From Candidatus Equimonas enterica (GTDB taxonomy: Bacteria; Bacteroidota; Bacteroidia; Bacteroidales; Bacteroidaceae), in contig JAGHRU010000052.1 of NCBI GenBank assembly GCA_018066225.1, forward strand, positions 1 through 51,608: a DNA stretch of 51,608 bases, read 5' to 3'. Under the pieces are notes generated by a model that had not been told where the DNA came from, did no database searches, and saw only the letters and a program-made list of their open reading frames with translations. Shown here piece by piece: positions 1-51,608 of this stretch (positions are counted from its first letter, which is position 1; each line of letters begins with the position of its first letter). The position numbers and the translations under genes were made by a program.

Positions 1-128
1 CATATACGCTGGAGTGAGTTGGCAAGCAGAAAGAAAATCGCTCCTCCTTCTTCTCTTTCCAGAATAGTCAGGTGTCCCGGAGCATCCGGATTGTCCGGAA
101 TTGCCGGAGATGGCTGTCAGAGACATAT

Positions 129-240
129 TCAGGTGGCTTTAGCCTTGGGGTTCCACCTCTTCCCATCCCGGACAGAGAAGTAAAGCCCAAGCGCGCCGAT
201 GGTACTGCACCGCAATGTGGGAGAGTAGGTCGCCGCCAAC
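129..240 (+). rRNA. rrf: 5S ribosomal RNA
   Basis: Bacteroidetes-type 5S sequence (GGTGGC...GGGGTTCCACCTCTTCCCAT...AGAGAAG...GCCGATGGTACTGC...GGGAGAGTAGGTCGCCGCC); ends approximate. Confidence 0.95.
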
Positions 241-247
241 TTACAGT

Positions 248-287
248 GCGAGGCTTGTGAGCAAATGCTCATAAGCCTCGCTTTTTT
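248..287 (+). terminator. Intrinsic terminator after 5S rRNA
   Basis: GCGAGGCTTGTGAGCA / TGCTCATAAGCCTCGC inverted repeat followed by T6. Confidence 0.9.
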
Positions 288-310
288 GTTGAATGATAGA
301 TAAACAATCT

Positions 311-1006
311 TTAGCCATCTTCGCTTGTGTCGTATTTTAATAAAAGTGAATACATACTTTTATGAGCCGCCCAACCAACAAGGTCAATCAAGTCTCTTGC
401 GTTGTCTTCAAATGGGTCACATTGATCTCTATGGATATATATACCCTGCAATCCAGTGCCAAGGAAGTCACATTCAGATCCAATTCGGTCATAACAGAAA
501 CTTCCTTCTTCGGCAATCTCACATGAAGGGTTAGCTCCAAGTTTAAGGAGTCTCTCTGTTTCTTCAAAATCGAATTTATGTACAGCAACAAAGAGGTCAA
601 GATCAATTTCTCGATAACCTTTGGCTATCAAATTTTCTTTGGTCTCAAACAAAAATACATCTTCAGAGGTGTCATCTCTTTCGTTTCTGTAAAACCAAAA
701 ATCTGTGTTATAAAAATCAATAGGCTTGAAGACAACATTAAGTTTCTCTTCAAACAGTCTTTTGATTTCAAGGTTACGCTGCTTATTTTCTTCGATAATT
801 TGTCTGCAATCCTCTTTCCACGCCTCTGGATGCGCGAATATTATTTCCCAGCATTGGGTCATCCAATAAATAGGGCATGGAACTTCTTCTGAGAATTTGA
901 TGTCCTGGAGCAACGACTCATCGAAAGGCTCAGTGTTGAGTAGAGTCTTGAATGTTTCTGCATCGAAATTGAAAACAGCGTTTATATATTTCTGATTTGT
1001 AGTCAT
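311..1006 (-). CDS. Hypothetical acidic protein (231 aa) with a possible ankyrin-like motif, AT-rich
   Basis: Long ORF in AT-rich DNA; LFVAV..FDFEETERLLKLGANP resembles an ankyrin repeat; -7 box TATATTTG at 1023-1030 (minus strand). Confidence 0.75.
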   Translation of the reverse strand: MTTNQKYINAVFNFDAETFKTLLNTEPFDESLLQDIKFSEEVPCPIYWMTQCWEIIFAHPEAWKEDCRQIIEENKQRNLEIKRLFEEKLNVVFKPIDFYNTDFWFYRNERDDTSEDVFLFETKENLIAKGYREIDLDLFVAVHKFDFEETERLLKLGANPSCEIAEEGSFCYDRIGSECDFLGTGLQGIYIHRDQCDPFEDNARDLIDLVGWAAHKSMYSLLLKYDTSEDG

Positions 1007-1031
1007 AATAGTTCGTCAAATGCAAATATAT

Positions 1032-1078
1032 AAAAAAGGAATGGCAAACGGTCTCTTAAGGTTAATCCGAATGCCACA
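1032..1078 (-). ncRNA. Candidate small structured RNA 1 (promoter-hairpin-U tract)
   Basis: Minus strand reads GUGGCA-UU-CGG...CCG-UU-UGCCAU then UCC-U6; starts a few nt after TACTTTTG at 1082-1089. Confidence 0.45.
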
Positions 1079-1081
1079 CTG

Positions 1082-1112
1082 CAAAAGTAGCACTATATTC
1101 CCAACTGACAAA
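1082..1112 (-). promoter_or_regulatory. Bacteroidetes sigma-A promoter (-7 TACTTTTG, -33 TTTG)
   Basis: Plus-strand CAAAAGTA at 1082-1089 and CAAA at 1109-1112, 19-bp spacer. Confidence 0.6.
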
Positions 1113-1136
1113 GCAAAGAAGTGAAATAATGCAGAA

Positions 1137-1215
1137 ATGAACGCCAATTCACTGAAACAGCCATCATCGCTGACCTTCCAGCGCAAGGTGTTCTTCTCTC
1201 ATCGGTGGTTACCGC
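1137..1215 (+). pseudogene. Degenerate 5' fragment of Mu-like phage virion morphogenesis (gpG-like) gene
   Basis: Deleted and frameshifted paralogue of 1927-2100. Confidence 0.65.
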
Positions 1216-1292
1216 TTCTGCGAGCCTCATATCAAGTCTTGGCATACAGGTGCTACTTAATGTAGGCATCAACCTGCGCTATCATTTCCGCG

Positions 1293-1799
1293 TATCTGCC
1301 CAAGGGGTGTGGAAACTGTGACAAAAGGATGAATTTCGCCGCATACGACCCAAACCGCATCGAGTGTCAAGCGTGCTCAAATATCACACGCTATGCACTC
1401 AACCAAATAAAAAATCAGGCTGTACGCGATATGAAAGCGCAGCAATTATCACCTGTTCATGCACGAAGTACACGTTTTGTCACAGGCGAAGCATACTGGG
1501 GTAACAATGACCGCAAAAATGTTATACAACACATCGAATGACCATACATGCTGTCTGTTGCTCTTGATATCGACAACATCATGCACATAGTTGATAATGG
1601 AGAATTTGAGGCCATTGTACCTGAACACATGACACCTGCAAAAGAACGCAGGCACGTCATTAGATATTCAAAGTATATTTTCCAGCGCGATGTAAATATA
1701 AATGGTCATATTGTAACAAAAACACTTCAACTCAAATGCGAAGTGAGAGGTACGACAGAAGTGTGCAAGGAGTATCCTTATTCTATCAAAGAACTATAA
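1293..1799 (+). pseudogene. C-terminal fragment of MuF/gpF phage head morphogenesis protein with variable, possibly BECR/LPD3-like toxin extension; in-frame TGA at 1539-1541
   Basis: One frame reads YLPKGCGNCDKRMNFAAYDPNRIECQAC (CxxC...CxxC linker as I recall from Bacteroidales Mu-like MuF); ORFs 1329-1541 and 1548-1799 are in the same frame; lies directly upstream of a gpG-like start. Confidence 0.6.
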
Positions 1800-1867
1800 A
1801 AAGCAAGAAAGCCATACCACCGCTGTTAGGGTAATATCCCTGCACGCTAAATGGAACGACTTTCTCA
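1798..1867 (-). ncRNA. Candidate small structured RNA 2, convergent with the MuF-CT gene
   Basis: Minus strand GAGAAAGUCGU pairs with AUGGCUUUCUU (11 bp including G-U), inner CCAUU/GGUGG and AGGG-AUAUUA-CCCU, then GC-U5 overlapping the MuF-CT stop; TACTTTTG at 1872-1879. Confidence 0.5.
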
Positions 1868-1870
1868 CCC

Positions 1871-2192
1871 GCAAAAGTAGCACTATATTCTCAACCGAAC
1901 AAGTAAAATAACGAAAAAATGAAGAAATGAACGCAAATTCACTGAAAAAGGCCATCATCGCCGACCTGCGCGTGGAGTTGGCCGATGAATTTGACCGCAA
2001 CTTCCAGTGCAAGGCGTTCTTCTCTGAGCGGTGGCTGCCGCGGCGTGGCAAGAAGGCGCGGGGCTCGCTGCTTGTCGTCTCTGGTGCGCTGCGCCGCAGC
2101 GAGCAAATTTATGAGGCAGCAATATCAAGTCAGGCATACAGGTGCTGCTTGATGTAGGCATTGACCTGCGCTATCATTTCCGCGTATTTGCC
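1871..2192 (+). repeat. Imperfect direct repeat copy 2 (promoter, gpG-like start, 3' end of UDG-like gene)
   Basis: Aligns with 1081-1300. Confidence 0.9.
1927..2100 (+). pseudogene. Truncated Mu-like phage virion morphogenesis protein (gpG-like), first ~58 codons
   Basis: MNANSLKKAIIADLRVELADEFDRNFQCKAFFSERWLPRR...GSLLVVSGALRRS fits the F..NF...F...W.PR...L..SG.LRRS pattern of this family, then breaks off. Confidence 0.75.
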
Positions 2193-2849
2193 ATTTCTTT
2201 GCAGATAGCCCGGGTGGTTGAGGCGAAGGGCTGGGGGAAATGCGGAAGTGTCGAAGGTGAGGCGGTCGAAACAGAGCGGGGAGTTTGCAAGTCGTTCTTT
2301 CTGAAAATTGCCCATTACAGTCCGAATACGCCAATCATAGTTGGGGCCTGTGAGAAAAATAATCAAGTCGGGCTGCAAGATGCGTAGTTCGGCAAGAAAA
2401 ACGGGGAAATGCTGATGGGAGAGCGCGTCTATCGTGTCGTCGCAACCTGCCTCATACGCTTTGCCTACCTTGACGATGTTTTGGAAGACGAAGCCTGCGG
2501 TGGGGTTGCTGCTCATGATGCGCCCATTGAAGTTCCAATAGGGCGAATTGTAGCCGGGCTTCAAGATGGTGCCGTCTTTCTTCCTATGGTTTACGAAGCC
2601 ATCGTAGATGCCTTGTATTATTTCTACCGTTGCCACTTCGGGCGCAAGAATAGTGCCATCTATGCCGCCCCAACCTTGCGTTTCCTGACCGCAAATCATA
2701 ATTTTCCGTGGAGCATGGATGTAGTGCTGTGTCGCCTTTATCAAGAAAGGAAAAGCAGCGGCATGGGGTGTGTCAAGGAGGGGGAGGTATTCGTTGGTGA
2801 TAAATCCTTGCCAGTATCGTGCGTAGAGTGCGGTGAGTTGCTGATTCAT
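2130..2849 (-). CDS. Uracil-DNA glycosylase-like superfamily protein
   Basis: IMICGQET motif A-like, SPYW, EL.IL.PD.IIF.TG, and C-terminal HP motif B-like; start moved to ATG at 2849. Confidence 0.65.
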   Translation of the reverse strand: MNQQLTALYARYWQGFITNEYLPLLDTPHAAAFPFLIKATQHYIHAPRKIMICGQETQGWGGIDGTILAPEVATVEIIQGIYDGFVNHRKKDGTILKPGYNSPYWNFNGRIMSSNPTAGFVFQNIVKVGKAYEAGCDDTIDALSHQHFPVFLAELRILQPDLIIFLTGPNYDWRIRTVMGNFQKERLANSPLCFDRLTFDTSAFPPALRLNHPGYLQRNGKYAEMIAQVNAYIKQHLYA

Positions 2850-2879
2850 CGGAGCAGGTGGGAGGGAATGCAAGGTGTG

Positions 2880-3365
2880 CTAACGTGCTTTCACTGCCTT
2901 GTAGATGCGATCCATCTCGCGGCGGTCTTGCTTCTCTTTGAGCGTCTGGCGCTTGTCGTACTCCTTCTTGCCGCGGCAGAGCCCAATCTTGAGTTTAGCG
3001 CGGCCGTTCTCGTCAATAAACAGATGGAGGGGAACGATGGTGAAGCCCGGGTTGAGGGTGTCGCGTCCCAGCGCGCGTATCTCGGCACGGTTGAGCAGTA
3101 GTTTGCGGTCGCGGCGCACGGCGTGATTGTTGTAGGTGCCGTAGAAATACTCGGCGATATACATGTTTTTGACCCACACCTCGCCTTCGCGGATGTAGCA
3201 GAAGGTATCGACGAGGCTGGCTTTGCCCGTGCGGATGCTCTTGATTTCCGTGCCCGTGAGCACGATGCCTGCGGTGTAGGTGTCGATGATGAGGTAGTCG
3301 TGCTCGGCGCGTCGGTTCTTGATGTTGATACGCGATGCGGTGAGGGCTGTGTTCTTCTTGGCCAT
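2880..3365 (-). CDS. smpB: SsrA-binding protein SmpB
   Basis: [39 protein letters not shown] motifs. Confidence 0.97.
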
Positions 3366-3387
3366 AAAGTGGAATGGATAGGGGTGA

Positions 3388-3891
3388 TTAGGCCGTGACG
3401 GTGACGAAGTCGGCGAGGTGCTCGTCCAGATAGCAGGCGATGCGTGCCGTGTAGTTCTCTTCTTCCTCCACAAACTGGTCGTCGAGGTCGTCAAACTCTG
3501 GGTATTGCTCAAAGAGTGCCATAAACTCCTCGTCGCTGCAAGGCTGCTCTATGGCTGCGCCGTGCCGCTCATAGAGGGCGCGTGCGTCGTAGATGAGTTT
3601 GGAGAGATCTTTCAGTCCCCATAGGCGCATGGCCTTGGCAAAGGGATTGAGAAAGAAAAAGGGGCCGTAGCCGTTGTGGATGAGTTGCACGAAGCCGCCG
3701 TCCATGAGTTCGTCGCGCATGATGAAGTAAGCCCAGAGGGTGATTTGCTCTGCGCTGAGTCGTTGCATGGCTTCGGCGTTGAGCTCGCCACCTGCTGCGG
3801 CAGCAATGGCTTCGACAACCGTGACAGCGAAAGCGTCCATGCTCTCGCTGGCGGCGGCTTGCAAGGTGTGGTCGGAGAGGGTGATGTCCAT
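3388..3891 (-). CDS. DMP19/DUF4375 family protein
   Basis: [16 protein letters not shown] motif and highly acidic C-terminus. Confidence 0.8.
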
Positions 3892-3915
3892 AGCGAAAGA
3901 AATGTGGGTATGGGG

Positions 3916-5271
3916 TTAGCCGTGGCGTAGTGGCTCGATGAGGGTCTTCTGCCCCTTTATCTTCTCACCTGCTACGCGCAGGAGGAGGGCGCGGCAAGCA
4001 TCGTGGCGTACGGCGACGCAGGCGTGGTGTTCCCATAGGTCAATGCGTCCGATGTCATCGCCCCGCAGGCCACCTGTCTTGCAGAGGAAGCCGACGATGT
4101 CGCCGCGTGAAATCTTGTCGCGCTTGCCGCGTCCGATGTAGATGACCGCCATGGCAGGGCGGCTCGGACGGACGGGAGTCTGTGCGGGGTCGATGGTGTC
4201 GTGGGTCAAATCCTCTGGCCAGTCTTCTTCTGGGCCTACGATGTAATAGACATCGCCTGTTTGGTCCCAGCGTGCGGTGCGTCCGCTGCGGTGGATGCGT
4301 GCGGCCTCATCAAGCGGGAGATGGTAGTGGATGACGGCACCTACGGCGGGGATGTCGAGCCCACGCGAGGCGAGGTCGGTGCTGACGAGCACGCTGCGTG
4401 CGCCAGCGCGAAAGAGGTAGAGGGCGCGTTCACGCTGCTCCTGCGCCATGCCGCCGTGATAGACGGAGGCGGCAAACTTGTGGGTTTGCAGGTAAGCACC
4501 TACGCGCTCTGCGGCAGTGCGATGGCTGACGAAGACGATGCTCTGGACGTTGTGCTGTGCGTGCGCATCGATGTGGGAGAGCAGGTGCGTGAGCGTCGAT
4601 AGTTTGTCCTTCTCGGGTGAGGGCACGCGGTGGGCGCGTACCTGTTGCTCTGCTGGTGTGTTGGCCGTAAGGAAATCGAGGGTCGTGAGCGGCGCATCGG
4701 CGCGTCGCACAGCGCGGAACCCCTGCAACCACGCCGTCGCGTCCTGGGCGTTGGTGGCAGAGGTCAGCATGACCTGCGGCACGGCGGCATAGGCCGTGGC
4801 GATGCGTGCCATCTCGTCGCGAAACCCCAGTTCGAGGCATTTGTCATATTCGTCCACGACGAGCAGACGGCAGGTCTCGGCGCGTAGGTTGCCCTTGTCG
4901 AGATGGTCGAGCAGTCGTCCGGGAGTGGCAAAGACAGCATGGGGACACACCTCACGCAGCCGGCGGTGTTCCTCCATCGTGGGACGGCCACCGTAGAGGC
5001 ACTGACTGCGTAGCGGTGTCTTGCAGCGACGCAAGACTTCTTCGCTCTGCACAGCAAGTTCGCGTGAGGGCTGCACCACCACCAGTTCTGCCATCTGCGT
5101 GCCTGTCATGCGGCTGATGGCGGGTAGTAGGTAGGCCAAGGTCTTGCCGCTGCCTGTTGGAGAGAGCAGCGCGAGGCTTGTGCCTGCGCTTGCTGTGGCG
5201 TAGGCCGCACGTTGCATGGCGTTGAGTGCCGTGATGCCGAGGGCATCGAGGAGAGGTTGAATAGGGGTCAT
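3916..5271 (-). CDS. DEAD/DEAH-box RNA helicase with DbpA-type RNA-binding domain
   Basis: SPTGSGKT, DEYD, SAT, HRSGRTAR; C-terminal GRGKRDKISRGDIVG; alternative start at 5283. Confidence 0.92.
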   Translation of the reverse strand: MTPIQPLLDALGITALNAMQRAAYATASAGTSLALLSPTGSGKTLAYLLPAISRMTGTQMAELVVVQPSRELAVQSEEVLRRCKTPLRSQCLYGGRPTMEEHRRLREVCPHAVFATPGRLLDHLDKGNLRAETCRLLVVDEYDKCLELGFRDEMARIATAYAAVPQVMLTSATNAQDATAWLQGFRAVRRADAPLTTLDFLTANTPAEQQVRAHRVPSPEKDKLSTLTHLLSHIDAHAQHNVQSIVFVSHRTAAERVGAYLQTHKFAASVYHGGMAQEQRERALYLFRAGARSVLVSTDLASRGLDIPAVGAVIHYHLPLDEAARIHRSGRTARWDQTGDVYYIVGPEEDWPEDLTHDTIDPAQTPVRPSRPAMAVIYIGRGKRDKISRGDIVGFLCKTGGLRGDDIGRIDLWEHHACVAVRHDACRALLLRVAGEKIKGQKTLIEPLRHG

Positions 5272-6374
5272 AGCGATTGCCATAGGTCGAGGTATTGCTG
5301 GGCGATGGCGAGGTGGTCGTGATAGCGGCGCACGTAGGCAATGCTATCGGCAGAGAGGTGCGGCAGTGTGTCGCGGTGCTCCACGAGGTGGCATAGCCGC
5401 TGATAGACATCGTCTTCGCTCGGCAGGACATTGATGATGGGGCGCAGGTCGTGACAGCCCAGTATGTCGTAGTTTTCGGGCTCACCGCCACCTACGACGA
5501 CGAGGCCTTGCGCCATGGCTTGCAGGGCATTCATGGCGGGGGTGTAACTGTACAGTTGGTCGAGCAGGACATCGCTGCTGCACAGCAACTGCTTGTATTG
5601 GGCAAAGGGGACGTTCTCCACCCTGACCACTTCGCACGCTTCGGGGTAGCGGCACTTGACACGCTCCAGGGCGCGCAGCATGATGTCTGTGCCCTTGTAC
5701 TCGGAGCGGCTGCGCTGTATGCCGATGAAGAAGCGCACGCAGCGTTGCTGCTCTGCCGCGCTACGGTGGATGTGCTCTGCCGTGCCGAGGTCGATGGGGA
5801 AGGGGATGAAGTGCAACTTCTCGGGGAAGACGCGGCGGTAGGCCACGTCGTACTCGTAGAGCCCTGCCACGATGGCATCGACATCGGCGGCGATGCGCTG
5901 GGTCAAGATGCCCTTGGGACCGTTGTACCACTCGGCGATTTCGCTGTCGTTTTGCGCACACTGGCGGTACGCATGGCCGATGTTGAAGTCGCTGTATCGG
6001 AAAGTCGTGAAGTCAAGACAGGCCTTCACCCAATAGTAGTCCATGCCGAAAGCCCCCATCACTACGCGGCCGTTGTGGCGGCGCAGGTAGCGGTAGAAGG
6101 GCATGATGCGCTCGGGACGAAGGGTGAGGAAAAGCGGGTTGATGAGTTGCACCACATCGTAGCCACGCATCTTTGCCATCGCTTTGACGAGTTTGCCAAG
6201 ATAGCGTGCGCTGTGTCGCGCTCCCAGTCCCTCACGCCGTAGGTCGATGTCGCGGGCATAGCCTTTCCAGCCGTCGCCATCGCTGGCCACGGTGACCTTA
6301 TGTCCCAGCGTGCGAAGCCCTTTGGCAAGGGTGGCGTGGACATTGCTGTAATCGCCGAGTAGGAGGATGCGCAT
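5268..6374 (-). CDS. Glycosyltransferase (GT-B fold)
   Basis: MRILLLGDYSNVH, KGTD, DQLYSYTPAMNALQAMAQG. Confidence 0.85.
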   Translation of the reverse strand: MRILLLGDYSNVHATLAKGLRTLGHKVTVASDGDGWKGYARDIDLRREGLGARHSARYLGKLVKAMAKMRGYDVVQLINPLFLTLRPERIMPFYRYLRRHNGRVVMGAFGMDYYWVKACLDFTTFRYSDFNIGHAYRQCAQNDSEIAEWYNGPKGILTQRIAADVDAIVAGLYEYDVAYRRVFPEKLHFIPFPIDLGTAEHIHRSAAEQQRCVRFFIGIQRSRSEYKGTDIMLRALERVKCRYPEACEVVRVENVPFAQYKQLLCSSDVLLDQLYSYTPAMNALQAMAQGLVVVGGGEPENYDILGCHDLRPIINVLPSEDDVYQRLCHLVEHRDTLPHLSADSIAYVRRYHDHLAIAQQYLDLWQSL

Positions 6375-6398
6375 GTGACTTTTGTAACGAATGGGTGA

Positions 6399-6486
6399 GG
6401 GCAGATACGATCTGCCCGGATAGTTTTAACGGTCTGCCCAAGTCGTTCTCACGGTCTGCGCAGATTGTTTTAACGCTCTGCCCGGA
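6399..6486. repeat. 22-bp-period TCTGSSCAGA repeat cluster
   Basis: TCTGC cores at 6411, 6433, 6455, 6477; GGGCAGAT/ATCTGCCC hairpin at 6399-6417. Confidence 0.85.
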
Positions 6487-6518
6487 GTCGCTTTGCGGGG
6501 CATTGGGCAGGGGCGGGA

Positions 6519-7232
6519 TTATTCGCCGTCGGACTGCTTCGACCGTGACATGAAGAACTTAACGATTTGGGCTATACCGATGAGGACGGCGATGATAAGC
6601 AAGATACGGCAACTATCCAGGATGCTGTCCCATTGGCTGCTCATCCATGCCGACATCGGCAGCATCTGACCAGCCTCTACGCAGCAACTGCCCCAGGCGA
6701 GCGTGCCGCTACCCATCAGCGTGCCGACTGCTGCCAGCAGGGAAAGCCCACTTTTGCGCATACCCTGCTCAAATTCCTTTCGCTGCCACCAAAAAACGAC
6801 CATTAGAACAAGGCAGAAGAGGGAGCAGCCTATCAATATATAGGCCAAGCAAGATAGTGCCCTGCTTGTCAGAAGCCTCCATGTGATGGCTTGGTCTATC
6901 AAGGCATAGTCTGAGCCACACCTGAAGAAGGCGTAAATCACAGGAATGAGGATAAGCCAAAGCGCGAATTTCAGCCAGAAATACTTGCTGTCTTTCGTCG
7001 CCTCCTCCTCCTGCTCAGAGGAGGCCTGAATGTGCAGGCACTTGCGGCGTAACCACCAGCCAGTGGCCGCGCCAAGGAGAAATGCGGAGACGAAGAACGG
7101 TAAGCCCGCTTGCAGGTTGAGACAGAAATTGCCAATGCCGATGTAGCATTGCGTTGCGAGCAATGTGAACATCAGCCAAGTGCCAAAGGCACAGAAGTAG
7201 TGCCACAGGCGTGACCAAAAGGATTTTTTCAT
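6519..7232 (-). CDS. Hypothetical integral membrane protein (about 6 TM)
   Basis: Multiple hydrophobic segments; start taken at MKKSFW. Confidence 0.75.
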   Translation of the reverse strand: MKKSFWSRLWHYFCAFGTWLMFTLLATQCYIGIGNFCLNLQAGLPFFVSAFLLGAATGWWLRRKCLHIQASSEQEEEATKDSKYFWLKFALWLILIPVIYAFFRCGSDYALIDQAITWRLLTSRALSCLAYILIGCSLFCLVLMVVFWWQRKEFEQGMRKSGLSLLAAVGTLMGSGTLAWGSCCVEAGQMLPMSAWMSSQWDSILDSCRILLIIAVLIGIAQIVKFFMSRSKQSDGE

Positions 7233-7307
7233 AGGGTGAAGTTTTGTCGTTTTTGTGTGGATGACCATGTCTGCCGCTGTCGAAGCCTTCACGTCGGCGT
7301 CGATGGG

Positions 7308-7808
7308 CTATGCGTCATGCGCCTTGGCGGCAACGGCAGCAGGGTGGTCGGTCAGATAGTTGGCAAAGAGCGTGGCAGCAAGGCGCACCATATATTCGCA
7401 GGGACGGCCGCGATAGTAGGCTTCGGTGCGCGGTGCGGCTTGCGGGTCGTCGTGCTTGGCGTCGGCGCGCAGCGCGAGGAGTTCGGCGCAGGTCAGGCTA
7501 CCAGCCGCAGCGCGAAACTGCTCGGCCATCTGCTGCACGAGCGCATAGTTGTGCGATTTGCCCTCACGATTGGCACCGTCGGTAGCACCCGTTGCAAGCC
7601 CGACGAGCATAAACAGACCGCAGGCCGCACCGCAGGTGAGCCGCATGCGCCCTATGCCGCCACCAAATGAGGACGCGGCGCGCAAGGCAAGGTCGCGCTC
7701 CATGCCGTAGAGGTCGGCAAAAGCGGCGACAACGCTCTGGGCGCAGTTGTAGCCTTCGTGGAAGAGGTGCACGGCCTCCTCTATACGTGGATTAAGATCT
7801 TTGTTCAT
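7308..7808 (-). CDS. C-GCAxxG-C-C family putative redox protein
   Basis: GYNCAQSV, FGGGIG..TCGAACG, further Cys residues. Confidence 0.9.
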   Translation of the reverse strand: MNKDLNPRIEEAVHLFHEGYNCAQSVVAAFADLYGMERDLALRAASSFGGGIGRMRLTCGAACGLFMLVGLATGATDGANREGKSHNYALVQQMAEQFRAAAGSLTCAELLALRADAKHDDPQAAPRTEAYYRGRPCEYMVRLAATLFANYLTDHPAAVAAKAHDA

Positions 7809-8049
7809 CTTGCTGCTTGAGCAGGCGGACAGCCTGCGCTAACTGGTCGGGACACGATGTGGGTTTACCACCGCAGCGGATGCCTTCGAGCCGAGCGATG
7901 ACCTCGTCGTAGGGCATGCCGATGACGAGCCGAGCAATGCCTTGCAGGTTGCCATGGCAACCGCCATAAAATTGCAGGGCGGTGATGCGGCCGTCACGAC
8001 CCTCGATGTCAATCTGCTGCGAGCAAGTGCCTTGTGTCTGATAGATCAT
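7792..8049 (-). CDS. TIGR03905 family TSCPD-domain protein
   Basis: GTCS, GGCHGNLQGI, GIRCG.KPTSCPDQLA. Confidence 0.92.
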   Translation of the reverse strand: MIYQTQGTCSQQIDIEGRDGRITALQFYGGCHGNLQGIARLVIGMPYDEVIARLEGIRCGGKPTSCPDQLAQAVRLLKQQDEQRS

Positions 8050-8076
8050 GGTGAGAATACTTGGTGGTGAGCGGGT

Positions 8077-8140
8077 GAAAACAAGAAACTATGGCGACTA
8101 TAGCCGTAGGCGTCGCTGTGAGGCTATAGATGCCATAGTT
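8077..8140 (-). terminator. Probable intrinsic terminator after yebC-like gene
   Basis: AACTATGGC/GCCATAGTT and CTATAGCC/GGCTATAG stems with T-rich tail on minus strand. Confidence 0.6.
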
Positions 8141-8169
8141 CCTATGTCTGCGTGTGCGCTGTGCACCGA

Positions 8170-8898
8170 TTAGGCCTCGGGAGCCATGTTGGTATATACC
8201 GTCTGCACGTCGTCGAAGTCTTCGAGACGCTCCACCATCTTGTCGATGGTCTCACGCTGCTCGGCAGTGACTTCCTTGAGGTCGTTGGGGATGTAGGTGA
8301 ACTCACCGCCGACATCCTCGTAGCCTTTCTCTTCGAGGAACTTCTGTATCTCGCTGTAACTCTTGGGGTCGCCATAGATGGTCAGCGTACCTTCTTCCGC
8401 GTCTTCCTCATACTCGTCTTCTACGCCGAGGTCGATGACTTCGAGGATGAACTCGTCCATATCGAGGTCGGCAGGCTTCTTGAAAGTAAAGACGCACTTG
8501 TGGTCGAAGAGGAAAGCAAGGCTACCCGAGGTGCCCATGTTGCCGCTGAACTTATTGAACACGCTGCGCACATCGCCCACGGTACGGGTGGGATTGTCGG
8601 TGAGGGTATCGACGAAGATGGCGATGCCGTGAGGACCATAGCCCTCGTATGTGCGTGTTTCATAACTGCTCTGATCCTTGCCTTGTGCATTCTTGATGGC
8701 GCGGTCGATGTTGTCCTTCGGCATGTTCTCGCGCTTGCAGACAGCGATGATGCTACGCAGCGAGGGGTTCATGTCGGGATCGGGGCCACCAGCCTTAACG
8801 GCGATGGCTATCTGCTTGCCCAGACGCGTGAAGGTCTTGGCCATGTGCCCCCAACGCTTCAACTTGGCGGCTTTGCGGTATTCAAATGCTCTTCCCAT
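8170..8898 (-). CDS. YebC/PmpR family protein
   Basis: MGRAFEYRK, YEGYGPHG, TDNPTRT, LEDFDDVQTVYTN. Confidence 0.95.
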   Translation of the reverse strand: MGRAFEYRKAAKLKRWGHMAKTFTRLGKQIAIAVKAGGPDPDMNPSLRSIIAVCKRENMPKDNIDRAIKNAQGKDQSSYETRTYEGYGPHGIAIFVDTLTDNPTRTVGDVRSVFNKFSGNMGTSGSLAFLFDHKCVFTFKKPADLDMDEFILEVIDLGVEDEYEEDAEEGTLTIYGDPKSYSEIQKFLEEKGYEDVGGEFTYIPNDLKEVTAEQRETIDKMVERLEDFDDVQTVYTNMAPEA

Positions 8899-9004
8899 GG
8901 GTATTGTGTTTTGAGTTTGTTGATTATGGATAGGTTGTTAATAGATGCTGTGGTGGAGGGTTGCTTGGCTGCGCCGTGGTATGCCTCGCCGTGACGCAGA
9001 AGGT

Positions 9005-11510
9005 CTAACGCTGCTCTGCGCCAAGGTTTTTGACAAGGGCTGCGAGTATCTTCTGCATGATGGCGTCGGTCTGCTTGTCGTTCATCGTCTTGTTCTCATC
9101 CTGCAAGGTGAACTTGACGGCGTAGCTCTTCTTGCCCTCTGGCAGATGCTTGCCTTCATATACGTCGAAGAGCACGACGTCGCGCAGGAGTTTGCGCTCC
9201 GTCTTCTCGGCGATGTCGCGGATTTGCTGGAAGGTCACGGACTTATCGACCAAGAGTGCCAAGTCGCGGCGCACGAAGGGGTACTTGCTGAGCTCCTTGT
9301 ACGACACATCCTTGCGGCTGAGGCGGCGCATCAGTGCTGTCCAGTCGAAGTCGGCGAAATACACTTCCTGCTCTATGCCGAAAGTTGCGGCTATGTTCTT
9401 TTTCACGATGCCCAGTTCCAGCATCTTCTTACCGCTACGGTCGGTCATCATGAGGCTGCGGCTCATCAGATCGTTATCGCCGTCAGTGGTGATGAACTGC
9501 TGGGTGTTGATGCCCAGACGGCGCAGGATGTTTTGTACGTGGGCTTTGAGTTCGTAGAAGTTGGTGCCCTCGTCGGGGTGAGCCCAGTTGCTTTCCACGC
9601 GTTTTCCCGTCACCCAAAGGCTGAGGTGCGTAGCCTCGCTGTAGCAGGCCAAGACGCGTTTGTCGCCATGCTGGGCGGCCTCCTCCGTGAGGTCGGTAGC
9701 GCGGCGGGAGGCATCGTAGCGGTAGCAGCCGCCAAACTCGAAGAGGTGGAGGTTGCCAGCCTTACGCTTGACATTGCGCGCGATGCTTTCGAGGCCGCCG
9801 AAGAGCAAGGTCTGGCGCATCACCGAGAGTTCGCCGCTAAGCGGATTGAGCAGGCGTACCAAGTGCTCGGGAGCGTAGGTCTGACTCCGTGTAGTAACTT
9901 TCGCGCGTGAGAGAGTTGCAGAGTATCTCGTGGAAACCGCCACCGACGAGTTGCTCACTTACGAGGTTTTGCAACTTATTGCTGCGGTCGGCATCGCCTT
10001 TGATGGTAAGCGTGGAGGTGAGGGTGGTGGGGATTTCTACATTGTTGTAGCCGTAGATGCGCAGGATGTCTTCGACAACGTCGCACGGACGTTGCACATC
10101 GACGCGATAGGCTGGTACGCGGAGCGTAAGTCCTTTGGCCGTCTCTGCTGTGATCTCCATCTCCAAGGAACGACAGATGCCCTTGATGGTTTCTGGCGCG
10201 AGGTGCTTGCCGATGAGCTCGTCGGCATATTGGTAGTCGAGCGTGACCTCAAAGTGCTTGGGCAGTGCAGCGTCGCTGACGCTCACTTCGGCTATGTCCA
10301 TCGCGATAGTGCCGCCTGCCAAAGTCTTGGCCAGCATAGCGGCTTGCTGCAAAGCGTAGCGCTGGCCGTCGGGGTCTATGCCGCGCTCGAAGCGGAAAGA
10401 GGCATCGGTGGAAAGACCATGGCGACGTGCCGACTTGCGCACCCATGTCGGGTGGAAATATGCGCTCTCAAAGAGAATGTCGGTTGTGGTGTCGTAGGTG
10501 CCGCTACCCTTGCCGCCGAGCACGCCAGCGATGCACATCGGCTCCTCGGCATTGCAGATGACGAGATCGTGGTCGGAGAGTTTGTGCTCCACACCGTCGT
10601 GGGTGACGAAAGGAGTGCCCTCTGCCATGGTCTTGACGACCACCTTGCCGCCTTTGACCATAGCAGCGTCAAAGCAGTGCAAGGGCTGGCCGTAAGCCAT
10701 CATGATGTAGTTGGTAATATCGACGATATTGTTGATGGGGCGCAGACCTATGGCGTTGAGTCGGTCTTGCAGCCACTTGGGCGAAGGAGCGACGTGGCAG
10801 CCTTTGACGGTGACGGCCAGATAGCGCGGACACGCCTCCTGGTTTTCTACCACGACATCGACGGGCAGGTCGTGGTTATCTACCTTGAAGTCCTCTGTGC
10901 TGGGGCGATGCAGCGCAGTTTTGATGTCACGCGCGGTGAGGTAGGCGTAGAGGTCGCGTGCCACACCATAGTGGGAGCAGGCATCGGCGCGGTTGGGGGT
11001 GATATCTACTTCGATGAGGTAGTCGCTTTCGAGGCCAAAGTATTGTGCTGCGGGCATACCTGTGGGCGTGTCTTCGGGCAGCACCATGATGCCATCGTGG
11101 GAGGTGCCGACGCCGATTTCGTCCTCAGCGCATATCATGCCGTTGGAGACTACGCCGCGCAGCTTGGAGCGCTTGATGCAAAACTCCTTGTCGCCGTCGT
11201 AAAGCGTCGTGCCGAGGGTGGCCACGATGACTTTCTGTCCAGCGGCCACATTGGGCGCACCGCAGACGATTTGGGTCGGATCATTGCCGTCGGCGAAGTC
11301 CACGGTCGTGATGTGCATGTGGTCGCTGTCGGGATGCGGCTCGCAGGTGAGAACATGACCCACTACAAGGCCTTTGAGCCCGCCGCGTATGGTTTGTACT
11401 TCCTCTATGCCGTCCACCTCCAAGCCGATAGAGGTGAGGGCATCGGCTACTTCTTGGGCTGTGAGGTCGAAATCGACGTACTCTTTCAGCCATTTGTAGG
11501 ATATATTCAT
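9005..11510 (-). CDS. pheT: Phenylalanine--tRNA ligase beta subunit, apparent frameshift near 9885
   Basis: ORF 9837-11510 gives the N-terminal part (ITPNRADACSHYGVARD, RFERG, VPAYRVDV); ORF 9005-9958 continues with LLNPLS and the FDX-ACB domain (RRDLAL, DVYEGK). Confidence 0.93.
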
Positions 11511-11537
11511 AATGATGTGCTATACAAAATTTGCGCG

Positions 11538-11625
11538 CAAAGTTACAAAATTCCCGCGAAAGTGCCAAGCATTGTCGCTTTTTTGGCCTGAAATTTGGCA
11601 AATTACGGAGATAGCGGTAACTTTG
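11538..11625. promoter_or_regulatory. Divergent Bacteroidetes promoters
   Basis: TAACTTTG on minus strand (11538-11545) and on plus strand (11618-11625, with TTTG at 11594-11597). Confidence 0.7.
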
Positions 11626-11651
11626 CGGCGGCAAATCATGTTTGTTATCCT

Positions 11652-12815
11652 ATGAAGCACCTATTTCTATCCCGTCTTGTCTTGGTTGTACTATTGGGCT
11701 TCGGAGTTTTCTCCGAGGCGGTCTGTGTGGCGCGTGCTGCGCTGACGCAGCCTGCGCAGCCTACCGTGCGTGTGAGCGTCGTTCTGCCTTTCGGCGCAAA
11801 GGGCGTGGAGGGGAGTCGCAGCGTGGAGTTCTACCGTGGCTTCTTAATGGCGGTGGATGTGGTCAAGCAGCGCGGCATCAATGTCTGCGTCAATGCCTAC
11901 GACGAGGGTACGCCACGCACCGACATTGCGCCTATCTTGGAGCGCGTGTCGGCCACGCACCCCGACCTGCTGATAGCGCCAGTCTATCCGTCTCATTTTG
12001 AGAGCGTTTCGGCTTTCGCTACGCGCGCTACCTTGCCCACGGCCGTGCCGTTCTCCTCGCGCATATCCCAGATTACCAGCAATCCCTTCTTGGTAGCCCT
12101 CAACGCGCCCGAGACCTTCCGCTCGCAAGCCGCTGTGGATCTTGTGGCCAAGAACTTCGGCAAATCGGGGCAAATCATTGTGGTGCAGACCGCCGAGGCT
12201 TCGGAGCGTGACTTCACCGATGCGCTGAGTGCAGAGATGCGGCAGCAGGGCTATGCGGTGGCCACCCTGCCGCAGAGTTTCACCACTGCTGAGTTGCAGC
12301 AGGTCGTCCGAGCAGGTGTGCCCAATCTGATTATCCCCGACGCCAGTGAGGTGGAGGTGATGCGTGCGCTTGCCGAGCGTGTCCGCCTCTATCGCACAGC
12401 CCACAGCGCAGACAACATCGCGCTACTGGGCTATCCCGAATGGGGGGGCGAAGCAGCGCGCAACGCGGCAGTGCTCCACGAGGCCAACACCTACATCCTC
12501 ACGCCGTCCTTCTACAACACTTACGACGTGTGCACGCGCAACCTCGAAGCCGACTACAAAATCGCCTTTGGCAGTGTGCCTACTGACATGACGCCGCGCC
12601 TTTTCCTCTTGGGCTATGACTTCGGACTCTATGCCCTCGTGGGCATCGCCGAAGGTGGTGCTACGTTTTGGGGCAGCAAGACACCAGCGGTAGCGCAGTT
12701 GCAGACCGACTTCCGCTTTGCGCGTCCATCGGCAGGCTGTGGCTTCGTCAATACCTGTATGTGGATGTTGCACTACAAGACAGATCGCTCTATCGACAAA
12801 ATATCCAGAATTTGA
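11652..12815 (+). CDS. Type 1 periplasmic-binding-fold protein (ABC substrate-binding-like)
   Basis: Signal peptide; VVLPF...VEFYRGFLMAVD...AYD, LLGYPEW, LGYD. Confidence 0.75.
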   Translation: MKHLFLSRLVLVVLLGFGVFSEAVCVARAALTQPAQPTVRVSVVLPFGAKGVEGSRSVEFYRGFLMAVDVVKQRGINVCVNAYDEGTPRTDIAPILERVSATHPDLLIAPVYPSHFESVSAFATRATLPTAVPFSSRISQITSNPFLVALNAPETFRSQAAVDLVAKNFGKSGQIIVVQTAEASERDFTDALSAEMRQQGYAVATLPQSFTTAELQQVVRAGVPNLIIPDASEVEVMRALAERVRLYRTAHSADNIALLGYPEWGGEAARNAAVLHEANTYILTPSFYNTYDVCTRNLEADYKIAFGSVPTDMTPRLFLLGYDFGLYALVGIAEGGATFWGSKTPAVAQLQTDFRFARPSAGCGFVNTCMWMLHYKTDRSIDKISRI

Positions 12816-12838
12816 CCGACCTCCAACGCTTATCTTCT

Positions 12839-13543
12839 ATGCGTCGTTTCCTACTCCTGCTTACGATAGCCTTCCCGCTCTCTTGCCTTGCGCAAATTGG
12901 TGAACCCCGCAGTCAGTTGTCGCTTGGCGGTGGGGTTGGCGTGGCGTTGAGCAAGGTGTCGTTTTCGCCCAGCGTCGTGCAGTCTTACCACACCGCACCT
13001 TACGGCGGCCTCACTGTGCGCTACACTTGCGAGAAGTACTTCTCGCTGATATGTGCCCTACAAGCCGAGTTCAACTATGGCGTGATGGGCTGGACGGAGC
13101 ACTGCATGAGCAGTGCCAACGTGCCCCTGCCCGATACTTACAGCCGCCACATCCACTACTTGCAGGTGCCGCTGCTGGCGCATCTGGGGCTCGGACGCGA
13201 GCAACAGGGCTTTATGGGCTATCTGTTGCTGGGGCCGCAAGTCGGCTTTGCGCTGGGCGATAGCGAAAGCCGCAGCAGCGTGTGGACGCTCGATGAAGCG
13301 GGGCATCCCGATCGCCTTAATGGCCGCTATGCGCAGTATGACCTGCCCTTGAAGCATAAGTTCGACTACGGCATCACGGGTGGTCTCGGGGTGCAATACT
13401 CCACGGGTACAGGACATTTCCTGCTCGAAGGCCGCTACTATTTTGGCCTTTCCGACCTCTTCGGTGCGGCCAAGGGCGATGCTTTCTCGCGCTCTTCCAT
13501 GAGTACGATATACATTCGCGCGGCTTATCTTTTCGACATTTAG
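12839..13543 (+). CDS. Outer-membrane beta-barrel (porin/PorT-like family) protein
   Basis: Signal peptide, amphipathic strands, YLQVPLL, FDYGITGG, EGRYYFGL, aromatic C-terminus. Confidence 0.8.
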   Translation: MRRFLLLLTIAFPLSCLAQIGEPRSQLSLGGGVGVALSKVSFSPSVVQSYHTAPYGGLTVRYTCEKYFSLICALQAEFNYGVMGWTEHCMSSANVPLPDTYSRHIHYLQVPLLAHLGLGREQQGFMGYLLLGPQVGFALGDSESRSSVWTLDEAGHPDRLNGRYAQYDLPLKHKFDYGITGGLGVQYSTGTGHFLLEGRYYFGLSDLFGAAKGDAFSRSSMSTIYIRAAYLFDI

Positions 13544-13560
13544 CCTTGCGCTTTTTCCGC

Positions 13561-13637
13561 TCTGGGCGGAGCGGGAAAACTATCTGCCCTCATCGTTTTA
13601 CCTATCTGCGCAGACAGGTGAAACGATGAGGGCAGAT
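13561..13637. repeat. 22-bp-period repeat cluster forming a near-perfect ~56-bp palindrome between convergent genes
   Basis: Cores at 13561, 13583, 13605, 13627; ATCTGCCCTCATCGTTT...AAACGATGAGGGCAGAT centred on TCTGCGCAGA. Confidence 0.85.
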
Positions 13638-13667
13638 GCTTATATAGGGCTGCCGTGAGGCGGTAGC

Positions 13668-15182
13668 CTACTTCACAAGATACTTCTTGCCGCCTTGGAT
13701 ATACAGTCCGGGTTGCTTGGCGGCTTCACGCGCAAAGCGTCGTCCCCAGAGGTCGTAGGCTTCGCGTGCAGCGTCGGTCTGCGTGGGCAGGGCGATGCCA
13801 GTGTTGCCTACGGGCGAGATGACAACGCCCAGCAGGAGTTCCAAGTGATAGACCTCCGTGGTGCTGGCATTGATGATGAGGTAGTTCATCTCTTCTGGCT
13901 CGGTGAAGATGCCCGTGGCAGGGTCATAGACGAGGATGAAGTCGCTGTATAGCGGGGTGCCGCTGATGATATCCACGCCGCCGAGCCAGATGGGATATTC
14001 TTCGCCGTAGAGGCCGAGAAACTGGTTCTTAGGGAAGACGACGACATTGCCCGTCTTTTGCCCTTTGGCCCAGATGTCGCAGAAGTCGGCCGACAAGCCC
14101 ATCATCCACACCTCGTCACCGTCGAAGCAGACTTCCACGTACTGCTCCACCTCGGCGTCCGTCTCGTAGTCTCTGGCACGCAGGGTGTAGCGCAGGTGGT
14201 CGAGACCTGCGGGCGGCTCACTGGTGATCATGACGGGCGACTGCGGGCTGTAAGGCGCGATGGTGACGTCCGTGAAATAGACGAAAGGCATGGGCGTCTC
14301 GTAGCCGCAGTTGATGACGAAGGTGTCGTCGTCGGGCATGGTGAGCGTGTTGGTGGCCGCATCGTAGCGGAAGGTTAGCGGCTTTATCTCGCCGACTTCG
14401 TCGATGGTGCAGGCATAGAGGTCGTAGAGGCCGTTGTAGTTACCGAGGTATTGCACGGCATCGACCGTAGCCACGCCGTCTTGGACGTTGGCACGCACCC
14501 AGCCATCGGGGCAAGCCAGCGCGAGGCCGCGCACGTAGAGTTCATCGCCTACGGTGCCCACCTCTACGGTGTAGTGCGTCGGGATGTTGGCCACATGCTT
14601 TTCGTCGTACTGATAGCCGTGGAGTTCGCAGGTCTTGGTGGTCATACCCGTGGGCGGTGTCACCAGCGGATCGTCGCCAGCGATGGCCTCGGGGAGGATA
14701 TAGACTTCGTTGAGCAGATAGTCGTAGATATAGGACACTTGCGAGGGGTCGCGCGTGAGGAGTATCCAGTTGCTCGTCGTAGTCGAGAAAGCCTTGGTAG
14801 TGGGGTCGTAGTTCATGGTGAGCCCCGACACATCGCCCGTGCCCGTATCTGCGCCGAGGAGGTACTGCGGTACGGCGTCGAAGCCTACGGTGTGGGTGCC
14901 TAAATACTGCGGTGTGTCGAAGGTAGCGGAATAGTCGTCGATTTCGGCCTTGACCCAAGCCTCGGGGAGTGTGGGCGAGAGGCCTTGGAGGTAGGCGGTC
15001 TGGCCGTCAAACATCACCTTGACATTTTGACGAATAGCCTTTTCGCCATACGAGACGGCCGTCATCACGTAGTCGCGCTGGGTAAGCCCTGCGGGCGGCG
15101 TGAGCACTTCATTTTGCGCTGCCATAGGGAGCGAAAACAGGAAGAGGGCAATCAAGCATTGCCATTTTGAGAGCAAATTCAT
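13668..15182 (-). CDS. Secreted protein with three ~150-aa internal repeats and T9SS C-terminal signal
   Basis: Repeats PPxG...V.V..(D/V)G....GL......W......Q(Y/F)LG; CTD YDLWGRR...PGLYIQGGKKYLVK. Confidence 0.8.
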   Translation of the reverse strand: MNLLSKWQCLIALFLFSLPMAAQNEVLTPPAGLTQRDYVMTAVSYGEKAIRQNVKVMFDGQTAYLQGLSPTLPEAWVKAEIDDYSATFDTPQYLGTHTVGFDAVPQYLLGADTGTGDVSGLTMNYDPTTKAFSTTTSNWILLTRDPSQVSYIYDYLLNEVYILPEAIAGDDPLVTPPTGMTTKTCELHGYQYDEKHVANIPTHYTVEVGTVGDELYVRGLALACPDGWVRANVQDGVATVDAVQYLGNYNGLYDLYACTIDEVGEIKPLTFRYDAATNTLTMPDDDTFVINCGYETPMPFVYFTDVTIAPYSPQSPVMITSEPPAGLDHLRYTLRARDYETDAEVEQYVEVCFDGDEVWMMGLSADFCDIWAKGQKTGNVVVFPKNQFLGLYGEEYPIWLGGVDIISGTPLYSDFILVYDPATGIFTEPEEMNYLIINASTTEVYHLELLLGVVISPVGNTGIALPTQTDAAREAYDLWGRRFAREAAKQPGLYIQGGKKYLVK

Positions 15183-15202
15183 AGCGTTATGCGTTGTATG
15201 GA

Positions 15203-17548
15203 TTATTGGTTGAGTATTTTGCGTGTGCCGTCAAGGCTGATGCCGTGCTGCATCGAGCCTATGCGTCGTCCCCAGAGGTCGTAGCGTGTGGCACGCTCTG
15301 CCGTCGTGGTGAGGCCGTTTACGCCAGAAACGCTGGTCACGGTGAAGGGAATGTAGGTCAAGGTGCGCGGCAGCACCATCGTGCTCGTCTGGTAGCGGAT
15401 GAGCAAGTCGTAGTCGCGTGGCGCGAGCAGCGAGAGGTCGAAGTCGGCGCGCAGCGTATAGGTGTCGTCGGCATCTATATGTGCTTTCACTGCGTCGGCC
15501 GCCAAGAAGATTTCGCTCAGGCGGTTGGGATTGACGATTTGCACAGTCAGCGTCACCTCGCCGGCGTCGCCAGCGTTGTAAATTGGTGCTTCGAGCGTGA
15601 GCGTGTCGTCGCAGTACATGGCGTCGGAGGCGTTGGTAAGGGGGGCATCAGCCAGACTGATTTGCATCTCCCCGCCTTCGCCGGCTTCGCCGATCTGCAC
15701 CTTGATGCCATAACTGCCGCTGCCATCACCAAGCGGCATAGGGGTGTAGTCGTAGTAGTAGCCCAAGTATTCGTAGGCCACGGCGCAGAGGTAAGTGCCT
15801 GCTGCGGGGAGAGCGCAGTCGAAGGTGAAGGTGGCGTCCTCGCCCTTTGGCACAAGGCAGAGTTGGTAGTCGGAGTATTGCAGCAGGTTTTCGCCCTTGG
15901 CGTCGTAGATAAACAGGTAGAGCGGCGCGAAATACTCGCGGTTGGGGTCACCCTTTATGGTGGCGGTGAACTTGCCGCGTCCGCTCGGCGTGAGCGTTCC
16001 TTCGGGGGCGAGTGTGGCGAGTCGCATCTGATAGACGCTGTCGGTGGGTATGCCGACGCGAAGGAAGCCGTCAGTGTCGCGGTAGGAAACAAGGCAACAC
16101 GGCGAGCCGTCGCGGCCTTCGGCACGGTGCCACTGCTCATCGCCTTCTACGCGATAGACGATGTCGAAGATGAGACCTACCTTGTTGAGCCCACCGCCAA
16201 GGTCAATAGACCAAGCGCGTGTGCCGCTATAGCCCGCCTTGCATGCCGTCCTGAGCGCAGCGTTCATGGGATCGACGACGAGCGTCTCGCCGTCTCTCAC
16301 GCGCAGCGCCATGTAGCCGTCGAAGTCGGTTGCCGTAGGGTTGGTGACTTCGGCGTAGATGGCATCACCTTCTTCGTCGGTCTGCGCCCATATCTGCTCG
16401 TAGTGCAACGCAAGGATTGCCGGTGTCTCTGCGCCGCCCTCATCGGGACGGATGCCCACGATGGCGTTTTGCATAAAGGCGTATCCGCCACCGTTGCCGC
16501 CGATGCCTTGTGAGCGTGGCGTGAGGTCGGTGAGGAGGTATTCGCCATTGGCCGTGCCGTTCCAGCCCCAGTTGATGTGAAACAGTCCGTCGCCGCGATA
16601 GCCATCGACCACGAAGGCGTGGCCGCCGCCAGCATTGCAGCCGCTCAGATAGACGGGACGCCCAGCGGCGAGTTCGTCGTAGAGCATATCGGCCCACGCC
16701 TCGCAGGAGTAGTTGCCATGGTCTTCGAGGCGCAGCGATTTGTCGTAGCCAAAGTTGTATTTCAAGGCTTGCGCAGCGCGGAAGTCTTGCGTGCTGCTGC
16801 TGGCGGGCGTGAAGTCAGTCTGCATGGCTGCTGCCACGTCATAGACCAGCGTGGCTACCGCCGTCGCTTCCTCTGCGCCGTAGTCTTGGTAGATGTAGTT
16901 GGGCAGGATGTGTGCCCAGTCGTAGGTGTGCGCACCGAGGTCATCGCTTACATCGATGCCGTAGGTGCTGGTGGTGTAGGCCACGGTGCCCGTGCCCTGT
17001 GCAGGGTACTTGTGGTAGCGCATGATTTGCGCCACGGCGATGGCGGCACAGCCCGCGTAGGTGGGGTAGTCGTAGCCCTGATAGCGATAGCGCGGACAGA
17101 GGTTGTTGAAAGGCGCGTCTTGCGTCCATACGATTTCGTCCAGCAACGGTGCTATTTCGGCCTTCTCCGCAGCGCGTGGCGCGGCGCGCAAATCGCGCAC
17201 TTCGCCGAGCCATTGCCGCAGCGCAGGCGGCAGGTTGTCAGCGTCGAAGTCGCCCGTACTCACGATGCCCAGCACAGCGGGCTGTCGGTCGTCGGCTGCG
17301 GCAAAGATGTAGCCGTCTTCGGGGCAGGAAAATACATAGCACGAAGGCTGTGTGTCGCTCTGACCAAGCGTGGCCACATAGGTCAGCAGCGTCGCATCGG
17401 GGGCTGCGGGCAGGCGCAGTGCACCTCGGCCAGAGAGGTAGTTCATGGCGCGTCGTGCGGCCGCTTCTTGAGGGAGAATGTCGGCTTTGGCTGCTGTGAG
17501 GCTTGTGGCCATCAGCAGCAGGAAACACAGGAGTCGGGTGATTTTCAT
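15203..17548 (-). CDS. C10 family (streptopain-like) cysteine protease with prodomain and T9SS signal
   Basis: WTQDAPFN, AGCAAIAVAQIM (Cys), GHAFVVDGY (His), HINWGWNG; prodomain AADDR; YDLWGRR. Confidence 0.92.
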   Translation of the reverse strand: MKITRLLCFLLLMATSLTAAKADILPQEAAARRAMNYLSGRGALRLPAAPDATLLTYVATLGQSDTQPSCYVFSCPEDGYIFAAADDRQPAVLGIVSTGDFDADNLPPALRQWLGEVRDLRAAPRAAEKAEIAPLLDEIVWTQDAPFNNLCPRYRYQGYDYPTYAGCAAIAVAQIMRYHKYPAQGTGTVAYTTSTYGIDVSDDLGAHTYDWAHILPNYIYQDYGAEEATAVATLVYDVAAAMQTDFTPASSSTQDFRAAQALKYNFGYDKSLRLEDHGNYSCEAWADMLYDELAAGRPVYLSGCNAGGGHAFVVDGYRGDGLFHINWGWNGTANGEYLLTDLTPRSQGIGGNGGGYAFMQNAIVGIRPDEGGAETPAILALHYEQIWAQTDEEGDAIYAEVTNPTATDFDGYMALRVRDGETLVVDPMNAALRTACKAGYSGTRAWSIDLGGGLNKVGLIFDIVYRVEGDEQWHRAEGRDGSPCCLVSYRDTDGFLRVGIPTDSVYQMRLATLAPEGTLTPSGRGKFTATIKGDPNREYFAPLYLFIYDAKGENLLQYSDYQLCLVPKGEDATFTFDCALPAAGTYLCAVAYEYLGYYYDYTPMPLGDGSGSYGIKVQIGEAGEGGEMQISLADAPLTNASDAMYCDDTLTLEAPIYNAGDAGEVTLTVQIVNPNRLSEIFLAADAVKAHIDADDTYTLRADFDLSLLAPRDYDLLIRYQTSTMVLPRTLTYIPFTVTSVSGVNGLTTTAERATRYDLWGRRIGSMQHGISLDGTRKILNQ

Positions 17549-17588
17549 TTTTCTTTCGGCTGTGTGGGTTTGACTAATTTTGTGCCCG

Positions 17589-17620
17589 CAAATTTACGAA
17601 AATTCCTCAACATGAGCAAA
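17589..17620 (-). promoter_or_regulatory. Promoter for the C10 protease operon
   Basis: TAAATTTG (17589-17596) and TTTG (17617-17620), 20-bp spacer. Confidence 0.65.
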
Positions 17621-17708
17621 AAATAGGCAGATTATTTCGCTTTTGTGCTGTGTGCGTGTGTCGCCATATAGGCATAGGTGGCGGTTCGTGTCGAGGGGCT
17701 AATGACAA

Positions 17709-17784
17709 TCTGGGCAGATAGGTGAAACGGTCTGCCCAGATAGTTTTCACGCTCTGCCCAGACAGTTTTCACCGTCTGCCCTTG
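17709..17784. repeat. 22-bp-period TCTGSSCAGA repeat cluster
   Basis: Cores at 17709, 17731, 17753, 17775; linkers TAGGTGAAACGG, TAGTTTTCACGC, CAGTTTTCACCG. Confidence 0.9.
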
Positions 17785-17810
17785 TCAGTTTGTGTCGCTT
17801 ACCACAAGGC

Positions 17811-17854
17811 AAAAAACAACCCGCCAACGTAGCGGGATGCTACGGGCGGGTTGT
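17811..17854 (-). terminator. Intrinsic terminator after icd
   Basis: ACAACCCGCC/GGCGGGTTGT stem with T-run on minus strand. Confidence 0.8.
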
Positions 17855-17886
17855 GCTTTATTATGGGTAAGTCCCTTGTGCTTGAC

Positions 17887-19098
17887 TTACTTGGCGAGAC
17901 GCTTTTCGAGACGCTCGCGGATAGCGCGGATGAAGTCGAGTGAGTTCTTCACCTGAGGCGTTACGCCTTCCATCATACCAGCAAGGTCCTTGGTTACGAT
18001 GCCTTCGTTGAGCGTGTCGAAGCAGGCAGCCTCGAGGCAGTCAGCGTAGCGCTGGAGTTCGGGCAGGTTGTCCTTCTCACCACGCTTGCGGAAAGCGCCG
18101 CTCCATGCGAAGATGGTAGCCATCGGGTTGGTGCTGGTCTCTTCACCTGCGAGGTGCTTGTAGTAGTGACGGGTCACGGTGCCGTGAGCGGCCTCATACT
18201 CGTAGTTGCCTTCGGGGCTTACGAGCACGGAGGTCATCATGGCGAGGCTACCGAAAGCGGTGCTGACCATGTCGGACATCACGTCGCCATCGTAGTTCTT
18301 ACAAGCCCAGATGAAGCCGCCCTTGTCGCGGATAACACGAGCCACGGCATCGTCGATGAGGGTGTAGAAGTAGATGATGCCAGCCTTCTCAAAGGCTTCC
18401 TTGTACTCCTCAAACACTTCCTCGAAGATAGCCTTGAACTGGCCATCGTACTTCTTGGAAATGGTGTCCTTGGTGCTGAACCAGAGGTCCTTCTTCTGGT
18501 CGAGGGCGAACTTGAAGCAGCTGTGAGCGAAAGAGCGGATGCTCTTGTCGGTATTGTGCTGGCCCTGGATGACGCCTGCGCCCTTGAAGTCGTGGATGAT
18601 GGTCTCTTCTACCTTGCCATCTTCACCCGTGAAGACGAGCTTGGCCTGACCTGCGCCGGGTACGCGGATTTCTACGCCTTTATAGACATCGCCGTATGCG
18701 TGACGGGCAATGGTGATAGGCTTCTGCCAGTTGCGTACAACGGGCTTGATGCTGTCGATGGTGATGGGGGTGCGGAATACGGTACCGTCGAGCATAGCAC
18801 GGATGGTGCCATTGGGCGACTTCCACATCTGATGCAGGTTGTACTCCGACATACGCTGCACGTTGGGGGTGATGGTGGCGCACTTAACGGCTACACCATA
18901 CTTCTTGGTGGCTTCGGCAGACTCTACGGTCACGCGGTCTTCCGTCTTGTCGCGATATTCCAGACCAAGGTCGTAGTATTCGCTTTTCAGGTCAACAAAG
19001 GGAAGGATGAGTTCGTCCTTGATCATCTTCCACAGGATGCGAGTCATTTCGTCCCCGTCCATCTCCACGAGGGGAGTGGTCATTTTGATTTTTTCCAT
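17887..19098 (-). CDS. icd: Isocitrate dehydrogenase, type II (NADP-dependent family)
   Basis: VEMDGDEMTR, KCATITP, WKSPNGTIR, NYDGDV.SD, EAAHGTVTRHY. Confidence 0.96.
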   Translation of the reverse strand: MEKIKMTTPLVEMDGDEMTRILWKMIKDELILPFVDLKSEYYDLGLEYRDKTEDRVTVESAEATKKYGVAVKCATITPNVQRMSEYNLHQMWKSPNGTIRAMLDGTVFRTPITIDSIKPVVRNWQKPITIARHAYGDVYKGVEIRVPGAGQAKLVFTGEDGKVEETIIHDFKGAGVIQGQHNTDKSIRSFAHSCFKFALDQKKDLWFSTKDTISKKYDGQFKAIFEEVFEEYKEAFEKAGIIYFYTLIDDAVARVIRDKGGFIWACKNYDGDVMSDMVSTAFGSLAMMTSVLVSPEGNYEYEAAHGTVTRHYYKHLAGEETSTNPMATIFAWSGAFRKRGEKDNLPELQRYADCLEAACFDTLNEGIVTKDLAGMMEGVTPQVKNSLDFIRAIRERLEKRLAK

Positions 19099-19181
19099 TG
19101 CGGTATTGGTTGATTTGTTTATTGGGTTAATGGGGAAGTGGAGCCCCTGCCGCTTGGACAGGAGACTCCACGTGGAAAAGT

Positions 19182-21422
19182 TTACTTCTTGCTCTTGTAG
19201 TAGTTCATAAGGCAACCCTCGGTCAGAATTTCACGCTCTGCGGCAGTGAGGTTCTGGAAATAGAGGTGCAGGTCCTTGACACCGTCCTTGGTGATAACCT
19301 TGGCGTCAATTTCTTCCTTGCCATCGAGAATGGCCTGACGGATGCTGGGGACATAGACATAGTCGCCGACTTCGTAGTCAAACTTCACGTCCTTGTCAAT
19401 GGTGAAAGGCACGAGACCCCAGTTGATGCAGTTGCTGCGGTAACGCTTGGTGGCGTATTCGTAGCAGATGTTGGCGTCGCCGCCGAGCACCTTCTGGCAG
19501 GAAGCAGCCTGCTCACGGGCAGAGCCGTCACCCGGACGGTGAGCGAAGACGAGGCTACCAAAGCTGGTGTTGCAAGCGCAAGCACCGACCTTTTCAAGCG
19601 CAGCGGCAACGGCTGCGGGCACATTGCCAGCACGGCGAGCGAGGTCATCGCTCTGGATGCGCTTGCTTCGGCCTACGTATTCAGGCACACGGCGAGAGAG
19701 TGCAAACTCCGACAGCTTGAGCGGGTTGGAACGGTAGGAGGAGGTTTCGCCCGAAGGGATAAGTTCGTCGGTCGTCGTCACGTCGTCGTGGATGACAGCG
19801 GCGAGCTCGAGCAACATGTTCTCGCTCATGGGGTACATCGTGGGCCAGTCCTTGATGTTAGGACCATAGCGGAGTTCTTCGTTGGGGTTGGCCTTGCCGA
19901 AGCCGTGGAAGTTGCGGCGCTCATAGACCTTGGCGTCATACTCGTAAGGCTTGAAGTCCACGTTGTAGTCCACGTCGGTAGCAGCAGTAATCATACCGCC
20001 GTTGGCAGCCGTAGCGGCGATGGAGCGTGCGTCCATCAAGGCTACCATGGAGAGCTGGCCTTGACCGGGCTTTGAGCCTTCGCGGTTGGGGAAGTTGCGG
20101 GTGGTGTGGCGGATGGAGAGGCCGTTGTTGGCGGGTACATCGCCTGCGCCGAAGCAAGGACCACAGAATGCGGGCTTGATGACAACGCCTGCTTCAAGGA
20201 GTTCGCTGGCGATGCCAGCACGCGTCGTGGCGAGATAGACGGGCGTGGACTGCGGATAGGCAGAGCAGGTGAAGTATTCGTTGCCGATGCTCTTGCCACG
20301 CATGATGGCAGCCGCTGCGGCGAGATTGTCGTAAGTACCGCCAGAGCAACCAGCGATGATGCCTTGGTCGGCATAGACCTTGCCATTCTTAATCTTGCTG
20401 ACGAGATCTACATTGACCTTGTCGCCGAAACGCTTGACGGCATCGGCTTGCAACTCCTTCATAATCTTCTCAGGATTAGCCTGCAACTCGTGAATCGTGC
20501 AAGCGTTGCTGGGGTGGAAAGGAAGGGCTATCATACACTCCTGCTTGGAGAGATCGATGCGTATCATACGGTCGTAGTAGGCCACCTTGCCGGGACGGAG
20601 CTCCTTGTAGCACTCGCTGCGGCCGTGGATGTCGTAGTGATGCTTCACCTCTTCGTCGGTGACCCAGATGGAGCTGAGACAAGTGGTCTCGGTCGTCATG
20701 ATGTCGATGCCGTTGCGGAAATCGATGGGAAGGTTCTTCACGCCAGGGCCAGCAAATTCCAGCACCTTGTTGTTGACAAACTTGTTCTCGAACACGGCTT
20801 TACACAGGCTTATGGCCACGTCGTGAGGACCTACGCCCTTGCGAGGCGCGCCTTCGAGCCATACGAGCACCACTTCGGGGGCATTGATATCCCAAGTGTT
20901 GCAGAGCAGTTGCTTGACAAGTTCACCACCGCCTTCGCCTACGCCCATATTGCCGAGTGAGCCATAGCGGGTGTGAGAGTCGGAGCCGAGGATCATGTTG
21001 CCGCACTTCACCATTGCTTCACGGGCATACTGGTGGATGACAGCCTGATTGGCGGGAACATAGATACCGCCATACTTCTTGGCTGCGGAGAGACCAAAGA
21101 CGTGGTCGTCTTCGTTGATGGTACCGCCAACAGCGCAGAGGGAATTGTGGCAGTTCGTCATAGCGTAGGGCAGCGGGAACTTCTCAAGGCCGCTGGCACG
21201 CGCGGTCTGGATGATGCCCACGTAAGTAATGTCGTGCGACATCATAGCATCAAACTTGATGCGCATCTTCTTGCCGCCACTCTTATCTACATCGTGGCTG
21301 CGGAGAATGCCGTAGGTGATGGTGTTTTCACGCGCTTCGTCGGGCGTGGGAAGTCCAGCGGCTTCTGTCGTGATGTCTTTGCCATCAAGCAGATAGACGC
21401 CATGGGGAATGAGTTCTACCAT
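19182..21422 (-). CDS. YbhJ-like aconitase-family hydratase
   Basis: SHDITYVGIIQTA, TNCHNSLCAVGGTIN, GSDSHTRYG, GCSGG, FCGPCFG, HTTRNFPNREG. Confidence 0.9.
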   Translation of the reverse strand: MVELIPHGVYLLDGKDITTEAAGLPTPDEARENTITYGILRSHDVDKSGGKKMRIKFDAMMSHDITYVGIIQTARASGLEKFPLPYAMTNCHNSLCAVGGTINEDDHVFGLSAAKKYGGIYVPANQAVIHQYAREAMVKCGNMILGSDSHTRYGSLGNMGVGEGGGELVKQLLCNTWDINAPEVVLVWLEGAPRKGVGPHDVAISLCKAVFENKFVNNKVLEFAGPGVKNLPIDFRNGIDIMTTETTCLSSIWVTDEEVKHHYDIHGRSECYKELRPGKVAYYDRMIRIDLSKQECMIALPFHPSNACTIHELQANPEKIMKELQADAVKRFGDKVNVDLVSKIKNGKVYADQGIIAGCSGGTYDNLAAAAAIMRGKSIGNEYFTCSAYPQSTPVYLATTRAGIASELLEAGVVIKPAFCGPCFGAGDVPANNGLSIRHTTRNFPNREGSKPGQGQLSMVALMDARSIAATAANGGMITAATDVDYNVDFKPYEYDAKVYERRNFHGFGKANPNEELRYGPNIKDWPTMYPMSENMLLELAAVIHDDVTTTDELIPSGETSSYRSNPLKLSEFALSRRVPEYVGRSKRIQSDDLARRAGNVPAAVAAALEKVGACACNTSFGSLVFAHRPGDGSAREQAASCQKVLGGDANICYEYATKRYRSNCINWGLVPFTIDKDVKFDYEVGDYVYVPSIRQAILDGKEEIDAKVITKDGVKDLHLYFQNLTAAEREILTEGCLMNYYKSKK

Positions 21423-21473
21423 AATACTTGGTTATTGAAAGGTTGATATAATGTTTTTAAGATGAATTGTCGT

Positions 21474-23780
21474 TTAGGGAAGGAGATGGTCGGCAAGCAG
21501 CGTTAAAGCCAGCATGTCGGCAGCACCTCCGGGAGAGATGTTGAGGCCGATGTACGCGTCATTGAGGGTGGCGAGTGTGCCCTCTATGTCGGTCTCTTCT
21601 GCTATGGTGAGTGCTTCTTGCTTGATGCGTTGCGCTGTTTCATAGCCTGCACGGCGAATGACATTCGTATCGTCGAGCACAGCGATGATGCGCATCAGCA
21701 AGCGATGGGGGGAGCGGTCGCGGCGTAAGGCGGGTAACCACTGGTCGAAGAGTGTGGCGTAGCCGCTTTGTGCCATTGCTATTGCGCCGCCACGGGTGGG
21801 GAAGTCTGCGGCGAGTCGCCGGATGGTGTCGCTCAACGCCGTCGCCGTAATGGCCTGACGCTTGTGCACCAAATGTGCTGCGGCGATGAGCCAAAGCCCC
21901 ATGCAGAATATCGCTCCCTTGTGGGTATTGACACCGTGAGTGGTGGAGAGCATAGCCTTTTCGGCTGTAAGCCCTGCTGCGATAATGGCAGCGTGCGTAG
22001 GCAGAGTGTCGCACAGCCCCATCTGGGCGATAGCGGCAAACTGTGGACGCAGTGCAGCGATGCTTGCTGCCATGAGGCGGTAGTCCATATCTTGGTGCGC
22101 CCCAGCATCGTGCTTATCGACAAGCCCTGGCTTGGGCGTGGTGTCGAGTTCGGCCGTTAAGGCGTTTGTGGCTGCCAAGGCGAGAAGATAGGGCACGGCT
22201 TCGGGGACAACCAACAATAGGGCATCGGCCCAATGGCCTGCGCTGAGATGAGCGCGCAAAGTGGAGGCCGAGATAGCGTGTCCCTGCGCTGTCAGTCGTG
22301 GCACTTCGCAGACCTTGATGTCGTGCTCAGGCAAGAGGTCGTGCATCAACGCATTGTAGCGTGCGGTGAGTGCGTCTGTCGGTTCGCTGCCGACGAAGCG
22401 CGTGGTAATGCCGAGCCCCGGGGCGATGATGCGGCAGAAGATGTCGAGATCCAGCCGTATCTGGGTGTCGGTGGCGTGGGTGAGGTCTTTGAGAAAATAG
22501 GTCGGGAATGTCGTGGCAGACACCGCGTAATGGCGGGTGGCGCACACCGTGACCTTGTCCATGCCACGCAGCGCATCGCGGACGATGGCTTCACGCTCTG
22601 CTGTGGTGAAAGTGGAGCGGTCTTCGCTCACCACCATAACGAAGAGGTGATCGACCTGCTTGGCGGCTTCCTGTACCAGGTAGAGGTGGCCGCGCGTCAT
22701 CGGGTTGGCATTCATGATGATGATGCCGCGCCGCCTGGCCGTACCTGCCGCTTGGGAAAGCGATGACAGGTAGGTGCGGAAACTTCTCAACGCAGACGGG
22801 TCGTGCTCCATAGCGATGGCTTCGGGGGCTTGACCGATGACTTTGAAGCCGAGTCCCTCAAAGATGTCGCGGTTGCTGGGCTTGGTGAACACCTTGACAT
22901 TGGTGATGCCTTGACTCGCAGCCTCGGAAATCAATTCCGACACGAGCTTTGCTGCCCAGCCGCCTCCGCGTCCAGCCTCGCTGACAGCGACGCACTTGAT
23001 GACATCACCGCTGATGCCTGCGCCTGCAACTATCGTGCCATCGGGCGCGACGACAGCCGTATAGGCGTCGAGGTCGTCGTAGCGCAAGCCGTTGTCGGCG
23101 AGGAAGGCGTCGATGCGGTCGCGGTTGCGGGCGATGGAGAGCGGCAAAGTGACGATGTCGCACGCTTCGGGAGCGATGGCCTGCTGGGCAGGTCGCTGCG
23201 TCGGCTGTTGCTCTGTCGTCGGTTGATGGGAGGAGGTTGTTGGCGGTGTCGCTGCCGCCGTATATACCTCTTTTATATTGGTACGCGCGTAGTCTGCTAC
23301 GATTTGCTGTATCTTAGCCAAGAGTTGCGCCGGCTTGTGGGCACGCTCGCGCATACAGTAGCGTGCTTCACGCTCGCAGAGCAGGCAACGGCGTGGTGGG
23401 CGTCCCACCTGTTCGCGTGACAACGGCGTCATGGTCGTGCGCTGTATCACGTCGATGTCGAAGAGTCGTCCCAGCGGATGGGTGTCTTCGATAGCCGTAG
23501 CGCGGCGTTTGGCAAGGTCTTCGGGCAATGCTGTGAGCAGGTAGGCTTCGTAGCCTGTTTCGAGATCGTAGGTCTCCAAAGGAGCGAACGTGCCAAATGT
23601 CTTGCGGAGTGCTTCTACGGCGGCTGTGGCTATGGTCAGAGAGAGGGCGTTGCGCTTGTCGCTGCCGGGCATGATGACGGTCAGTACCAGTAGCGTCTTG
23701 CTGGGGTTGTCGCTGAGCAACTGCACTTGCTTGGCGTGGCGGGCGTCGCGGCTTTCCAGCAACTGTTGTAGCGTTACCAT
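21474..23780 (-). CDS. Triple fusion CitX-CitC-CitG (holo-ACP synthase, citrate lyase ligase, triphosphoribosyl-dephospho-CoA synthase)
   Basis: CitX: PLGRLFDIDV, RRCLLC..C.R..H; CitC: MNANPMTRGHLYL, FPTYF, RFVGSEP, ISAS; CitG: PKPGLVD..GAHQDMD, NTHKGAIF, SPGGAADMLA. Confidence 0.9.
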   Translation of the reverse strand: MVTLQQLLESRDARHAKQVQLLSDNPSKTLLVLTVIMPGSDKRNALSLTIATAAVEALRKTFGTFAPLETYDLETGYEAYLLTALPEDLAKRRATAIEDTHPLGRLFDIDVIQRTTMTPLSREQVGRPPRRCLLCEREARYCMRERAHKPAQLLAKIQQIVADYARTNIKEVYTAAATPPTTSSHQPTTEQQPTQRPAQQAIAPEACDIVTLPLSIARNRDRIDAFLADNGLRYDDLDAYTAVVAPDGTIVAGAGISGDVIKCVAVSEAGRGGGWAAKLVSELISEAASQGITNVKVFTKPSNRDIFEGLGFKVIGQAPEAIAMEHDPSALRSFRTYLSSLSQAAGTARRRGIIIMNANPMTRGHLYLVQEAAKQVDHLFVMVVSEDRSTFTTAEREAIVRDALRGMDKVTVCATRHYAVSATTFPTYFLKDLTHATDTQIRLDLDIFCRIIAPGLGITTRFVGSEPTDALTARYNALMHDLLPEHDIKVCEVPRLTAQGHAISASTLRAHLSAGHWADALLLVVPEAVPYLLALAATNALTAELDTTPKPGLVDKHDAGAHQDMDYRLMAASIAALRPQFAAIAQMGLCDTLPTHAAIIAAGLTAEKAMLSTTHGVNTHKGAIFCMGLWLIAAAHLVHKRQAITATALSDTIRRLAADFPTRGGAIAMAQSGYATLFDQWLPALRRDRSPHRLLMRIIAVLDDTNVIRRAGYETAQRIKQEALTIAEETDIEGTLATLNDAYIGLNISPGGAADMLALTLLADHLLP

Positions 23781-23872
23781 GAATTTTCTTCCTCTCTCGT
23801 GGCTTATGGCACGAGCATAGGGCTGGTGGCGCGCGTCGCTACCTGCCCTACACTCGGTGCATAGGCTTGCAT

Positions 23873-25315
23873 TTAGTCTTCTACGATGTTCTTAATCTCA
23901 TCGAGTACAGAGCCGTCGCGGTTCATCACGACGCCGACCACCTTGTCGCCGAAAGGCAGGGGAGCTGCCTCGCCGATGACCTTCTTGGCGCGGTCGCGGA
24001 GGTATTCCATGCTGACGATGTTGAGGCCAGCGGCTTTGAGTGCCTCTGCCAGTTCGGGGCGGTTGGGATTGACGCCGATGCCGTATTCCGTAACGACAAC
24101 ATCGACACTCTTGCCCGGGGTGATGAGGGTGGTAACCTTATCGACCACGCAGGGGATACGGCCGCGCAGAAGCGGGCAGACGATGATGCTCAAAGCGGAG
24201 TCGGCAGCCGTGTCTTGGTGACCACCGATAGCGCCACGGATGATGCCATCGCTACCAACGAGGACGTTTACGTTGAAATTGACATCGACTTCGAGTGCGG
24301 AGAGGATGACGATGTCGAGGTAGTGCGTGGCGCTGCCCGTTTCGTCACCAGCGGCATATTCGTTGGCGCTGACCTCCTTGTGCATAGGATCGTGCATGAG
24401 CGACTCTGCGGCAACACGATCGAAGGACTGCACGTCGATGAGGCGGTCGATGAGGCCTTCCTCGTGCATCTTCACCATGTGGGCTGTGATGCCACCGAGG
24501 GCGAAGCTGGCCTTGATGCCGTCTTGTATCATGCGTTCACGGATGTACTTGACCACGGCGAGCGATGCGCCGCCAGTACCCGTCTGGATGCTGAAACCGT
24601 CCTTGAAGTAACCGCTGGCAAGGATAACCTTGGCGGCTTGCTTGGCGAGCAGAATGTCGCGGGGGTTCTTGGTGTCGCGGATGGCACCAGAAGCAATCTT
24701 GGAGCTATCGCCGACGCTCTCTACCTCAACGACGTAATCGACATCGTGCTCGGAGATGGCGTTGGGCGTATTGGGGTAAGCCACGAGGTCGTCGGTGAGG
24801 ATGACTACCTTGTCGGCATAGCGGGCATCGGGAAGCGCGTAGCCGAGGCTACCGCAGATGCTCTTGGCGTTTTCGGAGCGCGAGAAGCCGCAAGCGTTGC
24901 CGGCGGGGTCGCAGGAAGATGCGCCGAGGAAAGCGACGTCGATGTGGAGTTCACCAGTGGCGATGGCCGTACCGCGATAGCCGTGGCTGCGGAAGATGAC
25001 GGGCTTCTCCATAAGGCCGTGAGAGATGCGGCGCGCGAGTTCACCACGCAGACCAGAGGTAGAGAGTTGGGTTACGACGCCGTTTTCGATGTGCTTGATG
25101 AGGGGCTCGTGGACATCGGAGAGGCTGGATGCTGCGACATGCAGGTTTTTAAAGCCCATTTCGGCGAGTTTATCGACCACGAGGTTGAGTACCTTGTCGC
25201 CGCCACGGAAATGGTGGTGAAAGGATATGGTCATGCCGTCTTTCAGGCCAGTATTGCGGATGGCTTTTTCGAGGGTGACGACTTTTACGTTGCGGTTGAT
25301 ATTGTTGTTCTTCAT
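23873..25315 (-). CDS. citF: Citrate lyase alpha subunit (citrate CoA-transferase)
   Basis: GLKDGMTISFHHHFRGGD, CGSLGYA, QTGTGGASLA, GAIGGHQDTA. Confidence 0.96.
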   Translation of the reverse strand: MKNNNINRNVKVVTLEKAIRNTGLKDGMTISFHHHFRGGDKVLNLVVDKLAEMGFKNLHVAASSLSDVHEPLIKHIENGVVTQLSTSGLRGELARRISHGLMEKPVIFRSHGYRGTAIATGELHIDVAFLGASSCDPAGNACGFSRSENAKSICGSLGYALPDARYADKVVILTDDLVAYPNTPNAISEHDVDYVVEVESVGDSSKIASGAIRDTKNPRDILLAKQAAKVILASGYFKDGFSIQTGTGGASLAVVKYIRERMIQDGIKASFALGGITAHMVKMHEEGLIDRLIDVQSFDRVAAESLMHDPMHKEVSANEYAAGDETGSATHYLDIVILSALEVDVNFNVNVLVGSDGIIRGAIGGHQDTAADSALSIIVCPLLRGRIPCVVDKVTTLITPGKSVDVVVTEYGIGVNPNRPELAEALKAAGLNIVSMEYLRDRAKKVIGEAAPLPFGDKVVGVVMNRDGSVLDEIKNIVED

Positions 25316-25316
25316 G

Positions 25317-26201
25317 TTATGCTTCCTCCTTGGTTAAGATTCCTGATGCTACTGCGAGTTCGATGGTGCGCTGTGCGCGGAGCACTACGGGGCGATCGAC
25401 CATCTTGCCTTTCACGGCGATGACGCCGCTACCCTTGGCTTCGGCCTCCTTGATGGCGGCGATGATGGTGCGTGCTTTTTCGATTTCCTTTTCCGTAGGA
25501 GCGAAGACCTCGTTGATGATTTCTATCTGACGGGGATTGATGATAGATTTACCGTCAAAGCCGAGTTTCTTAACGTATTCCACCTCGTTGCGGAAGGTCT
25601 CCATATCGTTGAGGTTGGAGAATACCGTGTCGAGCGCGTCGATGCCTGCGGCACGAGCTGCCAATACGATGGTTTGGCGGGCCAGTTGCAATTCCTCGCC
25701 CGTCTTGGTGCGCTGGGCTTTGAGGTTGGCGCAGTAGTCTTCTGCGCCGAGGGCGATGCCCATCATGCGCTTGCTGGCCGTGGCGATAGCGTAAGCGTTG
25801 ATGATACCGAGCGTGCTCTCGATGGCGGCCATAATCTTGGTGCGACCGAGGCAGCCGATTTCCTTCTCCACGCGCTCTATCTCTTGCTCCAGCTCGATGA
25901 CTTCCTGTGCCGTCTCGGTCTTGGGCATACGGATGACGTGTACGCCAGCCTTGACGACGGCTTCGACATCCTTCTTGCCGTAAGGCGTGTTAAGCGGATT
26001 GACGCGCACCACCATTTCGGTCTTGCCGTAGTCAATCGTTTTCAGTGCGTTGTGCACGAGCAGACGAGCGGCGTCTTTCTCGGCCATGGTCACGGAGTCT
26101 TCGAGGTCAAGCATAATGCTGTCGGGGCCATATATGAAGGCATCTGCCATCATGCCGGGGTTGTTGCCCGGCACGAACATCATTGTTCTTCTGAGTCTCA
26201 T
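25317..26201 (-). CDS. citE: Citrate lyase beta subunit (citryl-ACP lyase)
   Basis: RLRRTMMFVPG, DLEDSV..EKDAAR, ALGAEDY, GFDGKS.INPRQI. Confidence 0.95.
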   Translation of the reverse strand: MRLRRTMMFVPGNNPGMMADAFIYGPDSIMLDLEDSVTMAEKDAARLLVHNALKTIDYGKTEMVVRVNPLNTPYGKKDVEAVVKAGVHVIRMPKTETAQEVIELEQEIERVEKEIGCLGRTKIMAAIESTLGIINAYAIATASKRMMGIALGAEDYCANLKAQRTKTGEELQLARQTIVLAARAAGIDALDTVFSNLNDMETFRNEVEYVKKLGFDGKSIINPRQIEIINEVFAPTEKEIEKARTIIAAIKEAEAKGSGVIAVKGKMVDRPVVLRAQRTIELAVASGILTKEEA

Positions 26202-26244
26202 TGTCTTTCTTGGGATTTGATGAAGGGTTGTAGTGAATGTGGGC

Positions 26245-26523
26245 TTACTGCCATACGTCTTTGCCTGTGGCACGAACAGCAGCGGCGGTGACACGTGCAC
26301 GGATGGTGCAGTCGAGTGCGCCCTTGTCGGTGGCATCGATAACAGCGTCGTTGATGCCAAGTCCTTGTAAAGTCTCAGTGATGACGGCCTTGATCTGGTC
26401 GCCGAACTGGTAAGCCACGGTGCTTGCCAGATTGATTTGCAGTCCAGCCTTCTCTGCGGGGGAGATTTGGATCATGATGTCGCCCGACTCGAGGGTTCCT
26501 GCAAAAGCATTTTTGATTTCCAT
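26245..26523 (-). CDS. citD: Citrate lyase acyl carrier protein
   Basis: AGTLESGD (prosthetic group Ser), QFG, DKGALDC.IRAR. Confidence 0.95.
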   Translation of the reverse strand: MEIKNAFAGTLESGDIMIQISPAEKAGLQINLASTVAYQFGDQIKAVITETLQGLGINDAVIDATDKGALDCTIRARVTAAAVRATGKDVWQ

Positions 26524-26619
26524 CGTTACTTGTATGTTGAGTTTATAGGGTCATGAATTGGTGACTTGGGCGCGTCGTGGCTCACTCTGCTTTGGCGGCC
26601 TAAAATCCTAATTCGCGTG

Positions 26620-26680
26620 CAAAGTTAATAATTCTTTTTGGGATGGGCAAACAAAACCGTAAAAACTACGTTTTTTTACG
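26620..26680 (-). promoter_or_regulatory. cit operon promoter with adjacent inverted-repeat operator candidate
   Basis: TAACTTTG at 26620-26627, TTTG at 26648-26651; CGTAAAAA-N7-TTTTTACG at 26658-26680. Confidence 0.6.
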
Positions 26681-26918
26681 CCTGTATCTCTGTGTTCGGC
26701 AAGGCGATGTGTGTGGCGTCGTCAGCGTGTTGGTGGGGACGAAACCGACATTTGTACAAATCTGCAATTGTGGGCGTAAGGCCGCATTTCGCGTTTTGAT
26801 GGCCATCTTCCTGCGAAAGCATAGAAAGAGAGCGAGAATGGCGTGTCGGGCTAAATGGCTGTGGCTCATCGCGTTGTGCGCATCTGCGATGCGGCATGCG
26901 CCGTCGTGCTGCTGCTTG

Positions 26919-27017
26919 TCTGCCCTTATGAGGCTATGTTTTCTGCCCTTGCCGGGCGCGCGACTTGCCCTTGCAGTTTTCACGGTCTGCCCTTACAGTG
27001 AAAACGGCTTGCCCTTC
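26919..27017. repeat. 22-bp-period repeat cluster (YYTGCCCTT variant)
   Basis: Cores at 26919, 26942, 26964, 26986, 27008; linkers CAGTTTTCACGG and CAGTGAAAACGG. Confidence 0.8.
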
Positions 27018-27046
27018 TCGTGCCTCATCGTTGTGCTTCGGCCTAC

Positions 27047-27077
27047 AAAAACACCCCCTACCGAGCGGCAGGAGGTG
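27047..27077 (-). terminator. Intrinsic terminator after TlpA-like gene
   Basis: Minus strand CACCTCCTGCC-GCTC-GGTAGGGGGTG then T5. Confidence 0.8.
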
Positions 27078-27151
27078 CTATTTCAGTGATTGTCGAAAAG
27101 GCAAATAAAGCGTCAAATCTTGGCGCGTGGCCGAAAAATGTACCAATGAAT

Positions 27152-27667
27152 TTACAATGTTTGCGCGATGGCCGAGCAAAGTGCATCTTTATCGATGGTT
27201 TCGGTGAACATCGCCGTGATAATTCCCGCCTTGCTGATGACATAAACGCGCGGGATGTAGGCTTTGGCAAACTTCTCGTAGATGCTGCGGTCGGCTTGGG
27301 CGGCAAAGGGTAGGGTGAGGCCGTTCTCGCGCCAGTAGGTCGTGATGGCATCGTCGTCTTCTGCGCGGGCGATGCAGACGAAGCGCACGCCGCTGGGCGC
27401 GTAGGTCTCATAGAGGCTTTGCAGCATGGGCAGTTCGCGCTGACAGTCGCTGCAAGTGGTGTGAAAGAAAGTCAAGACCGTAGGTGTGCCTTGCAGACTT
27501 TGGCTGCTTACGGTGCTGCCGTCGTGCAGCACGACGCTGAATGTCGGCACGCCATCGCCGATGTGCACGATGTCGCTCTCGGCGGGCAGTGGGGTGTGCT
27601 CGGTGACGCAAGCATTCATTATGAGGCAGAGTACAATGAGAAGTAAGGGTTTTAAGAGAGATGTCAT
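27152..27667 (-). CDS. TlpA-family thioredoxin-fold lipoprotein
   Basis: Lipoprotein signal (MNAC), FFHTTCSDCQRELP CxxC, IPRVYVI. Confidence 0.85.
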   Translation of the reverse strand: MTSLLKPLLLIVLCLIMNACVTEHTPLPAESDIVHIGDGVPTFSVVLHDGSTVSSQSLQGTPTVLTFFHTTCSDCQRELPMLQSLYETYAPSGVRFVCIARAEDDDAITTYWRENGLTLPFAAQADRSIYEKFAKAYIPRVYVISKAGIITAMFTETIDKDALCSAIAQTL

Positions 27668-27676
27668 AGCGGTATT

Positions 27677-28990
27677 TTATAGCGTGATGTCAAGGCCGAG
27701 TGAGAAGTATTCGTTGAACTGGAAGTAGGAATGGTCGGCCATGCGTGCCACGCCGTCGTCGAAGCGTGGATAGAGAAAGAGCTTGGTGGAGAGATAACGG
27801 TTGGCCTTGATGGTAATGGTGTTTTCCCATTCCACCTGCGTGCGGGTGTAGTCGGTGAAGTAGTAAAGGCGGCTGTTCCAAGCGATGTTGGGGGTGATGG
27901 TCCATGCCGTGGTGGCTGTGATGTTGCTACCGATGGACCAGCGTGCATGATGTCCCGACGCGATGCCAAACGACGGGGACAGCGTGAGACGGTCGCAGTA
28001 TTTCAGGTCAGCGGCCAAGGGCGAGATGGTGGCCGTGAGCTGGAAGTGCTTGCGCTCTGCCTTGTAGTCCATACCCAGCGACAGCACACTCTCCAACGGC
28101 GAAGCCAAGTCGGAATAGACCATAGGGTCGTTGGGCTTGTAGCCGCGATAGAACTGCGTCCACGTTTGCAGCATAGCCGTGTAATACCAGTGCTTCACCG
28201 CCTTGTAGCCCACTTTGTTGGTCAGACGCAGCAGGTCGGTGTTGGTCTTGAGTTTGTGCTCGGAGTCGGAACGCGAAGTCTGAAAGCCGAGTTTCATTTC
28301 CAGTTTGTTGTCAAACGTCAGCCGCGACTTGTTGTCGTAGTTGGCCTCGAAGATGAGGTTGGCCAGTAGTGAGAGGTTGCTTTCACCACCCTTATACCAG
28401 TTCTCTGAGACGTAGGTCTGCATAAACTGTATGGCGAGGTTCGTTTTCAGTGTCCAGAAGTTGGGGCGGTGCACCACGAGGTTGAGTGGTTGGTCATCGC
28501 CGATGAGCGCAGGCGCGATGCTCGGGACAGGCTCGTAGAGTGCGCTGACTTCGCTCTCGGGGAGCGGGTTTTCGGCGTTTGCTGTGGCTTTCGGCTGCGC
28601 GGGCGTAGCGATGTAGCGGGCTGTGCTTGGCCGGTGGCTGTAAGCATGGAGCAGCGTGAGGCCAGAGTGGCTGACGACTTGCTCGGCATGCGCGGCCAAA
28701 GGTCCAGACGGGTGTTTGCCCTCGGCGTGAAAACTGCGCGTCAAGTCGGGCGTGAAAAGTGGGCTGCCGCCGAAGAGCATATAGTAGTAGGGGTTGCTGA
28801 ACGTGCCGTCGTCGGCGTAGGTGCGCTCTCGTGCGACGCTGGCGAGGCTATCCAGCGCGCTGGCGTAGTGCGTGACGATGGTGTCGGCAGTGGCTCCGTG
28901 CGGTGTGTCCGTGTGGGGTGCCGTGCCTTGGGCTTGGGCACACAAGGCGCAGCAAATCATCAGCGTGCAGAGGAGAGTACGGCAGACCAT
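27677..28990 (-). CDS. DUF3078-like outer-membrane protein
   Basis: Signal peptide, SENWYKGGESN, D.LRLTNK.G, alternating beta strands. Confidence 0.8.
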   Translation of the reverse strand: MVCRTLLCTLMICCALCAQAQGTAPHTDTPHGATADTIVTHYASALDSLASVARERTYADDGTFSNPYYYMLFGGSPLFTPDLTRSFHAEGKHPSGPLAAHAEQVVSHSGLTLLHAYSHRPSTARYIATPAQPKATANAENPLPESEVSALYEPVPSIAPALIGDDQPLNLVVHRPNFWTLKTNLAIQFMQTYVSENWYKGGESNLSLLANLIFEANYDNKSRLTFDNKLEMKLGFQTSRSDSEHKLKTNTDLLRLTNKVGYKAVKHWYYTAMLQTWTQFYRGYKPNDPMVYSDLASPLESVLSLGMDYKAERKHFQLTATISPLAADLKYCDRLTLSPSFGIASGHHARWSIGSNITATTAWTITPNIAWNSRLYYFTDYTRTQVEWENTITIKANRYLSTKLFLYPRFDDGVARMADHSYFQFNEYFSLGLDITL

Positions 28991-29030
28991 AGGAGGGACT
29001 TGTAAGGGGATTAACTTGAAATTTACCGTG

Positions 29031-30810
<1,780 letters not shown>

Positions 30811-30847
30811 CCGCTATCTTTACGCAAGTACCTTTATATAATTATAT

Positions 30848-32755
30848 ATGGACAAAAATACTGTAACAGGACTGATACTCATCGCCCTCGTCCTCTTCGG
30901 CTTCTCCTATTGGCAAAATCAGCAGCAGGAGGAGGCCACGGTCAAGACAGAGCAAGTGAAGTCCGCATCTACCACCCAAGAGAAGAAAGCCCCTGCCGCT
31001 GCGCCACAGCAGCAGAAGACTGTGGCAGCCGCTGCGAACGACACCACGGGGCTTTTTGGCGCAGCCAAGCAAGGCGTCAATACGCCGATTACGCTGGCCA
31101 ACGACAAAGTCAGCATCGCCATCAACACCAAAGGCGGTATGCCGACGACGGTGGCACTCACAAACTTTAAGAACTACACCGATTTTAAGGCAGGAAAAGA
31201 CCAAGCCACGCTCAACCTCCTCAACGAGAAAGATGCGCAGGCTTACTTCCTCTTTGAGACGAAAACGGCCAATATCAACACCGCGGACTACTACTTCACG
31301 CCCGAAGAGCAGACCGACAGCAGCGTCACGATGCGGCTGGCCGATGCGGCTACGGGAGCGGCCATCGTCATCCGCTACACCTTGCAGCCCGACAACTATA
31401 TGCTCAATATGAGCGTCAGCACCGAGGGCATGAAGGACCTCTTCTCTGCCAAGACTTCTACCTTTACGGTGAACTGGCAGGACCGCCTGCGTCAGCAGGA
31501 GAAAGGCTACGACTTTGAAAACCGCTATTCCACGCTGACCTACAAGCCTAATGCTGACGATGCCGAGCACCTCAAAGAGCAAGGTGACGACCTCGACAAA
31601 AAGGTGGAAGAGCGCGTCGATTGGATTGCCTTCAAAAACCAGTATTTCAGCAGCGTCCTCATTGCCGATGAGCCGCTTACGGACGTGAAACTCTCGAGCC
31701 GCCAACTCAATAAGGAGCAGATGGCTGGCTATCTGAAAGAATTGTCGGCTACTGCTGAGGCCTCTTTCGACGCTACAGGCAAGCAAGCAACGGACTTCCA
31801 GTGGTATTTCGGGCCTAACAACTATCGCCTCTTGCAGTCGATGGAGCACTATCGCACGGCCGACCACGACCTCGACTTGCAGGAGTTGGTTTACCTTGGC
31901 TGGCCGTTGTTTAAGTGGATCAACCGCTTCTTTACGCTCTATGTCTTCGACTTCTTTGCGCGTATTTGTGGCCTGCCTATGTGGCTCGTGCTGCTGCTCA
32001 TCACGCTCCTTCTGCGCGTTATCGTCTATGCGCCGACCCGCAAGAGTTTCATGTCGAGTGCCAAGATGCGTGCGCTCAAACCCAAAGTCGATGAACTCAG
32101 CAAGAAGTATCCCAATCAAGAGGATGCGATGCAGCGTCAGCAGGCGACGATGCAGCTCTACTCGGATTATGGCGTGAGTCCTATGGGCGGTTGCTTGCCG
32201 ATGCTCATACAGATGCCTATCTGGATTGCGATGTTCAACTTCGTCCCCAATGCCATCGAACTTCGTCAGCAGCCTTTCCTTTGGGCCGACGACCTCAGTG
32301 CGTACGACGACGTCATCAACTGGGGTACGAACATCTGGGGCATAGGCGACCACCTCTCCCTCTTCTGTCTCCTCTTCTGCGCCAGCAACATCCTTTACAG
32401 CGTGATGACCATGCGCCAGCAGCGTGACCAGATGTCTTCGGAGCAGGCGCAGCAGATGAAGATGATGCAGTGGATGATGTATCTCATGCCGCTGATGTTC
32501 TTCTTTATGTTCAATACTTATAGCGCGGGCCTCAACTACTACTACTTTATCTCCTTGCTCTTCTCCGCACTGACTATGTGGTATCTGCGTGCGACGACCG
32601 ACAACGATAAGATTTTGGCCCGACTCGAAGAGAACTACCGCGCCAACAAGAGCAACCCCAACAAGAAGGCGCGTGGCTTGGCAGCACGTCTGCAAGCCCT
32701 GCAAGAGCAGCAGGAGCGTATGAAGCAAATGCAGGAGAAGCAACAACGCAAGTAG
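30848..32755 (+). CDS. yidC: Membrane protein insertase YidC
   Basis: MDKNTVTG, YFGPN, SPMGGCLPMLIQMPI, FLWADDLS. Confidence 0.96.
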   Translation: MDKNTVTGLILIALVLFGFSYWQNQQQEEATVKTEQVKSASTTQEKKAPAAAPQQQKTVAAAANDTTGLFGAAKQGVNTPITLANDKVSIAINTKGGMPTTVALTNFKNYTDFKAGKDQATLNLLNEKDAQAYFLFETKTANINTADYYFTPEEQTDSSVTMRLADAATGAAIVIRYTLQPDNYMLNMSVSTEGMKDLFSAKTSTFTVNWQDRLRQQEKGYDFENRYSTLTYKPNADDAEHLKEQGDDLDKKVEERVDWIAFKNQYFSSVLIADEPLTDVKLSSRQLNKEQMAGYLKELSATAEASFDATGKQATDFQWYFGPNNYRLLQSMEHYRTADHDLDLQELVYLGWPLFKWINRFFTLYVFDFFARICGLPMWLVLLLITLLLRVIVYAPTRKSFMSSAKMRALKPKVDELSKKYPNQEDAMQRQQATMQLYSDYGVSPMGGCLPMLIQMPIWIAMFNFVPNAIELRQQPFLWADDLSAYDDVINWGTNIWGIGDHLSLFCLLFCASNILYSVMTMRQQRDQMSSEQAQQMKMMQWMMYLMPLMFFFMFNTYSAGLNYYYFISLLFSALTMWYLRATTDNDKILARLEENYRANKSNPNKKARGLAARLQALQEQQERMKQMQEKQQRK

Positions 32756-32807
32756 TGCCGTCGTACACCCCCTCGTCATCATAAACAATAGATAATAAGT
32801 CATCATT

Positions 32808-34985
32808 ATGATAAAATCCATCCTTATTGCTGCTGCTATGGCACTTACCATCACCACGGCTACGGCGCAGACCTTCATCGGTCCGCAAAAGCCACAAACG
32901 CAGAGCGACATCATGACGCCCGAGGATTTGTGGGCGATGGGACGCATCGGCAGCGTTGCCGTTAGTCCCGACGGTAAAACCATGATTTATGCCGTCAGTT
33001 ATTATAGTGTAGAACTCAACAAGTCACACACGGTGCTCTACGCCCTTGACGTAGCCTCGCGCCGCAGCACGATGCTCACCACCTCCACACAGAGTGAGAG
33101 CACACCAGCGTGGATTAAGAATGGCCAGAAGGTGGTCTTCTTGTCCTCCGAGAGCGGCTCGTCGCAACTTTGGGAGATGAACGCTGATGGCACAGGCCGT
33201 CGCCAGATTTCTCACGAGGCTGACGATGTCATCGACTATCTTTTCTCGCCAGACGACACCAAGGTGTTGCTTGTCAAGGAAGTGCCCACAACGACATCCA
33301 TCGCTCCCAACGACGAAGACCTTCCCTTGGCAAGCGGTATGGTCATCAATGACTTGATGTATAAGCATTGGGACACCTATGTCAAGGCCATTCCGCATCC
33401 TTTTGTTGCGCGCTTTGATGGCAATGCTATTACGCAGAGCAAAGACATTCTCGAGGGTGAGCCTTACGAAAGCCCGATGTTGCCATTCGGTGGTCACGAA
33501 CAGTTCTGCTGGTCGCCCGATAGCAAGCAACTCGCCTACACCTGCCGCAAGAAAGTGGGACGTGACAATGCCATCAGCACCGACTCCGACATCTTCCTCT
33601 ATGACTTGGCCAGCGGCACTACGCGTAACCTCTGCAAGCCCGAAGGCTGGCAACAGCCCGAGGTGGAGCCCACGGTGTCGCTCGAAGCGCAAGCGGTCAA
33701 TAAGCAGCGTGAAGACTGCAATATGGGTTACGACAAGAATCCTGCCTTCTCGCCCGATGGTCGCTATGTAGCGTGGAGCAGTATGGCGCGTGACGGCTAC
33801 GAGAGTGACCGCGCTCGTCTCTGTGTCTATGACCTTCGCACGGGCAGCAAGACTTATGTGACGGAGCAGTTTGAGAGCGATGTCAATGAGTTCGTTTGGG
33901 CACCCGATAGCCGCAACCTCTATTTTACTGGCGTTTGGCACGCCCGTACCCAAGTCTATGTCACCGATCTCCAAGGTCGTCATCGTGCTTTGACCGACGA
34001 TGTGGCCGACTACGCGATAGAGGGCATCACTGCCGATGGCAAACAACTCGTCACCAAGCGTCATTCTATGAGTGCTGCCGACGAAGTCTATTTCGTCGCT
34101 ACTAATAAGAAAGTCAAGGGAACAACTCTTGCCAATGTTGAGCAATTGACGTGCGAAAACGAGGCTTTCTACGACCAACTTACCTTTGGCGAGGTGCAGG
34201 AACGCTGGGTCAAGACCACCGATGGCAAGGATATGCTCTGCTGGGTTATCCTGCCGCCGCATTTCGATCCTGCGAAGAAATATCCCACACTCCTCTATTG
34301 CGAGGGTGGGCCTCAGTCACCTGTGAGTCAGTTCTGGTCTTTCCGTTGGAACTTCCAGATGATGGCAGCCAACGGCTATGTCATCGTAGCCCCCAACCGC
34401 CGTGGCTTGCCCGGCTTCGGCACGGAATGGCTCGAAGCCATCAGTGGCGACTACACAGGGCAGTGTATGCGTGACTACCTTTCTGCCATCGACGATGTCT
34501 GCCGAGAGCCTTGGGTTGATACAGATCGCCTCGGCGCTGTCGGTGCTTCCTTTGGCGGGTTTAGCATCTATTGGCTTGCAGGTCATCACGACAAGCGCTT
34601 CAAAGCCTTTATCGCTCACGATGGCATCTTCAATACGCAGCAGCAGTATATGGAGACGGAGGAAATGTGGTTTGCCAACTGGGATATGGGCAAAGCACCT
34701 TGGTATAAGAACGCAGACGGCAAGCGTCAGCAGCTCTTCGAGGAGTCGCCGCATCTCTTTGTAGATAAATGGGATACCCCCATCCTCTGCATTCATGGGC
34801 AAAAAGACTTCCGTATAGAATATACGCAGGCAGAGTCTGCCTTCAATGCTGCCAGAATGCGTGGCATCGATGCGCAACTGCTGCTTTTCCCCGACGAAAA
34901 TCACTGGGTGCTTAAACCGCAGAATGGCATCCTGTGGCAACGTACCTTCTTCCGCTTCTTGGAGAAAAATATCAACCGCAAATAA
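32808..34985 (+). CDS. S9 family serine peptidase (dipeptidyl-peptidase 5-like)
   Basis: Signal peptide, propeller SPDG repeats, GGPQ, GASFG, HGQKDFRI, ENHWV. Confidence 0.92.
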   Translation: MIKSILIAAAMALTITTATAQTFIGPQKPQTQSDIMTPEDLWAMGRIGSVAVSPDGKTMIYAVSYYSVELNKSHTVLYALDVASRRSTMLTTSTQSESTPAWIKNGQKVVFLSSESGSSQLWEMNADGTGRRQISHEADDVIDYLFSPDDTKVLLVKEVPTTTSIAPNDEDLPLASGMVINDLMYKHWDTYVKAIPHPFVARFDGNAITQSKDILEGEPYESPMLPFGGHEQFCWSPDSKQLAYTCRKKVGRDNAISTDSDIFLYDLASGTTRNLCKPEGWQQPEVEPTVSLEAQAVNKQREDCNMGYDKNPAFSPDGRYVAWSSMARDGYESDRARLCVYDLRTGSKTYVTEQFESDVNEFVWAPDSRNLYFTGVWHARTQVYVTDLQGRHRALTDDVADYAIEGITADGKQLVTKRHSMSAADEVYFVATNKKVKGTTLANVEQLTCENEAFYDQLTFGEVQERWVKTTDGKDMLCWVILPPHFDPAKKYPTLLYCEGGPQSPVSQFWSFRWNFQMMAANGYVIVAPNRRGLPGFGTEWLEAISGDYTGQCMRDYLSAIDDVCREPWVDTDRLGAVGASFGGFSIYWLAGHHDKRFKAFIAHDGIFNTQQQYMETEEMWFANWDMGKAPWYKNADGKRQQLFEESPHLFVDKWDTPILCIHGQKDFRIEYTQAESAFNAARMRGIDAQLLLFPDENHWVLKPQNGILWQRTFFRFLEKNINRK

Positions 34986-35010
34986 TCAACAAAAACCCTA
35001 ATATCACTTT

Positions 35011-36426
35011 ATGGAAACGCTCCAAAAGAAACTCAGTGACAGCGCAGCCATGCGCTGGACTGCCCTCGTGCTCCTCGCCGGAGCCATGTTCTTCGGTTAC
35101 ATCTTTGTCGATATTCTCTCGCCTTTGCAGGAGCATCTTGCCAAAGCCCCTTACAACTGGGATCCTGTGGCCTACGGACGCTTTGCAGGCAGTGAGACCT
35201 TCCTCAATGTCTTTGTATTCTTCCTCATCTTTGCGGGTATTATACTCGATAAGATGGGTGTGCGCTTTACCGCAATTCTGTCTGGTGCTGTAATGTTGCT
35301 CGGCGGCGCAATCAAGCTCTACGCTGTCAGCGGATCCTTCATCGGCAGTGGAGCACAAGCTTTCTTTGACAACAATCTCAATTTGGCCGACGCTTGGTGG
35401 AACATCACTCCCTTCGTCAATGGTATGCCCGGCAGTGCCAAGCTTGCAGCTATCGGCTTTATGGTGTTTGGCTGCGGCTGCGAGATGGCTGGTATCACTG
35501 TGAGCCGAGGCATCGTCAAGTGGTTCCAAGGCAAGGAAATGGCGCTTGCTATGGGTGTGGAAATGGCCATTGCCCGTTGCGGCGTCGCTGCCGTGATGCT
35601 TGGCGCTCCTGCCATTGCTGCTATCGAGCCTATCAGCGTGAGCCGTCCTGTTTGTGTCAGCGTCATTCTGCTCTGCATTGGCCTTATCAGTTTCATCGCT
35701 TATGGCTTTATGGACAAGCGACTCGACGCACAAGGTGTAGAAGAAGAAAAGGACGAGCCCTTCAAGATTAGCGATATCGGCCTCATCCTCAGCAGTAAGG
35801 CCTTCTGGATTGTTAGCCTCCTTTGCGTGACCTATTATAGTGCCATCTTCCCCTTCCAGAAGTGTGCCATCAACATGCTCCAATGCACCCTCGGCTTTAC
35901 GGCAGAGGAGGCAGGTCGCGTGTTCTTCGTCTTCCCGCTTGGTGCTGCTGCCATTACGCCTGTTTTGGGTAACTTCCTCGACCGCAAAGGTAAGGGTGCA
36001 ACGATGCTCATGTTTGGTGCGCTGCTCATGATTTGCTGCCACTTGGTTTTCGCTCTGGTACTGCCTGCTACGCAGAGCGTGGTTATTGCTTTTGCTGCCA
36101 TCATCCTGCTCGGCATCAGTTTCAGCCTCGTGCCTGCTGCTTTGTGGCCCAGCGTCCCCAAGCTCATCGATGGCAAGGTGCTCGGCTCTGCTTACGCGCT
36201 CATCTTCTGGATACAAAATATCGGCCTCTACGCCTTCCCGATGATTATCGGTGGTGTATTGCGTTCCAGCAACCCTGGTGTTGATGATCCCTTGAAGTAC
36301 AACTATACGACGCCGATGCTTGTCTTTGCCAGCCTCGGTGTGGTGGCCCTTGTCCTTGGCCTGTACTTGAAGATAGACGACGCTCGCCACCACTATGGTC
36401 TGGAAGAGCCCAATATCAAGAAATAA
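35011..36426 (+). CDS. MFS transporter
   Basis: About 12 TM segments, GIILDKMGVR and GNFLDRKGK motif-A loops. Confidence 0.9.
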   Translation: METLQKKLSDSAAMRWTALVLLAGAMFFGYIFVDILSPLQEHLAKAPYNWDPVAYGRFAGSETFLNVFVFFLIFAGIILDKMGVRFTAILSGAVMLLGGAIKLYAVSGSFIGSGAQAFFDNNLNLADAWWNITPFVNGMPGSAKLAAIGFMVFGCGCEMAGITVSRGIVKWFQGKEMALAMGVEMAIARCGVAAVMLGAPAIAAIEPISVSRPVCVSVILLCIGLISFIAYGFMDKRLDAQGVEEEKDEPFKISDIGLILSSKAFWIVSLLCVTYYSAIFPFQKCAINMLQCTLGFTAEEAGRVFFVFPLGAAAITPVLGNFLDRKGKGATMLMFGALLMICCHLVFALVLPATQSVVIAFAAIILLGISFSLVPAALWPSVPKLIDGKVLGSAYALIFWIQNIGLYAFPMIIGGVLRSSNPGVDDPLKYNYTTPMLVFASLGVVALVLGLYLKIDDARHHYGLEEPNIKK

Positions 36427-36535
36427 GACTTCATTTTCCGCAGTTGGCAGCACGGCATTGCGGTGTCGTGCTGCTGCTGCGTCCTTATCCTTTTGGGGCG
36501 TATGCCTATGGCGTGCGCACCGCTAATCTACCCTG

Positions 36536-38431
36536 ATGAGTAAAGAAGAAAATCCTCTTAACGTATTCTCCTTCATTGCTGACTTTGAGGGCACGAACAT
36601 TGCCGACCTTTTCACGCAAGGTGAGGACGGCGTAGTGCCTCTGTTGCCTGTGAGCGACGTGATGTTGTTTCCTGGTGTTATTTGTCCCGTTCGCATTGCT
36701 TCCAAAGCGGCCTCTCGCTTGTTGCGTGAGGTGCAACGCACGGATGGCTATTTCTGTGTCGTTAGTCAGAAGGACCACGCTCAGCGTGGTGGCGGTGCCG
36801 ATAGTGAAGCCGATGGTTTAGATATCTACGACATCGGTGTGCTGGCTCGTGTGGCGCGTATCATCGATTTGCCCGGTGACTCGCGCACCGTCATGTTGCA
36901 GTCTTTCGGGCGTTGCCGTGTCAATAGCATTGTGAGCGACACACCGTTTTATAAAGCCGACATTACGCGTCTCGAAGAGGAGTTGCCCGACGAAGATAAT
37001 GCCGAGTTTAAGGCGCTTTCCGACACTATCCGTGAGCAGGCGCTCAATATGTTCAAACTCAACATTGCGCAGTCCGATCCGGCCTCCTTTGTGGTGAAGA
37101 ACATCAAAAACGCCATTTATCTCGTCAATTTCCTCTCTACTACGACCTTTGTCTCGCTTGGCGATCGCTACCGTTTGCTCTGTGACGCGCGCCTTATCGA
37201 CCGCGCTTACGACTTGCTGTCTATCATCAATCGCGAGTGCCAGTATGGGCAGTTGCGCAAACAGATACAGCGCAAGACGCATGAAGACCTTGATCAGCAA
37301 CAGCGTGAGTATTTCCTGCATCAGCAGATTAAGACTATCCGCGAAGAACTCGGCGAGTATGAGAGCAGTGCTACCGAAATAGACCAGTTGCGCGCTACGG
37401 CTGCGAAGTTGCAACTTCCCCTCGCTGTACGCGACATCTTCGAGCGTACGCTGCGTCGTCTCTCTACAATGAATCAGCAGATGCCCGACTATGGGGTTGA
37501 ACTTGGCTATGCTCAGACCATCGTCACCCTGCCGTGGGGCAAGGCCAGTGCAGACAAGTTGAGCCAGAAGCGGGCACGTCGCATCTTGGGGCGCGACCAC
37601 TACGGCATGCAACCCGTCAAGGAGCGCATCTTGGAGCATTTGGCCATGATGCAGTTTCGCATCGACAGCCGCAAGAGTCCCATTCTCTGCCTCTATGGTG
37701 CGCCCGGTGTGGGCAAGACCAGCCTTGGCAAGAGTATCGCCGAGGCATTGGGGCGTAAGTATGTCCGCATCTCTTTGGGCGGTCTTCATGATGAGGCTGA
37801 AATCAGAGGCCATCGTCGTACTTATGTCGGGGCTATGATGGGACGCATTATGAAGAGTATGGTCAAAGCGGGTACCGACAATCCTGTTTTCATCCTTGAT
37901 GAGATAGACAAGGTGACGGCCAATATGCACCACGGCGATCCCCAGAGTGCGTTGCTCGAGGTTCTCGATCCGGAGCAGAACAATGCGTTTCACGACAACT
38001 ATCTCGACTTCGATTACGACCTCTCGCAGGTGTTCTTCATCGCTACTACCAATAATATCAACACGATTCCACCGGCTTTGCTCGACCGCATGGAACTCAT
38101 CCGTGTCGATGGCTACAACTTGGAGGAGAAACGCGAGATAGCGCGACGCCACCTCATCCCTGCTGAACTTGGGGCTCTCGACTTTGGCGCGCCTGTCAAG
38201 TTCTCGCCCTCGGCCATTGAGACCATCGTAAAGCAATACACCAATGAGGAAGGGGTGCGCGGCCTCAAAGCACAAATTGCCCGTGTGGTGCGTCGCATAG
38301 CCAAAGACGCTGCTGAGCACGGACAACTTCCAGAGTATGCGCTGCGCTTAAAGCCCGAGGATATTCTGCGTCTGCTCGGCAACCCCTTGGAGCAGGGTGG
38401 GCGCGGCCGTGTCTTGGGCTTCGGCGTGTAG
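36536..38431 (+). CDS. lon: Lon N-domain plus AAA+ module lacking the C-terminal protease domain
   Basis: LFPGV, QQREYFL, DHYGM..VKERILE, GAPGVGKTS, IRGHRRTYVG, LDEIDK; ends at 631 aa with no KDGPSAG motif. Confidence 0.88.
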   Translation: MSKEENPLNVFSFIADFEGTNIADLFTQGEDGVVPLLPVSDVMLFPGVICPVRIASKAASRLLREVQRTDGYFCVVSQKDHAQRGGGADSEADGLDIYDIGVLARVARIIDLPGDSRTVMLQSFGRCRVNSIVSDTPFYKADITRLEEELPDEDNAEFKALSDTIREQALNMFKLNIAQSDPASFVVKNIKNAIYLVNFLSTTTFVSLGDRYRLLCDARLIDRAYDLLSIINRECQYGQLRKQIQRKTHEDLDQQQREYFLHQQIKTIREELGEYESSATEIDQLRATAAKLQLPLAVRDIFERTLRRLSTMNQQMPDYGVELGYAQTIVTLPWGKASADKLSQKRARRILGRDHYGMQPVKERILEHLAMMQFRIDSRKSPILCLYGAPGVGKTSLGKSIAEALGRKYVRISLGGLHDEAEIRGHRRTYVGAMMGRIMKSMVKAGTDNPVFILDEIDKVTANMHHGDPQSALLEVLDPEQNNAFHDNYLDFDYDLSQVFFIATTNNINTIPPALLDRMELIRVDGYNLEEKREIARRHLIPAELGALDFGAPVKFSPSAIETIVKQYTNEEGVRGLKAQIARVVRRIAKDAAEHGQLPEYALRLKPEDILRLLGNPLEQGGRGRVLGFGV

Positions 38432-38476
38432 TGCGCAGTGTCCTCTTGTCTATTCACTTTATCTTCTTTCCCGACA

Positions 38477-39649
38477 ATGTCTCTCACGCTTCGTCCCACT
38501 TGGCGCACTGGTAGCGACCGTCTCTTCACCCTCGACCACACCGATGCAGGTAGTGCTGCGCGTGCTGGCCATATCATCACCGACCACGGCACCATACAGA
38601 CGCCGATCTTCATGCCTGTCGGTACGCTCGGTAGCGTGAAGGGGGTACACCAGCGCGAACTTTTGGACGATGTCAAGGCGCAAATCATCCTTGGCAACAC
38701 CTATCATCTCTATCTCCGTCCGGGGCTTGATGTCTTGGCGCGCGCCGGAGGCTTGCACCGCTTCAACGGCTTCACGCGCCCTATGCTGACCGATAGTGGC
38801 GGCTTTCAGGTGTTCTCGCTCACGGGCATACGTCGTCTCTCTGAAGCGGGCTGTGAGTTTCGCAGCCACATCGATGGCAGCAAGCATTTCTTCACTCCTG
38901 AGGGCGTGATGGACATCGAGCGTACCATCGGTGCTGACATCATGATGGCCTTCGACGAGTGCCCGCCCGGCACGGCCGACTATGCCTATGCCCGCCGAAG
39001 CCTTGACCTGACCCACGGCTGGTTGCGCCGCTGTGTGGAGCGTTTCAGTGCCACCAGCGACAAGTACGGCTACCACCAAGCCCTTTTCCCCATCGTACAA
39101 GGCTGTGTCTATCCCGATTTGCGGCGTGAGAGTGCCGACTTCGCTGCCAGTCTCGAAGCCGAGGGTTATGCCATTGGCGGACTTGCCGTCGGCGAACCTG
39201 CCGAGGTGATGTATGACATGATAGAGGTGGTCAATGGTGTGTTGCCCGCCGATCGCCCGCGCTACCTTATGGGGGTAGGTACGCCCATCAATATCCTCGA
39301 AGCCATAGAGCGTGGTGTGGATATGTTTGACTGCGTCATGCCGACGCGCAATGGTCGCAACGCTATGCTCTTCACCGCTCATGGCGTGATGAACATGCGC
39401 AATGCCAAGTGGGCCGACTGCTTTGAGCCTATTGACACCGATAGCCCATGCTATGTAGATACGGCCTACACCAAGGCTTATCTCCACCATCTCTTCAAGG
39501 CCAAGGAACTACTGGCCATGCAGATAGCTTCTATCCACAATCTCGCGTTCTACCTTCGCCTCGTGGGCGAGGCACGCGCTCATATCTTGGCCGACGATTT
39601 CGCCCAGTGGAAATCGCAGGCCATCGCCGAACTTTCTCGCCGTTTGTAG
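38477..39649 (+). CDS. tgt: tRNA-guanine transglycosylase
   Basis: TPIFMPVGT, GNTYHL, DSGGFQVFSL, DMFDCVMPTRNGRN. Confidence 0.97.
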   Translation: MSLTLRPTWRTGSDRLFTLDHTDAGSAARAGHIITDHGTIQTPIFMPVGTLGSVKGVHQRELLDDVKAQIILGNTYHLYLRPGLDVLARAGGLHRFNGFTRPMLTDSGGFQVFSLTGIRRLSEAGCEFRSHIDGSKHFFTPEGVMDIERTIGADIMMAFDECPPGTADYAYARRSLDLTHGWLRRCVERFSATSDKYGYHQALFPIVQGCVYPDLRRESADFAASLEAEGYAIGGLAVGEPAEVMYDMIEVVNGVLPADRPRYLMGVGTPINILEAIERGVDMFDCVMPTRNGRNAMLFTAHGVMNMRNAKWADCFEPIDTDSPCYVDTAYTKAYLHHLFKAKELLAMQIASIHNLAFYLRLVGEARAHILADDFAQWKSQAIAELSRRL

Positions 39650-39651
39650 CC

Positions 39652-40899
39652 ATGTCGTTAAGTGCTGTTCTCCATCGTCTTCGCCGCTGTCCATCGTCTT
39701 CGCCGCGTCTTCGCCGCGCCTGCTGCCACTGGCAGTGGTGCTTGCGTCGTGCTGTGCGCCATCTGACCCAGTGCTTGCTGCCCCTATGGCGTAAGTTGCA
39801 GCCCTATATGCCTTTGCGCATTGACCGCTACATCATCCGCAAGTTCCTAACGACTTACGTCTTCCTTATCCTCATCATTATCACCATTGCCATTGTCTTC
39901 GACTTCAATGAGAAGATAGACAAACTCACGCAGTCGGGGGCTACGGCAAGGCAGATATGGCTGGACTACTACTTTAACTTCATTCCCTATTTCTCCAACC
40001 TGTTCAGTCCGCTCTTCGTCTTCATAGCCGTCATCTTCATCACCACCAATATGGCGGGCAACTCCGAGATTATCGCTATGCGTGCTGCGGGTATGAGTTT
40101 CAAGCGGCTGCTGCGTCCTTATATGGTGTCGGCCGCCATCATTGCGTTGCTCTCCTTTTTGCTGGGTGGCTTCGTCATACCTCATGGCAATGTGGCGCGT
40201 GTCAATTTTGAGAACACCTACATCAAGAAGAAACTCGTCACTACGCGTGCTGACAACGTGCAGATGCAGGTCGATACCGGTGTTGTGGCCTACATCTCTT
40301 CTTTCGACAATGTCACCAAGAGCGGCTCGGGCTTTTCGCTCGACAAGTTTGAGAACAAGAAACTCGTCTCCCACCTTACGGCTGAAACCATACAGTACGA
40401 CACGCTGGCCAATCACAAGTATTCGTGGCGCATCCACCGCTATTGCATCCGTCAGTTGCAGGGGGTGCGCGAGCAAATCACCACAGGCGAGCGGCTTGAC
40501 ACCACCATCCTCATGCAGCCCTCTGACTTTTTCTACATCAATGGGCAGCAGGAGACGATGACCATCGGCGAACTCGACGAGTTTATCGATCGCCAGCGTC
40601 TGCGCGGTGCTGCTGGCATTAGCACCTTCGAGGTGGAGTATCACAAGCGTTTCGCCATGCCTTTCGCTGCTTTCATCCTTACGCTCATCGGCGTCTCTCT
40701 CTCCTCCGAGAAACGTAAGGGCGGTATGGGCACGAGCATCGGCGTGGGCTTAGCACTCACTTTCTCTTACATCCTGTTTCAAACCATTTCGGCCTCCTTT
40801 GCTACCAATGCAGGCTGGCCCGCTATGCCCGCTGTGTGGATGCCCAACCTCCTCTATGCAGGCATTGCTTTCTATTTCTACCGCAAGACACCCCAATGA
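39652..40899 (+). CDS. LptF/LptG family permease
   Basis: IDRYIIRKFL, SEIIAMRAAGMS, KRFAMPF, WMPNLL; start could instead be 39808. Confidence 0.9.
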   Translation: MSLSAVLHRLRRCPSSSPRLRRACCHWQWCLRRAVRHLTQCLLPLWRKLQPYMPLRIDRYIIRKFLTTYVFLILIIITIAIVFDFNEKIDKLTQSGATARQIWLDYYFNFIPYFSNLFSPLFVFIAVIFITTNMAGNSEIIAMRAAGMSFKRLLRPYMVSAAIIALLSFLLGGFVIPHGNVARVNFENTYIKKKLVTTRADNVQMQVDTGVVAYISSFDNVTKSGSGFSLDKFENKKLVSHLTAETIQYDTLANHKYSWRIHRYCIRQLQGVREQITTGERLDTTILMQPSDFFYINGQQETMTIGELDEFIDRQRLRGAAGISTFEVEYHKRFAMPFAAFILTLIGVSLSSEKRKGGMGTSIGVGLALTFSYILFQTISASFATNAGWPAMPAVWMPNLLYAGIAFYFYRKTPQ

Positions 40900-42344
40900 C
40901 TTCATTCTACGATTTACCTCTGAGCGACGAAGTGCTTGATGCCCTCTGGGACATGCGCTTCGAGACCTGTACGCCGATACAGGAGCAGTGCATCCCCTTG
41001 CTGCTCGAAGGGCGCGACCTCATCGGCATAGCGCAGACGGGCACGGGCAAGACCGCTGCCTATCTCCTGCCGCTGCTCTCTCTCTTGCAGCGTGAGTCGC
41101 ACCCTGCCGATGCTGTCAATTGTCTCATCATGGCGCCGACGCGCGAATTGGCGCAGCAGATAGACCAAGCGCTGCAAGGCTTTGCCTATTACACCAATAT
41201 CAATGGCGTGGCCGTCTATGGCGGCAACGACGGCATCCGCTTCGAGCAGGAGCGGCGGTCGTTTGACAAGGGGGCAGACATTGTCATCGCCACCCCCGGA
41301 CGTCTCATCACCCACATGCAACTTGGCAATCTCGACCTCTCGCGCACGACTCACATCATCCTCGACGAGGCTGACCGTATGCTCGATATGGGTTTCTACG
41401 ACGACATCATGACAATCATCAAGGCCTTGCCGCGTGAGCGTCAGACCGTACTCTTCTCGGCCACAATGCCCGAGGAGATTGCCAAGATGGCGCGTGAGGT
41501 GATGATCGATCCTGCCGAGGTGCGCATCGCTGTCTCCAAGCCTGCCGAGAAGATAGACCAAAGCGTCTATGTCTGCCGCGAGGGCGACAAGACCTATATC
41601 CTCAAGGAGATGTTTGCCAAGCGCAAGCCCGAGCGTGTCATCGTCTTCGCTTCGTCCAAGCAGAAAGTCAAAGAACTCAACATCTCTCTGCGACAGCGTG
41701 GCTACAACGCCGAGGCGATGCACTCCGACCTCGAGCAGCGTCAGCGCGACGAAGTCATGCTGGCCTTCAAGCAGCGCAAGGTCGATATACTCGTCGCCAC
41801 CGACATCGTGAGCCGTGGCATCGACATTGACGACATCACGATGGTGGTCAATTTCGACTGCCCGCGCGACCCCGAAGACTATGTGCACCGCATCGGCCGC
41901 ACGGCGCGTGCCGGTCGGGCAGGCTGTGCCGTCACGCTCGTGGGGGAGAAAGACCAGTATGCTCTCGGCAAGATAGAGCGGCTGCTCGATGCCAAGATAC
42001 CGCGCAACGCCTTGCCCGACGGTCTGCGTGAGCCTGAAATGGGCGAAGACCATGGCCGTGGTGGGCGTGGCAAAGACAGCCGTCACGCTCGTGGTAAAGA
42101 CCAACGTGGCCGTGGCCGAGGTCGCGGTGGTAAGTCGCGCCAGAGCCAACGCGCCGATGCTGCGGCCGCTCCGACGACTTCCTCGACCGCTACGGCCGAT
42201 GCCGCTTCTGCCGACACCCCACAGCCGCGCAAGCGCACCCATCGTGGTGGCCGCCATCGTGGCAAGTCTAAAAAATCTGCGCCATGTACGACATCTCCCG
42301 ACTCCTCCGCCCCAACATCGTCCGCGCCCTCGACGCCGCAGTAG
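40896..42344 (+). CDS. DEAD-box RNA helicase (RhlE-like)
   Basis: AQTGTGKT, PTRELA, DEAD, SAT, HRIGRTARAG, RG-rich tail. Confidence 0.95.
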   Translation: MTSFYDLPLSDEVLDALWDMRFETCTPIQEQCIPLLLEGRDLIGIAQTGTGKTAAYLLPLLSLLQRESHPADAVNCLIMAPTRELAQQIDQALQGFAYYTNINGVAVYGGNDGIRFEQERRSFDKGADIVIATPGRLITHMQLGNLDLSRTTHIILDEADRMLDMGFYDDIMTIIKALPRERQTVLFSATMPEEIAKMAREVMIDPAEVRIAVSKPAEKIDQSVYVCREGDKTYILKEMFAKRKPERVIVFASSKQKVKELNISLRQRGYNAEAMHSDLEQRQRDEVMLAFKQRKVDILVATDIVSRGIDIDDITMVVNFDCPRDPEDYVHRIGRTARAGRAGCAVTLVGEKDQYALGKIERLLDAKIPRNALPDGLREPEMGEDHGRGGRGKDSRHARGKDQRGRGRGRGGKSRQSQRADAAAAPTTSSTATADAASADTPQPRKRTHRGGRHRGKSKKSAPCTTSPDSSAPTSSAPSTPQ

Positions 42345-43318
42345 AGCGCGAGCAGCACAGCGAGCCCCTGCGCTTCGACCGCAATGTCAATCCCTTCAAC
42401 GCGCCGCTGAGCCGCTATCCCGACGCTGCCGACACCGCGCTGTGTCAAGCCGTGTCGCGGCAGAGTGGCCTGCGTCCCGACTGCATCGCGGTGCATCACG
42501 GCGTGACGGAGGCTGTCGATATATTGCTGCGCCTCTTCTGTTCGCCCCGTGAGGACAACATCGTCACCACCACGCCCTCGCGCGACCTCGTCCGTGAGCG
42601 TGCTGCCTTGGCCGATGTGGCTTGCCACGAAGTGCCGCTCGATGTGGCGCACGACTTCGGGGTGAGTGTCGAGGCTTTGCTCTCGGCGGCTGACGAGAGG
42701 ACCAAACTCATCTTCCTGTGCAGCCCTGGCAGTCCTTCTGGTGTCTCACTCAGAGCCGAGGTGGTGCTGGGCCTCGCCGATGCCTTTGACGGCCTCGTGG
42801 TGCTCGATGCGTCTTATGCTGACTTCTCGCCGCGTCCGTCCCTCTACAAGGAGGTGGCGCACCATCCCAACCTCGTGGTGCTCACTGCGCTCAACAGTGC
42901 TTGGGCGGCTGCTGCACTCACCGTTGGCATTAGTTTTGCTGTGCCCGAGGTGACGCGCCTCATGCGACAGGTGGGTCTGCCGCACCCCATCAGCGCGGTG
43001 GCGGCTCACGAAGCCGAGCGTATGCTCTCGCGTCGCACGGAGGTGGAGCAGTGGGTCAATGTCATCCGTGAGGAGCGTGCCCGCATGATGGCAGCGATGG
43101 CGATGTTGCCGTTTTGCGATAAGGTGTTTCCGAGTGAGACCAATTTCTTCTTGGTGCGTCTGCGCAGTGCCGACCGCATCTGGCGGTGGCTGTGCAGTCA
43201 GGGCGTGAGGTTGCATCGGCCTTCTTCCCCTTTGCTGGCCGACTGCCTGCGCATCACCATCGGCAGTGCTGCCGACAATTCCCGCCTCTTGAGCCTGCTG
43301 CGGCAAATCAAGGGCTGA
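42284..43318 (+). CDS. HisC-like class I/II aminotransferase fold, degenerate active site
   Basis: NPFNAPLSRYPD, KLIFLCSP, SETNFFLV, CLRITIG; PLP motif reads TALNSAWAAAALTVG with no Lys. Confidence 0.8.
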   Translation: MYDISRLLRPNIVRALDAAVEREQHSEPLRFDRNVNPFNAPLSRYPDAADTALCQAVSRQSGLRPDCIAVHHGVTEAVDILLRLFCSPREDNIVTTTPSRDLVRERAALADVACHEVPLDVAHDFGVSVEALLSAADERTKLIFLCSPGSPSGVSLRAEVVLGLADAFDGLVVLDASYADFSPRPSLYKEVAHHPNLVVLTALNSAWAAAALTVGISFAVPEVTRLMRQVGLPHPISAVAAHEAERMLSRRTEVEQWVNVIREERARMMAAMAMLPFCDKVFPSETNFFLVRLRSADRIWRWLCSQGVRLHRPSSPLLADCLRITIGSAADNSRLLSLLRQIKG

Positions 43319-43336
43319 CCATTATTCCCTCCCATT

Positions 43337-43972
43337 ATGCAAGACATCTTACGCTACTTCCCCGACCTCTCTGCCGAGCAGCAGACGCAGTTGGCAGCCC
43401 TCGACGGCCTCTATCGCGACTGGAACGCCAAGATCAATGTCATCTCGCGCCGCGATATTGACAATCTCTACACGCACCATGTGCTCCATAGCCTTGCCAT
43501 CGCCAAGGCCATTCGTTTTCGCGCTGGCAGTTGCGTGCTCGACATCGGTACGGGTGGTGGCTTCCCCGGCATCCCTTTGGCTATCCTCTTTCCTGATGTG
43601 CACTTCTGCCTCATCGATAGCATCGGCAAGAAGGTGCGTGTCGCCGCTGCTGTGGCCGAGAGCATCGGCCTGGCCAATGTCACGACTGCGCACTGCAATG
43701 TCGTGGAGCACAAGGATAAGTACGATTTCGTGGTGAGTCGTGGCGTCATGCCGCTGCCCGACCTTGCCCGACTGGTGAGGAAGAATATCGCGCGTGAGCA
43801 GCGCAATGCGTTGCCCGGCGGGCTCATCTGTCTCAAGGGTGGCGATTTGCAGGCCGAGTTGCAGCCCTTCCGCCGTGCCGCCGAGCAGTGGCGCATTGCC
43901 GACTTCTTCCCTGACATTCCTTTTTTCGACACCAAGCAGGTGGTCTATGTCGCCCTCGGCGTAGGCCGCTGA
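43337..43972 (+). CDS. rsmG: 16S rRNA m7G527 methyltransferase RsmG
   Basis: WNAKINVISR, HVLHSL, DIGTGGGFPGIPLAI. Confidence 0.96.
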   Translation: MQDILRYFPDLSAEQQTQLAALDGLYRDWNAKINVISRRDIDNLYTHHVLHSLAIAKAIRFRAGSCVLDIGTGGGFPGIPLAILFPDVHFCLIDSIGKKVRVAAAVAESIGLANVTTAHCNVVEHKDKYDFVVSRGVMPLPDLARLVRKNIAREQRNALPGGLICLKGGDLQAELQPFRRAAEQWRIADFFPDIPFFDTKQVVYVALGVGR

Positions 43973-43994
43973 TGCCGCTTACTTTTGCTTGCCT

Positions 43995-44633
43995 ATGCTA
44001 CACATCGAAACTTTCACCGTCAATTTCATACAAGAGAACTGCTATGTCGTGAGCGACGAGACCCGCGAGGCCGTCGTCATCGACTGCGGTGCGTACTATC
44101 TCGAGGAGCAGCAGCGTGTGCTCTCCTACCTGCGTGACCATGCGTTGCGTCCCGTGCATCTGCTCTGCACCCATGGCCATTTCGACCACGTCTTCGGGCT
44201 GAAAGTGCTCTCCGATGCCTATGGCCTTGGCGTCACGCTCCATGCCGCCGATGTGGCGACCTATGAGAAGGCCGAGGAGCAGCTCATGCTCTTCATGCAC
44301 AAGTCGCTCCCTATCGATCTCGTCCCCGTGACGCGTCAGTTGCAGGCGGGCGACACCGTCACCTTCGGTACGCACACGCTGCGTGTCATCCACACGCCCG
44401 GTCACACGCCCGGCGGCGTCTGCTACTACTCGGAGCAGGAGCAAGTCATCTTCACTGGCGATAGCCTCTTCCGCCACAGCATCGGACGCACCGACCTGCC
44501 CGGTAGTACGCCCGACCTCGACGAGGAGTTGCGGCAGAAAGTGCTTGTGCTTCCGCCCGAGACGCGGGTGCTGCCCGGCCATGGCGATCCGTCGTACATC
44601 GGCGAGGAGCAGCGTGCCAATCCCTATCTCTAA
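43995..44633 (+). CDS. MBL-fold metallo-hydrolase (YcbL/glyoxalase II-like)
   Basis: THGHFDH, TPGHTPG, GDSLF..SIGRTD, PGHG. Confidence 0.92.
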   Translation: MLHIETFTVNFIQENCYVVSDETREAVVIDCGAYYLEEQQRVLSYLRDHALRPVHLLCTHGHFDHVFGLKVLSDAYGLGVTLHAADVATYEKAEEQLMLFMHKSLPIDLVPVTRQLQAGDTVTFGTHTLRVIHTPGHTPGGVCYYSEQEQVIFTGDSLFRHSIGRTDLPGSTPDLDEELRQKVLVLPPETRVLPGHGDPSYIGEEQRANPYL

Positions 44634-44686
44634 GGGGCATGGCCGTGCCGCCGCGAGCGGCAGAAATGTCGGTTCGCTGCCGACAC

Positions 44687-44737
44687 AAAAGCATGGCGGT
44701 GCAGAGGTCATTTAGGCCTGTGCACCGCCATGTTTAT
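44687..44737. terminator. Probable bidirectional terminator
   Basis: CATGGCGGTGCA/TGCACCGCCATG stem flanked by A- and T-runs. Confidence 0.75.
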
Positions 44738-44763
44738 GCGCTTATGTGGATTTTGAAGACCGC

Positions 44764-44861
44764 TCTGGGCAGGTGACTGTCACGCTCTGGGCAGACCGTG
44801 ACGACTACCAGCGCGGATAGTTGCGACGCCTTGGGCAGAGCGTGTGCACGCTTTGGGCAGA
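44764..44861. repeat. 22-bp-period repeat cluster (YYTGGGCAGA orientation)
   Basis: Cores at 44764, 44786, 44808 (degenerate), 44830, 44852. Confidence 0.8.
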
Positions 44862-45040
44862 TGAGGCGTAGCGTGACGGCTGCTGTCGCGTGTACTTTTG
44901 CGTTATATGTCAGATTTTCAGTGTGTTGTCTTTCTTCTGTTTCCTGCCGCGAAATCGTGTAAGAGGGCAGCGCGTCGTGACGCCGTCGCATTTTGCTCCT
45001 TGCCAAAGCACATAGCCTTGGTCTGAAACTCGGAAAGCAC

Positions 45041-47827
45041 CTATCGCTCGCGCCCCTTGCAGAGGGCGTGAAACTCGCATTTGGCGCACGCGCTTGTCAG
45101 CGTCGTCGGCTTAAACGGCTGCGTGGTGTCGATGATTTCGGCCAAGAGCGCGCGCGTCTTTTCCTCCATCTCGTCGGCATAGGGCGCAAAGTCCGTGATG
45201 GGTGTTGCCTTTTCGCGGGAAGGTTTGAGGGCAATATAGGGCGAGAAGTCGGGGGCTTTGGCGTGGTGCACAAAGAAGAGCGCGGGAGCGATGCGTGCCG
45301 CCGCTGCGCCCTGACAGCCCCGGCGTAGGAGCATGAGTGCGTAGAGGAAGGTTTGCAGGATGTAGTGGGGACGCTTGTCGCTCGGGGTGAAAAGCGAGGT
45401 TAAGTCGCCGTTGAATTGCTCCACCTTGCCGCCGGTCTTGTAATCGACGATGCGCAGCAGGTCGCCACCCGCGTCGTGTACGATGTCGAGTCGGTCCACG
45501 ATGCCCGAGAGGGTAATGCGGTGTGTGGTGCCGTCGGCGGCGCTGATGTCGAAGTCCATGGCGTAGTTTTCCTCCGCGGCTTTGTAGGTGAAGGGACACA
45601 GTGTGGCGTCGTAGCGGAGCAGCGTGGTTAGGAAGGTGAAGAGCAGACTGCGGGTGATGGCATCGGGCCTATTGGGACGCAACGCGGCTACCGCGGTGTC
45701 GATTTCGGCCGCTGTGGGTGGCGTCGCGCGGCGCTGCATTTGCCGGCGTAGCGTGTTTTGCCGCGCTGCCAGTTCTTCCGCCACTGCGGCTTCGAGCAAC
45801 TGCTGATAGCGGGCTTCGCGTCGCTGCTCGTCGCCCTCTGTGAAGGCCAGTAGGTCGGCGCGTTCCACCCTTGTGGGGAAGCCTGCTTCACCCGACAACG
45901 TCTTGTAAAACTGCTCCGCCATAGCGTGGAAGATGGTGCCCAGCGTGTTGGGCTGCATGGTCTCTTTCTCTTCGTCGGGCAGGCGCAGGCCGCACACCTT
46001 GTTGTAGTAGAAAGCGAGTGGGCAACGGAGGTAGGTGTTGAGGTCGGAGGGGGAGATACGCTTGATGCGCTCGGCGATGTCGGCAGGCTTGTCGATGGCC
46101 GAGGCTTGGTCGTCGGCGTAGTAGGAAGCCGTGGTGAGGGCGATGTGGCGGACGGGGTAGGGGGCGGTGACGAGCAGCTGGCGCAGATAGCGCGACATCT
46201 CGCCGTGGCGCATGCTGCTCGTGCTGGCGTTGAAGACCATACGGCAGTGCGTAGCGCGGCTGAGGAGGCGGTGGAAGTAGTAGGCGAAGGTCTCGGCGTG
46301 GGTGTGGGCGGTCGGTAGGCCGTAGGCTTCCCGTAGCAGCATCGGGATGAACGACCCCTTGCGCTGCGGTGCTGGCAGACGGTCGTCGCTGGCCGAGAGG
46401 ATGAGCACTTGGTCGAAGTCCAGACTGCGCGTTTCGAGCATACCCATGATCTGTATGCCCGTTATGGGCTCGCCCTCAAAGGGAATGGTCGTGCTGCGCA
46501 CCACGCGGCCGATTAGCGCGCGCAGCGTCTCGGGTTGTACGGCGAGCAGCGGATGGCCTTCGACCGTGCGCAGGTCGGTGAGTCGCGTCAGGCTTTCGAT
46601 GAGTTCGGCAGCCTGTGCCAGGGCTTCGCTTTGCAGCACGTCGTCAAAGTCGGTCGCGTCGTAGTGCTCCTCGTCCGTCCAGCGTCTGCGCTCTGCCACG
46701 AGGGCGTCGCTTAGGGCGGTGAGCGTCTCGCGTGGTGCGGTCAGCCCTTGTGCCTCTGCGCCTTGCAGATAGCGGTCGATGTAGGTGGCGGCCAGTGTGC
46801 TCGACAGGGGGAAACCCTTGGTGATATTGACGCGCTCCACCTCTTCGGGAATGGCCTCGATGACATTTTGCAGCAGGCTCTCGTCGCAGAGCACGATGGC
46901 GGTGCGCTCCTCGGGCGTGGTGCGGTGGGCGCGTAGCCAAGGCGTCACGCTCTGCGCTATGCTGCTGTCGGTCGTCGTGGCGACATACTCCACCGATTTC
47001 TCCTTGCTCACGTTGGCGAAACACTCGGGCGGCAGCGCGCTTCCGTGCAGGGCTATGCCCTTGCGTATGGCCGCCCCTGCGGGGGTGTCCAGATAGGTCG
47101 CGTCGTAGTCCCAGTACCATGTCTGGACGTCGAGTTGGCGCATCAGCCGCTCCTCGGTCGGCAGCAGGCGGTTGAAGCCTACGGCGACGAAGGTAGATTG
47201 CTCGGGGGAGCAGATGTCGCTCTCTGCCACGATGCGTTCCAGCATGCCCTCATAGGCTTTCCCCGAGGCTTGCAGTTCTTCGCGCAGCGTCTTGTATATG
47301 GGCAGCATGTTGCGCCATAGGGCGAAGTAGCGCCTTTGCATTTCGCTCTGCACCTTGCCGCCCTCGAAGTCGATGCCCTGGAAGAACTTGCGGAGCACCT
47401 CCACCTGCTCCTCATTCAGCGTGCCGCGCTGCTCGAGGGCTTTGAGGTCGGCGAGGTTGCTCAGCAGCATGTCGGCATTGACCATGTATTTGTCTATCTC
47501 GTCGAAGTCTTGCAGGAGTTGTTCGCCCCAGCCGAAGAACTCGTCGAGCGTATAGTGCTGCAAGTCGGGGATGTCCAGCCTGCGGGCGATGTGGTAGATG
47601 CGGCACACCGTCTCTATGGGCTCGGCCATTGTGAGCCCCGACAGGCTGCGAAAGAGGCGGTCTATGCTGCGGTGGCGCGGCAGACGCACCCCGGGACACA
47701 GCGCGCGCAGGTGCTGGTCGATGAAGAGGGCTGGGCGCTTGCCCGGACAGACAAGGGTGAGGTGGCGGAGGTCGGTGCCGAAGCGGCGCAGCAGGTCGGC
47801 GGCGACATGGTGGAGAAATGGGGTCAT
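45041..47827 (-). CDS. AddB-like PD-(D/E)XK nuclease family protein
   Basis: MGMLETR.LDF, YLRCPLAFY, GIVDRLD, IVDYKTG, C-terminal CAKCEFHALC. Confidence 0.88.
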   Translation of the reverse strand: MTPFLHHVAADLLRRFGTDLRHLTLVCPGKRPALFIDQHLRALCPGVRLPRHRSIDRLFRSLSGLTMAEPIETVCRIYHIARRLDIPDLQHYTLDEFFGWGEQLLQDFDEIDKYMVNADMLLSNLADLKALEQRGTLNEEQVEVLRKFFQGIDFEGGKVQSEMQRRYFALWRNMLPIYKTLREELQASGKAYEGMLERIVAESDICSPEQSTFVAVGFNRLLPTEERLMRQLDVQTWYWDYDATYLDTPAGAAIRKGIALHGSALPPECFANVSKEKSVEYVATTTDSSIAQSVTPWLRAHRTTPEERTAIVLCDESLLQNVIEAIPEEVERVNITKGFPLSSTLAATYIDRYLQGAEAQGLTAPRETLTALSDALVAERRRWTDEEHYDATDFDDVLQSEALAQAAELIESLTRLTDLRTVEGHPLLAVQPETLRALIGRVVRSTTIPFEGEPITGIQIMGMLETRSLDFDQVLILSASDDRLPAPQRKGSFIPMLLREAYGLPTAHTHAETFAYYFHRLLSRATHCRMVFNASTSSMRHGEMSRYLRQLLVTAPYPVRHIALTTASYYADDQASAIDKPADIAERIKRISPSDLNTYLRCPLAFYYNKVCGLRLPDEEKETMQPNTLGTIFHAMAEQFYKTLSGEAGFPTRVERADLLAFTEGDEQRREARYQQLLEAAVAEELAARQNTLRRQMQRRATPPTAAEIDTAVAALRPNRPDAITRSLLFTFLTTLLRYDATLCPFTYKAAEENYAMDFDISAADGTTHRITLSGIVDRLDIVHDAGGDLLRIVDYKTGGKVEQFNGDLTSLFTPSDKRPHYILQTFLYALMLLRRGCQGAAAARIAPALFFVHHAKAPDFSPYIALKPSREKATPITDFAPYADEMEEKTRALLAEIIDTTQPFKPTTLTSACAKCEFHALCKGRER

Positions 47828-47855
47828 AGTCAGTATGTACTGGTGGACAGAGTTG

Positions 47856-47947
47856 CAAAAATACTGCTTTTGTCGGGTATTGACAAGGCTTTTTTAGAAA
47901 AAATGGGTGCGCAGCGCGCTGCATCTCCCTTTTTTATTGTAATTTTG
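47856..47947. promoter_or_regulatory. Divergent Bacteroidetes promoters
   Basis: TATTTTTG on minus strand (47856-47863); TAATTTTG on plus strand (47940-47947). Confidence 0.6.
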
Positions 47948-47988
47948 CAGGTGGTATTAGAAAAACTAAAAAAGTAGCAATAGCAAAT

Positions 47989-49470
47989 ATGGCAAACGAA
48001 TTGAAAGACCTCACCAAGCGTGCTGACGATTATTCGCGTTGGTACAACGAGCTTGTGGTGAAGGCCGACTTGGCCGAGCAGGCCGACGTGCGCGGCTGTA
48101 TGGTGATTAAGCCCTACGGCTACGCTATCTGGGAACGCATACAGCAGACGCTCGACGAGCGTTTCAAGGCTACGGGGGTGCAAAATGTCTATTTCCCGAT
48201 GCTCATCCCCAAATCTTTCCTCTCGCGTGAAGCCGAGCACGTGGAAGGCTTCGCCAAGGAGTGCGCCGTGGTGACGCACTACCGCCTCAAAGCCAATCCT
48301 GAGGGCGATGGTGTTGTCGTCGATCCCGAAGCCAAGTTGGAGGAGGAGCTCATCATCCGCCCCACGTCGGAGACGACGATTTGGAACACCTACAAGAACT
48401 GGATACACTCATGGCGCGACCTGCCTTTGCTCTGCAACCAGTGGTGCAACGTCATGCGCTGGGAGATGCGCACCCGACTCTTCCTCCGCACCTCGGAGTT
48501 CCTCTGGCAAGAGGGACATACCGCCCACGCCACGCGTGAGGAGGCCGAAGCCCGTGCCAAGCAGATGCTCAATGTCTATGCCGACTTCGCCAAGGATATC
48601 TTGGCCATCCCCGTAGTGCGTGGTGTCAAGAGCGAGACGGAGCGTTTCGCAGGTGCGCTCGATACCTACACCATCGAGGCAATGATGCAGGACGGCAAGG
48701 CCTTGCAGAGCGGCACGAGTCACTTCCTCGGGCAGAACTTCGGCAAGGCCTTTGGCGTGCAGTTCGTCAATAAGGAGAACAAGCCCGAGTACGCTTGGGC
48801 TACTTCATGGGGCGTCAGCACCCGACTCATGGGCGCGCTCATCATGACCCACTCCGACGACAATGGCCTCGTCTTGCCGCCACACCTTGCGCCTATACAG
48901 GTGGTCATCGTGCCCATCTTCAAGGGAAAGGAAATCGAGAAGTTCGACACGGTGCTCGGTGCGTTGGCTGATCGTCTTCGCGCCAAGGGCATACGCGTGA
49001 AATACGACAACGCCGACAACAAACGTCCGGGCTTTAAGTTTGCCGACTACGAGCTCAAAGGTGTGCCCGTGCGTCTGGCTATGGGTGGCCGCGACTTGGA
49101 GAACGGCACCATCGAGCTCATGCGTCGCGACTTGCTCGAGAAGGAGACCGTGCCTTTCGAGGGCATAGAGGAGCGTATCCCCGCGCTCTTGGAGGAGATA
49201 CAGCAAAACGTTTATGACAAGGCCAAGCGGCGACTGGACGAAAACATCTTCTCTTGTGACGACTATGCCGAGTTTAAGGAGCGTGTCAAGCAGGGCGGTT
49301 TCTATCTCTGTCCTTGGGACGGCACCGCCGAGACCGAAGCCAAGATCAAGGCCGACACGCAGGCCACCATACGCTGCGTCCCCTACGGCTATTCGCAAGA
49401 AAACCTCGGCGTCGATATGGTGAGCGGCAAGCCTGCCACTTGTCGTGTGCTCATCGCACGCAGTTATTAA
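47989..49470 (+). CDS. proS: Proline--tRNA ligase (archaeal/eukaryotic type)
   Basis: [37 protein letters not shown]-terminal ARSY. Confidence 0.97.
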
Positions 49471-49479
49471 GCCATACCT

Positions 49480-49527
49480 GCGGGCAGCGAGAGGGCTTCG
49501 GTGCCTCTTGCTGCCCGCTTTGTCTTT
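49480..49527 (+). terminator. Intrinsic terminator after proS
   Basis: GCGGGCAGCGAGAGG/CCTCTTGCTGCCCGC stem then TTTGTCTTT. Confidence 0.75.
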
Positions 49528-49536
49528 CCTTGTCCT

Positions 49537-50256
49537 ATGCAATCACTGTCTTTTCGTGTCCTCGTCTTCTGCTGCTTCCTCGCGCTCGCTACGGGCTGCG
49601 AGCGGCTGGACATCACCGACGACGAGCCCTCCAAGGAGCAGCGCGAGCCTGCCGACGACGACACGCCCACAGGGGACGCTGGCTACCTCCTTGTGCCAGA
49701 GGCACTGGCTATGGGGCGTGATGCCAACAAGGAGGTCACGGTGGCGGGTTTCATCGTGGGCTATGTCGATGGCACATCGATGAGCAAGGCTGTCTTTGGC
49801 AAGCCCAAGTCGGCTGCCAACACCAATATGCTCATCGCTGCTTCCACCAAGACCACCGATCCTGCCGAGTGCCTGCCTGTGGAGCTCTCTACCAAGGGAG
49901 AGAACTTCCGCCGCTATCTCAATCTCTACGACAACCCCGGCAACTTCCACGCGCCTATCATCCTGCGCGGCCTCTTGACCCGCTATTTTGGTGTGGCGGG
50001 GCTCAAATCCGTGGTCGATTATCAGTGGATATGGGACGGCAGTCTGCCCGATGCGGGCAGCGACACGCCCACGCCGCCCGACGACAGCGACGACGACTCG
50101 GAGGTGACGCCCGATAATCCGCCTGTGACGCCGCCCGACGACCCAGTCGTGAAGCCCGATGATCCGCCCGTGACGCCCGACAAGCCGGAGCCTGCTCCCG
50201 ACGACCACCCCGACCTTTCCCATGATATGCCTGCCGACCCCTACCAAGGGCGATAG
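49537..50256 (+). CDS. Lipoprotein with DUF6359-like domain and Pro/Asp-rich tail
   Basis: Lipobox LATGC; GFIVG, TNMLIA, CLPVEL, LNLYDNP, YFGVAGLK; VTPD.PP repeats. Confidence 0.75.
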   Translation: MQSLSFRVLVFCCFLALATGCERLDITDDEPSKEQREPADDDTPTGDAGYLLVPEALAMGRDANKEVTVAGFIVGYVDGTSMSKAVFGKPKSAANTNMLIAASTKTTDPAECLPVELSTKGENFRRYLNLYDNPGNFHAPIILRGLLTRYFGVAGLKSVVDYQWIWDGSLPDAGSDTPTPPDDSDDDSEVTPDNPPVTPPDDPVVKPDDPPVTPDKPEPAPDDHPDLSHDMPADPYQGR

Positions 50257-50290
50257 GCATCAGACCGCAACTACCAACCCCTCTACCCCC

Positions 50291-51385
50291 ATGACGAAGC
50301 ATCTCTCTGCTCTGCTCACGCTCTCTCTCTGCCTGCTCACGCTCTCTGCCCAGCGCACGCCTTCGCAGCCGCGTCAGGAGGTGGGTGGCGTGATGGAGGT
50401 GGTCTTCATCGACTCCCTCGTAGTGCCGCGCGCCGACTTGCTGAGCCACTTGCCGCTGACGCCCGAGGCTGGGCGTTTCTGCTACGCTCGCTCGGTGACG
50501 GGTCGTGCCGTCGCGGTGCCCGACAGTGCCCTGGCCTTTGTCACGGGCTTGGGCGACAGAGCCTATTTCGCTGCCGCCGACAGCCTCTCGCATCCCCGCC
50601 TCTGCGTAGCCTACCGCGAGGGTGGGGCATGGGGACAGCCCGAGCCGTTGCCTGGCCTCGACGCTCTGCCGTTTACGGCCATCGCTGCGCCTTTTCTCGA
50701 TGCCGAGGGGCAGACGCTCTATTTCGCTGCTGCCACCGATACGCTGTGCGCTGATTTCGATCTCTATGTCACGCGTTACGACCGTGATACGCGTGCCTTT
50801 GTCGCTCCCGAGCGGCTGCCGCAGCCTTTCCTTTCAGCGTCTCGCGACGAGGTCTTCGCCATCGACGAGCAGACGGCTGTGGGCTACTTCGTCACCAATC
50901 GGCGTCAGCCTGCCGACACGGTCTGCATCTACTATTTCGTGCCTGAGGCGTCTTTCGCGCTCTACGAGGAGGGCAGCCTCAGCGATGCCGCGTTGCTCTC
51001 GCGTGCCGCGCTGCGCAGACTCGCCGACACCCAGCCCCCGGGTTTCGATGCTGCCGCGCTCATGCAGCAGCGTGCTGCCGTGTTGCAGCGTACGCCCGAG
51101 GCAGCGCGCCCCACTTTTGTCATCAACGACGCCACCGTCTATCACGCGCTCAGCGATTTCCGCAGCCCACAGGCGCGCCGCATCGCCGCCCAGTGGCTGT
51201 CCGAGCAGCAGGCGTGTCGTGAGGCGGAGTGCCAACTCGCTGCACTTCGCCAGCAGTATGCCAGCGCGCCTGATGTGCCGACGGCCACCGCTATCCGTGA
51301 GGCCGAGCAACGCCTGCGCGCCATGAGGCAGACGCTCCGAGCCTTGGCCAAAAACATGCGTGCGGCCGAACTTAAATCTTTATAA
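50291..51385 (+). CDS. Conserved secreted protein with PD40/beta-propeller-like motifs and C-terminal coiled coil
   Basis: Signal peptide; PF..EGQTLYFAA..DLYVTRYD; YFVTNRRQP. Confidence 0.7.
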   Translation: MTKHLSALLTLSLCLLTLSAQRTPSQPRQEVGGVMEVVFIDSLVVPRADLLSHLPLTPEAGRFCYARSVTGRAVAVPDSALAFVTGLGDRAYFAAADSLSHPRLCVAYREGGAWGQPEPLPGLDALPFTAIAAPFLDAEGQTLYFAAATDTLCADFDLYVTRYDRDTRAFVAPERLPQPFLSASRDEVFAIDEQTAVGYFVTNRRQPADTVCIYYFVPEASFALYEEGSLSDAALLSRAALRRLADTQPPGFDAAALMQQRAAVLQRTPEAARPTFVINDATVYHALSDFRSPQARRIAAQWLSEQQACREAECQLAALRQQYASAPDVPTATAIREAEQRLRAMRQTLRALAKNMRAAELKSL

Positions 51386-51411
51386 CAGTACTTACTTAAT
51401 ACTTTTACGCT

Positions 51412-51608
51412 ATGCCTATACCATCGTCCGAACTCATCATCAACGAGGATGGCAGTATCTTCCACCTCCATGTCCTCCCGCAGTATTTGGCCGACAAGGT
51501 CATCCTCGTCGGCGACCCGGGGCGCGTAAGCCTCGTTAGCAGCCATTTCGATGCCGTGGAATACGAGGTTGAGAGCCGCGAGTTCCACACCGTGACTGGC
51601 ACCTACCG
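51412..51608 (+). CDS. Nucleoside (uridine-type) phosphorylase, 5' part (runs off window)
   Basis: MPIPSSELIINEDGSIFHLH...VILVGDPGRV...REFHTVTG. Confidence 0.9.
   Translation, partial: MPIPSSELIINEDGSIFHLHVLPQYLADKVILVGDPGRVSLVSSHFDAVEYEVESREFHTVTGTY

Follow-up and report, generated by a model that had tools for sequence, protein, structure and literature searches.

The muF/gpG relic between the 5S rRNA and smpB genes

The window, that is, the whole stretch of DNA analysed, is the 51,608-nt contig JAGHRU010000052.1 of Candidatus Equimonas enterica (GCA_018066225.1), a metagenome-type assembly that is 86% complete and consists of 235 contigs. The locus lies between the context genes for 5S rRNA (129..241, plus strand) and smpB (2883..3362, minus strand). 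Beside the former stands a low-GC gene of 231 aa without known family (311..1006, minus strand), which has its own promoter-like site at 1023-1030 and was present and open-looking in the strains compared below. It is followed on the same strand by predicted hairpin RNA 1 (1031..1081; 16-nt conserved motif at 1050-1065, U6 at 1032-1037) and promoter block 1 (1081..1100; TAnnTTTG -7 element at 1082-1089). The first copy of a gpG-like gene start (1137..1228, plus strand) and a duplicate of the 3' end of a UDG-like gene (1229..1300, minus strand) come next, and a short stretch shared between the latter and muF forms the joint to a muF linker and C-terminal domain (1293..1799, plus strand). Predicted hairpin RNA 2, approximately 70 nt long, occupies 1797..1870 on the minus strand, with its U-tract overlapping the muF stop. 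Promoter block 2 (1871..1890, minus strand; -7 element at 1872-1879) and the second gpG-like start (1927..2106, plus strand) then lead into the UDG-superfamily-like gene itself (2130..2873, minus strand), the relic being joined into the 3' end of this gene. The phage genes are wrecked, as the original prediction had described: muF is devoid of its N-terminus and has one in-frame TGA (1539-1541), the first gpG-like copy carries two internal deletions, and the second is truncated. Searching the window ORFs against Pfam, PHROGs, and NCBIfam yielded nothing useful; the gpG-like start matched a PF05069 gene at 60%.

The UDG-like fold of 2130-2873 was assigned by Atlas only, and neither Pfam nor NCBIfam supported it. 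In 22 of 22 relatives' loci, of which approximately 1.4 kb was read, this gene did not adjoin smpB, and its GC content was 51.5% compared to 61% in its neighbours. The gene may therefore have been acquired itself.

The unit of promoter, gpG-like start, and UDG-like end does occur twice, in three repeat blocks: 1081-1160 and 1871-1950 (84% identical), 1175-1215 and 2001-2041 (85%), and 1241-1300 and 2133-2192 (92%). No third copy was found elsewhere in the 86%-complete genome. In each copy a minus-strand TACTTTTG element, which like TAnnTTTG we take to be the Bacteroidetes -7 consensus, stands directly before the hairpin, which is followed by a U-run. The folding z-scores against dinucleotide shuffles were -2.95 for hairpin 1 and -4.8 for hairpin 2. 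Furthermore, only 8 of 648 TAnnTTTGC sites genome-wide were followed by a hairpin and U5, the two hairpins being among the 8. Both the folding and the rarity of such sites bear out the view that the two promoters point into different hairpins with U-tracts.

The 20-nt promoter block is identical between the copies, as had been stated; by itself it is not special, since the UDG-tail copies share a 24-nt run and look-alikes of the block are found ahead of tRNA genes within the genus, at most a hint of a strong promoter. Hairpin 1 is not wholly intact, having lost the terminator hairpin of its family. The use of the block as a marker was abandoned, since the look-alikes in the genus are ordinary promoters; the exact block gave 0 matches in viral sequences. 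In the congener G017, a promoter-like 19-mer at 17 sites is probably a mobile repeat.

The muF tails and the RNAs that follow them

The muF identity was given by homologs of 365-405 aa with PF04233, which were 60% identical; homologs of the window tail sit on two MuF subtypes. In the phage locus L093 and others, the tail homologs belong to a head module of portal, muF, and gpG-like genes, of which the window retains the muF/gpG junction only. The AlphaFold model of the window tail was an alpha/beta fold with a pLDDT of 93. Its best structural match by VIA was BrnT (Z 5.4, rmsd 3.3, 73 aligned residues), followed by CdiA-CT and RelE (Z 4-4.4), all of them weak matches; Foldseek returned none at E 0.001. 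The tail homologs share invariant H, K, Y, and K residues, and one distant homolog passed the LPD3 cut-off. The window tail is predicted to be BECR-like and LPD3-related. Neither viral contigs nor GenBank phages yielded any relative of it, and in 147 congeners the similarity did not go past the linker.

Hairpin 2 occupies the cognate position of this broken BECR-like tail. In L093, an intact homolog with a 58% identical tail, and in 4 of 4 distant homologs, the same position held a promoter and a short structured stretch without ORF. The statement that no protein immunity gene is present was borne out, as no small immunity ORF was seen beside the window tail or in any of the 5 intact homologous loci. 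The hairpins of the window and L093 share their architecture, but have no clear common loop sequence despite the 58% tail identity, and the folding z of the L093 hairpin was only -1.5.

A promoter-hairpin slot 3' of muF, as anticipated, was found in intact phages. We parsed 45 distinct muF junctions by a motif rule from Bacteroidetes Mu-like phages, whose loci were gathered by gpG, MuF, or tail proteins. Beside peptidase tails (papain-fold PF15644 or HExxH), a convergent promoter at approximately 190-270 nt and a minus-strand ORF of 68-92 aa were present in 14 of 16 junctions. Other tails (LPD3, CdiA_C-like, unnamed) showed a promoter no farther than 100 nt away and lacked an ORF in 19 of 20 junctions, among them L113 with its promoter at 13 nt; the non-coding stretch of these slots measured 45-100 nt. 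Tail-less MuF genes had neither the promoter nor an ORF in any of 9 junctions. This contingency is to be read as a pattern and not as a test on independent samples, since the phages are mutually related. Compared with shuffles, many of the short non-coding slots show no better folding (z from -6.0 to +1.1). For the window region and for 9 loci, Rfam gave no match at gathering score.

With regard to hairpin 1, 16 nt of it are shared with an RNA in genome G054 and with phage L496, where the RNA follows a MuF tail placed near CdiA_C by Atlas. A family model was built from 7 sequences. The RNA was found in 40 of 40 viral loci that had been collected by the CdiA_C-like tail protein (7 distinct RNAs), and in the control loci with other tails the model matched 1 of 37, that one being the same tail family at 60%. 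Two-sided changes were seen in 4 of 12 stem pairs across the 7 sequences. This CdiA_C-like tail is unrelated to the window tail, and its family is absent from the window. As judged from these sequences, hairpin 1 is therefore an orphan RNA. The separate terminator hairpin of the family, which overlaps the toxin's last codons, is missing from hairpin 1, and the latter ends directly in U6. Four related loci carry another loop.

In all four non-chance one-mismatch matches to the hairpin-1 motif, the mismatch fell on the first base of an NAG triplet. A variable first base resembles the pattern expected of a leucine anticodon; the NAG of hairpin 1 lies in a 10-nt loop, not in a 7-nt loop. A 13-nt hairpin-1 pattern was discarded, its 33 viral loci having the look of chance matches. 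Contigs from the RNA runs X18 and X19 cover hairpin 1 plus neighbouring DNA, and as strand and level could not be read from them, they are no sign of expression. In two viral contigs (L497 and L499), the hairpin-1 family RNA and the tail's last codons were kept and the toxin was replaced by another ORF.

A second RNA family was linked to LPD3 tails. The motif search gave 120 viral loci, which reduced to 53 distinct junctions, and 44 of the 53 lay directly after an NQP/NQN tail. The RNA has a 7-nt loop on a 5-bp stem, and the loop is one base off that of the host tRNA-His. Its 13-nt core is invariant by construction of the search motif; two flanking pairs outside the motif covaried in 23 and 19 of 43 sequences, respectively, and RNAalifold on a MAFFT alignment recovered a 5-pair apical stem only. 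In the protein-first set of 48 LPD3 matches, 25 internal or open-ended ones were set aside and 23 terminal ones kept, and 21 of the 23 had a promoter-like site within 140 nt of the terminal domain; the loops of the NQP subgroup were related. At the sequence level, the hairpin-1 and LPD3 sets showed that RNA families track toxin families, in keeping with the idea of toxin-specific RNAs.

Stand-alone LPD3 genes without MuF (L282-L300, L310, L316, L338, L359) also have convergent promoter-hairpin elements, so that the RNA pairing extends beyond Mu-like phages.

The longest exact antisense match between an RNA and its cognate mRNA, with the stop overlap excluded, was 6-9 nt for hairpins 1 and 2, L093, and L496, and 7-11 nt in 33 LPD3 loci. 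Since no exact match exceeded 11 nt, antisense control is unlikely.

Strain variation and orphan RNAs in host genomes

The strain comparison rested on 8 of the 20 runs that contained the locus. The sequences of X3, X5, and X11 departed from the window at 1346 and rejoined it at 1942, and their loose ends read as a different muF linker and a different gpG start. In X5, 202 other letters replaced 1016-1177, and one contig of X11 skipped 1230-2122. The UDG duplication was longer in X5 and X11, and X8 and X19 ran on from 2242 into muF-like sequence. Cassettes thus were swapped or missing between strains, as expected for variable cassettes, and the alternative ones may carry protein immunity.

The two units have a single gpG/UDG junction in common, and the swapped segments are bounded by conserved muF-linker and gpG arms. 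Taken together, these features make growth by duplication and homologous exchange likely. As an adjustment to the proposal of repeated capture of the muF/gpG junction by the host, duplication and recombination into a resident relic would be more likely than separate integrations.

Pieces of X1, X5, X11, and X18 that match 1871-1925 and 1175-1207 come from a further tandem promoter/gpG-like array with different spacers and higher depth. This second array is absent from the present assembly and may be another locus or belong to a sister species.

The window tail has suffered three separate lesions, the TGA seen here and single-base deletions in X2 and X8; the X1 tail has no premature TGA. In total, the 854 nt of tail and gpG remnants had 29 variant sites, compared to none listed for the hairpins and promoters, which span 169 nt (Fisher p 0.005, with the strains being kin and swapped alleles not counted). 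The p value becomes 0.03 if the contig break at 1804 hides one variant, and it was 0.07-0.26 for hairpin 2 alone. The toxin decayed faster than the hairpins, as had been foreseen, with modest and fragile statistics that depend on the counting. The tail substitutions were 10 non-synonymous to 6 synonymous and hence not clearly neutral.

Orphan RNAs were also found among host genes elsewhere. Those of the hairpin-1 family were located in G013 (two), G070, G010, G054, and G573, the last one accompanied by a decayed tail remnant. The LPD3 pattern matched 120 times in genomes; an LPD3 homolog was upstream in only 37, and many others were chance matches. Eighteen matches without LPD3 were picked by hand and constitute a selected set, not a rate; 16 of them fold like the LPD3 family, and 10 have a flank of 2-3 kb free of an LPD3 gene, with muF remains near two of these 10. 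The LPD3-type orphans of this hand-picked set came from several Bacteroidales chromosomes. Some orphans had decayed (L327, L392). In two genomes (L505 and L325), CRISPR-like repeat sequences are found close to orphan RNAs.

Multi-unit arrays were not confined to the window. In the congener G054, a four-unit promoter-RNA array lies between host genes (G054:C147:28100-29500; L495 8100-9500), with a repeated spacer of approximately 250 nt and four different RNAs: one unassigned, one of the hairpin-1 family, one LPD3-type beside a stop-broken toxin remnant, and one like the RNA of a CdiA_C-type tail. Only one other congener had this spacer at length, there beside a lone LPD3-type RNA where the contig ends; long arrays are thus not shown to be common.

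The window's own genome (G000) held further elements. Beside tRNA-Pro among host genes lies another truncated muF, whose tail is CdiA_C-like, followed by a two-hairpin element with the same promoter type (C84:6160-7250; L455). At C75:~706 (plus strand), a promoter, a structured stretch of approximately 85 nt, and a U-run were seen on a 1-kb contig without toxin remnant, possibly another orphan RNA. Two mutually alike, unassigned promoter-hairpin-U elements lie between host genes at C174:~888 (plus strand) and on C187 (minus strand).

Candidate explanations and known systems

We consider it probable that the locus is a strain-variable muF/gpG relic keeping two predicted RNAs that likely act as immunity factors, each against a different MuF nuclease tail, and that the host has likely kept for acquired protection. 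The tails would be RNases and probably tRNases, arriving with the virion or produced in late expression. The RNA would be made constitutively and would bind the tail protein, with roughly even chances that it does so as an anticodon-stem-loop decoy. Orphan copies would, somewhat more probably, blunt the toxins of incoming phages, and new cassettes would enter when the muF-linker and gpG arms already at the locus recombine with related DNA of phages or strains. As to the mode of action, we infer that a decoy RNA most likely inhibits a tRNase directly. The decoy idea does not cover hairpin 2, since its loop bore no resemblance by eye to any host anticodon loop. A broader reading, which we put forward tentatively and hold to be rather less probable, is an RNA-based acquired defence of Bacteroidales: anticodon-mimic decoys would be harvested from phages, stacked by recombination, and would neutralise many families of virion-delivered tRNases, the phage side being a large undescribed class of toxin-RNA pairs.

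The RNAs could be true phage antitoxins and still be unselected debris in the window, short targets being rarely hit and the captures recent. The lack of significance for hairpin 2 alone, the terminator arm lost from hairpin 1, the cassettes missing or different in some strains, and the decayed orphans L327 and L392 would all agree with debris. However, hairpin 1 persists without any toxin trace and its family's stems change on two sides, orphans recur in many species, G054 packs four different RNAs with the toxins down to remnants, and the pooled p was 0.005-0.03. We regard debris as improbable, although it is the strongest of the rivals. Much less probable is that the convergent promoter and hairpin act in cis as a roadblock against leaky muF transcription, with the RNA as a by-product. 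The convergent geometry, the U-tract over the muF stop, and the presence of the element only where a tail exists fit such a roadblock; the family-specific invariant loops, the covarying stems, the ORF in the same slot beside peptidase tails, the RNAs retained far from any toxin, and the two phages that keep the RNA after tail replacement do not. We give equally little weight to the RNA as the tail's guide, cofactor, or packaged partner, or as acting on translation by itself, rather than as an inhibitor. The one-to-one pairing with tails and the tRNA-like loops fit this role equally well, and the sign of the RNA's effect is not given by sequence. Nevertheless, the RNA occupies exactly the small-ORF slot, no other candidate immunity gene accompanies the nuclease-type tails, the cognate mRNA offers no antisense target, and a cofactor would be of little use as an orphan. 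That misassembled alleles of different strains produced the tandem arrangement is hardly credible: the assembly is metagenome-type with 235 contigs and no single strain contig spans the whole stretch, but the copies are just 84-92% alike and overlapping contigs of X1 (940-1289 and 1272-2181) and X2 (697-1284 and 1390-1971) cross the junctions.

Host-retained RNA immunity can be set against the known systems, as far as the available text of the cited sources goes. Polymorphic MuF toxins, including Bxa and Apk2, have been described with protein immunity, a small ORF following 89.4% of 191 MuF toxin genes, and polymorphic-toxin immunity is presented there as protein-based (PMC5576092; PMC11699363). 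The present loci are alike in that a head-module gene combines a MuF domain with a variable C-terminal tail and has a small adjoining partner; however, the partner slot of nuclease-type tails here holds an opposite-strand, non-coding hairpin with no ORF. The same toxin domain families are found on MuF in the accounts of PBECR, LPD3, and CdiA_C phage polyvalent proteins, but the portions available name protein partners or none, and no linked RNA (PMC5512222; 10.64898/2026.08.28.747851).

If the RNA directly binds and inhibits an RNase toxin, the pairs would resemble type III toxin-antitoxin systems (ToxIN, CptIN, TenpIN). The latter, as described in the portion available, have repeats arranged in tandem upstream of their toxin, a terminator, and one transcript, whereas a single downstream convergent hairpin with its own promoter was seen here, with several unrelated toxin folds and the toxin fused to a virion protein (PMC3401426). 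Type I antisense systems, on the same partial basis, show extended complementarity to the toxin mRNA, which was not the case here (PMC3401426, PMC3632139).

The AID and rAID-1 clusters of Bacteroidales likewise comprise host-held immunity factors without toxins, with low GC and variable content, and the repeated spacers of the G054 array are a further likeness (10.1101/471110). Hairpin 1 and the orphans elsewhere, kept without cognate toxin, would match this feature if their role is immunity. However, the units here are RNAs and the toxins phage-borne; rAID-1, in the text available, denotes at least two co-directional low-GC protein immunity genes, compared to non-coding hairpins and toxin remnants at the present loci (10.1101/471110). 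By ORF lists and translations, no gene for a XerD-like recombinase, a 5' feature of rAID-1, was seen among the ORFs on either side of the window locus or of the G054 array. Phage tRNA variants that counter PARIS reportedly are full tRNAs which replace the cut one. They are similar in opposing a tRNA-related RNA to a tRNA-cutting nuclease, according to the part of the source available (PMC11464382), but the short hairpins here travel with the toxin and are unable to function as tRNAs.

A full-text literature search of mostly open-access main texts returned no account of MuF-linked small RNAs in the texts covered. As far as sequences can tell, the pairing of MuF tails with small RNAs and host-held orphans is widespread and apparently undescribed. 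Several unrelated nuclease-type tails are each paired with a predicted small RNA of their own where an immunity gene would be expected, and such RNAs are kept in hosts. This provides testable toxin-RNA pairs whose loop sequences suggest target tRNAs, and it proposes a function for one class of Bacteroidales small RNAs that lack annotation. Moreover, the action of MuF toxins in infection becomes directly testable, as a host with an orphan RNA should resist the incoming tail. In L129, a phage that is not Bacteroidetes-type in look, the muF stop is followed on the minus strand by an element with a motif that resembles a tRNA T-loop.
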